Assembly: GCA_017390085.1 (NCBI GenBank)
Contig: JAFPDB010000140.1
Coordinates: 1-52,688, forward strand
Reading direction: 5' to 3'
From: Bacteroidales bacterium
Lineage (GTDB): Bacteria; Bacteroidota; Bacteroidia; Bacteroidales; Marinilabiliaceae
Length of the DNA: 52,688 nt
A program made the translations under genes and the position numbers. The first letter of the stretch is position 1, and each line of letters opens with the position of its first letter. Of the stretch, positions 1-52,688 are shown in pieces. The notes beneath the pieces are model-generated. The model was not told where the DNA came from. It worked only from the letters and a program-made list of their open reading frames with translations, and did no database searches.

Positions 1-807
1 ATAATCTTTTGCGACGGGCCTAAGGAGACCCCCGACGACGCCGAACGCGTGGCCAAAGTGAGGGCCGCGTGCCGGGCCGCCACCGGATTCCGGAGCGTGC
101 GGATAGAAGAGCGCGAGCGCAACATGGGCTTGGCGGCCAACATAATTGACGGCGTCGGCAAAGTGATCGGCGAGCGCGGCCGCGTGATAGTCGTGGAGGA
201 CGACCTTACAGTCTCAGGATTCTTCTTACGGTACATGAACGCGGCGTTGGACTACTACGATGGCCGCGGCGTATTCTCCGTGGCGGGCTACTCTCCCGAA
301 CTAGAAATCCCGAAAGACTATGGCGTCTCGACATACATGATGCACCGCAATTGCTCATGGGGGTGGGCCACGTGGCGCAGCCGATGGGAGAAAGTGGATT
401 GGAGCGTCGCGACGTTCGACACCTTCATCCGCGACGGCAGGCGCAGGCGCGCGTTCAACGAGTGCGGCAACGACCTGAGCCCGATGCTGCTGCGCTGGAA
501 AATCGGCGAGATAAACTCTTGGAGCATAAGATTTTGCTACGCCGGGTTCCTATGCGGCGAGCCTACCGTCTACCCCCGCAAGAGCCTCGTGCGCAACGGC
601 GGGGCCGACGGCAGCGGCACCAACGTCGGGGCCACGAAACGATATGACGCGCCCTTGGCGGCCAACGTAGGGCTCCAGAACTTCGCCACGGGCGTGGCCC
701 CCGACCACAGGATAGTGTGCCAATTCCGCAAGTTTTACGACACATCGGTCGTGCGGCGGGTAATCAACGCCATGAAGCGTTGGCGCTACATAGCCATGGG
801 CCGATAG
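1..807 (+). CDS. glycosyltransferase (GT2/GNT-I-like), 5' end outside window
   Basis: Frame 1 is open from base 1 (IIFCDGPKETPDD...) and continues into tracked ORF 49..807. It has an acidic VVEDD motif and a SWGWATWRSRW block typical of capsule/LPS glycosyltransferases. Family assignment is by eye only. Confidence 0.6.
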   Translation: MIFCDGPKETPDDAERVAKVRAACRAATGFRSVRIEERERNMGLAANIIDGVGKVIGERGRVIVVEDDLTVSGFFLRYMNAALDYYDGRGVFSVAGYSPELEIPKDYGVSTYMMHRNCSWGWATWRSRWEKVDWSVATFDTFIRDGRRRRAFNECGNDLSPMLLRWKIGEINSWSIRFCYAGFLCGEPTVYPRKSLVRNGGADGSGTNVGATKRYDAPLAANVGLQNFATGVAPDHRIVCQFRKFYDTSVVRRVINAMKRWRYIAMGR

Positions 808-963
808 GCATCCCTCCGCAAATCACATTTCTTTTGACGACGGGCAGCCCCGACGGGATGGCTTGTCGGGAGGCGTTGTGGTGCGCATGGTGGCCAATAA
901 TAGTTTTTTTGACAAAGGCGAAGAATAGTAGTAAATTCACGTGATTTAAAGTCGCACATCAGG

Positions 964-1428
964 ATGAGGGCCGTAATTCAAAGGGTCGGTCGCGCGAGCG
1001 TAGTGGCCGACGGCAGGCAAGCCGGCAGCATCGGCCACGGGCTGATGGTCTTATTCGGCGTCGAGACGGCCGACGGGCCGGGCGTCGACGCGGCAGAAGT
1101 GGAATGGCTCGCCCGCAAAATTGCCCAAATGAGAATATTCGCCGACGAGGCCGGGCTCACGAACCTCTCGGTCGGCGACGTTGGCGGCGACATACTCGTC
1201 GTGAGCCAATTCACCCTATTCGCTAAAACAAAGAAAGGCAACCGCCCCTCGTTTATCGACGCGGCGCGGCCCGTCCTTGCCATACCATATTACGAGGCCT
1301 TCGTCAAAAAACTAAGCGAAGAGACAGGGCGCGAAATACCGACAGGCATCTTCGGCGCAGACATGAAGATAGACATGGAGGCCGACGGCCCATTTACTAT
1401 AATAATCGACACCCGGAACAAGGAATGA
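964..1428 (+). CDS. dtd: D-aminoacyl-tRNA (D-tyrosyl-tRNA) deacylase
   Basis: 154 aa, with MRAVIQRV N-terminus, SQFTL motif and length typical of Dtd. Confidence 0.9.
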   Translation: MRAVIQRVGRASVVADGRQAGSIGHGLMVLFGVETADGPGVDAAEVEWLARKIAQMRIFADEAGLTNLSVGDVGGDILVVSQFTLFAKTKKGNRPSFIDAARPVLAIPYYEAFVKKLSEETGREIPTGIFGADMKIDMEADGPFTIIIDTRNKE

Positions 1429-1766
1429 CCAAAGACCTGTCGCTACGTGAGGCGCAGAGCGCCGTCGACGAGTGGATACGCCAATACGGCGTCCGCTACT
1501 TCAGCGAACTGACCAACATGGCGTGCCTGACCGAAGAAGTTGGCGAACTGGCCCGGCTGATGGCGCGGAAATATGGCGACCAGAGCTTCAAGGCGGGCGA
1601 GAAAACCGACCTCGGCGAGGAGATGGCCGACGTGTTGTGGGTCCTGATCTGCCTTGCCAACCAGACCGGGGTGGACCTGACCGACGCCCTCCGCGCGAGC
1701 CTGGAGAAAAAGACCAAGCGCGACGCCGAGCGCCACAAGCGGAACCCTAAGCTCGCGAGCGAATAA
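1425..1766 (+). CDS. MazG-like nucleotide pyrophosphohydrolase
   Basis: 113 aa with the EEVGELA....EE.ADVL helix pair characteristic of small MazG/YpjD-type NTP pyrophosphatases. ATGA overlap with the dtd stop. Confidence 0.8.
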   Translation: MTKDLSLREAQSAVDEWIRQYGVRYFSELTNMACLTEEVGELARLMARKYGDQSFKAGEKTDLGEEMADVLWVLICLANQTGVDLTDALRASLEKKTKRDAERHKRNPKLASE

Positions 1767-1784
1767 AGACACATCATACGACAA

Positions 1785-2684
1785 ATGAAAAACATAGACG
1801 AAATCCTCAGCGAATACGCCTACGACGCCAGCGGGCTCGACGACCTGGGCCCCGCCCTCGACGCGTTGCGGGCCAAATCGGCATCGCACCTCGACGACGC
1901 TGCCGCCCTCGAGACCATGTTCAACAGCATAGACCTGACGACATTGAGCCACACCGACTCGGCCTCGAGCGTCAGGGTCTTCGTGGAGAAAGTCAACAAG
2001 TTCGCCACGGAATACCCTGACATAAAGAACGTTGGCGGCATCTGCGTATACTCCGTCTTCGCGCCAATCTTGAAGAGTGCGCTGAAAGTCGACGGCGTGC
2101 ACCGCGCCGTCGTGGCCGCCTGCTTCCCCTCGTCGCAAGCCTTTGCCGACATCAAGGCCGCCGAAGTCAGCAAATCCGTCGAGGCAGGCGCCACGGAAGT
2201 CGACGTGGTTATCTCGGTCGGGGAATTCCTGGACCATGAATACCAGTTTGTGTATGAAGAGCTGCTGAAGCTGCGCGAGGCTTGCGGCGGCGCGCGTCTG
2301 AAAGTCATTTTGGAGACCGGCGCCATCCCGACGCACAGGCAGATGTGGGAGGCCAGCATTATCGCCATGGAGGCGGGCGCCGACTTCATCAAGACCAGCA
2401 CGGGCAAGAACTGCGGCGGCGCCACCCCCGAGGCCGCCATGGTGATGTGCGCGGCCATCAAGGCCTACGCCGCGAAGACGGGCCGCAAAGTGGGCTTCAA
2501 GCCCGCCGGAGGCGTATCGACGGCCGAGGAGGCGTGCCTCTACTACGAAATCGTCAGGTCGACGCTCGGCCAGGAGTGGCTCGTCAACACCCTCTTCCGC
2601 ATCGGGGCGAGCCGTCTGGCCAACAACCTGCTCGGCCGAATCCTTGAACTCAAAGGACGGCCATCCGCCGAGAAATTCTTCTAA
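1785..2684 (+). CDS. deoC: deoxyribose-phosphate aldolase (long form)
   Basis: 299 aa with the FIKTSTGK Schiff-base lysine motif and overall DeoC-like sequence. Confidence 0.85.
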   Translation: MKNIDEILSEYAYDASGLDDLGPALDALRAKSASHLDDAAALETMFNSIDLTTLSHTDSASSVRVFVEKVNKFATEYPDIKNVGGICVYSVFAPILKSALKVDGVHRAVVAACFPSSQAFADIKAAEVSKSVEAGATEVDVVISVGEFLDHEYQFVYEELLKLREACGGARLKVILETGAIPTHRQMWEASIIAMEAGADFIKTSTGKNCGGATPEAAMVMCAAIKAYAAKTGRKVGFKPAGGVSTAEEACLYYEIVRSTLGQEWLVNTLFRIGASRLANNLLGRILELKGRPSAEKFF

Positions 2685-2702
2685 AGCAAAGAACCTGACA
2701 CG

Positions 2703-4214
2703 ATGTCGCTGATAAACAAACTCATACTTTCCGCCTACGCGGGACGTTATCGGCAGTTTGACCGCATGGCGACCGACGGCCCAGCCATCCAATCGAATCA
2801 GCTCGACGCCCTGATCCGCCAAGGCTCGAAGACCAAGATAGGCGCGGAGATGGGTCTCCGCCCCGGAATGGGCTACTCCGACTTCAACCGCCAAGTGCCT
2901 GTTGGCGACTACGAGACCCTCCGCCCCTACGTCGAGCGGATACTCGAGGGGGAGACCGACGTCACGTGGCCCGGGCGCGTACGCTGGTTCGCCAAGAGCA
3001 GCGGCACGTCGGGCAGCAAGAGCAAGTTTATCCCCGTCACGGACGACATATTGGCCCATGGCCATATGCGCGGCAACCACGACGTGATAGCCACCTACTT
3101 TCGCCAACACCCCGACAACAAGGTGTGGCGCGGCAAATGCCTCACCCTCGGCGGCAGCAAGAAACTGACCTCCGTCGGGTCCGGAATCCAGACGGGCGAC
3201 CTCTCGGCCATCATGATAGGCAACGCGCCGGCGTGGTCGGGCCTATTCCGCTCGCCGAAAAAGAGCATAGCCCTAATCGCGGGGTGGGAGGAGAAACTGG
3301 AGAAGATAACCCGGGCCACAGCTGGCCAGAACATAACCTCGCTGGCGGGCGTGCCGAGCTGGTTTCTCGTCTTGCTCAAGTACATAATGGAGAAGCAGGG
3401 CGCCAAGACAATCCAGGAGGTGTGGCCAAACTTGGAGCTGTTCATTCACGGCGGCATAAACTTCGGCCCCTACCGCGAACAGTACAAGGCTCTCGCCCCT
3501 GGTGGCATCAACTTCCTGGAGACGTATAACGCGAGCGAGGGCTTCTTCGCCCTGCAAGACGACCCAGCCGATGCCGGCATGAAACTGATGCTCGACTACG
3601 GCGTCTTCTTCGAATTCGTGCCACTCGACGAGGTGGGGCAGGCGCATCCAGCCGGAATCGTGCCACTGGAGGGCGTAGCGACTGGGGTGGACTACGCGAT
3701 GGTCATAACGACCAACGGCGGCCTGTGGCGCTACATGATTGGCGACACCGTCCGTTTCACTCAGACGAAGCCTTGGAAAATCGTCATCAGCGGACGGACG
3801 AAGCTCTACATCAACGCCTTTGGCGAAGAGCTCATGATAAGCAACGCCGAAGCGGCCATGAGCCGCGCCTGCCAAGAGACGGGAGCCGTTGTGAAGGAGT
3901 ATACCGCCGCGCCCGTCTTCATGGACCAGCACACTCGCGGATGCCACGAGTGGCTTGTGGAGTTCGACAAACAGCCGTCGAGCCTGGAGGCCTTCCGCAC
4001 CGCGCTCGACACGGCGCTCCAGAGTGTGAACTCGGACTACGAGGCCAAACGGTATAAAGACATAACACTGGCCCCGCTGCGGCTCACCGTGGCGAAAGAG
4101 GGGCTCTTCGATTGCTGGCTCTCGGCGCACGACAAGATGGGCGGGCAAAACAAAGTGCCGCGCCTGCACAACGACCGCAAGCTGATCGACGAGCTCTTGG
4201 AATTGAACCATTAA
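2703..4214 (+). CDS. GH3 auxin-responsive promoter family (acyl-adenylate forming) protein
   Basis: 503 aa. The SSGTSGSKSKFIPVT P-loop-like motif and the length match the Bacteroidota GH3 family. Confidence 0.8.
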   Translation: MSLINKLILSAYAGRYRQFDRMATDGPAIQSNQLDALIRQGSKTKIGAEMGLRPGMGYSDFNRQVPVGDYETLRPYVERILEGETDVTWPGRVRWFAKSSGTSGSKSKFIPVTDDILAHGHMRGNHDVIATYFRQHPDNKVWRGKCLTLGGSKKLTSVGSGIQTGDLSAIMIGNAPAWSGLFRSPKKSIALIAGWEEKLEKITRATAGQNITSLAGVPSWFLVLLKYIMEKQGAKTIQEVWPNLELFIHGGINFGPYREQYKALAPGGINFLETYNASEGFFALQDDPADAGMKLMLDYGVFFEFVPLDEVGQAHPAGIVPLEGVATGVDYAMVITTNGGLWRYMIGDTVRFTQTKPWKIVISGRTKLYINAFGEELMISNAEAAMSRACQETGAVVKEYTAAPVFMDQHTRGCHEWLVEFDKQPSSLEAFRTALDTALQSVNSDYEAKRYKDITLAPLRLTVAKEGLFDCWLSAHDKMGGQNKVPRLHNDRKLIDELLELNH

Positions 4215-4231
4215 GAGAAAGGAGGACGCCC

Positions 4232-4858
4232 ATGTACATAGGCATAGCAGGAAACATCGGCAGCGGCAAGAGCGCCATGGCCAAGCTCTTGGCCGACGAG
4301 TTCGGCTTCGCGACGCACAACGACAGCCGCGAGGAGAACCCCTACCTCGCCGACTTCTACTCCGACATGGCCCGCTGGGCCCTCACCCTCCAAGTGAGCA
4401 TCCTCACCAAACGCTTCAAGACCACCCAACGCGCCATGTGGGGCAACGAGATGGTGGTCCAGGACCGCACGATCTACGAAGACGTCTACGTATTCGTTGA
4501 AAACCTGCGGACAATGGGCATCATGGAAGAGCGCGACTACAAGACATACCGCGAGCTGTTCGACGTCATGGACGCCTTCCTGGCGCCACCGCGCCTGCTG
4601 ATATACCTCCGGGCGTCGGTGCCTAAGCTCATGAGCCACATACAACAGCGCGGCGTGGCCTACGAGTCGGCCATAAGCCGCGAATACCTGACGTTGCTCA
4701 ACAAAAGATACGAGTCGTGGTTTGAGTCCTACCGCGGCGACAGCCTGCTCATCGACATCGACAACACCGACTTCGTCGGCAACGCCTCGGACCGCACGAA
4801 AGTGGTCGACGCCATAGCCCGCCAGCTTCAAATAGTCCCCGCGGGCAAACGTCCTTAG
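4232..4858 (+). CDS. deoxynucleoside kinase
   Basis: The start was moved to the internal ATG at 4232 (MYIGIAGNIGSGKS P-loop). The DRTIYED motif is present. The upstream part of tracked ORF 4112..4858 overlaps the GH3 gene. Confidence 0.8.
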   Translation: MYIGIAGNIGSGKSAMAKLLADEFGFATHNDSREENPYLADFYSDMARWALTLQVSILTKRFKTTQRAMWGNEMVVQDRTIYEDVYVFVENLRTMGIMEERDYKTYRELFDVMDAFLAPPRLLIYLRASVPKLMSHIQQRGVAYESAISREYLTLLNKRYESWFESYRGDSLLIDIDNTDFVGNASDRTKVVDAIARQLQIVPAGKRP

Positions 4859-5316
4859 GCGTTATCGGCCGCCACCCACTCGGCGAACGAAGTCTCGGTC
4901 TCGTGCAGCCTCACGGCCACAAGCTCGAGCCCCTCGGGCAGGCGGCAGGCTATGCGGCAGGCGAAATCGGCCACCATGTTCTCGCACGTGGGCTGATAGT
5001 CGACCACCTCGACGCGCTCCGTGACCTCGCGCGCCACGGCTTCGAGCGACGAGCCCCTGCGGACGACGAGGGCGTGGTCGAGCCGTCCGACGACCTGCTC
5101 GCCGACGATGGACTTGAGGACCGAGAAGTCGATGACCATTCCCAGCTTGGGCGACGCCTCGTCGGCCTGAGCCCTGCCGCGGACCGTGACGGCGAGTTTG
5201 TAGGAATGGCCGTGAATGTTGCGGCATAGGCCGTCGTAGCCGTCGAGCCGGTGCGCCATCTCGAAGCCGAACTCCTTCGTGACGCGGATTATGTGGTTTG
5301 AGAATCCTTTTTTCAT
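4855..5316 (-). CDS. queD: 6-carboxy-5,6,7,8-tetrahydropterin synthase
   Basis: 153 aa with the FEMAHRL....HGHSYKL zinc-binding His motifs of the PTPS/QueD family. Confidence 0.85.
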   Translation of the reverse strand: MKKGFSNHIIRVTKEFGFEMAHRLDGYDGLCRNIHGHSYKLAVTVRGRAQADEASPKLGMVIDFSVLKSIVGEQVVGRLDHALVVRRGSSLEAVAREVTERVEVVDYQPTCENMVADFACRIACRLPEGLELVAVRLHETETSFAEWVAADNA

Positions 5317-5355
5317 AACGAAAGCTAAGTTAGCCCATTTTTTTTTTCAAGACGA

Positions 5356-6327
5356 ATGGACATCAAAGAGATACAGCGGCCCGTGGCCGAACACCTGGGG
5401 CGTTTTGAGCCATATTTCCGCGAGAAACTCCAAAGCCCGAACACCCTGCTCTCCATAGCCACGAACTACGTCTTCCGCCGCAAGGGGAAGCGCATGCGCC
5501 CGCTGCTCGTATTCATGTCGGCGCTGGCGTCGGGCGAGATAGGCGAGGCCACCTACGCCGCCGCCGCCCTAATAGAGCTGCTCCACAACGCATCGCTCGT
5601 CCACGACGACGTGGTCGACGAGACCTACACCCGACGCGGGGCGTGGAGCCTCATGGGTCTGTGGAACAGCAAAGTGGCCGTGCTGGTGGGCGACTTCTTC
5701 CTGAGCCGCGGCATGACCCTCGCCATCGAGGGCGGGCACTACGACATCCTGGCAATCGTGAGCAACGCTGTCCGCGACCTGAGCGAGGGCGAGCTCAGCC
5801 AGATGGAGCACGCGCGCCGCCTCGACCTGACCGAAGACGCATACTACGGGATAATCCGGCAGAAGACGGCGACTCTTATCGAGGCCTGCACACGCGCAGG
5901 GGCGACGAGCGCGGGCGGCGACGAGGCGACGGTTCGCGCCTTGTCTGACTACGGCAACCATCTCGGTCTCGCGTTCCAGATTCGCGACGATATGTTCGAC
6001 TATACGCCTGGCGGGGTTTTTGGAAAACCGGCGCTCAACGACGTCAAGGAGCAGAAAATAACCCTGCCCCTCCTTGCCGCCATGCGGAACGCCGACGAAG
6101 CCGACCGCAAGGCACTGATGCGCCAGATACGCCGCCACCCGAAAGCCGACGCGACAGCCGAGGCGGCACTACGCCTCGTGACGACATACGGCGGAATGGA
6201 CTACGCCCGACAGCAGATGCTCCACTTCGCCGACATGGCAAAGGAAGACCTCGCCACATTGCCCGACGGCGAGGCTAAGACGGCTCTTGCCCAGCTTTTG
6301 GATTACAACACGGGGAGGGAGGTGTGA
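5356..6327 (+). CDS. polyprenyl diphosphate synthase (octaprenyl/IspB-like)
   Basis: 323 aa with two aspartate-rich motifs (LVHDDVVDE and FQIRDDMFD). Confidence 0.85.
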   Translation: MDIKEIQRPVAEHLGRFEPYFREKLQSPNTLLSIATNYVFRRKGKRMRPLLVFMSALASGEIGEATYAAAALIELLHNASLVHDDVVDETYTRRGAWSLMGLWNSKVAVLVGDFFLSRGMTLAIEGGHYDILAIVSNAVRDLSEGELSQMEHARRLDLTEDAYYGIIRQKTATLIEACTRAGATSAGGDEATVRALSDYGNHLGLAFQIRDDMFDYTPGGVFGKPALNDVKEQKITLPLLAAMRNADEADRKALMRQIRRHPKADATAEAALRLVTTYGGMDYARQQMLHFADMAKEDLATLPDGEAKTALAQLLDYNTGREV

Positions 6328-6383
6328 AAAGAATGCTTGTGTCAATTAATTTGATATTTTAGCGTAACATTGCCATCCCGAAA

Positions 6384-7352
6384 ATGGAAATTTCCTTCAT
6401 AGACCTATTTGCTGGCATAGGCGGCATCAGAATCCCGTTCGAGGAACTGGGCTACGAATGCGTCTTCTCCTCTGAGTGGGACAAGGCGGCGCAAGCGTCG
6501 TATGAGGCCAACTTTGGCGAGAAACCGATGGGCGACATCACGAAAATTGCGGAGCAAGACATCCCTCCCCACGACCTGCTCCTTGCCGGATTCCCGTGCC
6601 AAGCGTTCAGCATCATGGGCAAGAAGAGAGGGTTTGAGGACACGAGGGGGACAATGTTTTTTGAAGTCGCAAGAATCCTCAAATACCATCGTCCGCAAGC
6701 TATTCTTCTTGAAAACGTGAAAAACCTCGTGACGCACGACGGGGGAAAGACGTTCGCTGTCATTCGCGACACGCTCACCGAGCTTGGGTACTTCATCAAG
6801 TGGAAAGTACTCAACGCGTTGGACTTCGGACTGCCACAAAAGAGGGAGAGAATCATAATAGTAGGGTTCAGAGACCCGGAAAAGACCGCCCGTTTCGACT
6901 TCGACTTTCAGCCCGTACCATATTCACTAAACGACATTATTGAACCCGACGAGTCGATTGACGACAGCTTGTGGGCATCGGCAACCATAGCCGCCAAGCG
7001 TAAACAGAGCGTCGTAGGGAAAAACGTTTTCTTCCCTTCAGTGTGGCACGAGAATAAATCGGGCAACATATCCGTACTTGACCACTCATGCGCACTACGC
7101 ACGGGGGCATCATACAACTACTTGCTCATCAACGGCGTACGCCGCCCGTCGTCACGAGAACTGCTTCGTTTGCAAGGCTTTCCCGACAGTTTCAAGATAG
7201 TAGTATCGCATGGAGAGATTCGACGCCAAACGGGGAACTCCGTTGCCGTGCCGATGATACGCTCCATTGCCCGAAAAATGTCCAGCCTATTAGACGAGAC
7301 CCAGCACTATGCAACACCCGAAATTAAGAGACCAGAAACGGTTGCTTGTTAG
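6384..7352 (+). CDS. DNA (cytosine-5)-methyltransferase, Type II
   Basis: 322 aa carrying the canonical m5C motifs FAGIGG (I), GFPCQAFS (IV), ENV (VI), QKRERI (VIII) and QTGNSV (X). The N-terminal half resembles M.HhaI-like enzymes. Target specificity cannot be determined by eye. Confidence 0.9.
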   Translation: MEISFIDLFAGIGGIRIPFEELGYECVFSSEWDKAAQASYEANFGEKPMGDITKIAEQDIPPHDLLLAGFPCQAFSIMGKKRGFEDTRGTMFFEVARILKYHRPQAILLENVKNLVTHDGGKTFAVIRDTLTELGYFIKWKVLNALDFGLPQKRERIIIVGFRDPEKTARFDFDFQPVPYSLNDIIEPDESIDDSLWASATIAAKRKQSVVGKNVFFPSVWHENKSGNISVLDHSCALRTGASYNYLLINGVRRPSSRELLRLQGFPDSFKIVVSHGEIRRQTGNSVAVPMIRSIARKMSSLLDETQHYATPEIKRPETVAC

Positions 7353-8046
7353 GGAGCCCTATCCTCTTAACGAGATTCCGGACGAGATAATATACTCGAT
7401 CGGCGGATACTTTGTCTTCCTACTCTATGCGGGACGAAACGACATAAGTGGCGACGACTGGGGCAACGCTTTTGCCGATGCCATTGGTGGCACTCATCTT
7501 GGCAGTCCTCTCGGCATTGCTGATGTCATTCGAGAAAAAATGGCATTGTCAATGAAAACAGTGAAAAATGCGGACCCTTTCTCCGCAAGCTCTGTGAGAA
7601 TAATTAGCGGAAGATGTTCTCCCGACTATTCATACGGCATCACAGATCCTCACGACGACGTAGAAAAAACAGGACGAGCTGTGCTCGAAATTTGGAATGA
7701 ACGCGTAAACATTGCGACAGAAGAGTATTCGCCTGTAAGGAACTGCGTCCTTATCCGTTCTAATGACTTGAAGAGTTTCTGCCTCTTTGAGGAGGACTGT
7801 CACCGATTCCGCACGGCTGACTACACATGGGAGGCAAACAAAAACGGAAATCTAATCGGGATTGAAAAATATACAGGAATAACCCGTTTCACGTGGCAAC
7901 CTCACGGCTCGCAATTCACGATTCATACCACCGTGCCCGACAACGCCCGAAAGTTCACTCTCCGACATCCTGACCCTATGAAGAAGGACGATATACTTGA
8001 AAAAATTGGTTTCGACTCTTCATGGCTAACCTTCACAAACAACTAA
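7309..8046 (+). CDS. putative Type II restriction endonuclease (cognate of the upstream m5C methyltransferase)
   Basis: 245-aa ORF overlapping the methyltransferase stop by 44 nt on the same strand, in the visibly lowest-GC stretch of this region. It has a possible PD-(D/E)xK-like segment (GIADV...LSMKTVK). The function is inferred from context only, and I recognise no named family. Confidence 0.5.
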   Translation: MQHPKLRDQKRLLVREPYPLNEIPDEIIYSIGGYFVFLLYAGRNDISGDDWGNAFADAIGGTHLGSPLGIADVIREKMALSMKTVKNADPFSASSVRIISGRCSPDYSYGITDPHDDVEKTGRAVLEIWNERVNIATEEYSPVRNCVLIRSNDLKSFCLFEEDCHRFRTADYTWEANKNGNLIGIEKYTGITRFTWQPHGSQFTIHTTVPDNARKFTLRHPDPMKKDDILEKIGFDSSWLTFTNN

Positions 8047-8049
8047 CCT

Positions 8050-8721
8050 ATGCCCACACCCTCGCAAAACAGGCTTAATTTCTCACACTTCCCCCTCCAA
8101 TTCATCACCAATGGGCACGATGGAGACGAGTGCGTCGAGCAGGTGAGGCGAGTGTTAGACGGCGGGTGCCTATGGGTCCAGCTCAGGATGAAAGGCGCCG
8201 AGGAGTCGGAAGTAGAGAAGACGGCGCGCAAGATAAAGGCACTGACCGACGAGGCCGGGGCGACCCTCATAATCGACGACCACGTGGGCGTGGCGCAACG
8301 CGTGGGGGCCAGCGGAGTCCACCTCGGGAAGAACGACATGAACCCGGCAGAGGCGAGGACCGCGCTTGGCGAAAAATTCATCATTGGCGGCACGTGCAAC
8401 ACGTTTGACGACATACTGAAAGTGAAAGACTCCGTGGACTACATCGGTTGCGGGCCTTTCCGCTTCACGACGACGAAACAGAATCTCGCCCCCACCCTCG
8501 GCATAGAAGGGTATCGGCAAATCGTATGGCAGTGCCGCAGCGAGGGCGTCAACATCCCCATCGTGGCCATTGGCGGGATTACGACGGCCGACATCGTCGA
8601 CATACTCAACGCCGGACCCGACGGAATAGCCCTTAGCGGCGAGATTCTCCGCTCCGCGTGCATCGAGCAGAAAGTCCGCGAGATTGTGACCGCCATCAAC
8701 AACGCCAAGGCTTCCGAATGA
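8050..8721 (+). CDS. thiE: thiamine-phosphate synthase
   Basis: 223 aa with LQFITN start region, HLGKNDM and AIGGI motifs typical of ThiE. It starts 4 nt after the putative endonuclease stop. Confidence 0.85.
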   Translation: MPTPSQNRLNFSHFPLQFITNGHDGDECVEQVRRVLDGGCLWVQLRMKGAEESEVEKTARKIKALTDEAGATLIIDDHVGVAQRVGASGVHLGKNDMNPAEARTALGEKFIIGGTCNTFDDILKVKDSVDYIGCGPFRFTTTKQNLAPTLGIEGYRQIVWQCRSEGVNIPIVAIGGITTADIVDILNAGPDGIALSGEILRSACIEQKVREIVTAINNAKASE

Positions 8722-11700
8722 CACACCCGCGGCTCTCCGCCATAACGATTTGCTCCTTGCTCCTCTCCGCCACGGCAACGGGCCAGAAGAGCGTGTCAAT
8801 ATCATGCGGCGAGGACTTCCTTTCAGCCGTCGCGACAAAGACGTATGACGGCACGTCGCGAATTGCGGAAGCCACGCGACAATACATAGCGACGAAAAAA
8901 ATCGCACCAACCATAGACGGCATCGACCAGGGCGACGACGTGACCGTCTGGTTCGACGGCTATTATGCCGACGAGCAGGGGCTGGAGGCGCAAGACGTGG
9001 CAAGCGTCACGCAACTGTTCCTCACGCTGAGCCTCGAGGGAGCCGATGCCTACAAGTATTCCGTGGCGAGCGACGCGACTCTCAACATGCCAGCCAACGT
9101 CAAACCGCTGAACCTTACGAGCGACACAGGATCGCCCATAGCGCAAGAGTTATTGCAAGCCTTCTACACATTTGAGTTTCAAGACACTGAGCTTCGGCGC
9201 GAGATAAGACCACTAAAGAAAGGGGGCGGAGTCTTTAAACTTAGAGACGAAAAGCTTCTCATCTACACCAACGCCGACGAGGGGTTCGCAGTCTACGCCA
9301 CGCAGGGCTACATCCCCAGCTTCGAGACCCTCGGCAAGGCCAAGATGCTCAAGATAGACCTCACCTGCGAGGGCAACGCGAATTACACCATCGACCCGCA
9401 CCGGACCAACTATTGCGACGATTGCGCTTCCGTCATCAATACACGCCCGCGATATGTGGTAAAGCCCGACACGGTTGTCGACTACGGAACTAAAGTCATG
9501 CTCGTGGCGCAGGACCCCCCCACGTGCACGACATACATTTACTACGGCACCGATTCCGCCACCAAGACCAAAGACCTGCCGGGCGGAATACTATGCGCGG
9601 GCAGGCACACGCTGACGGCCGTGCCGGTGAAAACTGACAACTATGACGACGCCCCGCAACACTTCAGCGTCAACGTCCGCCCCCGAGTGCTGACCGTTAA
9701 TGGCACGCCCTCCGTCGCGTCGCGCGCCTACGACGGCACGTGCCTTCCCGGCTCAATCTCGCTACCCGAACTCGACAAGTCCAACGTCTGGCAAGACGAC
9801 ACCGTCTCGCTACGCTACGAGGTCGACGCCTCGGCGGTCAAGCCCGCGGCGGGAAACTACATCTTGAGCCTCACGCCGCGCCTGACAAACCCCAACTACA
9901 CACTTGACGACCTCTCGACCCTCTTCATAACATTCAGCATAACAGAGGCCAAAACCCCCACCCTGTCGCTCACTGGCGACGAGCTGCCCTCCGTCGACAA
10001 GACATACGACGGCACGACGGAACTGCCGCTCCCCGAGGGCGGCGTGGCCCTGCCCGACAACAACGCCCACATAACCGGCGCCTACTACGACTCGCGCAAC
10101 GCCGGAAAGCGCGGCATAACAGTTGTCGTGAAGCCGGACGACAACTACCTGCTCGACGACGGGACAAAAGAACGCGAAGTCACCTACCCCAAGACCGGCA
10201 CAATCCTCAAACGCGACCTGACCATCAACCCCGACGCGGCCGTTGAGCCTAAAACATACGACGGCACCACGGGCATCGACCTCAAAACCATCACGTTGCC
10301 GACCCTCAACGGCGTAATAGCCGGCGACGACGTGCTGCTAAAGCCCGTCAACGCCGAAACCGACAAACCAGACCCCGGCAAACGCACCGCCACCATAAGT
10401 TTTGCCGCCCTAATGGGCGACGACGCGGCCAACTACGCGTTGAAAACACTGAAAACCACCGCGCCGGTCATTATCAATCCACGAGTCAAAAACGAGGTTC
10501 GCATCGTCTTGCGCGGCGACACGGCACTCACCTATGGGCAATCGACCATAGGCGCGTCGGACCCGGCCGACCTGCATATCGAGACCGAACCCCTCATAAG
10601 CGGCACTCTCATCATCGACGGGCATGAGGGAGGCGTGGCTCTCAACGCAGGCGTCAACGTGATCCGCCTCACGTTCGTGCCGCAAGACACGCTGACCTAC
10701 GCCACAGCCGACACCGTCGTCACAATCAGGGTGGCGCGGCGCAAGCTGTCGACCTACGGCTCTTTCGCCGCCATGAGCAAGATATACGACGGCACGACCA
10801 GCGTCGAAACGTCGACACTCACCCTGCCAGCGATTATCGGGTCCGTCGAGGGCGACGACATCGACCTGACAGTCGCGGAAGCCCATTTCGCCACGAAAAA
10901 CGTTGGCGGCAATTCCGTCGCCGCCCAACTCTCACTCTCGGGCAAAGACGCCGCCAACTACACCATTTCCGCCAACCTGCTGCAAGTGGAGGCCGACGCC
11001 CAGATTACGCCCCTCGCCCTCACGCTAACCGACACATTCGCCTCCTCGGGAAAAGTTTACGACGGTACGGCAGATATCGACAACGACAAGCTCACGCTCC
11101 CTGAAATCGTGGGGTCTATTGACGGCGACAACATTGGTTTGAAAATTAAAACGGCCTCGTTCGCTTCGGCAAGCGTCGGAAGCAATTCAGTCCACGCCAC
11201 GCTCACTCTCTCGGGCGACGACGCAGCCAACTACACAATCGACGAGAGACTCTTGAATGTCGAGGCGCAAGCGGAAGTTTCGCCCCGACCTGTCACGTTC
11301 TATGGCTCATTCGCTGCAAAAGACAAAGTCTACGACAGGACGACGGACGTAAATCCTGATTCCGTATCCCTACCAAAATTTGAAGGAGTCATAAATGGCG
11401 AAGATATTACTTTAAAAATTGAGAGCTTATTCTTCGCAACAAAGGAAGCTGGCCAAAACACCGTGATTGCCACATTATCACTCTCGGGCGACGACGCAGC
11501 CAACTACTCGGTCGACGAAGCCCTGCTCTCGGTCGAGACGGAGGCCGCAATTCTTCCTAAACCATTGACCTACAATCCGCTGATTGCCAAGTTCGAACCA
11601 AGGTATTACGACGGGACAACCATAGTGGCCGACAGCCAAATCGTATGCCTCCCTCACCTCGTCGGCATAATCCTCGGCGACGAAGTCTCGCCCGTTTGGA

Positions 11701-12728
11701 CGGCGGAATACGAGTCGGCGGAGGTAGGACCTAACGACATAATCCTCTCATGCTCGCTCACCGGCAAAGACGCCGGCAACTACTCTCGCCCCGACGACAC
11801 GGCAATAAACTGCGAAATCTTGGAGCGTAAGACCGAGCCAACTCCTGAACCTGAACCAACTCCTGAACCTGAACCAACTCCTGAGCCTGAACCAACTCCT
11901 GAGCCCGAGCCATCTCCTGAACCTGAGCCAACTCCTGAGCCCATCGTAGCGACCCTAATATCGTCGCACGTCATGACCATATGCGCGACGGGCGAGGCCA
12001 CCATCATAGCCGTCGTAGAATCCGGGCAACCATCGCACTACAACATCTCGTTCGACGATGCCGCCCTAAAGGCCGGATATGCCGACATAGTGGCGGCGAC
12101 GATACCCGAAACGGATGGTGACGAATACCGTATACCGGTACCGTCGCCCACGGGCGACGCCTACGGGACCATCGGCGGCACACTAACGCTCTGCCAAGCC
12201 GACGGCGCTTGTTCTGCCGCCATACCGTTCAGCATCTCGATCAGGCCGAGCGCGTCGATTGTGGGCGTCAAATTCGGCAACACGCTCTTCGTCGACAACT
12301 CCTCCTACCGCTTCACAGCCTACCAATGGTATGCCGACGGAAAGCCTATCGACGGCGCCACACGCCAATTCTACCACTCGTCGCCACTGCCCGAGGGCGA
12401 CTACACCGTGCGCCTTACACTGGCCGACGGCGATACGGCCGCTACTTGCCCATTTGCCGTAACGTCATTGCCCGACACGGATTCCAACTCACTCTCACTT
12501 TCGCCAAGCCCCGCAACGTTCGGGGCGAGCGTCAGGGTCGTGGCGACCGAAATTGCGGACGGAGAAGAGTTGACCGTTGAATTCTTCAACGCTTCTGGCT
12601 CGCTTTGCGAAAAGGCGACAGTAAGGAACGGCGAGACAATCGCCGTCACGCTCAGGCAGGGCGTTTACGCCGTCAGGTGCACGAGCGGCGGCTCCCGCGC
12701 TGGCCAGACCACATTTGCAGTCAAATAA
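8718..12728 (+). CDS. large T9SS-sorted cell-surface repeat protein (YDGT/MBG-like repeats, adhesin-like)
   Basis: The start was set at ATG 8718 (signal peptide MTHPRLSAITICSLLLSATATGQ), which overlaps the thiE stop as ATGA. There are at least 8 repeats of the pattern (K)xYDGTT...LP...G...GDD...L......AANY. An (EPTPEP)n linker follows. The C-terminal ~80 aa (LSLSPSPA...GVYAVRC...TTFAVK) resembles a T9SS type A sorting domain. Confidence 0.85.
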   Translation: MTHPRLSAITICSLLLSATATGQKSVSISCGEDFLSAVATKTYDGTSRIAEATRQYIATKKIAPTIDGIDQGDDVTVWFDGYYADEQGLEAQDVASVTQLFLTLSLEGADAYKYSVASDATLNMPANVKPLNLTSDTGSPIAQELLQAFYTFEFQDTELRREIRPLKKGGGVFKLRDEKLLIYTNADEGFAVYATQGYIPSFETLGKAKMLKIDLTCEGNANYTIDPHRTNYCDDCASVINTRPRYVVKPDTVVDYGTKVMLVAQDPPTCTTYIYYGTDSATKTKDLPGGILCAGRHTLTAVPVKTDNYDDAPQHFSVNVRPRVLTVNGTPSVASRAYDGTCLPGSISLPELDKSNVWQDDTVSLRYEVDASAVKPAAGNYILSLTPRLTNPNYTLDDLSTLFITFSITEAKTPTLSLTGDELPSVDKTYDGTTELPLPEGGVALPDNNAHITGAYYDSRNAGKRGITVVVKPDDNYLLDDGTKEREVTYPKTGTILKRDLTINPDAAVEPKTYDGTTGIDLKTITLPTLNGVIAGDDVLLKPVNAETDKPDPGKRTATISFAALMGDDAANYALKTLKTTAPVIINPRVKNEVRIVLRGDTALTYGQSTIGASDPADLHIETEPLISGTLIIDGHEGGVALNAGVNVIRLTFVPQDTLTYATADTVVTIRVARRKLSTYGSFAAMSKIYDGTTSVETSTLTLPAIIGSVEGDDIDLTVAEAHFATKNVGGNSVAAQLSLSGKDAANYTISANLLQVEADAQITPLALTLTDTFASSGKVYDGTADIDNDKLTLPEIVGSIDGDNIGLKIKTASFASASVGSNSVHATLTLSGDDAANYTIDERLLNVEAQAEVSPRPVTFYGSFAAKDKVYDRTTDVNPDSVSLPKFEGVINGEDITLKIESLFFATKEAGQNTVIATLSLSGDDAANYSVDEALLSVETEAAILPKPLTYNPLIAKFEPRYYDGTTIVADSQIVCLPHLVGIILGDEVSPVWTAEYESAEVGPNDIILSCSLTGKDAGNYSRPDDTAINCEILERKTEPTPEPEPTPEPEPTPEPEPTPEPEPSPEPEPTPEPIVATLISSHVMTICATGEATIIAVVESGQPSHYNISFDDAALKAGYADIVAATIPETDGDEYRIPVPSPTGDAYGTIGGTLTLCQADGACSAAIPFSISIRPSASIVGVKFGNTLFVDNSSYRFTAYQWYADGKPIDGATRQFYHSSPLPEGDYTVRLTLADGDTAATCPFAVTSLPDTDSNSLSLSPSPATFGASVRVVATEIADGEELTVEFFNASGSLCEKATVRNGETIAVTLRQGVYAVRCTSGGSRAGQTTFAVK
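10741..11830 (+). repeat. four tandem ~270-bp coding repeats (YDGT/MBG-like domains) inside the adhesin gene
   Basis: Repeat units start near 10741, 11011, 11281 and 11551. The translated units align by eye (FAA.SK.YDGT...LP...G...GDDI.L......FA...VG.N.V.A.L.LSGDDAANY). Confidence 0.7.
11835..11943 (+). repeat. six tandem 18-bp units (gaaccaactcctgaacct-like) encoding an (EPTPEP)n linker
   Basis: Read directly from the sequence at 11835-11943. The units differ only by synonymous or near-synonymous changes. Confidence 0.85.
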
Positions 12729-12771
12729 AGACCGCATACGGACAAAAAACGTATATTCGCGCATACTGATT

Positions 12772-12865
12772 GGCAGTGAGCCACGAGGGGTGCTGAGAAA
12801 GCTCGGCTGAGATTATACCCGGAAAACCTGATTCAGGTAATGCTGACGAAGGGAATACAGGCAAT
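12772..12865 (+). promoter_or_regulatory. TPP (THI-box) riboswitch
   Basis: Contains ACGAGGGGUGC ... CUGAGAUUAUACCC ... AACCUGAUUCAGGUAAUGCUGACGAAGGGAA, which matches the conserved THI-box core (compare E. coli thiM: GGGGUGC, CUGAGA.AUACCC, ACCUGAUCUGGAUAAUGCCAGCG.AGGGAA). It lies upstream of thiS-thiG-thiC-thiH. Confidence 0.85.
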
Positions 12866-12890
12866 TTTTTCTAATCGACGTGCGAAAGCG

Positions 12891-12920
12891 AAGGGGCGAC
12901 GAGCCATAAGCCCCCTTTTC
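12891..12920 (+). terminator. possible riboswitch expression-platform hairpin with T tract
   Basis: GGGGC (12893-12897) pairs with GCCCC (12910-12914) across a 12-nt loop and is followed by CTTTTC. The stem is short, so the call is weak. Confidence 0.3.
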
Positions 12921-13046
12921 GGCACACCCCCGCGAAATTCACTTACGAACCGTTCACGAGCCATGCGCGGCAAGTTTTTCTGCCGCGCCACGGGTCGGCT
13001 TTACCCGCCCCACCCTCTCGACAAAACAACACTTCACATAATTCTC

Positions 13047-13244
13047 ATGAAAATCTACGTAAACGACAAAGAGACGGAATTCGGCGGCCAGACCGTCGCC
13101 GAACTCGTGGCGCAGCTCGGGATGCCCCTCAACGGCGTGGCCGTCGCCATAGGCATGGACATCGTCCCCCGCTCCGAATGGGACGAGAAAAAACTCGCCG
13201 AGGGCGACAAAGTGATGATTATCAGGGCCGCGAGCGGAGGTTAG
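13047..13244 (+). CDS. thiS: sulfur carrier protein ThiS
   Basis: 65 aa from the internal ATG at 13047 (MKIYVNDKE...), ending in the diagnostic C-terminal GG. The tracked ORF 12840..13244 N-terminal extension runs through the riboswitch and is not credible. Confidence 0.8.
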   Translation: MKIYVNDKETEFGGQTVAELVAQLGMPLNGVAVAIGMDIVPRSEWDEKKLAEGDKVMIIRAASGG

Positions 13245-13304
13245 CCCATCGGCTCGCCACTGACATCCCCCCATAAAAGTTCACCTCGACACAAAAAACG
13301 AAAA

Positions 13305-15829
<2,525 letters not shown>

Positions 15830-15864
15830 ACAGGATTAACTATTAAAAACCACTGCAAACCAAT

Positions 15865-16977
15865 ATGTTTTCAGACGAATTGCTGAAAATATCGTGGGAC
15901 GAGACCACAGACAGGATATACAGCAAGACGGAGGCCGACGTCCGGCGCGCCCTCGGCAAGAGGCGTTGCGACGTCGACGACTTCATGGCCCTCGTCTCCC
16001 CCGCCGCCGCCCCCTTTCTCGAGCAAATGGCCCGTCTGAGCCAGAAATACACCCTCGAGCGTTTCGGCAACACGATCCAGATGTTCATACCCCTCTACAC
16101 GACCAACTCGTGCACCAACTCGTGCGTCTACTGCGGGTTCCACGTCTCCAACCCCATGAAACGCACGATACTGACCATGGAGGAGGTCGAGAACGAGTAC
16201 AAGGCCATCAAAAGGCTCGGCCCCTTTGAGAACATTCTGCTCGTCACGGGCGAGAACCCCGTCAAGGCCGGAGTGGACTACATCCAGAAGACCGTAGAAA
16301 TAGCGAAAAAATACTTCTCGAACATCAAAATAGAGGTCATGCCTCTCAAGGCCGAAGAATACAGACAACTGGCCGACGCTGGCATGAACGGCGTCATCTG
16401 CTTCCAAGAGACATACCATAGGGAGAAGTATAAAGACTACCACCCACGCGGCATGAAGAGCAACTTCGAGTGGCGAGTCAATGGTTTCGACCGCATGGGC
16501 CAGTCGGGCGTCCACACCATCGGCATGGGTGTGCTGGTCGGACTCGAAGAGTGGCGCACCGACATGACCATGATGGCCTACCACCTGCGCTACCTCGAGA
16601 CACACTATTGGAAGACGAAGTACAGCGTCAACTTCCCGCGCATGAGGGCGTCGGAGAACGGAGGTTTCCAGCCCAACGTCATAATGTCGGACAAGGAGCT
16701 GGCACAACTCACCTTCGCCTACAGGATTTTCGACCACGACGTCGACATTAGCTACTCGACACGCGAGCCGGCCGAAATCCGCGACCATATGTGCGCCCTC
16801 GGCGTGACAACAATGAGCGCCGAGAGCCATACCGAGCCGGGCGGCTACTTCAGCTACCCCCAGACGCTCGAGCAATTCCACGTCTCCGACAACCGCAAGA
16901 CCGCAGACGTGGCCGCCGCCATACGCCGCGCAGGCCGCGAACCCGTCTGGAAAGATTGGGACGACGTCTTGAACTAA
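15865..16977 (+). CDS. thiH: 2-iminoacetate synthase (radical SAM)
   Basis: 370 aa with the CTNSCVYCGF radical-SAM motif, positioned in the thi operon. Confidence 0.85.
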   Translation: MFSDELLKISWDETTDRIYSKTEADVRRALGKRRCDVDDFMALVSPAAAPFLEQMARLSQKYTLERFGNTIQMFIPLYTTNSCTNSCVYCGFHVSNPMKRTILTMEEVENEYKAIKRLGPFENILLVTGENPVKAGVDYIQKTVEIAKKYFSNIKIEVMPLKAEEYRQLADAGMNGVICFQETYHREKYKDYHPRGMKSNFEWRVNGFDRMGQSGVHTIGMGVLVGLEEWRTDMTMMAYHLRYLETHYWKTKYSVNFPRMRASENGGFQPNVIMSDKELAQLTFAYRIFDHDVDISYSTREPAEIRDHMCALGVTTMSAESHTEPGGYFSYPQTLEQFHVSDNRKTADVAAAIRRAGREPVWKDWDDVLN

Positions 16978-17005
16978 CGACAACCTTTGCCAAGTAAGAA
17001 GCGGC

Positions 17006-17060
17006 GAACCCCTGCCTATCGGGACTCCACTCCCTTGATGAGGCAGGGGTTCTGTTTATG
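17006..17060 (+). terminator. intrinsic terminator after thiH
   Basis: A 12-bp perfect stem, GAACCCCTGCCT (17006-17017) / AGGCAGGGGTTC (17041-17052), is followed by TGTTTATGGTTT. Confidence 0.6.
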
Positions 17061-17247
17061 GTTTGATATTTACAAAATATTGATTTTCAGTATTTTGTGT
17101 AACACAAAAGACCTCTTCTAAACATGGTTTGCGCCAGAATGGCACCATTTGTGAATATTGTCAGGCGGCGGCATACGTAAGTGGGCGACCCTTGCAAAAC
17201 CGCACCTTATGGACTATAATTGCATTACACGTAAAATTATTCTAAAA

Positions 17248-18084
17248 ATGAAAAGCTTAAGAACTACCCTCGCGACGGCACTCGCGGCCATGACCGTCGC
17301 CGCCACGGCCCAGCAACGCGCCGACGCACCCTACCTGACGCAAGACGAGATGCCCGACGGAGTCGTCATCCTGCCGTCGCCGCCCGACACCACCGACGCC
17401 GCTTTCTTCAACGACTGGCTCGTCTACAATCGCGGACTCAAAAAACGCCACTCGCCGCGCGGCAAGCAGGCTAAGGCCGACGCCGAATACTCTTGGACCT
17501 ACATCGCCAACTACTACTCGAAGGCCATCGGCATCGAGATAAACGCCGAGAAGACGCCCGCCATCTTCCACCTCATCAGCCGAGCCGCACGCACGGGTGG
17601 CGACGCCACGTGGAAACCCAAGAAACACTACCAGCGCCGCCGCCCGTTCGTGGTCTTCAACCAGCACACCATGACCCCCGACCATGAGCGCGACCTCGCG
17701 CGCAACGGATCCTACCCCTCGGGCCATACGTCGATGGGCTGGGCCGTGGCCCTGGTCCTCGCGGAGGTATGCCCCGACGCGCAAGACAGCATCCTCTACC
17801 TCGGTTATCAATATGGGCAGAGCCGCACCATCGTCGGCGCGCATTGGCAGAGCGATGTCGACGCCGGACGCGTAATGGCGAGCGCAGCCGTGGCGCGGAT
17901 GCACTGCTCGCCCGACTTCCAAGCCGACATGGCCGCCGCGAAGGCCGAATACGCCAAAATAACAGGCAAGGACAGCGTCAAAATGCCCAACGTCATGGAC
18001 CCGCAGAAGGCACACCGCCGCCGGAGCAGGCACAATCAGCATGGCGGAGCGGAGGGCAAAGTAGGCTCTCCACGCGCATATTGA
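17248..18084 (+). CDS. class A (PAP2-type) non-specific acid phosphatase, secreted
   Basis: The start was set at ATG 17248 (signal peptide MKSLRTTLATALAAMTVAATAQQ). It carries the signature KX6RP (KKHYQRRRPF), PSGH (PSGHTS) and SRX5HX3D (SRTIVGAHWQSD) motifs. Confidence 0.8.
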   Translation: MKSLRTTLATALAAMTVAATAQQRADAPYLTQDEMPDGVVILPSPPDTTDAAFFNDWLVYNRGLKKRHSPRGKQAKADAEYSWTYIANYYSKAIGIEINAEKTPAIFHLISRAARTGGDATWKPKKHYQRRRPFVVFNQHTMTPDHERDLARNGSYPSGHTSMGWAVALVLAEVCPDAQDSILYLGYQYGQSRTIVGAHWQSDVDAGRVMASAAVARMHCSPDFQADMAAAKAEYAKITGKDSVKMPNVMDPQKAHRRRSRHNQHGGAEGKVGSPRAY

Positions 18085-18127
18085 CCCTGATCCTGTCGTT
18101 TTAGGACGACACACTCCCCCACACCAT

Positions 18128-18167
18128 CAAAAAAAGGCTACGGCAGCAGTGCCGTGGCCTTTTTTGA
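18128..18167. terminator. bidirectional intrinsic terminator between convergent genes
   Basis: An A-run, then GGCTACGGC (18136-18144) / GCCGTGGCC (18151-18159, one G.U pair), then a T-run (CCTTTTTTGA). It sits between the phosphatase (+) and the TenI-like gene (-). Confidence 0.65.
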
Positions 18168-18314
18168 TGCCGGGTGTGGTTTCATTTTGGTGACGACATG
18201 GAAAGGCTGCCGCGCGCCTGTCGCGGCATTCCATGAAATACAGGACAACGCCCAAAAATACGCTGCCATGCGACGCTACAGTGACCGCTTTCAATCTTTT
18301 TGCGGCCAACCCGA

Positions 18315-18908
18315 CTAATGCCCCATCGCCCCGCGATACTCACCATACCGCCTCATTATGTCGCCCATGGTCCTGTCGCCCCACAGACCACCGAGCACAG
18401 CCGCGCCGCCAAAACCCATAGCCGCCACTTGGGCGACGTTGGCTGACGTTATGCCGCCAAGGGCGGCGACTTTGGAGTCTATCACGCCACTTGCGGACGC
18501 CGCGCGTATATCCGAGTCCGAAAAGGCTGACTTGTAGCCACTTTTGGAGACGCTGTCGAAAATGGGGCTCAGGAAAAGGTAGTCTACCGTCGATTTCTCG
18601 CGCTCTACCTCCTCTATGGAGTGGCACGATATGCTCAACGTGCCAAAAAAACCGTCGGGCACGTGGCGGAAGCCATTGCTCAGGTGCATCCCGACGCCCT
18701 CTAACTTTTGGGCGAGGCTCGGAAAGTAGTGTATGGCCAGGCGTTGGCGGAAAGGCTCCTCTATTTGGCGAATAAACCCCTCCACGTCGGCTTCGCCGGC
18801 GCCGGGCTTGCGTATATGCAGGCGTTCCAGCCCCTCATGAAAAAGTGCGTTTACGGCTTCCGCCTCGCCCTCGAAGAAGTCGGGCCACGATATGGCTATC
18901 AGTCTCAT
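18315..18908 (-). CDS. thiamine-phosphate synthase family protein (TenI/ThiE-like paralog)
   Basis: 197 aa. The MRLIAISWPDFFEGE..LHIRKPG start and the GGI..AN motif resemble the short ThiE/TenI paralog that ends Bacteroides thi clusters. Confidence 0.7.
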   Translation of the reverse strand: MRLIAISWPDFFEGEAEAVNALFHEGLERLHIRKPGAGEADVEGFIRQIEEPFRQRLAIHYFPSLAQKLEGVGMHLSNGFRHVPDGFFGTLSISCHSIEEVEREKSTVDYLFLSPIFDSVSKSGYKSAFSDSDIRAASASGVIDSKVAALGGITSANVAQVAAMGFGGAAVLGGLWGDRTMGDIMRRYGEYRGAMGH

Positions 18909-18984
18909 CCCTATATGCCCAAAATCGCACGGAGAAGCCGTTTTAATCGACTTTCGCCGTGCGATGGCATGATTACATATTTCG

Positions 18985-20655
18985 TTAACTCAATCCCGAA
19001 ATCTTACCCTCTGCGTCGACGGTCATATTCTCCGCCGCGGGGTGTAGGGGGAGGCCGGGCATACGCATCATTTCGCCAGCCAATGGGATTATGAACCCGG
19101 CCCCGGCCGCCAGCTCCACGCCGCGTATGTGCAGCGTGTGATGACCGACTCGGCCCACTTGCTTCGGGTCGTCGGTGAAGGAGTATTGCGTCTTGGCGAT
19201 GCAGACAGCCGCCTCGTCGAGACCTATCTCTTTGGCCACTTCGAGATCCTTGAGGGCCTTGGGCGCGAACTCAACCCCGTCGGCGCCGTAGATGTCTTTG
19301 GCAATTCTCGTAATCTTGTCTTCGAGAGGCTCGCTCCACTTGTAGAGGGGCTTGTAGTCGCTCTTTCCGCTCTCGGCCTCCGCGACCACTTGCCTGGCCA
19401 GGTTCTTGGCGCCGTTGCCGCCCTCGGCCCATACATTGGCCACGACGGCCTCCACGCCCAAAGCGCGGCATGCCGTGCGTATGGCGTCGAGCTCCGCATC
19501 GGTGTCGGTGGCGAAACGGTTGACGGCCACGACCACCCGGACCCCGTAGCCGAGCATATTCTTGACGTGACGCTCAAGGTTGTGCATTCCGTTCATGACG
19601 GCGGCCACGTCCTCTCGCCCGAGGTCGGTCTTTGCCACGCCGCCGTGCATCTTTAGAGCGCGCGCCGTGGCCACGATTACGATGACCGACGGGCGGAGCC
19701 CCCCGGCCTGGCACTTTATGTCGAGGAACTTCTCGCCACCGAGGTCGGAGCCGAAGCCTGCCTCTGTCACGACGTAATCGGCAAGCGAGAGACCCATCTT
19801 CGTTGCGACGATGGTGTTGGTGCCCTGCGCGATGTTGGCAAACGGGCCGCCGTGCACTATGGCTGGCGTATGGGCGAGCGTCTGGACGAGGTTGGGCTTC
19901 ATGGCGTCGCGGAGCAGGGCCGCCATGGCGCCCTCGGCCTTAAGGTCGCGCGCCCTGACAGGCTCACCGGCGAAGGTGCGGCCCACGTATATGTTTCCAA
20001 GCCTCTCGGTGAGGTCTTTTATGTCGCTGCTTAGGCACAAGATTGCCATTATTTCCGAGGCGGCAGTTATGTCGAAGCCCGTCTCGCGCGGCACTCCTTG
20101 CGCCTTGCCGCCAAGGCCTACCACGATGTTGCGCAGCGAGCGGTCGTTCATGTCCATGACCCTCTTCCACGTGACGGTGCGCGGGTCGAGGTCGACGAGC
20201 GAGCGGCGGCCGAAATGGAGGGCGTTGTCAATCATGGCGGCCAAGAGGTTGTGGGCCTTCTCGACGGCGTTGAAGTCGCCGGTGAAGTTGAGGTTGATGT
20301 CTTCCATCGGGACCACTTGACTATAGCCACCGCCTGCCGCGCCGCCCTTGATGCCGAACACGGGGCCGAGCGACGGCTCGCGAAGCACGGCGCAACACTT
20401 CTTACCTATGGCGCTAAGCCCGTCGGCAAGGCCTATGGAGACGGTGGTCTTGCCCTCTCCGGCTGGCGTCGGGGTGATGGCTGTCACGAGGACTAGCTTC
20501 GCCTTGCGTATCTTCTCTTCGTCGATTAGCGAGAGGGGGAGCTTTGCCTTGAGGCGGCCGTAAGGCTCAATGAGGTCCTCACACACCCCGAGGCGCGCGG
20601 CTATATCCCTTATCGGGAGTTTTTCGGCATTTGTTGCTATCTCTATGTCAGTCAT
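18985..20655 (-). CDS. fhs: formate--tetrahydrofolate ligase
   Basis: The start was set at the internal ATG (MTDIEIATNAEKLPI). The TPTPAGEGKTT P-loop and the length (556 aa) are typical of Fhs. Confidence 0.9.
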   Translation of the reverse strand: MTDIEIATNAEKLPIRDIAARLGVCEDLIEPYGRLKAKLPLSLIDEEKIRKAKLVLVTAITPTPAGEGKTTVSIGLADGLSAIGKKCCAVLREPSLGPVFGIKGGAAGGGYSQVVPMEDINLNFTGDFNAVEKAHNLLAAMIDNALHFGRRSLVDLDPRTVTWKRVMDMNDRSLRNIVVGLGGKAQGVPRETGFDITAASEIMAILCLSSDIKDLTERLGNIYVGRTFAGEPVRARDLKAEGAMAALLRDAMKPNLVQTLAHTPAIVHGGPFANIAQGTNTIVATKMGLSLADYVVTEAGFGSDLGGEKFLDIKCQAGGLRPSVIVIVATARALKMHGGVAKTDLGREDVAAVMNGMHNLERHVKNMLGYGVRVVVAVNRFATDTDAELDAIRTACRALGVEAVVANVWAEGGNGAKNLARQVVAEAESGKSDYKPLYKWSEPLEDKITRIAKDIYGADGVEFAPKALKDLEVAKEIGLDEAAVCIAKTQYSFTDDPKQVGRVGHHTLHIRGVELAAGAGFIIPLAGEMMRMPGLPLHPAAENMTVDAEGKISGLS

Positions 20656-20677
20656 GATTTGTAGTTTTTGCTTTCCA

Positions 20678-20685
20678 CAAAGGTA
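20678..20685 (-). promoter_or_regulatory. candidate Bacteroidota -7 promoter box (TACCTTTG) for fhs
   Basis: Minus-strand TACCTTTG matches TAnnTTTG about 25 nt upstream of the fhs ATG. No clean -33 TTTG is present. Confidence 0.3.
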
Positions 20686-20762
20686 AAGCGTTTCGGGCGG
20701 CTCGAAAATAAACTTGCAAGATTTTTGAGTGGTGGCGGCAAACACAGCCTCCCCGCCTACGC

Positions 20763-20803
20763 GACAAAATAAAAGTCGTGCCACCCTTTTCGAGTGGCAC
20801 GAC
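20763..20803 (-). terminator. intrinsic terminator after the lipoprotein gene
   Basis: A 10-bp perfect stem, GTCGTGCCAC (20775-20784) / GTGGCACGAC (20794-20803). On the minus strand it is followed by TTTTATTTTGTC. Confidence 0.6.
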
Positions 20804-20835
20804 CGTTTTCAATTCTTTGGTCAAGAATCGGGATT

Positions 20836-21675
20836 CTAATCCCATTCCTCCTCAGAAACGTCGATCTTCAGAAGGTCGTCGTCGTTGGAAGAGAGGACGA
20901 TTCCGCTGATGAGAATAGCAGTCGGGTCCTCATAAGGCTGCTCAAGCTTGTAGGTCGCGATGCATTTTGTGGAGGTGATTACACACGCGGGGTAGACTTT
21001 TGCGTCGTTGACAGCGCTCTCTTTGATGACGCTGTTTTTCGCATTCTTGATTGTCTCGATATAGAGATCTTCGACCTGAGGATTCTTAGTATCCTTGCAC
21101 TTGTCATCTTTGAGAATCGCCTCGACATTATCGAGCAATTCTGTGGCCGACTTCTTATCTTCGGTCAGAACATCAGAGATTAGGTAGTTGTTCCTTTTGC
21201 TGAAAGAGAGGTAGGAGCCGAGCGTGTCGCACTTCGACGTGCCAGCACGGAAGCTGTACTCGTGGCCGATTGTGGCCGTCTTAGTCGTGCCGAAACGTGT
21301 ACGGATCTCGAGTTTGTATTTGTCGACGGGGATGTTCGTCGAGGCGAGGGTGGCGGTCCAGACTTTGCCGTCCTCGGAGTCCTGCTTCTCCTTCTCGACG
21401 TCGTTCATGAGGTCGTACTCGACCGGGTTGCCCTTCTCGTCGACGTTGTAGGTCGAAGTGAGGATGAATTTCGCGAGAGCCTTGTTTGTGGTCACCGTTC
21501 CGGAGATGGTCACTGTGCCGTCATTGTTGGCTTTTGCCGTCAGATAGTCGAGATTGAACTTCTCTTGGATTTCGATGGTGTCGTCCTCACCGTCGTCTGT
21601 GCAAGCGGTAAAAGGAGTTGCGATGAGACCACACGCGAGCATTGCCGCAAAGGGCTTCAGAAAAAGATGCTTCAT
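20836..21675 (-). CDS. hypothetical lipoprotein
   Basis: 279 aa with a lipoprotein signal (MKHLFLKPFAAMLACGLIATPFTAC). GC is visibly lower than in the neighbours. No family recognised. Confidence 0.7.
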   Translation of the reverse strand: MKHLFLKPFAAMLACGLIATPFTACTDDGEDDTIEIQEKFNLDYLTAKANNDGTVTISGTVTTNKALAKFILTSTYNVDEKGNPVEYDLMNDVEKEKQDSEDGKVWTATLASTNIPVDKYKLEIRTRFGTTKTATIGHEYSFRAGTSKCDTLGSYLSFSKRNNYLISDVLTEDKKSATELLDNVEAILKDDKCKDTKNPQVEDLYIETIKNAKNSVIKESAVNDAKVYPACVITSTKCIATYKLEQPYEDPTAILISGIVLSSNDDDLLKIDVSEEEWD

Positions 21676-21881
21676 TTTCTTGGTTTGAATATTAAAAAAT
21701 TGAACACTGATTGAGCGCGAATATATGCCATTAAAAAATGACTACAAAAGAGGTCTGTATTCAATAACTGATTTTGTTTGAGCAAATGGTAATCAACAAC
21801 CATGCCACAAGCTGTCGACCTTAGGATCTTGCAAGATTTATAGCCCCATTCGGGCTACATTGTTTCTCGTGGAACATACAC

Positions 21882-23756
21882 CTATTCTTTCACTTTATAA
21901 GCTTCGTCGGGATGAAAATGAGTAAAAACCAACAATCCTTTACTTCTTCCTATCACTTCCGACAATTTATTAAGCGACGACTGACGTATTGACTCTATCC
22001 CGCCAAATTCCTTGAACAGCTCTTCTTTGGTCTTCGGGCCAATGCCAACAATCGAATCAAGCTCCGACGCCACCATAGCTTTGCTCCTCTTGCTGCGGTG
22101 GAAAGTTATCGCCACGCGGTGAACCTCATCCTGCATACGCGTGAAGAATCGGAACACGGCGTCGTTCTTCCCCACCCCTACGACTTTGGGAGGGAAACCT
22201 ACCAATATCTGATTCGTACGGTGGCGCAAGTCCTTAGCCAAGCCTATGATGTTGAGCGAAAGACCCAAATTCTCCGTGGCCTGACGAATCACCTCCATCT
22301 GCCCCACCCCGCCGTCGGCCACGACAAGGTCCGGCATCGTGGCTCCCTCATCGCGCAACCTCGCGTAGCGGCGGTGCACGACCTCGTACATCGACGCGTA
22401 GTCGTCTGGCCCCTCGACGGTCTTGATGTTGAAAAGCCTGTAATCCTTTCGGCTTGGCTTCGCGTCGCGGTAGACAACACAAGCCGCAACTGCGCTCGTG
22501 CCCTGAATATTGGAATTGTCGAAGCACTCGATGTGGCGCGGCAAATCGTGTAGCGCCAATTGCTCCTTGATTTGTATCAACAGTTTCTCCTCATGCGTGG
22601 CGCGGCTTCGGATAGCCTCTTGCTTTAGTAGTTCGAGTTTGAATATTCTCGCGTTCTTTTCCGAAAGCTCAAGAAGTTTCTTCTTATCGCCCGACTGCGG
22701 CACGACAAAAGTGATGCCGGCAAAATCGACGTCGGGCTTGGTCGGGACAACCACCTCGCGCTGTAAGAGGCCGCTCGTCTCCCTGACGCTCTGTATGGCG
22801 AAAGAGAGAATCTCCGCGTCCTGCTCGTCCATGCGGCGGCGGAACGTCATCGTGTAGGAAGAGAGAATCTGCCCCTCGTTGACGCGCATGAAGTTGACGT
22901 AGCTCTCAGACTTGTCGTCGTCGCGGGCGATGGAGAAAACGTCGCAACATATAATCGACGTGCTGGCCACGAGCGACCGGCTCTGGTAATTCGTAAGCCT
23001 CTCTATCTTTCGCCTCAGAACCTCGGCCCTCTCAAACTCCATATCCTCGGCCGCGGCCATCATATCTTGGCGCATCTGCCGGATGATGGGTCCCGTGTTA
23101 CCCTTAAGAATGTCCTTTACGCTCTCGATATATTTTCCGTACTCCTCTTCGGAAATCAGACCCTCGCACGGGCCGTCGCATAGCTTCAGATGGTGCTTGA
23201 GGCACACTTTGTACTTGCCTTGGGCAATCTTTTCGGGAGTCAGGCTAAGCGAGCATTGGCGCAGCGGGAACAGGTTCTTGAAGACGTCGAACAGGTCGTG
23301 GAGCTGGCTAATACTGGGATAGGGGCCATAGTAGCGGCTGCCGTCGCGGATGTGCCGCCTCGTCTGGATGACGCGTGGGAAAGGCTCGTTGAGAATAGCC
23401 ACCCACGGGTATGTCTTGTCGTCCTTCAGGAGAATGTTGTATTGCGGCTTATGTTTCTTGATCAGGTTGTTCTCGAGCAAGAGGGCATCCTCCTCATTGT
23501 TGACTACGATGTGGTGGATGTGGCAAATCTTGCTGACCAGGACCAACGTCTTTTGCGTCTGCTGACGCTTCAGAAAGTAGGAGGATACGCGCCTTTTGAG
23601 GTTCTTCGCCTTGCCGACGTAGATAATCTTCCCGCTTTTGTCGAAATACTGGTACACGCCCGGAAGTTCGGGCAGGACGCTCACCGCCTGCTTGAGATGG
23701 TCGAGCCTCTCGTCTTCGTTCGCAAATTGGTATTTAGCCTTCTCGCTCGTCTCCAT
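21882..23756 (-). CDS. uvrC: excinuclease ABC subunit C
   Basis: The start was set at the second Met (METSEKAKYQF) so that it does not overlap ade. It has a GIY-YIG motif (PGVYQYFDKSGKIIYVGKAKNLKRR) and a C-terminal HhH region. Confidence 0.9.
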   Translation of the reverse strand: METSEKAKYQFANEDERLDHLKQAVSVLPELPGVYQYFDKSGKIIYVGKAKNLKRRVSSYFLKRQQTQKTLVLVSKICHIHHIVVNNEEDALLLENNLIKKHKPQYNILLKDDKTYPWVAILNEPFPRVIQTRRHIRDGSRYYGPYPSISQLHDLFDVFKNLFPLRQCSLSLTPEKIAQGKYKVCLKHHLKLCDGPCEGLISEEEYGKYIESVKDILKGNTGPIIRQMRQDMMAAAEDMEFERAEVLRRKIERLTNYQSRSLVASTSIICCDVFSIARDDDKSESYVNFMRVNEGQILSSYTMTFRRRMDEQDAEILSFAIQSVRETSGLLQREVVVPTKPDVDFAGITFVVPQSGDKKKLLELSEKNARIFKLELLKQEAIRSRATHEEKLLIQIKEQLALHDLPRHIECFDNSNIQGTSAVAACVVYRDAKPSRKDYRLFNIKTVEGPDDYASMYEVVHRRYARLRDEGATMPDLVVADGGVGQMEVIRQATENLGLSLNIIGLAKDLRHRTNQILVGFPPKVVGVGKNDAVFRFFTRMQDEVHRVAITFHRSKRSKAMVASELDSIVGIGPKTKEELFKEFGGIESIRQSSLNKLSEVIGRSKGLLVFTHFHPDEAYKVKE

Positions 23757-23775
23757 TGCGGCAGGTTGTCTGATC

Positions 23776-25422
23776 CTATTTGAAAAGTGTCGTGAACTGG
23801 AAACTGTCGACGTCGAATAGACCTTTGTCTCCAATCTTCAGGCTCGGAATTACGAGTAGGCTCATGAACGCCATGGTCATGAAAGGCGAGGCAAGCGTTA
23901 CACCGCACCTTGTGCGAGCCAAGTTTATGAGGCTCAAATAATCGTCGGCCACGACCTCCCACGGCTCGGAAGACATCAGGCCGGCAACGGGCAACTTTAG
24001 TCTCCTGACTTGCACCCCGTTGCCAAGTACGCATATTCCGCCTTTCATTCGGAACATGGTCTCGGCGGCGAGCCTCATGCTGTGGGCGTTCTCGCCGATT
24101 ATCACGACGTTGTGCGAATCGTGGGCGATGGACGACGCAATGGCTCCGGACTTCAATCCCGTTCCTTTTATGAATCCGACGGCGACGGGCGCGGGCGCGT
24201 ACCTATTGACGACGGCTATTTTCACTATGTCTTGCGCCACGTCTGACGTCACCTCCCCACCCTGCTCGACGGTCGGCCTCCACTCCAAAGACTCGGAAAC
24301 AATCTGGTCCGGGACGAGGCCTATGACCCTGACCGTGGGGTTGGCCGATGGGGCGACAACCTTGAAATCATCGTCGATGAAGCTCCGCTCGATGAAGTTG
24401 TTGATACGCTCGGATCTCGATTGTCGGGCAATGATACCCATCTTGGCGTCGTAGACCATTTCCCCATTGATGTAAGAGGCTCTGACTTTGAAGCTCTTGA
24501 TGTCGGATAGAATAACGAAATCGGCATTGTCGCCCTCTTGCAATACGCCAACATCGAGGTTGTAGTGCCGCACGGGGTTTAGCGTCAGGGCTTTGAAAAT
24601 GTCATAGATGTCGACACCGTCGGCCAACGCCCTGCGGTAGAACTTGTCGATGTGGCCTCGTTCGCGGATGTCGTCAGGGTGGGCGTCGTCGGTGCAGGCC
24701 ATAATGTTGTCGATGTCGGTCTTGAAGAGAGGGGCGAGGGCATCGAGATTGCGCGCCGCGCTCCCCTCACGTATGAGAATCTTCATGCCCTTGGCGATTT
24801 TGGACCTTGCCTCGGCGAGAGTGAAACTCTCGTGATCCGTCGATATGCCCGCCTCAACATATTGCCTCAGCCTGTCGTCGACTATTCCTGGGATGTGGCC
24901 GTCGATAGGCTTTCCTGCCTTCTTGGCAATACTGATTTCCTCTAAGACCTTCGGGTCGCGGGCCAAGATCCCGGGATAGTTCATCATCTCAGCCAGAGCA
25001 ACGCCGTCGGGCATGAGCCTCTCAATTTCCGCAGGCCCGAAGGTTGCGCCGTTGGTCTCGAAAGGCGTGGCGGGGACGCACGACGGTATGGCGAAAGCAA
25101 TGTGGAGCGGGGCTTTTGATGCGTCTCTCATCATGAAGCGCACACCCTCCTCTCCCATGACGTTGGCAATCTCATGTGGGTCGCACACGACGCCGACGGT
25201 CCCGAAAGGCAGGACCATCCGCGCGAAGCCTTGTGGCGTGAGCATACTGCTCTCGATGTGGACGTGCGAATCGACGAGGCCGGGGGTGCAGTATTCGAGA
25301 GTCGGGTCGACAACGTCGCTAATCTTCTCTACTTTGAGGATCTTCTTATTGAAAGTCAGATTGGCGGCGTACATTTCTCGCCGTAATATGTCGACGTAGT
25401 TTACAGTGATAGTCTTAATCAT
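23776..25422 (-). CDS. ade: adenine deaminase
   Basis: 548 aa with the GLVDSHVHIESSMLTP amidohydrolase metal motif and Ade-like length. Confidence 0.85.
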   Translation of the reverse strand: MIKTITVNYVDILRREMYAANLTFNKKILKVEKISDVVDPTLEYCTPGLVDSHVHIESSMLTPQGFARMVLPFGTVGVVCDPHEIANVMGEEGVRFMMRDASKAPLHIAFAIPSCVPATPFETNGATFGPAEIERLMPDGVALAEMMNYPGILARDPKVLEEISIAKKAGKPIDGHIPGIVDDRLRQYVEAGISTDHESFTLAEARSKIAKGMKILIREGSAARNLDALAPLFKTDIDNIMACTDDAHPDDIRERGHIDKFYRRALADGVDIYDIFKALTLNPVRHYNLDVGVLQEGDNADFVILSDIKSFKVRASYINGEMVYDAKMGIIARQSRSERINNFIERSFIDDDFKVVAPSANPTVRVIGLVPDQIVSESLEWRPTVEQGGEVTSDVAQDIVKIAVVNRYAPAPVAVGFIKGTGLKSGAIASSIAHDSHNVVIIGENAHSMRLAAETMFRMKGGICVLGNGVQVRRLKLPVAGLMSSEPWEVVADDYLSLINLARTRCGVTLASPFMTMAFMSLLVIPSLKIGDKGLFDVDSFQFTTLFK

Positions 25423-25586
25423 GATTCAGAGGCATTTTGATAGGTTGTGTTATGAATAGGTATGGTAATCGAGGCTATATTTCGGTTTGTAAGCAGAAAG
25501 GAGAAATTTACGGGTTGATTGGCTTGAAAAAGCGATTTTTGCGCCGTTGAACGCTATTTATCTTTCAGAATGAAAGAGCCACCCTC

Positions 25587-25602
25587 GGTTCCACGTGAAA
25601 CG
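25587..25602. other. parS-like site (GGTTCCACGTGAAACG, 14/16 to TGTTNCACGTGAAACA)
   Basis: Read directly. The core GTTCCACGTGAAAC is identical to the core of the canonical Bacillus-type parS. It is embedded in a 36-bp imperfect palindrome (25577-25612). Confidence 0.5.
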
Positions 25603-25617
25603 GAGAGTGGCTGGGCT

Positions 25618-27492
25618 TTATCGTCCTAAGAGGACAAGAAGTATTGAAATGTCGGCGGGCGACACTCCCGGTATTCGCATCGCCTGGTCGATTGTGGCGG
25701 GGTCAATTCGAATGAGTTTCTCACGGGCTTCGTAGCTAAGGCTCGTGACGGAGGCGTAGTCTATTCGTCCGCGGAGGGGGATGTTGTTGTGTCGGAGAAT
25801 CTTGTCAGCTTGTTGTCGTTCTTTGGCAATGTATCCGCCGTACTTGATTTCGATTTCAGCAGACTCTTTGACTTCGGCTGCGAGAGCTTCTCTGCCCTCG
25901 AAGATTCTGTCGACCTCTGGCATTATGGGCAAGAGGTCGTCGACGTGGACTTGAGGACGGGCGATGACTTGCGCGGCGCGTAGCGACTCTACTGCCGGTG
26001 TCGTGCCGAGCTTCTCGAGAATCGGGTTGAGCAGGTCCTTCTTCAAGAGCTTGCGGTCGATGAGGTCGAGAAGCCGTTTGCGGAGCTTGACTTTCTGCTT
26101 GTACCATGAATATTGTTCATCGGCCACGAGACCCAATGCCCTACCCTTTTCGGTCAGACGGTCGTCGGCATTATCCTGACGGAGCAAAATACGGTACTCG
26201 GCCCGCGATGTGAACATTCGGTATGGCTCGTCGACACCTTTTGTCACGAGGTCGTCAATCAGGACTCCGATGTAGGCCTCGTCGCGCGAGAGGATGAAAG
26301 GTTCTTCGCCGCGAATCTTGCGTACGGCATTTATTCCGGCCATGAGACCTTGACCCGCTGCCTCCTCGTATCCGGTCGTGCCATTAACCTGACCAGCCAT
26401 GAATAGATTCTTCAGAACTTTGCTCTCGAGCGAGTGGTAGAGTTGCGTCGGGTCGAAAAAGTCGTACTCGATGGCGTAGCCGGGGCGAATGACCTGGGCT
26501 TTCTCCAAACCCGGAATCTTATTTAGCGCGCGCAACTGAACGTCCATGGGGAGTGAGCTGCTGAAGCCGTTGAGGTAGAACTCGATGGTGTCTTGCCCCT
26601 CGGGCTCGAGGAAGAGCTGGTGCTGCTCCTTGTCGGCAAAGTTGACGAGCTTGGTCTCGATGCTTGGACAGTAGCGAGGGCCGATGCTCTTTATTGTGCC
26701 GTTGTAGAGTGGGGAGTCTGCAAAACCCGAACGCAATATGTCGTGGACATCGGTGTTTGTGTAGGTGATGTAGCATGGCTTCTGCTCGAGCGTGTTGTTG
26801 AGCATGGGGCCGTAGCTGAACTGGTGTGCTTCGATGTTGCCGTATTGTGGTTCGAGGCTGGCGAAGTCGATAGTCCGCGCGTCGATGCGTACGGGTGTGC
26901 CTGTCTTCATGCGCCCCATCGTAACACCGAGCGACGCAATTTGGTCGGATAGCAGGAACGATGCCTCGTCACCCATACGTCCGCCAGAGTAGTTGACGCG
27001 CCCTATGTGCAGCAGTCCGTTGAGGAAAGTTCCCGCGGTGAGCACGACAGCCTTGGCGTGGAACTCTGCACCCAGCTTCGTGCGCACTCCCTTAACAGTA
27101 TCACCGTCTATCAGGAAGGCTGTAACGGCATCTTGCCAAAAGCTGCACAATGGAGCCTGTTCGAGAAAATCGCGCCATTTGGCCGAAAAACGTGCCTTGT
27201 CGCATTGCGAACGCGGGCTCCACATGGCAGGTCCCTTGCTCATGTTGAGCATTCGGAACTGTATGGATGTGAGGTCGGTCACTTTTCCCGTCATTCCGCC
27301 GAGCGCGCTAATCTCGCGGACAATCTGGCCTTTGGCAATTCCTCCGATGGCGGGGTTGCAGCTCATCATGGCCATCTTGGTGATGTCGAGCGTTATGAGG
27401 AGTGTTCGCATTCCGAGGGTCGAGGCGGCATGGGCGGCCTCGCAGCCCGCGTGCCCTGCGCCGACGACGATTATGTCGAAGGAGAAGTTCAT
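25618..27492 (-). CDS. mnmG: tRNA uridine-5-carboxymethylaminomethyl synthesis enzyme MnmG (GidA)
   Basis: DIIVVGAGHAGCEAA FAD motif and full-length MnmG-like sequence. The start is probably MNFSFD at 27492; an alternative start lies upstream at 27519. Confidence 0.9.
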   Translation of the reverse strand: MNFSFDIIVVGAGHAGCEAAHAASTLGMRTLLITLDITKMAMMSCNPAIGGIAKGQIVREISALGGMTGKVTDLTSIQFRMLNMSKGPAMWSPRSQCDKARFSAKWRDFLEQAPLCSFWQDAVTAFLIDGDTVKGVRTKLGAEFHAKAVVLTAGTFLNGLLHIGRVNYSGGRMGDEASFLLSDQIASLGVTMGRMKTGTPVRIDARTIDFASLEPQYGNIEAHQFSYGPMLNNTLEQKPCYITYTNTDVHDILRSGFADSPLYNGTIKSIGPRYCPSIETKLVNFADKEQHQLFLEPEGQDTIEFYLNGFSSSLPMDVQLRALNKIPGLEKAQVIRPGYAIEYDFFDPTQLYHSLESKVLKNLFMAGQVNGTTGYEEAAGQGLMAGINAVRKIRGEEPFILSRDEAYIGVLIDDLVTKGVDEPYRMFTSRAEYRILLRQDNADDRLTEKGRALGLVADEQYSWYKQKVKLRKRLLDLIDRKLLKKDLLNPILEKLGTTPAVESLRAAQVIARPQVHVDDLLPIMPEVDRIFEGREALAAEVKESAEIEIKYGGYIAKERQQADKILRHNNIPLRGRIDYASVTSLSYEAREKLIRIDPATIDQAMRIPGVSPADISILLVLLGR

Positions 27493-27624
27493 GTCTTGAA
27501 AATGGTTGTAGGAATACACATAAAACCGCCGACCCCATGAATTAAGGTGTCGAGCGGTGAGATGATTTGTCGTCGCCCGAGCGGGGCGTTTGTGGGATTT
27601 TGAGAAATGTTGGCTCTATCGGCC

Positions 27625-28077
27625 CTACGCTTTGGTCTTTGCTATTTTCTTTTCCTCGAATAGCTGGTCGAGAAGCTGGAGGGCGTTGTCCTCCGCCTGC
27701 CGCATCTTTTGCTCCTCGTCAGGCTGCTTGTCTTTGAGGCCGCAGAGGTGCAAAACGCCATGGATTATGACCCTGTGAAGCTCGCGCTCGAAGGATGGCG
27801 CAAATTTCTGAGAGTTAGTCATTACCGTGTCGACGGAGATGTACATGTCGCCACTGACAACGCCATCCTCGTCATAGTCGAAGGTTATGATGTCGGTGTA
27901 GTAGTCGTGCTGGAGGAACTGCCTGTTGACCTCGATAATCTTGTCGTCGGAGCAGAAAATGTAGGAGAGGTTTCCGACTTTGAGGCCGTAGGATTGAACG
28001 ACTTTCTTAATCCACTGTTTAAGGACGAGCTTATCCTTGAGTTGAAGGTCGACGCCCTCGTTGTAGAAGTAGATCAC
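27625..28077 (-). CDS. ybeY: rRNA maturation RNase YbeY
   Basis: 150 aa with the HGVLHLCGLKD zinc-binding motif. Confidence 0.9.
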   Translation of the reverse strand: MIYFYNEGVDLQLKDKLVLKQWIKKVVQSYGLKVGNLSYIFCSDDKIIEVNRQFLQHDYYTDIITFDYDEDGVVSGDMYISVDTVMTNSQKFAPSFERELHRVIIHGVLHLCGLKDKQPDEEQKMRQAEDNALQLLDQLFEEKKIAKTKA

Positions 28078-28487
28078 TTGAGATTGAATAAGAGACGTAC
28101 GTTGCGACCATTATCGGAAAAAGTGACCTCGTCGGCAAGATGCTTCATGAGGAAGATGCCTCTGCCGCAATCCTTCTCGAGGTTCTCCTCAGCTGTCGGG
28201 TCGGGCAGCGAATCGGGGTCGAAGCCGTCGCCCTCGTCCTGGACTACTACTTCAATACGGTCATTATCAATATGGTAACATACGGTGACTTTCTTATTTG
28301 CAGATAGTTTGTTACCGTGTACTATGGCGTTATTGACACATTCCACGACGGAGAGCATATACTTTCCGTACACTTCGTCGTCGATTCCGAGCATTTGGGA
28401 TTGGCTATCGATGAGCTTCTCAATTTGGTTAATGCTGTCGATAGTAGAATCTAAAACGAGAGTTTCTTCGATGTTTATCTTGTCCAT
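28074..28487 (-). CDS. HATPase_c-type ATP-binding protein (anti-sigma factor/Ser kinase-like)
   Basis: 137 aa. The N-box-like NAIVHGN and the G-box GRGIFLMKHL resemble the RsbW/SpoIIAB family. It overlaps ybeY by 4 nt. Confidence 0.7.
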   Translation of the reverse strand: MDKINIEETLVLDSTIDSINQIEKLIDSQSQMLGIDDEVYGKYMLSVVECVNNAIVHGNKLSANKKVTVCYHIDNDRIEVVVQDEGDGFDPDSLPDPTAEENLEKDCGRGIFLMKHLADEVTFSDNGRNVRLLFNLK

Positions 28488-28561
28488 TTTCGTGTTGCGT
28501 GTATAGCGTCATGTCGTTATACGCAAAAGGTTATGAATAGTTATAAGTGTGTTGCCTTGTG

Positions 28562-29806
28562 TTACTGTTTTTTGAGCCAATCTTCGGGGTTTTGCTTCTT
28601 ATCAGCGAGCCAGAGCTCAAAATGAAGGATGTTGGAGTTGATGCCCCCGCCGTTGTAGACCTTTCCGAGGTTGGTGTAGGTGTCGACGGGCTGGTCCTTC
28701 TTTACGTAGACCTCAGCGAGGTTGGAGTAGACGGTCAGGACGTCGCCGTGGCGTATGATAATGGTGGCGCAGCTGCCGGGGATGACGATGACGCGCGATA
28801 CTTTTCCTTTGTGGACGGGGTGTATCGCGTTGCTGGCCAAGATGTCCATGTCGATTCCGTTGTTGCTGATTTTTATTGAGGGGACGAGGGGGTGGTCGTG
28901 CTCTCCGAAGGCGCTGGTGAGTACCCAGCTGCGCACGGGCCAAGGGAGGCGCCCCTTGTTCTCCTTAATCTCGTCGGAAAGCGCGTCAAGGGCCGCAATT
29001 TCGGACTTTTTGGCTTTATCCTTGGCAGTGGATGCTTTCTTGCGTTTTTTGGCCTCTTCGGCCTCCCTGCGCGCTCGTTCGGCCTCTTCGCGGATTACTG
29101 CGACAATCTTTTCTTCAATCTCCTTCGTCTTGCGCTGGGCGGACTCGATGTTTTTCTTCAGGTCGGTCTGGCTTTGGGTAATGCTCTCGACGTTGGCCTT
29201 GCGGACCTTCAGCTCGTTGCTGAGCTTGTTGTTCTCATCATTAACCTTAGCCAAAGAAATGTTTATTGCGGTAAGTTTCTGATTGACAACGCCTTTAAGC
29301 TGCGCCATCTGCTCTTTCGTCTCGTTGAGGGCTCGAAACTGGTCCTTTCGGTATTCGGAGTATTGGCGTAGGAAGAGGTAGCGTTGGTAGCTCTGACTGA
29401 AGGACTTGGAAGAGAGGATGTAGGCCAATGGCGAGTTGTGGCCGCCACGGGCTTGAATCTTGCGGAGCATTTCGGCATACTCCTCTTTTTGGCGTTTGAG
29501 CACCTGACCTACGGAGTCAATCTGGCTGTTGAGTGTGCGTATTTGCGTGTTATAGGCCTGGATTTCTGACGTATAGACTTGAATCAGTGCTTGGCGTTTG
29601 GCAATTTTGTCGTCGACGACGGAGATTCTCATCATCTCGTTGTCGCGCCTGTTGGCGTACTCTTCCATCATCTTGTTGTTTTGCTCGATTAAGGCGAGCA
29701 AGCGCGTCTTCTCGCGATTGAGGTCGTCGAGAGTCTTGGTGGCCTGCGCGTTGGCCACAGAGGGTAGTAGGAGTGCGATGAATATGAAGAATAGCCTGAT
29801 TTTCAT
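28562..29806 (-). CDS. murein hydrolase activator / peptidase M23 family protein (EnvC-like)
   Basis: 414 aa with a signal peptide, a long coiled-coil region rich in K/E/Q, and a C-terminal LytM/M23-like domain. Confidence 0.8.
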   Translation of the reverse strand: MKIRLFFIFIALLLPSVANAQATKTLDDLNREKTRLLALIEQNNKMMEEYANRRDNEMMRISVVDDKIAKRQALIQVYTSEIQAYNTQIRTLNSQIDSVGQVLKRQKEEYAEMLRKIQARGGHNSPLAYILSSKSFSQSYQRYLFLRQYSEYRKDQFRALNETKEQMAQLKGVVNQKLTAINISLAKVNDENNKLSNELKVRKANVESITQSQTDLKKNIESAQRKTKEIEEKIVAVIREEAERARREAEEAKKRKKASTAKDKAKKSEIAALDALSDEIKENKGRLPWPVRSWVLTSAFGEHDHPLVPSIKISNNGIDMDILASNAIHPVHKGKVSRVIVIPGSCATIIIRHGDVLTVYSNLAEVYVKKDQPVDTYTNLGKVYNGGGINSNILHFELWLADKKQNPEDWLKKQ

Positions 29807-29810
29807 TAGG

Positions 29811-30566
29811 TTATTGGTTTAGTCGGATGTCGCTTATGGAGATTTCGGCGTTGGTTTGGTTTTTATTGTTGGCGTTGGCCTTGATTCCGACCGACGTTGG
29901 AAGCCAGTGACCGTCGAAGTCTTTATATTGTGAGACGTTGATTTCCGCGCTTTCGCCCCCTTTGACGCTGACCCTTATCCCTGCTATGGTGAAATCGGCC
30001 GCGTTGATTTGCAGTTCTACAGCCATTTGGTCGTTACGGCGCGACAAGAAGTATTTCCCTTTGGAGGTGAGGGAGATGTCGAACTTGGAGAAATCGCTGT
30101 CGCCGAATAATTTGTATACATTCGGGACAATGCCGAGCAGGATCGACTGGATTAATTCGGAAGCGTCGGGGAATAGTTTTTGTGTTTTATCTAAGTTGAG
30201 CAGGTTGCTTTTGATTGTGGCCTTATCGCCATTGACGGAGACGCTTCCGACGTTGATGGGAGGGAATATTAGTCGCCCCGTTAGTGTTGTCACTCCGCCT
30301 CGGGTGAACTGCACAGATGCTCGGATTGACTGGTCTTTTCCGCCGTATATGACAGACGCCTTGGCGTTTTTGGCCTCGTAGGTCGTGATGTCGTCGAGAC
30401 GAAGGCCGGCCTCGGAAATGCGTTCAAATACCACCCTCCGGCTTGTGGAGAACTTTGTGGACGGGTCCTCGGAGGGTATTCGCCCCGAGCGGCAGCCGGA
30501 CATAAGCGCCACAATCGCGACAGCGCAGCCTAAGGCGCGGAAATGCTGACGCAGGGTGTTCATCAT
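29811..30566 (-). CDS. DUF4292-like lipoprotein
   Basis: 251 aa with a lipoprotein signal (VAIVALMSGC). Its position between the TPR and M23 genes matches the conserved Bacteroidales neighbourhood. The family call is from memory of that synteny. Confidence 0.6.
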   Translation of the reverse strand: MMNTLRQHFRALGCAVAIVALMSGCRSGRIPSEDPSTKFSTSRRVVFERISEAGLRLDDITTYEAKNAKASVIYGGKDQSIRASVQFTRGGVTTLTGRLIFPPINVGSVSVNGDKATIKSNLLNLDKTQKLFPDASELIQSILLGIVPNVYKLFGDSDFSKFDISLTSKGKYFLSRRNDQMAVELQINAADFTIAGIRVSVKGGESAEINVSQYKDFDGHWLPTSVGIKANANNKNQTNAEISISDIRLNQ

Positions 30567-32344
30567 TCTGCAAAGTATTGTTTCTGGGTGAACTTACGCT
30601 CAATGAGCTTATTGGCGGGGTCGAGCTCAAGAGCCAGCCTCCACATGTCGACTGCCTCTTCGACTCGGCCAACTTTGAAGTAGATGTCGCCGCAATGGTC
30701 GTAGTATACGGAGAAATCTATGTTTGCCTGATTCTTCAGCAAATCCATGCACCGCTCCATGACGAAAGTGGCCTCGGAATAGTTTCCCTTGCGGAAGAGC
30801 ACGTAGGCGTAGGTGTCGAGATAGGAGGAATTGAGGGGTTCCATGTCGAGCGCCCTTCGGCTCATGCGCTCGGCCTTATCGAGCTGAATGCCGCGTTGGG
30901 CGAGCTCGTAGGCGTAGTTATTGAGGGCCATTGCGTCGTCGGGGTTCTCGGAGAGGATGTGGTCGAAAACCATCACGGCTTGCGATACGCTGTCTAAGTG
31001 CATGTAGCAGAGGGCCATGCTGTTGAGGACGTCGAGACGGTTAGGCACTGTGCCGTTCTTCTCTTGCTTATTTCCGGCGGACTCCCATATGGAGTAGGCC
31101 GTTTGGAGCGGCTTGAGAGCCCCGGCGTAGTCTTTCCTCTCGGTCAGGAAAAGACCGTGGTAGAATGCCACCGAAGGGTCGTTGGGCAGGTCGTCTGAGG
31201 CCCTGACGCAGCAGGATATCAATTTGTCGAGCGTGGCCTTCTTGTTTTCGGCATCTGCGGCAAGGTAGACACCCTGGTAGTGGGCAATTATCCTAATCCA
31301 GATGTAGTTCGTGCCGGGGTTCTCGGCCACGAACTTTTCAAGCAGCTCGGCACCCAAACTCTCATTATTGTTCTGCGTGAAGTAGCTGTCGGCCAAAGAC
31401 ACGATTTCGGGGTTCGATGGGTACTGCTGAAGTAACGAAGAGAAGACCTTTACAATAAAAGGTCTCCAATTCGCATTGCTAAACATATTACTGTCTCCAA
31501 AAATCTGGTAGACCCTCTGAATCTTGTACACCTCGTTGACCTCTTGCGACATGAAGCCGTCGAGCATGGTCGAGGCGTAGAGGCTGTCCATGGAGAGCAA
31601 GCGATAGGTCTCGGCAAGGAAGAAGAGGTAGACATCGCCATTGGGGCATTTTGTGGACATGACGCCATATTTGACCACTTTCTCGTTATCGCCTGTCGCG
31701 CCGTAAAGGTTCGAAAGCAAGTAGAAAATCTGGGCGTTGCGAGGATACTTCTTTTCGAGAGAGTGGGCGAGCTTTATGGCCTTCTTGATCTTGTTCTGGC
31801 TGGCGTAGATGCTTATTTTGCCAGTTTCGAGCATGAGCTTGGTTTCGGGGTCGTCGGTCTTGAATTTGGAGGCCATTTTGAGGGCTTCATCGTAATGGCC
31901 AAGGTCAATTAAGGCCTCGTATTTGGCAATCTTGCTTTTGTCGTCGTCTGGTTTGAGGGCTATCAGCTTGTCGTAGAGTGCGATAGTCCTCTCCTTTTTG
32001 TTGGCGTTGTTGAGGAAGGCGATGGCGTTGACAATGTAGTTTTCGTTTCCCGTGGTGTCTACCTGGACGGCCTTCTCGGCAAATTCGGCGGCATTGGCGA
32101 AGTCTTGCGTCCCGTTGAGCAGGATTGCCAACTCATTTAGGACGGCTGCATTGTTGGGGTTTCTTTTGACCAAGTAGATGAAAGTGTCGAAGGCTTTTTG
32201 ATAATCGCCTTTGACTTTTGCCTTCAATGCCTCGTGGTAGAGATTCTCGAAGAAATACTCTTGGTCGAAGCCATTATTAGTTTGTGCTGACGCATATTGG
32301 CCTACGAACAGGCACGCCGCTAACGCTATAAATAATCTTCGCAT
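30563..32344 (-). CDS. tetratricopeptide repeat protein
   Basis: 593 aa with a signal peptide and multiple TPR-like A/Y/L-rich 34-aa repeats. Confidence 0.8.
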   Translation of the reverse strand: MRRLFIALAACLFVGQYASAQTNNGFDQEYFFENLYHEALKAKVKGDYQKAFDTFIYLVKRNPNNAAVLNELAILLNGTQDFANAAEFAEKAVQVDTTGNENYIVNAIAFLNNANKKERTIALYDKLIALKPDDDKSKIAKYEALIDLGHYDEALKMASKFKTDDPETKLMLETGKISIYASQNKIKKAIKLAHSLEKKYPRNAQIFYLLSNLYGATGDNEKVVKYGVMSTKCPNGDVYLFFLAETYRLLSMDSLYASTMLDGFMSQEVNEVYKIQRVYQIFGDSNMFSNANWRPFIVKVFSSLLQQYPSNPEIVSLADSYFTQNNNESLGAELLEKFVAENPGTNYIWIRIIAHYQGVYLAADAENKKATLDKLISCCVRASDDLPNDPSVAFYHGLFLTERKDYAGALKPLQTAYSIWESAGNKQEKNGTVPNRLDVLNSMALCYMHLDSVSQAVMVFDHILSENPDDAMALNNYAYELAQRGIQLDKAERMSRRALDMEPLNSSYLDTYAYVLFRKGNYSEATFVMERCMDLLKNQANIDFSVYYDHCGDIYFKVGRVEEAVDMWRLALELDPANKLIERKFTQKQYFAE

Positions 32345-32357
32345 ACGATAAGCCTAA

Positions 32358-32801
32358 TTAATTTACCCCTGAATGTCCAAAACCGCCAATTCCTCTCTCG
32401 CTATCGTCGAGCGACTCCACAGGCTCAAAAACAGCCGTCTCATGACGCGCTATTACCATTTGGCAGATTCTGTCGCCATTGTGGATGGTAAACGGGGTGT
32501 CGGAAAGGTTGACGAGTATTGCGCATATCTCGCCGCGATAGTCAGAATCAATTGTACCTGGGGAGTTGAGCACCGTCACGCCGCTCTTAGCCGCCAGACC
32601 ACTACGCGGACGAATTTGCGCCTCGATGCCTTGCGGAAGCTGTATGTAGAGCCCGGTAGGTACGACAGCCCGAGCGAGGGGCGCGAGGGTGACATCATCG
32701 CTAAGGTTCGCCCTCAAATCCATTCCGGCCGAGCCCGGCGTGGCGTAGGACGGCAGTGGGTTGCGGCTTTTGTTTATGACCTTTATTGTAACGTTGCTCA
32801 T
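32358..32801 (-). CDS. dut: dUTP diphosphatase
   Basis: 147 aa with the [17 protein letters not shown] and [10 protein letters not shown] motifs. Confidence 0.9.
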
Positions 32802-34261
32802 CTTCTTAAGCGTTTCTTTGTCAGGGTTTTAACGTCGATTTTCTCAATCTTGGCGATTGCGAGGGCCATAATTCCGAGTACGACTGCGGCGGTGAGTGGC
32901 CAAAGCGCCGGGCAGTAGCTCTCTGTCAGGCTTACGCCACCCATCGTGAGGGCTACGACCACGATTCCGACAACCATCAGTTGGCGTACCGGGTATGCCA
33001 CGGGGTAATATTTCTGGCCGACGAAGTAGGTTGTCGTCATCATGACGGCGTAGCCCACGAACGTTGATATTGCCGCGCCAAGGTATCCCATTCGCGGGAT
33101 AAGCATGAAGTTTAGAGCCGTATTTACTGCCAAACCTATGGTGCTCATGATTATGCCCCAATAGGTTCGGTCCGTCAGCTTATACCAAAGCGAGATTGAG
33201 TAGTAGACGCCGAAAAAGAGCTGGCCAATGAGAATCCAAGGGATTATGGCCGTACCCTCAAAGTAGCTCTGCGGCAAGAAGTTGCGGAGCAGCGGCATGA
33301 AGAGCATGACTCCGGCGAATATGAAAAGCCCGAAATAGACGAACCATTTGAGGGCGACTCCATAGACGTCGTTTTTTGCTTTCTCCTTGTTCTCCTTGAA
33401 GAAGAATGGCTCGAACGCCATGCGGAAGCTCTGGGTGAAAATCGACATGAGCACGCCTATTTTGTAGCAAGCGGCGTAGATGCCGAGGGCGGCGAGCGGA
33501 TCGGCCGACGGGTCGAGATGCTTGATGAGAATCTTTTCGATATTGGTGTTGGCCTGGCCGAAGAATCCCATGCCCACAAGGGGGAGGCTGTAAACCAAGG
33601 CTTTGCGGAGTATATCGGCATCGCCCTCGGTCATGACGGCCGCTATGCGGGGCAAGAAATAGAGCGTTGAGAATAGCGAGCCTGCCAGATTGGCGAGCAT
33701 CATGTAGGTTATGTCGTCCACAGAGCCGAAGACGCCCCCCCGATGACGAAGCCAGAAGAGGAAAAAGACGGTCAAGAGGACGTTGACGAGAACCTGCCCC
33801 AGGCGCAAGAGCGCGTAGGCCAAAGACTTGCGTAGGTAGCGGAGCTCGGCAAAGAAGATGGCGTTGTAGGAATCGAGAAGCACGATGCCGGCCATTATGG
33901 CCAGATAGGCGCCACTCTGAGGCCCGAAGTCGAAATCGATGAGCCAACAGCAAGGCTCGGGAAAGAAGAGCGCAACAAGAAGCAGCCCGAGGCCGAAGAG
34001 GAAAACGGTCTTGGAGAGCGTGCCGAGCAGGCGGTCGCGGTTGTCGTCGGTAGCGAAACGGAAATAGCCGGTCTCGAAACCGAGGGTCACGACGACGAGG
34101 AAAATGGCAATCCAGCTGTAGACGTAGGAGAAAGTGCCATAGACGGCTTGCGAGACCACCCTGACGTAGAGCGGCATCATGAGCCAGCCGATAAGACGGC
34201 TCAAGATTGTGCTTGCGCCGTAGACTACGGTGTCGGAGGCCAGTGTTTTGAGTTTTCCCAT
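32798..34261 (-). CDS. oligosaccharide/polysaccharide flippase family membrane protein (Wzx/MOP superfamily)
   Basis: 487 aa, multi-pass hydrophobic, with a MOP-flippase-like N-terminus ([25 protein letters not shown]). Confidence 0.75.
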
Positions 34262-34308
34262 TTCTTTTATTCTGTCGGAATCGGTGCTACGCGGCTATGA
34301 TTGTCGTC

Positions 34309-35355
34309 TCAGTTGTCTTGGCCGGACAGATCCTGATAGTTGAAAAGATTTAGTGATTCGGGTTTATACCCCTTGCGACCGGTATGCTCATAAGCGGCGG
34401 CCGTTGCCATTCGCCCTCGTGGGGTACGTTTTATGAAGCCACTTTGTATGAGATATGGTTCGTAGACGTCCTCAACCGTGCCGGCGTCCTCGCCTATTGC
34501 CGTCGCAATTGTGGAGACGCCTACTGGACCGCCTCCAAACTTGTCGATTATGGTGAGGAGTATCTTTAGGTCCATCTCGTCAAGTCCGTAGTTGTCGATA
34601 TTGAGGGCGTTGAGGCTGGTGTCGGTTATCTTCTTGTCGATATGACCGTCGCCCACAACTTGCGCAAAGTCCCGGACGCGGCGCAAAAGGGCGTTGGCGA
34701 TACGTGGCGTGCCGCGGCTTCGCATGGCTATGGCGAGGCACGAATCGTCGTCTATCCTTACGCCGAGGATTCCCGCCGACCGCTTGACAATCTTTGCTAC
34801 GAGCTCAGCGTCGTAGTACTCGAGGTGGCACTTGATACCGAAACGGGCGCGCAAAGGGCTGGTCAGCAATCCGCTTCTGGTAGTGGCCCCCACGAGCGTG
34901 AAGGGGTTGAGGGGGATTTGGACGGTGCGGGCGCTGGGGCCCTTGTCGATCATGATGTCGATTCGGAAGTCCTCCATTGCGGAGTAGAGATACTCTTCGA
35001 CCTCGGAACTCAGGCGGTGAATCTCGTCGATGAATAGCACGTCGTTGGGTTCGAGCGAGGTTAGCAGGCCTGCGAGGTCGCCCGGCTTGTCGATAACGGG
35101 GCCGCTCGTCGTCTTCATGCTGACGCCCATCTGGTTGGCGATGATGTTGGAGAGGGTTGTCTTGCCGAGTCCCGGTGGGCCGTAGAGGAGGGTGTGGTCG
35201 AGCGGCTCGCCCCTCATCTTGGCGGCGGCTACGAAAATGCGCAGATTGGAAACGACGCCGCTCTGACCCGTGAAATCGTCGAAGGTCAGGGGGCGCAGCG
35301 TTTTATCGTACTCTTGGTCGGGTGTGTTCTCTTTCCTGATGTCTATTCCGTCCAA
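34309..35355 (-). CDS. ruvB: Holliday junction branch migration DNA helicase RuvB
   Basis: 348 aa with Walker [10 protein letters not shown], Walker [10 protein letters not shown] and RuvB-like termini. Confidence 0.9.
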
Positions 35356-35388
35356 AGGTTTTGCGGTTTTTAGCGAAAAAAAGAGAGG

Positions 35389-35769
35389 TTAGATTTCCAT
35401 GACCTTGTAGTGGCGGACCATCTCTATGAAGCTGTCGGCATCGAAAGGCTTGGGCAAATACTCGTCCATCCCGGCCTCGATGCACTTGGCGCGCTCGCTG
35501 TCGTAGACGTTGCTCGTAAGGCCGATGATAAACGATCGCTTGTTGCCGGACGATTTCTCGTATTCACGTATTTTTTGGGTGGCCTCGTAGCCGTTGAGTT
35601 CAGGCATCATGATGTCCATCAGGATGACGTCGTAGAAGTTGGCGATGGCCTTGTCGACGGCCATTTGGCCGTCGTCGGCCATGTCGGCCTCCACGCCAAT
35701 GTGGCGCAGGGTGTAGAACATCATCTTTTGGCTCAACTTGTTGTCTTCGACTAACAACATCTTGCTCAT
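35389..35769 (-). CDS. stand-alone response regulator receiver protein
   Basis: 126 aa. It is a CheY-like REC domain with LLVEDN, phospho-acceptor LMDIMMP and conserved PKPF. No output domain is present. Confidence 0.85.
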   Translation of the reverse strand: MSKMLLVEDNKLSQKMMFYTLRHIGVEADMADDGQMAVDKAIANFYDVILMDIMMPELNGYEATQKIREYEKSSGNKRSFIIGLTSNVYDSERAKCIEAGMDEYLPKPFDADSFIEMVRHYKVMEI

Positions 35770-35798
35770 TGGGAATAGGAATTGAAAATCGGATATGG

Positions 35799-36797
35799 TT
35801 ATTTAGCAAAATTCTTTGAAAGCTCGAGCATCGCGTCGATAGGGCGTCGAGCCTTGGCTGCCACCTCGGGTGCCACATTGACCTCGGGCCACTCGTATTT
35901 GAGAGTGAGATAGATTTTCTCCAACGTATTGAGCTTCATGAAGTTGCAATTGTTGCAACCGCAAGTGGAGTCGATTGGCGGGGCCGCGATGAGCTCACGG
36001 TCGGGAAACGACTTGCGCATCTGGTGGAGGATTCCGCTCTCGGTAGCTACAATGAAACGCTTGGCCTTGCTCTTGCCTATGTGGGAGAGCAGGGCTGCCG
36101 TTGAGCCCACGAAATCGGCAAGCACGATTATCTGGTGCTTGCACTCGGGATGTGCAATGAGCTCGGCGTCAGGATAGGTCTTTTTGAGGTCGATAATCTT
36201 TTCGAGGCTGAACTGCTCGTGGACGTGGCAAGCGCCGTCCCAAAGGAGCATCTGGCGACCCGTCTGGGCGTTGATGTAGGAGCCCAGGTTACGGTCGGGG
36301 CCGAAGATTATCTTCTCGTCTTTTGGGAAGGAGTTGACGACCTGGAGAGCGTTGGTGCTGGTGACAACGACGTCGGTCATGGCCTTAATCTCGGCCGACG
36401 TGTTGACGTAGCTTACGACCTTATGGCCAGGGTTTTGGGCTAAGAAACGTGCGAAGTCGTCGGGCTGGCAACTGTCGGCGAGGGAGCATCCGGCGTTGAA
36501 GTCGGGAATCAGGACTTTCTTGTCGGGATTGAGTATTTTGACGGTCTCGCCCATGAAGTGCACTCCCGCCAGTAGTATGATGTCGGCTTGGATGCCGACG
36601 GCCTTTTGCGCCAGGGCGAGACTGTCGCCTATAATGTCGGCAATGTCCTGAATGTCGGCCGTCTGGTAGTAATGTGCCATGAGGACGGCATTCTTCTGCT
36701 TCTTGAGCTTTTCGATTTCGGCCAGAAGGTCGATACCTTCAGGAATGGGCTCGCAGACGTAACCCTTCTCCTGCCATGTTTGCTTGACGGTCATCAT
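35799..36797 (-). CDS. nadA: quinolinate synthase
   Basis: 332 aa, NadA-like throughout (VLMAHYYQ, HFMGETVK, GACHVHEQF, CGCNNCNFMK). Confidence 0.9.
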   Translation of the reverse strand: MMTVKQTWQEKGYVCEPIPEGIDLLAEIEKLKKQKNAVLMAHYYQTADIQDIADIIGDSLALAQKAVGIQADIILLAGVHFMGETVKILNPDKKVLIPDFNAGCSLADSCQPDDFARFLAQNPGHKVVSYVNTSAEIKAMTDVVVTSTNALQVVNSFPKDEKIIFGPDRNLGSYINAQTGRQMLLWDGACHVHEQFSLEKIIDLKKTYPDAELIAHPECKHQIIVLADFVGSTAALLSHIGKSKAKRFIVATESGILHQMRKSFPDRELIAAPPIDSTCGCNNCNFMKLNTLEKIYLTLKYEWPEVNVAPEVAAKARRPIDAMLELSKNFAK

Positions 36798-36896
36798 TTC
36801 TGTTTGTTGCCAAAAGCGGACGGTAACTTCCGCCTCACTCTTCAGGGTGATTGTGTCCTAGTGACTGTGGTACATACTACCCAAAAGGTACAATTA

Positions 36897-36904
36897 CAAA
36901 GCTA
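36897..36904 (-). promoter_or_regulatory. candidate -7 promoter box (TAGCTTTG) for nadA
   Basis: Minus-strand TAGCTTTG matches TAnnTTTG about 100 nt upstream of the nadA ATG. No clean -33 box is present. Confidence 0.3.
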
Positions 36905-37005
36905 ACTAATTTATTTTGCTTTCTGACATCCGAAACCCCACTACGGCTCGTATTCGTTAATTGGCCTCTGATATCAACTATGATTTTGATACCGACTGAC
37001 CACTT

Positions 37006-37076
37006 ATATATTATTAATTCCTCATTTACTCTTTAAATAGGAATAATAATAATATAGTCCGTCAATCATGTCAGCA
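37006..37076 (+). repeat. AT-rich palindromic header module, copy A
   Basis: The core tactctttaaataggaataataataatatagtccgtcaatcatgtcag has about 44/48 identity to copy B. It has an internal imperfect inverted repeat (atattattaattcc / ggaataataataatat). Confidence 0.8.
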
Positions 37077-37485
37077 ACAACAAGTTGCTCCCCACCACCC
37101 TACTCGTCCATTGACACCGCCTCGCTGTTAACAAACTGCGCAATCAACTTCAATTTGCGACATAAAACAGTGAGAAACAGCAAATTAACAATCGTATTGT
37201 CAATTGTCGATAACGTAGCCTAACATTACCGACAACCCTGCTCGACCTGTCAGTAAACCATCCAAAACTGTCGGCAACGCACATAATAACGCCCTGCGAA
37301 ACTGACAGGCGAACGTATCTGACAACACGGTCGTCCTTTATTGACAACCTATGTTCTCCAAAATGGACCGAAACTGACCGTTTGAGACGAGAAACTGACA
37401 GGCTCGCCCGCAAAGGGTGGATGCTTTTCGGCCAAAGTCCATTACGAGTGTCAATAACAACCCCCAAAGGGTTACCAACGTCTCA

Positions 37486-37556
37486 ATATTATTATTACTC
37501 ATTACTTACTCTTTAAAAGGAATAATAATAATATAGCTCGTCAATCTTGTCAGTAA
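37486..37556 (+). repeat. AT-rich palindromic header module, copy B
   Basis: The core tactctttaaaaggaataataataatatagctcgtcaatcttgtcag lies 480 bp downstream of copy A in the same orientation. Confidence 0.8.
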
Positions 37557-37952
37557 AACCCACCTGCACACCCATAGCCCGCCATATACTGACAATCTCC
37601 CCACAACACGCCAACCGCACCCCGTGCGCTGCGCAAAGTCAACCCATTGAACCACAACCCACTGACAGCACCAGTGTCAATTGTTCAAAACGCAAGGTCT
37701 GCAACCCAGCAACCATTGCGGCCTTGTTTGTAAAACGGCCGCGCCTGTCCATAAGCTGGCGATAACGCGCCCACATACTGACAGCCCGACGCAACGAACA
37801 ACACTAATCAGGAATCTGACTGCGAAACTGTCCACTCGCCTCCGACAAACTGACATCCCGACCTGATAAACCAACAGAGCCGCCCTGAAACGCTTACGCA
37901 ATAACACTCCCCTCCCCAGGTAGAAACCAACAGATTATCTATTTGATTTTCA

Positions 37953-37960
37953 TAATTTTG
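37953..37960 (+). promoter_or_regulatory. candidate -7 promoter box (TAATTTTG) for hemW
   Basis: Matches TAnnTTTG about 82 nt upstream of the hemW ATG at 38042. Confidence 0.3.
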
Positions 37961-38041
37961 TGGAAAAACATAAGTGAAACCGACAGGAACTGACAATAGT
38001 GTCGAAAACGTGTTAGCAACCTGTTGGTAAATCATACGGAA

Positions 38042-39184
38042 ATGTTTGATTATCAATTGTTTCACGTGGAACATTCGCCTTTCGGGCTGTACATCCACGT
38101 GCCTTTTTGTTTGAAGAAGTGTATCTATTGCGGCTTTTGCAGCGTGATAAATACGTCGTTGATTGACAGGTATTTGGATGTGCTGGCGAAAGAGATGGGG
38201 AGGTCGGCGGTGGCGGGTTTGAAGCCTCGGACTGTGTATGTAGGCGGCGGCACGCCGTCGTGCATTGGAGTACGAAATATCGAAAGGGCTTTGCGGATTG
38301 TGGGTGAGGCTTTTGACTTGAGTGAGATTTTGGAATACACGTTTGAGTGTAATCCGGAGGACGTGGATGATGAGCTGGCCGCGGCGCTTGCGGGCAATGG
38401 CGTGAACCGCGTGAGCATGGGCGTTCAGAGTTTGGATGACAAGATGCTGAAATTCCTCGGGCGACGGCATAAGGCGGCCAAAGTGGGCGAGGCCATTGGC
38501 TCGTTACGGAAGGCAGGGATTGGAAATATTAGTGTGGATTGCATTTATGGGCTGCCGCGAATTGATGGCTTCGACCCGCTTGCCGACGTAGACAGGTTCT
38601 TGGCGTTGGGAGTTGAGCATATGTCGTTCTACTCGCTTCAGTATGAAGAAAATGCCCAGATAACCAGAATGGTCGAGCGGGGCGAAGTGGACATGATGAG
38701 CGACGACGACGTTTGCGACCTCTACGACGCATTGGTCGAGAAGATGCGCGGTGCCGGCTACGTCCACTACGAGCTGTCGAACTTCGCCAAGCCTGGTCGG
38801 GAGTCGAAACACAACTTGTCGTATTGGGACAGAGTGCCTTATTGGTCCTTTGGCCCGGCGGCGGCGTCGTTCGACGGGAAAGTGAGAATGACTAACACGT
38901 GCAACGTGGAAGAGTATCTGGCAAGCGAGGGGCAGAAGAAAAGCCTCGTGGAAAAATTGACCGACGAACAAATCTTCATCGAGCGAGTGATGCTGAAAAT
39001 GCGGAAGAGCGACGGGTTAAACCTTTCGGAAGTCGACGACCGGTATATGCCGTCTTTGCGGGAGAAATTGGGGATTGAAATGAAAGAGGGGAACGTCGTC
39101 AGATTGGCCAACGGGAACTATGCCATTCCCGAGGGGCGTTGGATGGTCTCCGATTCAATCATCGGACGGCTGGCCTTGATTTGA
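38042..39184 (+). CDS. hemW: radical SAM heme chaperone HemW (HemN-like, oxygen-independent coproporphyrinogen oxidase family)
   Basis: The start was set at ATG 38042 (MFDYQLFHVEHSPFGLYIHVPFCLKKCIYCGF, CxxxCxxC motif). The tracked start at 38024 is a TTG. Confidence 0.85.
   Translation: MFDYQLFHVEHSPFGLYIHVPFCLKKCIYCGFCSVINTSLIDRYLDVLAKEMGRSAVAGLKPRTVYVGGGTPSCIGVRNIERALRIVGEAFDLSEILEYTFECNPEDVDDELAAALAGNGVNRVSMGVQSLDDKMLKFLGRRHKAAKVGEAIGSLRKAGIGNISVDCIYGLPRIDGFDPLADVDRFLALGVEHMSFYSLQYEENAQITRMVERGEVDMMSDDDVCDLYDALVEKMRGAGYVHYELSNFAKPGRESKHNLSYWDRVPYWSFGPAAASFDGKVRMTNTCNVEEYLASEGQKKSLVEKLTDEQIFIERVMLKMRKSDGLNLSEVDDRYMPSLREKLGIEMKEGNVVRLANGNYAIPEGRWMVSDSIIGRLALI
38058..38073. other. canonical parS centromere-like site
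   Basis: The plus strand reads TGTTTCACGTGGAACA. Its reverse complement is TGTTCCACGTGAAACA, a 16/16 match to the classic Bacillus-type parS. It lies in codons 6-11 of hemW. Confidence 0.65.
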
Positions 39185-40084
39185 GCATCGGTTGCCGACG
39201 GCGAGCAACGCGTATCCGACAACGGACGGGACGACGATGTTGAGAGCCCAAATGAAGATGACGGCCGAGGCCACAACGTCGCCGTCGCAAAGGGGCGTGA
39301 GAATCCAGCTTGCCAATCCGCCTTTCACGCCCACGTCGATAATGTTGACCCTCGGGACGACGGTGACGAAGAAATAGTAGACGGCCACGGCAAGAAAGAG
39401 CAAGGGCGAGGGCGGTTCCCCTGTCGAAAGAAGAATTGCGAGCTGAAGCGAAAAGACCGACACTTTGGTCAAGTTGAGAGCGAATGCTATCGCCACTCTC
39501 CTACCCCATACGCTTCGAGGCGGCAGCCTCTTGCGGAAAAGGATGAAAAACAATGCGGCTGTGAGGATTGACGCAATAGAGCCGAAAAGGCAAAAGGTCG
39601 TGGCCTCTGAAGGGATGGGCGAATCGCACGAGAGGGAGAATAAAATCGAGGATATGAAGCCGAGCATAACGATAGCGGCAGTCTGAATCACACTCGCCAC
39701 AACGCTCGCCAACGTCGCGGAACGTTTGTCGGAGTAGCTCATAGCCCTGCCCACGTGCTCGCCAATGTTGGCGGGCGTGACGTTGCCGAGACCCACGCCG
39801 CGTAGCGTGGCAAGAGCATCGTCGCGGAGAGAACCTCTGGCGAAGATGCTTCTGACGGCCTTCCAGCGTAGCGTTTCGAGAGCCAAGTTGGCGCACATCA
39901 AAAACAGCTCGGCGCAAAGGAGCAGGGACGACGAAAAGAAGAAAGTGAAAGACGCTGCAATCCCGCTCCGCCCCTGCCACGCCCTCTCGCAGAAGACTAC
40001 AAGGCAAGCGACGCAAAAGACGGCTGTGGCAATCTTAGCCGCCTTGCGCAAAAGTGGTGGGACGTTGAAAGAGGCGATTCTCAT
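39155..40084 (-). CDS. multi-pass integral membrane protein (possibly flippase-like/LPG-synthase-TM family)
   Basis: 309 aa, strongly hydrophobic with several predicted helices. It converges on hemW with a 30-nt overlap. The family guess is weak. Confidence 0.6.
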   Translation of the reverse strand: MRIASFNVPPLLRKAAKIATAVFCVACLVVFCERAWQGRSGIAASFTFFFSSSLLLCAELFLMCANLALETLRWKAVRSIFARGSLRDDALATLRGVGLGNVTPANIGEHVGRAMSYSDKRSATLASVVASVIQTAAIVMLGFISSILFSLSCDSPIPSEATTFCLFGSIASILTAALFFILFRKRLPPRSVWGRRVAIAFALNLTKVSVFSLQLAILLSTGEPPSPLLFLAVAVYYFFVTVVPRVNIIDVGVKGGLASWILTPLCDGDVVASAVIFIWALNIVVPSVVGYALLAVGNRCSNQGQPSDD

Positions 40085-40197
40085 GATACCGGAAGTAAAG
40101 GTATGCGTTTTTTGTCCCAGTGTCGCAAAAGAGATGGTCTCATGGCTATGGCGAGAAGTGGCGATAGCGCGAGGAAAACCTTAACTTTGCGTCACTT

Positions 40198-40998
40198 ATG
40201 CAAAACGTCAAGCCAAAGAAGCAGCTCGGCCAGCATTTCCTGACGAGCCAAAAGATTGCCAAAGACATTGTCGACGCCCTGACGTGGGAAGGGCGAGCCG
40301 TCGAGATTGGCCCGGGAATGGGCGTGCTGAGCAAGTACCTTTTCGAGCGTGCGGAGCTGGATATGCGACTCGTGGAGGTTGACCCTGAGAGCGTCGACTA
40401 CCTGAAAGAGGCCTACCCTTCGCAAGCCGAAAGGGTCGTCTACGGCGACTTCCTCAAGCAAGACGCTGACGACTTCTTTGGCGACGACGCCCCTTTCGCC
40501 GTCATAGGCAACTTCCCATACAACATCTCGAGCCAGATATTTTTCAGGATACTTGAATACAAAGACCGCGTCCCGATGGTCGTCGGGATGCTCCAACGCG
40601 AAGTAGCCCTGCGACTCTCTTCAGGGCCAGGCACACGCGACTACGGCATCCTGAGCGTCTTTCTGCAAGCCTACTACGACATCGAGTACCTCTTCACAGT
40701 CCATGAGGACGTTTTCAACCCGCCCCCGAAAGTCAAGAGCGGCGTAATAAGGTTGAAGCGCAACGGCGTTGAGAGGCTCGATTGCGACGAAGCCCTGTTC
40801 CGCAAAGTTGTCAAGGCCACATTCGGGCAGCGGCGCAAGATGATATGGAACGGGCTGAAGACGCTCGGCATGAAAATCGACGCCCTCAAAGACGACCCGA
40901 TAGTAAAACGCCGCCCTGAGCAACTCGGGGTGGCGGAGTTCGTCAGCCTGACGAACATGGTGGCGAGAGCCGACGGCGAGGCGAAGAAAGAGCCTTAG
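40198..40998 (+). CDS. rsmA: 16S rRNA (adenine1518/1519-N6)-dimethyltransferase
   Basis: 266 aa with the KKQLGQHFL start, the VEIGPGMG SAM motif and GNFPYNISS. Confidence 0.9.
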   Translation: MQNVKPKKQLGQHFLTSQKIAKDIVDALTWEGRAVEIGPGMGVLSKYLFERAELDMRLVEVDPESVDYLKEAYPSQAERVVYGDFLKQDADDFFGDDAPFAVIGNFPYNISSQIFFRILEYKDRVPMVVGMLQREVALRLSSGPGTRDYGILSVFLQAYYDIEYLFTVHEDVFNPPPKVKSGVIRLKRNGVERLDCDEALFRKVVKATFGQRRKMIWNGLKTLGMKIDALKDDPIVKRRPEQLGVAEFVSLTNMVARADGEAKKEP

Positions 40999-41885
40999 TC
41001 GGAGTCGTGGCTTTGGCCGAGCGGCTCGAGGTGCACAGTCGCCTCGATTCCTAATTTAGCCTTAATGTTATTCTCGAGGAGGGTCGCCACGGCGTGGCTC
41101 TCGTTGAGCGTCTTGTTGCCGTCCATCTTGATGTGGAGGGTGAGCTCCTTGTGCGACACGTAGTTATGCAGGTGGATATGGTGTACTTGCAGCTCGTCGG
41201 GGTAGGTCTCAGCTGCAATCTGTCGGACCTGCTCGATGAACTCGGGTGACGGGTTCTCGCCAAGGAGCTTATCGACCGTCTGGCGGATTATCTGAAAAGT
41301 GGCGTAGAAGAGCATGGCCGACACGACGAGTCCAAGGGCGGCGTCGATCCACCAAACCTTGCTCGCGAAGACGATGCCGGCCAAGACGACAACCGACGAA
41401 AGGGCGTCGCTGCGGTGATGCCATCCGTCGGCCTTGATGGCCTCATTGCCGCTTTTGCGTCCGAGGTAGAAAGCGTATTGGGCGAGAGCCTCTTTTGCGA
41501 CAATTGAAACAATAGTGACGACAATAGCGAGAGCGCCGAATGTTGTTTGGGTGTGCGTCGAGAGCCTATCGATGGCCTCAGTGGCGAAGTCGTATGCCAC
41601 AATCCCGAGCAGGCAGCCGATGAAGAGCGCGGCAATCTGTTCCCAGCGCCCGTAGCCGAAGGGGTGTTTGTCGTCGGGCCTCATTTGCGATAGTCGGACG
41701 GAGACGATGACAATGAGCGAGCTGAAGGTGTCGGAGAGAGTGTGCCAAGCGTCGGCCACTATTGCCACCGAGCCGCAGGCCGTGCCGGCCCAGAACTTGA
41801 GCCCGGCGAGGGCGGTGTTGGCGAGGGCTGAGACGATTCCCTCCTCGTATCCGGCGCGGGAGGCCGATTGCTGATAATTCTTCAT
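40995..41885 (-). CDS. cation diffusion facilitator family transporter
   Basis: 296 aa with six hydrophobic segments, the HTLSDTFSS and HHRSDALSS motifs, and a C-terminal cytoplasmic domain. Confidence 0.85.
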   Translation of the reverse strand: MKNYQQSASRAGYEEGIVSALANTALAGLKFWAGTACGSVAIVADAWHTLSDTFSSLIVIVSVRLSQMRPDDKHPFGYGRWEQIAALFIGCLLGIVAYDFATEAIDRLSTHTQTTFGALAIVVTIVSIVAKEALAQYAFYLGRKSGNEAIKADGWHHRSDALSSVVVLAGIVFASKVWWIDAALGLVVSAMLFYATFQIIRQTVDKLLGENPSPEFIEQVRQIAAETYPDELQVHHIHLHNYVSHKELTLHIKMDGNKTLNESHAVATLLENNIKAKLGIEATVHLEPLGQSHDSD

Positions 41886-41991
41886 TGCTTTAAATTGTGA
41901 GTGATGTTTTGGTATTTAGCCCGCGATGTTATGAAAAGGCGCCCTCATGAGCAAAAAGTGCGCGCTAATATGGAGCGTGTAAAAGAACGAA

Positions 41992-42021
41992 GGGCGGCAG
42001 AAGTGTAGCCTTCTGCCGCCC
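41992..42021 (-). terminator. strong GC hairpin (possible insulator/terminator upstream of the CDF gene)
   Basis: A 12-bp perfect stem, GGGCGGCAGAAG (41992-42003) / CTTCTGCCGCCC (42010-42021), with a 6-nt loop. The minus strand continues TTCGTTCTTTT. Confidence 0.4.
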
Positions 42022-42447
42022 CTCACCGCTATGAGAAAAATCACAATCAATAAACTGTACCGTTGTACAGGGGGCGCAACCATCACGGCGCTACCTTTTA
42101 TGAAAAACTCCTTTCACGAGCAAAGGTAGAAACATATATTAAATACGCAAACGGTTTTCCTTTATAAAGTTGCGTTGTCAAAAGAGTTTTAACAGAACTG
42201 AGCCAGCAAGTCCATTCTATTCGTCACTCCAATTGGAAAAAAAATTAACCGCTCGTCAATTCCACCGCGCAACTCGTCAAAAACTTAAAATTGTATAGCA
42301 AATATTGTGATGCGAGGTTTAAGTTTGCGGCGTCAATGAAAGACAAGTTTCTATGTCTGCATGTTCAATGGTCCGTTTGGACGTGAGTTCGAGGGCCTTT
42401 CTTATTCAGAGGTTATCTTTACAGGTAGTGATAAGCAATCATGAAAG

Positions 42448-42487
42448 CTGAGCCTTAGTTGTGAAACTGAGGCTCAGAATTTTTTTG
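42448..42487 (+). terminator. intrinsic terminator with no upstream ORF
   Basis: CTGAGCCT (42448-42455) / AGGCTCAG (42470-42477), extendable by 2 pairs, followed by AATTTTTTTG. Confidence 0.6.
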
Positions 42488-42596
42488 TGGGGGGTATTCG
42501 ATAGTTTTTCTATCCTGACACGCCAGCTTTGGTAAATGAGAGTAGGCGGTTGGAAATCATAAGCTTGCAATAATATATTATGCGTACGAACATAAG

Positions 42597-43529
42597 CTAC
42601 TCCTCATAAATTGACAACTTTACAATGTTGTTTTTAAGTTGGCCTCTCAGGATGGAAGCTAAGATAGCGTATTGTCCGCCACGCTGTAACCCTGCCGGCA
42701 GGTACATTTTTGCGGGGGTGATGACATCGCCCAGGCTCTGATGCGGACGCTCATCGTTGTAGAATGCGATGAACGAGCCTATTCCCGCACGTAGCCGACT
42801 GACTGTCGCCTCGGGGTATCTGTGCACGTACTCCTGCTTTATTGTGCGCCAAAAGCGCTCTATCCAGATATTGTCCTTGCATCGCCTGCGCCCGTCCATG
42901 CTGATGGCTATTCCGAGCGATTTGAGTGCGTTCACCCACGCGGGGGATGTGTACTGGCTCCCTTGGTCCGAGTTGACGATTTCAAGGCGTCCATGCCTGC
43001 TGACGCACTCCGCGAGCTGCTCCGTGCAGTTCGAGCCCTCAAGTGTGCTGCTCAGGCGCCACCCGACTGTGTATCGGCTGTACACGTCTATTATCGCGTA
43101 AAGGTACATGAACCACTTCTCCATCGGTATGTAGCTTATGTCGGTGCTCCACACCCTGTTGCGCCTGACAATCGGGAGGCCGCGGAGGTGGTACGGGTGG
43201 ACGTACTCGGCGTTCCCCGGCTTGCTGAGCTTGCGCTGCTGCGGGTACACTGCGTGCAGGCGCATCTTGCGCAGTGGTCGCCTGACGCGCTTCGGGTTGG
43301 CGGCGTACCCGTGCATGCGCAGCATCCTCGTCATGGTCATGACACCGGCGGTGGGGTGCGACTGGTAATACTCGTCCATCATGCGCATCATGTCCTTGTT
43401 CTCGTCGCTCTCGCCCTTGCGCTTGTAGTAGTGGCCCGTGCGGGTCAGCCCGGTCAGGGCGCAGTATCGGCTCCAGCTCATGCCTACGGGACGGCGGTCG
43501 GAAAGGCTCTCTATCTGTCCTTTCGACAC
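42597..43529 (-). CDS. IS3-family transposase OrfB (DDE integrase core)
   Basis: 310 aa with WSTDISYIP...YLYAIIDVYSR (D), VNSDQGSQYTS (D) and the downstream E region ERFWRTIKQEY. It would normally be expressed as an OrfAB fusion. Confidence 0.85.
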   Translation of the reverse strand: MSKGQIESLSDRRPVGMSWSRYCALTGLTRTGHYYKRKGESDENKDMMRMMDEYYQSHPTAGVMTMTRMLRMHGYAANPKRVRRPLRKMRLHAVYPQQRKLSKPGNAEYVHPYHLRGLPIVRRNRVWSTDISYIPMEKWFMYLYAIIDVYSRYTVGWRLSSTLEGSNCTEQLAECVSRHGRLEIVNSDQGSQYTSPAWVNALKSLGIAISMDGRRRCKDNIWIERFWRTIKQEYVHRYPEATVSRLRAGIGSFIAFYNDERPHQSLGDVITPAKMYLPAGLQRGGQYAILASILRGQLKNNIVKLSIYEE

Positions 43530-43816
43530 AGTGTCCCGTAGGCTTCCGCAAAAAAATCCACTTCCACGGTGAGTTGCCCGACTTTCTTCAGCAGCTTTTC
43601 GTTGGTGCGCCTAAGCTCCTTTATCTCCTTGTCCTCCTTGGCGGGGCTTGCGAGCACCTCTTTCGCCTTTGACACAAATTCTGCTTTCCACGCCGTTATC
43701 TGCTTGGCGGCTAAGCCTTATTTCTGGCACAATGTGGCCAGCGTCTCCCGCTCTTTGAGAGCCTCAATCACGACCTTCGTCTTGAACGAGGCGTCGTAGT
43801 TACTCCTTCTTCCCAT
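43511..43816 (-). pseudogene. IS3-family transposase OrfA (HTH) interrupted by an in-frame TAA
   Basis: My minus-strand translation from ATG 43816 reads MGRRSNYDASFKTKVVIEALKERETLATLCQK*GLAAKQITAWKAEFV...LLKKVGQLTVEVDFF. The stop at 43718-43720 sits where related OrfA proteins have Tyr or Phe. Confidence 0.7.
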
Positions 43817-43890
43817 TCTTGTTAAGTTAGATTGCAAAATTAGTACTTTGCAGTTGTCTTAATTTTTGGGGGTATTATTGACTAATATGT

Positions 43891-43989
43891 ACGAATAGCG
43901 CACAAATCGCAAATCACAACGAATCCCGTCTTTGCCTCTCAACCTTTAGCTATGAATGTCTTTCACTAGACAATTTGTGCGCTATTCGT
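43891..43989. repeat. 17-bp perfect inverted repeat (acgaatagcgcacaaat / atttgtgcgctattcgt) with a 65-bp spacer
   Basis: Read directly: arms at 43891-43907 and 43973-43989. Confidence 0.85.
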
Positions 43990-44377
43990 CCTGACTTTTA
44001 ATCTGACGGCTTCATAAAGTGACGTAGCTTTTTTAATATGAAATGATAAGAAATAAAAATTGTTGCTTTTGTAATGGAGCTGAGGCATATTCTTTTTGTG
44101 TTAGGGGCAGACTCTGTGATTTGTTTAAAAAAAACATTTCTGATATGCATGAAAATTTACGAACGATAGCTGAATAACGTAAAGTGTATTGCTATATATT
44201 TGCGCCCCGAAAAAACGACAGTAATCTGACACACCCACATAGAAAGCTATTGAAAAGCCGGCGAAAAAAGTGTTCTGTGTGAAGTGTTTAGGTTTATTGC
44301 TTCTTTTTGGAGACAACAATTAATACTAACTCTAAACTGAAAATGAAAGTTTTCATTGTAGTAGCATATTAAATGTC

Positions 44378-45016
44378 ATGAAACGTATAGTATTGCTCTT
44401 CATGCTGCTGCTAAGTGTACTTTATACCAAGGCATCGGAGCAGCAGGACACGTTGCAAAACAAGCTTCTGATAGCTTACGAGATTCATAAGGCAGACTGG
44501 GTGAACATAGACGCCATGTCGTCAACTAAGGGAATCTCTGCTTGCTATATGCGAAACTATGTTGTTGGACCTCGTTATTGTTTAGCCGTTGAATATGGAG
44601 CCAAAGTGACCTGGCTACATGGTGTGAAAAAGTCAGCTGCGTATGACGCTTACACTGACAGGGTTGATTATTTGAACGTATCTTTACCAGTAAATCTCAC
44701 AAGGTCGATTTCCATTGGCACTTCTGGTGTTTCTTTGGCTCCTTTCTTCGGACCTAACTTCAAGTTTAACATCGTGGGGAAATACCGAGAATCGTTCGAC
44801 GGCAAAAAGCGTGATAGTGTGAACTATCTTAGTCGCGATAGAAAGACACCAGCGAGCATATTTCAGTTCGGCATGAACGTGGGGGTTGGCTTCTATTACA
44901 AGCAGTTTGTTGTCGCCTATACATTCCAGCCCGATTTCACAGACTATGTGAAAGATGACATGGAATGTTGTAAACACACCAATACTAATTCATTCTCCGT
45001 TGGTGTTCGGTTTTGA
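44378..45016 (+). CDS. small outer-membrane beta-barrel (porin-family) protein
   Basis: 212 aa with a signal peptide (MKRIVLLFMLLLSVLYTKA), alternating-hydrophobic strands and a C-terminal ...SFSVGVRF ending in Phe. It sits in an AT-rich context. Confidence 0.7.
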   Translation: MKRIVLLFMLLLSVLYTKASEQQDTLQNKLLIAYEIHKADWVNIDAMSSTKGISACYMRNYVVGPRYCLAVEYGAKVTWLHGVKKSAAYDAYTDRVDYLNVSLPVNLTRSISIGTSGVSLAPFFGPNFKFNIVGKYRESFDGKKRDSVNYLSRDRKTPASIFQFGMNVGVGFYYKQFVVAYTFQPDFTDYVKDDMECCKHTNTNSFSVGVRF

Positions 45017-45423
45017 CGCAAAAGAGGATAATTCATGAATAGGGGGCTGTGCATATGGCGCAGTCCCTCTCCTTTTGTGATAAGCAAAGGTTTTGCGCCC
45101 TCCCTTTCAAAATGATATAAAATTTAGGTGTTTTGCTTACGTTTCTTTGAGTGAGATACGTAAAGTGCAATGGTTGTACGGTTAAAATTGCCCTTGTAGC
45201 TATTGAATTGTTAGTGTTTTGGTTAAATTTGTATGGTTTCAGAAGAATATTAGCGCTAAACTTGAAATTCTGAAATCTAATAAACAATAAGCATATTTCT
45301 ATCCATTCCCCCTATTTTAGATGGGGTGATGAGGAAAGAAAAAAGATACTGGACAACAACACCCCTTAATCAGATGGGGGCGCAGAACCAAGAAAACAGA
45401 AACACTACAATAAAAAAACGACC

Positions 45424-49959
<4,536 letters not shown>

Positions 49960-50066
49960 GCGGCGAGAGGGTCACTACCCCTTACGAAAAGAGTGATAAC
50001 AAAAGAACACAATGAACCCAGCAATCGGGAAGCCTGCAAACTCCTGATTGTCAATATATAAGAAAA

Positions 50067-51503
50067 ATGGGAGATCCAAAAGGATTCATAAAGGTGGCCC
50101 GCAAAGAGGGAGGCTACCGCGCTCTGGCCGAGCGAGTCGAGGATTATAGCGAGGTTGAGCAGACGCTCGGCGAGAGCGACCGCCAGCTTCAGGCCAGCCG
50201 CTGCATGGATTGCGGCGTGCCATTCTGCCACTGGGCTTGCCCCCTTGGCAACAAGACACCCGAGTGGCAAGACGCCGCGTGGCGCAGCGACTGGGAGACG
50301 GCCTACAAGATTCTCAGCTCGACGAGCAACTTCCCCGAGTTTACGGGCCGCATCTGCCCCGCGCTCTGTGAGAAGAGCTGCGTCTTGGCCATCGACAACG
50401 AGGCCGTGACAATCCGCGAGAACGAGTGTTCCGTGGCCGAGCACGCCTTCAACCTCGGAATTGTCAAACCACGCATCCCCGCCAAACGGTCGGGCAAGAA
50501 GGTTGCCGTTATTGGCGGCGGCCCTGCGGGAATGGCGGCGGCCGACATGCTCAACCAGGCCGGTCATACGGTCACGGTCTTCGAGAAGAGTAACGCCATT
50601 GGCGGCTTGCTCCGCTACGGAATCCCCGACTTCAAGCTCAGCAAGAAAGTCATCGACCGCCGTCTGGCAGTCCTTCAGGCAGAGGGCATAACGTTCAAGA
50701 CAGGGGCCGAGGTGGGCGTCAACACCAAGCTTGAGAAAATCCGCAAGGATTTCGACGCCATCGTGGTGACAATTGGCGCCGGTTTGCCGCGCGACCTCAA
50801 GGTCGAGGGGCGCGAGCTTCAGGGCATCCATTTCGCCCTCGAGTTCCTCCAGCAGCAGAACCACGTCAACCGCGGCGACAACGTCAAGGACGAGGACCGC
50901 ATTCTCGCCACGGGCAAGCCAGTCCTCGTCATTGGCGGCGGCGACACGGGTTCCGACTGCGTCGGGACGAGCAACCGCCAGAAGGCCCGCTCGGTGATGC
51001 AGATCGAGATTATGCCCAAACCCAGCGAGATGCGCGCGCCTGGCAACCCATGGCCCTACTGGCCCACGGTACTCAAGACCACTTCGAGCCACAAAGAGGG
51101 CTGCGACCGCCGCTGGAGCCTCAACACCAAGCGTTTCATAGGCGAGGGAGGCAAGGTCAAGAAGGTCGAGCTCGTCGAGGTGGAGTGGAATAAGGATGCC
51201 AACGGGCGTTGGCAGATGACCGAGAAGCCCGAGACGGCCTACACCGTCGACGCCGAACTCGTCCTCCTCTGTATGGGCTTCGTCTCGCCAGTGCACGAGG
51301 GTCTGGTCAACGAGCTTGGTGTCGAACTCGATGCCCGCGGCAACATCAAAGTCGGTCCCGACGGCATGACGAGCGTCCCGGGCGTCTTCGCGGCAGGCGA
51401 CGCCGCCACGGGCGCGAGCCTCGTGGTGAGGGCAATAGCCCGCGGCCGCGAGACGGCAAAGGGAGTCCACGAGTGGCTCATGAGCCAGCCGTCGAAGAAA
51501 TAG
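50067..51503 (+). CDS. gltD: glutamate synthase small subunit (NADPH)
   Basis: 478 aa with Cys clusters (CMDCGVPFC, CPALCEKSC) and the VAVIGGGPAGMAAA dinucleotide-binding motif. Confidence 0.9.
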   Translation: MGDPKGFIKVARKEGGYRALAERVEDYSEVEQTLGESDRQLQASRCMDCGVPFCHWACPLGNKTPEWQDAAWRSDWETAYKILSSTSNFPEFTGRICPALCEKSCVLAIDNEAVTIRENECSVAEHAFNLGIVKPRIPAKRSGKKVAVIGGGPAGMAAADMLNQAGHTVTVFEKSNAIGGLLRYGIPDFKLSKKVIDRRLAVLQAEGITFKTGAEVGVNTKLEKIRKDFDAIVVTIGAGLPRDLKVEGRELQGIHFALEFLQQQNHVNRGDNVKDEDRILATGKPVLVIGGGDTGSDCVGTSNRQKARSVMQIEIMPKPSEMRAPGNPWPYWPTVLKTTSSHKEGCDRRWSLNTKRFIGEGGKVKKVELVEVEWNKDANGRWQMTEKPETAYTVDAELVLLCMGFVSPVHEGLVNELGVELDARGNIKVGPDGMTSVPGVFAAGDAATGASLVVRAIARGRETAKGVHEWLMSQPSKK

Positions 51504-51718
51504 AAAGCTGTTAGTCTGGTTTTTTTATTGTCAGCGCGGGTGGGCGTGGCAGCGATTGCCGCTCCCGCCCGTGCTTGCGTATCGCCTACCCCCCGTCCGA
51601 AATGATGTCGTAAGACGGAGCGGCAAAGCGGTAAGTTTCGTACACGAAAAGAACCGCGGCTCGGAATGGAGGATAGCTCCATATCCGGGCCGCGGCTTAT
51701 AATGGGCCTAAGCGGCTA

Positions 51719-52688
<970 letters not shown>

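Follow-up and report, generated by a model that had tools for sequence, protein, structure and literature searches.

A putative chromosomal replication origin with a tandemly duplicated unwinding module between nadA and hemW of an uncultured gut Bacteroidales bacterium

The E. coli oriC combines a few strong DnaA boxes with many weak sites in the same orientation that are several bases off consensus, the low-affinity sites being placed 2 bp apart in phased arrays. In model bacteria, clusters of DnaA boxes are also found at sites other than the origin. Divergent DnaA boxes are known as well, with TTATCAACA sites reportedly discussed for the Thermoanaerobacter and Cyanothece origins. The basal unwinding system (BUS) of the B. 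subtilis incC type is composed of DnaA boxes, a short spacer, DnaA-trios and an AT-rich region (PMC6669920, PMC8287927), and the rule used to search for it calls for at least three NAN trios and a box with no more than two mismatches to the standard of the species placed 0-16 bp from the trios (PMC8287927). Origins with more than one part have been described as the bipartite oriC1/oriC2 of H. pylori (PMC8235120) and as the dual oriC of P. aeruginosa, the latter arrangement also being predicted in Halomonadaceae (bioRxiv 10.1101/2025.08.05.668638).

The stretch of DNA analyzed here (the window, 52.7 kb) comes from an uncultured gut Bacteroidales bacterium. The gap between the divergent nadA and hemW genes (36798-38041, 1244 bp) exceeds every other gap in the window, and the arrangement of its motifs makes it very probably the chromosomal replication origin (oriC) of this organism, which gives the longest stretch of the window without annotation a function. 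An oriC is a known kind of element, and the puzzle of the 1 kb left unexplained in the preliminary description of this DNA is largely resolved. It is nevertheless an unusual oriC, distant from dnaA, tied to nadA and to a parS-like site in hemW, composed mostly of drifted boxes and carrying a tandem-duplicated unwinding module. A search with an approximate query (the domain IV sequence of E. coli DnaA) found no dnaA in the window or in any of the loci fetched. The features of the gap and its surroundings are collected in Table 1.

Table 1. Positions of genes, promoter motifs, putative unwinding elements, boxes and parS-like sites, counted from the first nucleotide of the window
Feature	Position	Strand	Remarks
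Second parS-like site	21861-21876		2 mismatches, intergenic
Third parS-like site	25587-25602		3 mismatches, intergenic, upstream of mnmG/gidA
nadA (quinolinate synthase)	35799-36797	-	Left flank; PF02445 on called gene
nadA promoter -7 motif TAGCTTTG	36897-36904	-	Fits Bacteroidetes consensus TAnnTTTG
Box TTTCTGACA	36920-36928	+	Left of header 1; conserved in comparison with L089
Box CGACTGACC	36993-37001	+	4 nt left of header 1; from header alignment, 10 copies
Header 1, putative DNA unwinding element	37006-37057		86% A+T; (AAT)4 / (TAA)3 run at 37041-37056
Two abutting 9-mer boxes TGATTGACG, TTGCTGACA	37060-37077	-	Beside header 1 trinucleotide run
Unit 1 body	37078-37485		wwAYTGACA-type boxes
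Unit 1 box starts	37108, 37198, 37248, 37299, 37316, 37338, 37371, 37392, 37449	+, -, -, +, +, +, +, +, -	
DnaA-box-like 9-mer TTATCGACA	37205-37213	-	1 mismatch; unit 1 body
DnaA-box-like 9-mer TTACCAACG	37472-37480	+	Unit 1 body
Header 2, second putative unwinding element	37486-37536		86% A+T; (AAT)4 run at 37520-37536
Two abutting 9-mer boxes AGATTGACG, TTACTGACA	37539-37556	-	Beside header 2
Unit 2 body	37557-37950		Spacers strongly A+C-rich
Unit 2 box starts	37586, 37637, 37659, 37675, 37775, 37813, 37847	+, -, +, -, +, +, +	
TTATCGCCA	37757-37765	-	Unit 2 body
hemW promoter -7 motif TAATTTTG	37953-37960	+	
DnaA-box-like TTTTCCACA	37959-37967	-	Overlaps hemW -7 motif
Tail box array	37977-38030		Beside hemW; AAACCGACA, GAACTGACA (+), then TGTCGAAAA, TGTTAGCAA, TGTTGGTAA (+ strand reading)
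hemW (radical-SAM heme chaperone family)	38042-39184	+	Right flank
parS-like palindrome TGTTTCACGTGGAACA	38058-38073		Inside first hemW codons (..FHVEH..); 15/16 to consensus

The gap holds no conserved ORF, in agreement with the preliminary description, which found more than 1 kb here to be without a credible reading frame. The longest ORF (37150-37467, minus strand, 105 amino acids) is without a family match and is broken by a 1-nt indel (frameshift) in conspecific contigs, a Pfam search of eight ORFs from the gap gave none above threshold, and a scan for tRNA and tmRNA found none. The start of hemW is the ATG at 38042, the TTG at 38024 being merely the mechanical start of the ORF. Promoters for nadA and hemW had been proposed at the edges of the spacer, and the TAnnTTTG motif is indeed present there at 36897 and 37953; these are the only two matches between 36700 and 38100 and are assigned to the two genes. 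The block holding the nadA motif has 95% identity with the sister species (L089, HemW 86% identical), and the block covering the hemW promoter region (37931-37990) has 98%.

Two colinear, diverged units of ~480 bp are placed in the gap, each having an AT-rich conserved header at its start. A global alignment of 37006-37485 with 37486-37965 contains identical columns at 282 of 499 positions and scores above shuffles by 10.7 SD for the whole unit and by 4.8 SD for the bodies alone, which bears out the two diverged tandem units first described by eye, and the headers at 37006 and 37486 align ungapped with 72-79% identity. The shared anchors reported with them are present at the offsets given, with TGTCAATTGT at 37198 and 37675, ATAACGC at 37286 and 37762, and ACTGACAG at 37301 and 37777. 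The 480-bp units are too diverged for Tandem Repeats Finder, which missed them. The partial third unit suggested for 36920-37005 reduces to the two single boxes left of header 1 (36920-36928 and 36993-37001). The plus-strand A+C richness is seen in the gap (GC skew of -0.11 to -0.43, AT skew up to +0.33) but is not a conserved property, as L009, L091 and L092 have more G than C on the same strand.

The headers are the least stable DNA of the window. Nearest-neighbor dG values for 50-mers have a mean of -72.9 (SD 5.6) across the window, compared with -47.5 for the least stable 50-mer in header 1 (37007-37056) and -47.7 for the second least stable in header 2 (37486-37535), placing both ~4.5 SD from the mean, and the next-best segment after the headers has -53.4. 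Header 1 is conserved in at least eight species. In each header one box is followed by a spacer of ~5 nt and ~50 bp of 86% A+T DNA ending in GGAATAATAATAATATAG, and to the right of this a 3-5-nt spacer leads to two abutting boxes in reverse orientation, with the boxes downstream of the header mostly oriented the opposite way. Both headers are thereby flanked by boxes on either side, the AT-rich and easily unwound element beside boxes that is expected of an oriC.

Both headers also contain at least three consecutive NAN trinucleotides of the DnaA-trio type, the plus strand reading GAA TAA TAA TAA TAT and the minus strand (TAT)4. The arrangement is closely related to the BUS of the B. subtilis incC type, with two tandem 9-mer boxes 3-5 bp from at least four trinucleotides centered on A (TAA/TAT) and then the region's most AT-rich DNA, further distal boxes in both orientations and a location between divergent housekeeping genes. 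Differences from B. subtilis are that the putative origin is not beside dnaA or dnaN, that the whole proximal module occurs twice in tandem, and that the trio-adjacent boxes have 3-5 mismatches to TTATCCACA. With TTATCCACA as standard these boxes lie outside the two mismatches allowed by the BUS search rule, and they would come within it only under a lineage-specific standard, TTATTGACA; the homologous boxes of Muribaculaceae, TGTAGATAA and TGTAAATAA, fall within the rule.

The main recurring signal in the gap is a short box rather than a long repeat. Some 20 wwAYTGACA boxes surround the headers in addition to the tandem pairs. The array comprises ~25 nine-base boxes, which are irregularly spaced (14-70 bp) and have a conserved orientation pattern. 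The box matrix derived from 106 sites in seven species reads w-w-A-Y-T-G-A-C-A and lines up position by position with TTATCCACA, the DnaA box, agreeing at A3, Y4 and A7-C8-A9. The local density is high, the plus strand of the gap having 8 copies of ACTGAC compared with 11 in the other 51 kb, and 14 of the 35 window matches to AACTGACA (at most one mismatch) being packed into 800 bp. Boxes with at most one mismatch to TTATCCACA/TTATCAACA show a modest enrichment (3 of the 17 in the window lie in the gap, 2.3% of the sequence), and counting wwAYTGACA, the form of this lineage, gives a strong box cluster. The most frequent box, AAACTGACA, has five mismatches to TTATCCACA, and only a few boxes are near-canonical (TTATCGACA, TTTTCCACA, TTACCAACA and TTATTGACA), the last being an intermediate form that occurs twice in the window (37338 and 37449). 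The combination of few strong boxes with many weak sites in the same orientation resembles the low-affinity arrays of E. coli oriC, from which the gap differs in its irregular spacing and in the sharp consensus, YTGACA, shared by its weak sites. The lineage-specific drift of the box consensus within a retained origin architecture is similar to the Thermoanaerobacter and Cyanothece origins, and the YTGACA core, a putative DnaA site, differs in being altered at positions 4-6 of the box.

The homologous region is marked by canonical DnaA boxes in other Bacteroidia. Among 76 other loci, from lineages that include Parabacteroides, Bacteroides, Barnesiella, Muribaculaceae, Paludibacter, Microbacter and Marinilabiliaceae, 46 have a significant cluster of canonical DnaA boxes in the 800 bp upstream of nadA, with 4-10 boxes compared with ~0.8 expected and with TTATCAACA, TGTTGATAA and TTTTCAACA among the canonical boxes, and nadA is thus the conserved neighbor of the putative origin across Bacteroidia. 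The YTGACA boxes of the window occupy sites held in relatives by TTTTCAACA, TGTTGATAA or TGTAGATAA. Left of the header, the DnaA-box-like TTTTCAACA of L090 and TTTTCGACA of L011 are found at the position of CGACTGACC in the window. Beside the trinucleotide run, CGTCAATCA in the window is replaced by TGTAGATAA or TGTAAATAA in Muribaculaceae and by TGTCAATAG in Bacteroides. The tail array is homologous to an arrangement of TTATTGACA and two to three copies of TGTTGATAA in relatives, the TTATTGACA and TGTTGATAA of L091 and L092 aligning with GAACTGACA and TGTCGAAAA of the window. TTATTGACA is also located beside canonical boxes in other Bacteroidales origins, for example in L055 and L033. Because of this positional homology and the intermediate TTATTGACA, wwAYTGACA is read as a drifted DnaA box and would represent a lineage-specific derivative of it. 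In other Bacteroidales, the palindromic pairs of boxes that precede nadA were also considered as NrtR operators, and this assignment was rejected since the Bacteroidetes NrtR regulates pentose genes and not nadA (PMC2330246).

Comparison with relatives shows where the gap is constrained. Same-species contigs are ~97% identical in the gap. Between the window and L089, 4-fold sites in nadA, hemW and ruvB are 23-28% different compared with 14.5% for the gap, and in the unit bodies the box-core positions are identical at 90 of 90 compared with 78.5% of the non-box positions (Fisher p = 2e-9). The invariant boxes and headers together with near-neutral spacers indicate selection on the boxes and headers, a pattern that at the level of sequence is the signature of a putative protein-binding array and is unlike that of an RNA or of a remnant coding region. 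The gap is shared with the distant relatives L009, L010, L011, L090-L092, L192 and L214, where it is 686-1327 bp long, with HemW being 48-57% identical in most of these and NadA ~85-87% identical as measured in L009-L011 and L192. The order in relatives is nadA promoter, box, header, two tandem boxes and the composite GTGTCAGTTGTTGATAAC, followed by several YTGACA boxes, tandem TGTTGATAA boxes and the parS-like palindrome in the first hemW codons, and the same architecture recurs in L009, L010, L011, L089-L092, L192 and L214. Retention of the gap between nadA and hemW in relatives, which had been put forward as a check, is therefore observed; the synteny is kept in at least 10 species with motifs under purifying selection, as expected for an oriC lying in a conserved non-coding region.

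Directly adjacent to the array, the hemW start contains a palindrome closely related to the 16-bp parS consensus, TGTTTCACGTGAAACA / TGTTNCACGTGAAACA. The window has three such sites compared with 0.17 expected, the additional two being within 17 kb of the gap. All relatives, as well as Marinilabiliaceae loci, have the hemW site at this position, with at least 18 loci carrying it at the hemW start, and the sequence at 38058-38073 is thus a candidate parS, being an origin-proximal and conserved 16-bp palindrome. It is similar to the parS/ParB centromere sites found near origins in matching TGTTTCACGTGAAACA at 15 of 16 positions beside the putative origin and in having further copies nearby, and it differs from them in being embedded in the first hemW codons and retained there across families.

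A plus-strand switch from C-rich to G-rich marks an origin, the reverse marking the terminus. A regression of plus-strand third-codon GC skew on gene orientation and cluster side, in 45 of the other Bacteroidia loci that carry the cluster, gave a side term b of +0.152 (95% CI 0.127-0.175), and the change from C-rich to G-rich at the cluster has the expected sign in 41 of the 45. Pseudo-origin controls set within one side gave +0.02 and -0.04. A replication-type switch is absent within the window (b = 0.008). Owing to codon usage, GC3 skew is below zero in almost all genes on either strand, and the bulk skew of the window therefore tracks gene orientation only and is uninformative here. Pooling the window's own lineage gives a weak signal (b = 0.044, CI 0.012-0.078).

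The most serious alternative concerns only which protein sits on the YTGACA boxes. The region would again be an origin, with a second lineage-specific protein bound to wwAYTGACA and DnaA restricted to the few near-canonical boxes. The central triplet of wwAYTGACA, which is unlike that of every canonical DnaA box, the strong expansion of these boxes in this lineage only and their conserved orientation pattern are consistent with a second protein. The boxes are however in register with the DnaA box and substitute canonical boxes at homologous positions, the intermediate TTATTGACA lies beside canonical boxes in L055 and L033, and the region has no linked gene for a candidate protein, making a second protein unlikely. 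A more distant alternative is that the array titrates DnaA or regulates its activity, in the manner of datA or DARS, or serves as an operator array for nadA and hemW, with replication starting elsewhere. Non-origin clusters of DnaA boxes in model bacteria offer a general precedent, one box overlaps the hemW -7 motif, and the window is without a skew switch of its own. This is quite improbable given that GC3 skew changes sign at the syntenic cluster in 41 of the 45 loci from other Bacteroidia, the location of the least stable DNA of the window inside the array, the adjoining parS-like site and a number of sites, ~25, that far exceeds the need of an operator.

The preliminary description had listed a tandem pair of non-coding RNA genes, a protein-binding platform linked to parS or the origin, and a decayed element as possible explanations. 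The second is favored here, with the region being the putative origin itself. Two tandem RNA genes, one per unit, would account for the plus-strand folding energies (unit MFE z-scores of -4.7 and -2.2) and for the strand-asymmetric composition in the window species, yet the minus strand folds just as well (z of -4.2), its stems and those of the plus strand being formed by inverted box copies, and the asymmetry is absent in relatives. RNAalifold gives an unfavorable covariation term (+4.1) with two compensatory compared with ~30 broken pairs, no TAnnTTTG promoter follows either header, and the spacers evolve near-neutrally. The Rfam comparison suggested earlier returned no match to a known RNA in the gap, a permissive scan of 36500-38400 (E at most 10) giving three chance-level matches only and the gathering-threshold scan of the whole window finding a TPP riboswitch elsewhere only. 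An RNA pair is accordingly highly improbable. That the region is what remains of a decayed gene, an IS or a MITE, or that the chromosome has taken up an iteron origin of the plasmid type, is scarcely credible, even though tandem duplication and short repeated motifs superficially resemble iterons or element ends. No ORF of the gap has a Pfam match, BLASTN in distant mode against 72,556 plasmids and 50,697 phage records gave no match, and the synteny in at least 10 species further argues against decay. Elsewhere in the window, neither the header motif nor the box motif forms a cluster. In a metagenome scan with a degenerate header pattern, 119 of the 120 matches listed are attributable to chance, being without nadA or hemW, and the one true match among those listed is in the relative L192, again in the nadA-hemW gap; the scan covers the matches listed only and says little on the occurrence of headers elsewhere. 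The gap shares with iteron-type plasmid origins the repeated short protein-binding motifs beside an AT-rich segment, and it differs in having no nearby rep gene, in its 9-bp repeats with irregular spacing in place of regular 17-22-bp direct repeats, and in its chromosomal, syntenic context.

For the favored reading as an oriC, the initiator would be DnaA, binding the array of ~25 nine-base boxes in which most would be of the lineage-specific wwAYTGACA form with few near-canonical. From the homology of box positions we infer that DnaA occupies the YTGACA boxes. The two abutting boxes beside the (AAT)n run and the 86% A+T segment would correspond to the layout of the basal unwinding system, and strand opening would therefore begin in the header, the presumed site of unwinding. 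In the window species and its sister the header and box array are tandemly duplicated as two modules ~480 bp apart, both of which appear to be under purifying selection and both of which, we infer, fire. ParB would load at the parS-like site 30 bp past the last box, coupling segregation to the origin.

The Bacteroidia origin appears to lie upstream of nadA and not at dnaA, in many cases with a parS inside the hemW start. An oriC at nadA in Bacteroidales was not found in the literature searched, and the general location may already stand in DoriC. A rule of this kind would aid the orientation of metagenome-assembled genomes (MAGs), peak-to-trough estimates of growth rate and the construction of replicating vectors for gut Bacteroidales. 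A possible, though doubtful, extension is that in an uncultured gut Bacteroidales family the YTGACA box has largely replaced the canonical box, through a shifted DnaA or a second protein, and that the module has been duplicated in at least two lineages, apparently independently, with both copies under selection. If true, a single origin would have two unwinding sites that act as alternatives or in cooperation. The duplicated module and the drifted boxes bear on how far an origin can change and stay functional, for which the family offers one-module and two-module species for comparison. The origins of H. pylori, P. aeruginosa and Halomonadaceae are similar in having more than one box cluster or module per chromosome and in the gain or loss of modules among relatives. 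Their modules, which are separated by dnaA or lie at loci far apart, are not duplicates in sequence, in contrast with those of the window, which are tandem paralogues in one intergenic region with an AT-rich header each.

Two modules are present in the window species and L089 and in L010 and L192, and the duplications in these two lineages may be independent. The single units in L009, L091, L092, L011 and L090 are orthologous to the unit 1 body (z of 9-15), and the unit 2 body has similarity to unit 1 alone (z of 5.7-7.2) and none to the units of other species. L010 is the converse of the window, with its orthologous unit being the hemW-proximal one, and its relative L192 has two headers that are almost identical. 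Header pairs inside one genome are closer than orthologous headers between genomes, which points to independent duplications or concerted evolution. Alignment blocks over both headers have 85-95% identity with L089 (85-92% for header 2) compared with ~75% at neutral sites, and both headers therefore appear to be maintained.

The leader of nadA, about 100 nt long on the minus strand (36798-36895), is 95% identical to that of the sister species and contains a GC-rich hairpin whose stem is unchanged between the two species and whose loop has changed. Because the stem is kept while the loop varies, the hairpin is a candidate attenuator and may act on nadA in this way; it has no match in Rfam. In many Bacteroidales (loci L014, L033, L069, L073 and L084) a convergent pair of DnaA boxes abuts the nadA promoter about 200 nt upstream of the gene, with the layout TTATCAACA-nnn-TGTTAATAA-nn-TGCAAAGTTAATAA, and the trinucleotide run and A+T-rich element, the putative unwinding element, are located within the nadA 5' leader. 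The placement of the boxes directly at the promoter means that nadA transcription may be coupled to initiator occupancy in these species.

The spacers of unit 2, the second of the two repeat units in the nadA-hemW gap (37557-37950), are strongly A+C-rich with C about 1.5 times G, as they are in the sister species (L089) and in L010 and L192. Only the two-unit species, which are also higher in G+C, have such spacers, and the one-unit relatives L009, L091 and L092 instead have G in excess of C.

On the other side of the gap, hemW (38042-39184) is a compositional outlier in the window with a third-codon GC skew of +0.195, compared with -0.1 to -0.4 in nearly all other genes. Relatives with NadA 86-87% identical have HemW just 52-57% identical, and replacement-site divergence from the sister species is 4-8 times that of nadA, figures that indicate fast evolution of hemW. 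Including the copy in the first hemW codons, three parS-like sites lie inside 17 kb, compared with 0.17 expected.

Other features of the window, with the parS-like sites and the hairpin
Feature	Position	Details
C-5 cytosine DNA methylase, then overlapping ORF	6384-8046	
1356-aa protein	8658-12728	five YDG-domain repeats; low-complexity acidic repeat region
TPP riboswitch	12776-12873	upstream of thiS-thiC-thiH-like genes; 56 bits, exceeds gathering score
parS-like palindrome TGTTTCTCGTGGAACA	21861-21876	intergenic; 2 mismatches
parS-like palindrome GGTTCCACGTGAAACG	25587-25602	intergenic, immediately upstream of mnmG/gidA; 3 mismatches
nadA-leader hairpin	~36812-36834	minus strand; GC stem GCGGA...TCCGC, then UUUU
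parS-like palindrome, hemW copy	38058-38073	first hemW codons
IS-type transposase, rve integrase core	42597-43529	within 41886-45423

The IS-type transposase is flanked by stretches of 711 and 848 bp that are AT-rich with few ORFs. The conspecific contigs L001-L007 have the same transposase at the corresponding end, and it is therefore fixed in the species. The ORF overlapping the methylase has no family match, and the two may form a restriction-modification pair.

Four public records (L009, L013, L026 and L082) carry plainly Bacteroidales-type nadA loci under the titles Pseudobutyrivibrio, Clostridium, Desulfovibrionaceae and Staphylococcus, and the bins behind them are probably mislabelled or contaminated.

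Follow-up and report, generated by a model that had tools for sequence, protein, structure and literature searches.

The gene-free spacer of 1,244 bp at positions 36798..38041 of the window, the whole 52,688-nt stretch of Bacteroidales DNA analyzed here, is probably the chromosomal oriC of its clade, in which CTGACA would form the core of a clade-specific DnaA box and two diverged copies of one module would make up the origin. The clade consists of uncultured gut Bacteroidales, and we infer that its replication starts at the spacer. The most likely form of the putative clade box is TTACTGACA (reverse complement TGTCAGTAA), relaxed to (A/T)(A/T)ACTGACA; DnaA would be the reader of these words, and either of the two modules might be the one that fires. 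Behind this reading stand a dense array of words, an order of elements conserved among relatives, orthology to a DnaA-box cluster at which base skew switches, a distinct module layout and an adjoining parS site.

The spacer, delimited with an ORF list and Pfam, is bordered by nadA (35799-36797, minus strand) and by a divergent hemW-like gene whose ATG lies at 38042 on the plus strand. It is without gene calls in 11 related contigs, except for one 54-aa call in contig L295. The flanking genes are housekeeping genes whose synteny is conserved among relatives, and dnaA is absent from the window. A parS centromere site, TGTTTCACGTGGAACA at 38058..38073, sits in the 5' end of the hemW-like gene with one mismatch to the consensus; even if 3 mismatches are allowed, chance would give just 0.17 such matches over the whole window. 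All loci that have a hemW homolog near nadA retain this site, which is conserved between families of the order. Two further parS-like sites and gidA/mnmG, all within 16 kb, provide origin-proximal markers. Matches to the Bacteroidetes-type -7 promoter box TAnnTTTG number just two in the spacer and are assigned to the bordering genes: TAGCTTTG at 36897..36904 on the minus strand for nadA, and TAATTTTG at 37953-37960 on the plus strand for hemW. The equivalent -7 word upstream of nadA in other Bacteroidales, GCAAAGTTA, is strongly conserved. The hemW box overlaps TGTGGAAAA (37959-37967, plus strand), the reverse complement of TTTTCCACA, which is one mismatch from a DnaA box.

The first-pass annotation had described a dense, strand-biased array of CTGACA, and every copy was recovered, nine on the plus strand and three on the minus strand in 1.07 kb where about 0.3-0.4 are expected. 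Plus-strand copies start at 36923, 37302, 37319, 37395, 37589, 37662, 37778, 37850 and 37990, and TGTCAG, which is CTGACA on the minus strand, lies at 37069, 37248 and 37548. Also found again were the plus-strand variants CTGACC (36996 and 37374) and CTGACT (37816), the 9-mers GAAACTGAC (37298, 37370 and 37391) and GAAACTGTC (37824), and a minus-strand ORF at 37150-37467 that reads SLSVS, SVSV and LSVS. Both arms of a proposed inverted repeat exist, but the CCTGTCAG arm occupies 37246-37253, one base away from where it had been placed; the other arm, CTGACAGG at 37302, has a second copy at 37395. The remaining 51.4 kb of the window contain 13 plus-strand and 6 minus-strand copies of CTGACA, a rate that predicts 0.27 plus-strand copies for the array stretch (Poisson P ~2e-11), and first-order Markov simulations of the spacer averaged 0.5 copies and never exceeded 4. 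The words are scarce elsewhere in the window, and the earlier view of them as protein-binding sites is supported: they behave as an array with a set order and orientation, located in a non-coding spacer. Orthologous spacers, which had been proposed as a check, retain the words within the same clade. The suggested helical phasing did not hold up: when the 12 plus-strand positions were put to a Rayleigh test, p was 0.95 at a period of 10 bp, 0.69 at 10.5 bp and 0.51 at 11 bp, and the gaps between plus-strand words range from 17 to 306 bp. Two points had been overlooked: CTGACA makes up the 3' portion of a DnaA-box-like 9-mer, and the spacer is orthologous by position to the DnaA-box cluster of Bacteroidales, which is probably the oriC.

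The two diverged modules in the spacer are about 480 bp each. Both contain an AT-rich palindrome, followed by a run of TAA/TAG triplets, a 2-bp spacer and two abutting, co-oriented 9-mers (CGTCAATCA and TGTCAGYAA), and beyond this box pair lie DnaA-box-like words together with four to six (A/T)(A/T)ACTGACA words. The module 1 palindrome (37005..37057), the proposed DNA-unwinding element, is the least stable 50-bp duplex in the window at -47.5 kcal/mol (window mean -72.9, sd 5.6) and has a hairpin z of -4.8 as single-stranded DNA; it carries the triplet run AATAATAATAATATAG at 37042-37057, with 7 NAN triplets ahead of the box pair. The module 2 palindrome (37486..37536, with AATAATAATAATATAG again at 37521-37536) is a direct repeat of the first, 479-480 bp apart, and is the second least stable 50-bp segment (-47.7 kcal/mol; hairpin z = -4.6). 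Both palindromes lie 4.5 sd from the window mean stability, in the manner of an AT-rich DNA-unwinding element. The box pairs, on the plus strand, are CGTCAATCA (37060-37068) abutting TGTCAGCAA (37069-37077) in module 1, 2 bp past the triplet run, and CGTCAATCT (37539-37547) abutting TGTCAGTAA (37548-37556) in module 2.

Further along the plus strand, module 1 has a composite of TGTCAAT and TGTCGATAA at 37198..37213 (block C of a six-unit alignment), TGTCGATAA being the reverse complement of TTATCGACA and one mismatch from a DnaA box. Block C reads TGTCA(A/G)TTGTTGATAAC in relatives, and module 2 holds a decayed copy on the plus strand, TGTCAAT with TGTTCAAAA (37675..37690). Block E of module 1 is a minus-orientation copy, TGTCAGTAA as read on the plus strand at 37248..37256; the column is TGTTGGTAA, TGTTGGCAA or TGTTTATAA in other units, and module 2 has the DnaA-box-like TGTTTGTAA (37725..37733, plus strand). 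The word array of module 1 (37299..37400, plus strand) comprises AAACTGACA at 37299, TATCTGACA at 37316, TTATTGACA at 37338, AAACTGACC at 37371 and AAACTGACA again at 37392, and these fall in ordered conserved blocks in which relatives alternate with ATTGACA, TTATTGAC(A/G), AAACCAACA and AAATAAACA. That of module 2 (37586..37855, plus strand) comprises ATACTGACA at 37586 and 37775, CCACTGACA at 37659, AATCTGACT at 37813 and AAACTGACA at 37847. On the nadA side, two plus-strand words occupy 36920..37001, TTTCTGACA at 36920 and CGACTGACC at 36993. The last plus-strand word, GAACTGACA (37987..37995), is in the hemW leader, and TGTTGGTAA at 38022..38030 on the plus strand, the reverse complement of TTACCAACA, is a decayed match of the tandem TGTTGATAA pair that relatives have before hemW.

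The word array is retained in at least nine related lineages, and the top enriched 7-mer in the spacers of eight species is ACTGACA, present in all eight (30 observed versus 0.69 expected); the units are otherwise just 40-54% identical. The order from palindrome through NAN triplets and a 1-4-bp spacer to two abutting 9-mers recurs in 11 units from 8 lineages. Runs of 5-7 triplets occur in 9 of the 11 units, the two L008 units having one in frame only, and the run in L009 reads TAG TAA TAA TAG TAA. The skeleton TTA-NNN-ACA is found 52 times in eight clade spacers, nine of these in the window spacer, versus 7.6 in simulations (maximum 17), and its middle triplets include CTG (11), TCA (11), TTG (8) and CCA (7). 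Within the species, six near-identical strains have 1 of 58 variable columns inside a word, versus 4.3 expected, and this sole polymorphic site is position 36928. Between relatives, conservation is limited to the short words; gaps are variable, base skew is opposite and alignment between blocks is poor.

What occupies the corresponding place in the rest of the order? We compared 77 other Bacteroidales and Marinilabiliales species, located through NadA. Upstream of nadA these species usually have a spacer of 400-1000 bp with 63-85% AT, and it holds 4-10 words at no more than one mismatch from TTATCAACA or TTATCCACA, versus about 0.5 in shuffles; in most loci the observed count was reached by 0 of 200 shuffles. 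The positions are fixed, 71 plus-strand boxes in 73 loci lying 350-400 bp from the nadA ATG. In Bacteroidaceae the orthologous place reads TAG-SS-TGTTAATAG-TGTTAGTAA, TGTCAATAG-TGTCCATAA and TGTTGATAG-TGTCGATAA, and these pairs differ from GGTCAATAG-TGTCAGTAA of the clade by one or two substitutions. Coding-strand GC3 skew in these loci is +0.04 for genes pointing away from the spacer and -0.20 for genes pointing toward it, a difference of 0.244 (bootstrap 95% interval 0.19-0.30; the same gene families recur across loci and gene calls are ORF-based) that is seen on both sides with the polarity of an origin. The cluster is presumably the oriC predicted by origin databases; our literature searches on Bacteroidota oriC, nadA-oriC and TTATCAACA gave nothing specific and turned up no experimental study of Bacteroidota origins. 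By position, the window spacer is the ortholog of this DnaA-box cluster. Its nadA-side position, triplet run with box pair and retention of some TGTTGATAA-type boxes are shared features, as is the proximity of parS and hemW, in several families. In contrast, the spacer of the window clade exceeds theirs two- to threefold in length and has 55% AT against their 63-85%, is rich in ACTGACA words and poor in TTATCAACA-type boxes (just two words at no more than one mismatch from the canonical or Bacteroidales box in 1244 bp, which is not significant), and its module is duplicated and about 265 bp, instead of about 50 bp, from the nadA ATG.

The module is reminiscent of the basal unwinding system (BUS) defined in Bacillus subtilis, a DnaA-box pair with DnaA-trios and an AT-rich region (PMC8287927, PMC10721633, PMC6669920). 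In the BUS a co-oriented box pair is followed by a short spacer and the trios, GAT is the commonest trio beside the box, and the trio-proximal box is less conserved (PMC8287927, PMC10721633). Published searches allow the better box of the pair at most two mismatches from the standard motif, which is exchanged for a species-specific one where DoriC lists one (PMC8287927). The 9-mers of the clade are likewise co-oriented and abutting, 9 bp start to start, with the distal one the better box and the proximal one more variable; a 1-4-bp spacer separates them from the NAN triplets, which in nine of the 11 units number three or more within 16 bp of the box; the triplet beside the boxes is TAG or TAA, and an easily melted AT-rich segment lies beyond. 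The module departs from the BUS in the 3-5 mismatches that separate its boxes from TGTGGATAA, in the palindromic form of its AT-rich part, in being present in two copies 480 bp apart and in not having dnaA next to it. Compared with TGTGGATAA and with TGTTGATAA, both TGTCAGTAA and TGTCAGCAA show 3-4 mismatches, beyond the limit of two for a standard motif that may not be the one of this clade, and TGTCAGTAA differs from TGTGGATAA at three central positions. The comparison depends in part on an assumed arrangement of boxes and trios relative to strand in B. subtilis. By analogy with that system, DnaA would bind the two abutting, co-oriented boxes beside the TAA/TAG run and then oligomerize along the triplets, and the oligomer would open the adjoining AT-rich palindrome. 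TGTCGATAA, TGTTGGTAA, TTATTGACA and the four to six plus-strand ACTGACA words of each module would serve as additional places for the initiator to bind, probably with lower affinity, and would build up or regulate the DnaA oligomer. DnaA sites of high and of low affinity form two arrays of opposite orientation in the oriC of Escherichia coli (PMC5742627, PMC13643167), which the window spacer resembles in that near-consensus sites and degenerate ones keep a fixed order and orientation next to an unwinding element; however, the low-affinity sites of E. coli are at regular 2 bp, whereas the gaps here are 17-300 bp and are not phased.

[quoted passage not shown] The putative clade box would similarly depart from TTATCCACA while the logic of the origin is kept. 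Unlike in cyanobacteria and T. maritima, it is the central triplet that would have changed, TCA giving way to CTG between unchanged TTA and ACA flanks, and older-type boxes coexist with the putative new one. It is conceivable, although less than likely, that the origin has been re-wired, the ancestral TTATCAACA boxes being largely replaced by (A/T)(A/T)ACTGACA, which a DnaA of shifted specificity or a new origin-binding regulator specific to the clade would read, and the module being duplicated; one origin would then have two potential opening sites. The analysis places a probable order-wide origin upstream of nadA, with a box-pair and triplet unwinding module and, in several families, parS close by. 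The clade, with its drifted central triplet of the putative initiator box and its doubled module, could be viewed as a natural experiment on DnaA-box specificity and origin evolution. Bacteroidota are a dominant gut phylum, and the word set could be used for oriC prediction and for growth-rate (peak-to-trough) estimates in uncultured gut bacteria, and offers candidate sequences for replicating vectors.

A rather unlikely alternative keeps the spacer as the origin but assigns the ACTGACA words, or the plus-strand AAACTGACA ones if not all, to a second origin-binding protein specific to the clade and not to DnaA; this would be a regulator comparable to CtrA, Spo0A, SeqA or an orphan methyltransferase. 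Such a protein would account for the near absence of CTGACA from other Bacteroidales origins (3 in 74 x 480 bp), for the A-rich 5' part of most plus-strand words, which begin AAA or ATA and not TTA, and for the persistence beside them of canonical-type TGTTGATAA boxes, strictly in one orientation (14 versus 0). It would also fit better with block C, where TGTCA(A/G)T starts only 7 bp ahead of TGTTGATAA, an offset too short for two 9-bp DnaA boxes. However, the palindrome-proximal words sit exactly at the position of the box pair, which is DnaA-box-like in other Bacteroidales, and ACTGACA-type and DnaA-box-like words interchange in orthologous alignment columns, some swapping among TGTCAGTAA, TGTTGGTAA and TGTTTATAA and others among AAACTGACA, TTATTGACG, AAACCAACA and AAATAAACA. 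We found no candidate DNA-binding gene linked to the locus, and the neighboring response regulator is receiver-only.

Less probable again is that the DnaA-box cluster does not fire in this clade and is a relic, a DnaA-titrating locus or a regulatory one (datA/DARS-like, or controlling nadA and hemW), with the origin elsewhere. No skew switch is resolved in the clade: on the left side of the window, GC3 skew is -0.275 for minus-strand and -0.286 for plus-strand genes, the right side alone, with few genes, hints at polarity, and whole-strand GC skew is dominated by the coding strand. Canonical boxes are depleted, AT content is only 55%, and DnaA-box clusters outside origins do exist in other bacteria (PMC3245932, PMC2533591). 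An ordered architecture with unwinding-type modules, maintained across lineages of such low identity, nevertheless speaks against a silent locus, as does the location in this very spacer of both palindromes, the least stable 50-bp duplexes in the window. Also in favor of a firing oriC, parS abuts the spacer, no other DnaA-box cluster was found in the 52.7-kb window, and the order-wide skew switch is located at the orthologous spacer.

Very improbable is that the spacer encodes one or two non-coding RNAs, either an ACUGACA protein-sponge or a structured RNA with GUCAG-CUGAC pairing. The motif is repeated in an A-rich context and fold z-scores are below those of shuffles (-4.4 and -4.7 for unit 1, -2.6 and -1.4 for unit 2), but they are similar on both strands, as expected of DNA palindromes, so folding does not discriminate. 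An Rfam search of the spacer gave no match at gathering or E = 10 thresholds, neither -7 box in the spacer is internal, and the short conserved words, variable gaps and opposite base skew among relatives do not favor an RNA. A plasmid-type iteron origin, a mobile-element remnant or a genome-wide polar word (KOPS/AIMS) dense here by chance is the least credible reading, despite a short word directly repeated close to an AT-rich region, as in the iterons of RK2 (TrfA) and pPS10 (RepA), the orientation bias and the TGACAG with which the RK2 iteron also begins: there is no rep gene in this chromosomal housekeeping context of conserved synteny, blastn against 72,556 plasmids gave no match, spacing is irregular with only 7-9 bp conserved, compared with the regular 17-22-bp repeats of iteron origins (20-22-bp spacing), and the enrichment is local, the 19 copies outside the spacer following the coding strand, within the window, without a flip at the spacer. 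The iteron and KOPS/AIMS suggestions of the first-pass annotation are accordingly dropped.

Other readings of signals in the spacer were also considered. Sigma-70-type promoter matches on the minus strand, CTGACA-17-TATTAT at each palindrome, arise from the box pair and the AT run and were set aside. Bacteroidetes use TAnnTTTG promoters. An ECF-type promoter (GAAAC...CGT) has the wrong spacing, and nothing is conserved downstream of the words. A restriction-modification or methylation motif is a further possible reading, and conservation across at least nine lineages argues against an ordinary restriction-modification system. Matches to the ATATARNNNGTCARNNNNGTCAG pattern in viral and metagenome contigs are due to chance (for example Firmicutes gidA), 14 specified bases being too weak. 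The three copies that had been called inverted hold fixed positions, and two of the three are the distal box of a pair beside an AT-rich unwinding element.

What might explain a dense array of CTGACA that fills a 1,244-bp gene-free spacer (36798-38041) between nadA and a hemW-like gene? The counts in the first-pass annotation are exact, with nine plus-strand and three minus-strand copies within 36923-37995, together with two CTGACC and one CTGACT. Elsewhere in the window, 51.4 kb of sequence contains 13 copies on the plus strand and 6 on the minus strand. Against that background the local density is about 30-fold higher (Poisson P about 1e-11 for the excess), and first-order Markov simulations of the spacer gave a maximum of 4 copies. 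The GAAACTGAC copies are present as described, the spurious minus-strand ORF of the spacer has the LSVS-type reading, and the CCTGTCAG/CTGACAGG pair is also present, its first member starting at 37246, one base from the position first given. The proposed helical phasing of the plus-strand copies did not hold up: gaps vary between 17 and 306 bp, and for periods of 10-11 bp the Rayleigh test gave p = 0.5-0.95. Nor does the window support a KOPS-type reading, since the orientation of copies outside the spacer tracks that of the genes, with no reversal at the spacer. The array is thus real. We favour, with moderate confidence, a reading in which the spacer would be the chromosomal origin of a clade of uncultured Bacteroidales, the ACTGACA word would be a DnaA box that has drifted in sequence, and the proposed unwinding module has been duplicated.

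Gene calling on 11 related contigs left this spacer empty, except for one call of 54 aa in L295. Within the spacer lie two modules in tandem, each about 480 bp long and diverged from the other; the first starts at 37006, the second at 37486. Each begins with an AT-rich palindrome, and no other 50-bp duplex segment of the 52.7-kb window is as unstable as these two (-47.5 and -47.7 kcal/mol, against a window-wide mean of -72.9 and standard deviation of 5.6); in single-stranded form both palindromes make hairpins (z about -4.7). There follow a run, AATAATAATAATATAG, a 2-bp spacer, and the abutting 9-mers CGTCAATC(A/T) and TGTCAG(C/T)AA. About 130 bp beyond the 9-mers lies the composite TGTCAAT-TGTCGATAA, the TGTCGATAA half of which differs from a DnaA box at one position, then a word that reads TGTCAGTAA in the first module and TGTTTGTAA in the second, and finally four to six plus-strand (A/T)(A/T)ACTGACA words, with one TTATTGACA. 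The three inverted CTGACA copies occupy fixed module positions and are thus not noise.

The source is an uncultured Bacteroidales of gut metagenomes, represented by six contigs that are 97-100% identical, with pig gut among their sources; the nearest species genomes have NadA identities of 86-87%. With HemW as query, about 30 protein clusters matched at 49-56% identity, and one matched at 86%. Nine lineages were compared (the window, its sister species L290, L007/L293, L008, L009, L291, L292, L294 and L295), and all retain the order ruvB, receiver-only response regulator, nadA, spacer, hemW. The orthologous spacers of the clade do carry the motif, the word array being kept in all nine. In an unbiased 7-mer screen of eight spacers, ACTGACA ranked first (30 observed against 0.69 expected, in 8/8), followed by TGTTGATAA-type words, with 14 on one strand and 0 on the other, and by TTATTGACA. 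There are two modules in four lineages and one in the remainder, and the units are merely 40-54% identical overall, yet the word order is the same. Among six near-identical strains, the words hold 1 of 58 variable columns, against 4.3 expected, which hints at constraint on the words. The L294 spacer is 1,544 bp (1957-3500), G-rich in its first half and C-rich in its second, and has an extra parS site; its two AT-rich elements are separated by an insert of some 400 bp that bears long inverted repeats (spacer positions of note are about 518-535 and 600-1000).

A NadA search gave 77 other GTDB species, among them Parabacteroides, Bacteroides, Phocaeicola, Barnesiella, Paludibacter, Muribaculaceae, Paraprevotella and Marinilabiliaceae, in which the spacer upstream of nadA was also compared. 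It is typically 400-1000 bp, 63-85% AT, and contains 4-10 words that differ from TTATCAACA or TTATCCACA at no more than one position, where shuffled sequence has about 0.5; the top enriched words are TT(A/T)TCAACA(G), and the DnaA-box words lie at constant distances from nadA. The basal unwinding system consists of a co-oriented DnaA-box pair, a short spacer and DnaA-trios (NAN triplets), in which GAT is commonest beside the box and the trio-proximal box is less conserved (PMC8287927, PMC10721633). The clade modules read TAA TAA TAA TAT AG - TC - CGTCAATCA - TGTCAGCAA, and that of L009 reads TAG TAA TAA TAG TAA - TC - GGTCAGTTA - TGTCAGTAT. On the trio strand of B. subtilis, the arrangement is TAG TAG ... 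GGCC TGTGGATTT TGTGGATAA. A loose pattern picks out the same layout, some 50 bp from the nadA ATG, in approximately 27 of 75 loci of other Bacteroidales, for example TGATGATAATAG - GC - TGTTAATAG - TGTTAGTAA, with box pairs such as TGTCAATAG - TGTCCATAA and TGTTGATAG - TGTCGATAA, which places the clade's TGTCAGTAA one to two substitutions from their distal-box word. In many Bacteroidales (loci L010-L086), a module TGATGATAATAG-SS-TGTTNATAG-TGTNNGTAA precedes the nadA ATG by about 20-80 bp and so falls between the nadA start and its -7 box (about 190-200 bp upstream), so that nadA transcription would cross the proposed unwinding module; in the window, unlike these loci, the nadA promoter lies between nadA and module 1.

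Across eight clade spacers, the skeleton TTA-NNN-ACA occurs 52 times, against 7.6 in simulations, with CTG, TCA, TTG and CCA as middle triplets in similar numbers. In orthologous alignment columns, TGTCAGTAA interchanges with TGTTGGTAA or TGTTTATAA, and AAACTGACA with TTATTGACG, AAACCAACA or AAATAAACA. Together, box-pair orthology, the skeleton excess and the column swaps make the ACTGACA word a putative member of a local DnaA-box family, TTAYYRACA. Origins of other Bacteroidales show no enrichment of CTGACA, having 3 copies in 74 x 480 bp, so this flavour of the word is clade-specific. It is possible that a second origin-binding protein, and not DnaA, reads the plus-strand AAACTGACA words, since their 5' part is A-rich and not TTA, and the TGTCA(A/G)T of the conserved composite starts 7 bp before TGTTGATAA, too close for two 9-bp boxes; the column swaps and the TTA-NNN-ACA excess speak for the DnaA-box family.

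At the loci of the 77 species, coding-strand GC3 skew is +0.04 for genes pointing away from the spacer and -0.20 for genes pointing toward it, a difference of 0.244 (bootstrap interval 0.19-0.30) that is present on both sides; this order-wide test used ORF-based gene calls, with homologous gene families re-sampled across loci. The G-rich strand thus diverges from the nadA-upstream spacer, as at an origin, and third-codon skew supports an origin there in other Bacteroidales. The window has three origin-proximal markers: a parS site in hemW, two more parS-like sites, and gidA/mnmG. The first (38058-38073, TGTTTCACGTGGAACA, one mismatch) spans codons 6-11 of the hemW-like gene and has the same position in every locus with a hemW homolog near nadA, from the clade to Marinilabiliaceae. 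The parS-like sites (21861-21876 and 25587-25602, with 2 and 3 mismatches) occupy short gaps beside uvrC and just downstream of gidA/mnmG. No DnaA-box cluster besides the spacer was found in the window. We conclude that the window spacer is the positional ortholog of the order's probable oriC; our literature search turned up no report of an experimentally mapped origin in Bacteroidota. That the spacer is instead a relic or titration locus is improbable, but stays viable because an origin-type skew switch is not resolvable in the clade: left of the spacer, GC3 skew is -0.275 for minus-strand and -0.286 for plus-strand genes, and the right side has few genes. Among the window genes checked, coding-strand GC3 skew is strongly negative (-0.02 to -0.47) in all except the hemW-like gene (38042-39184), at +0.19.

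An RNA gene in the spacer is unlikely. The spacer is bordered by nadA on the minus strand and by the hemW-like radical-SAM gene on the plus strand (ATG at 38042), and its only matches to the Bacteroidetes-type -7 promoter box (TAnnTTTG) face nadA (36897-36904) and hemW (37953-37960), leaving no internal promoter box. Rfam gave no match, fold z-scores are similar on both strands, conservation is restricted to short words, and base skew is opposite among relatives. Plasmid-type iterons fail on irregular spacing, no rep gene and no plasmid match.

In the nadA leader (36810-36833, minus strand), a GC hairpin followed by a T run (GCGGAAGTTACCGTCCGC TTTTGG) ends 13 nt before the ATG and looks like a terminator or attenuator; the hairpin has no Rfam match and differs in the sister species L290 in the loop only. 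About 5 kb from the spacer, in a stretch of higher AT content, lies an rve-family integrase/transposase ORF (42597-43529, minus strand). Elsewhere in the window, a TPP riboswitch (12776-12873; 56 bits, above the gathering score) precedes thiC and thiamine-biosynthesis genes, and a C-5 cytosine DNA methylase gene and the overlapping 245-aa ORF that follows it, which has no Pfam match (6384-8046), may be a restriction-modification pair. A 1,356-aa ORF (8658-12728) contains the YDG domain as five repeats, along with an acidic repeat region of low complexity.
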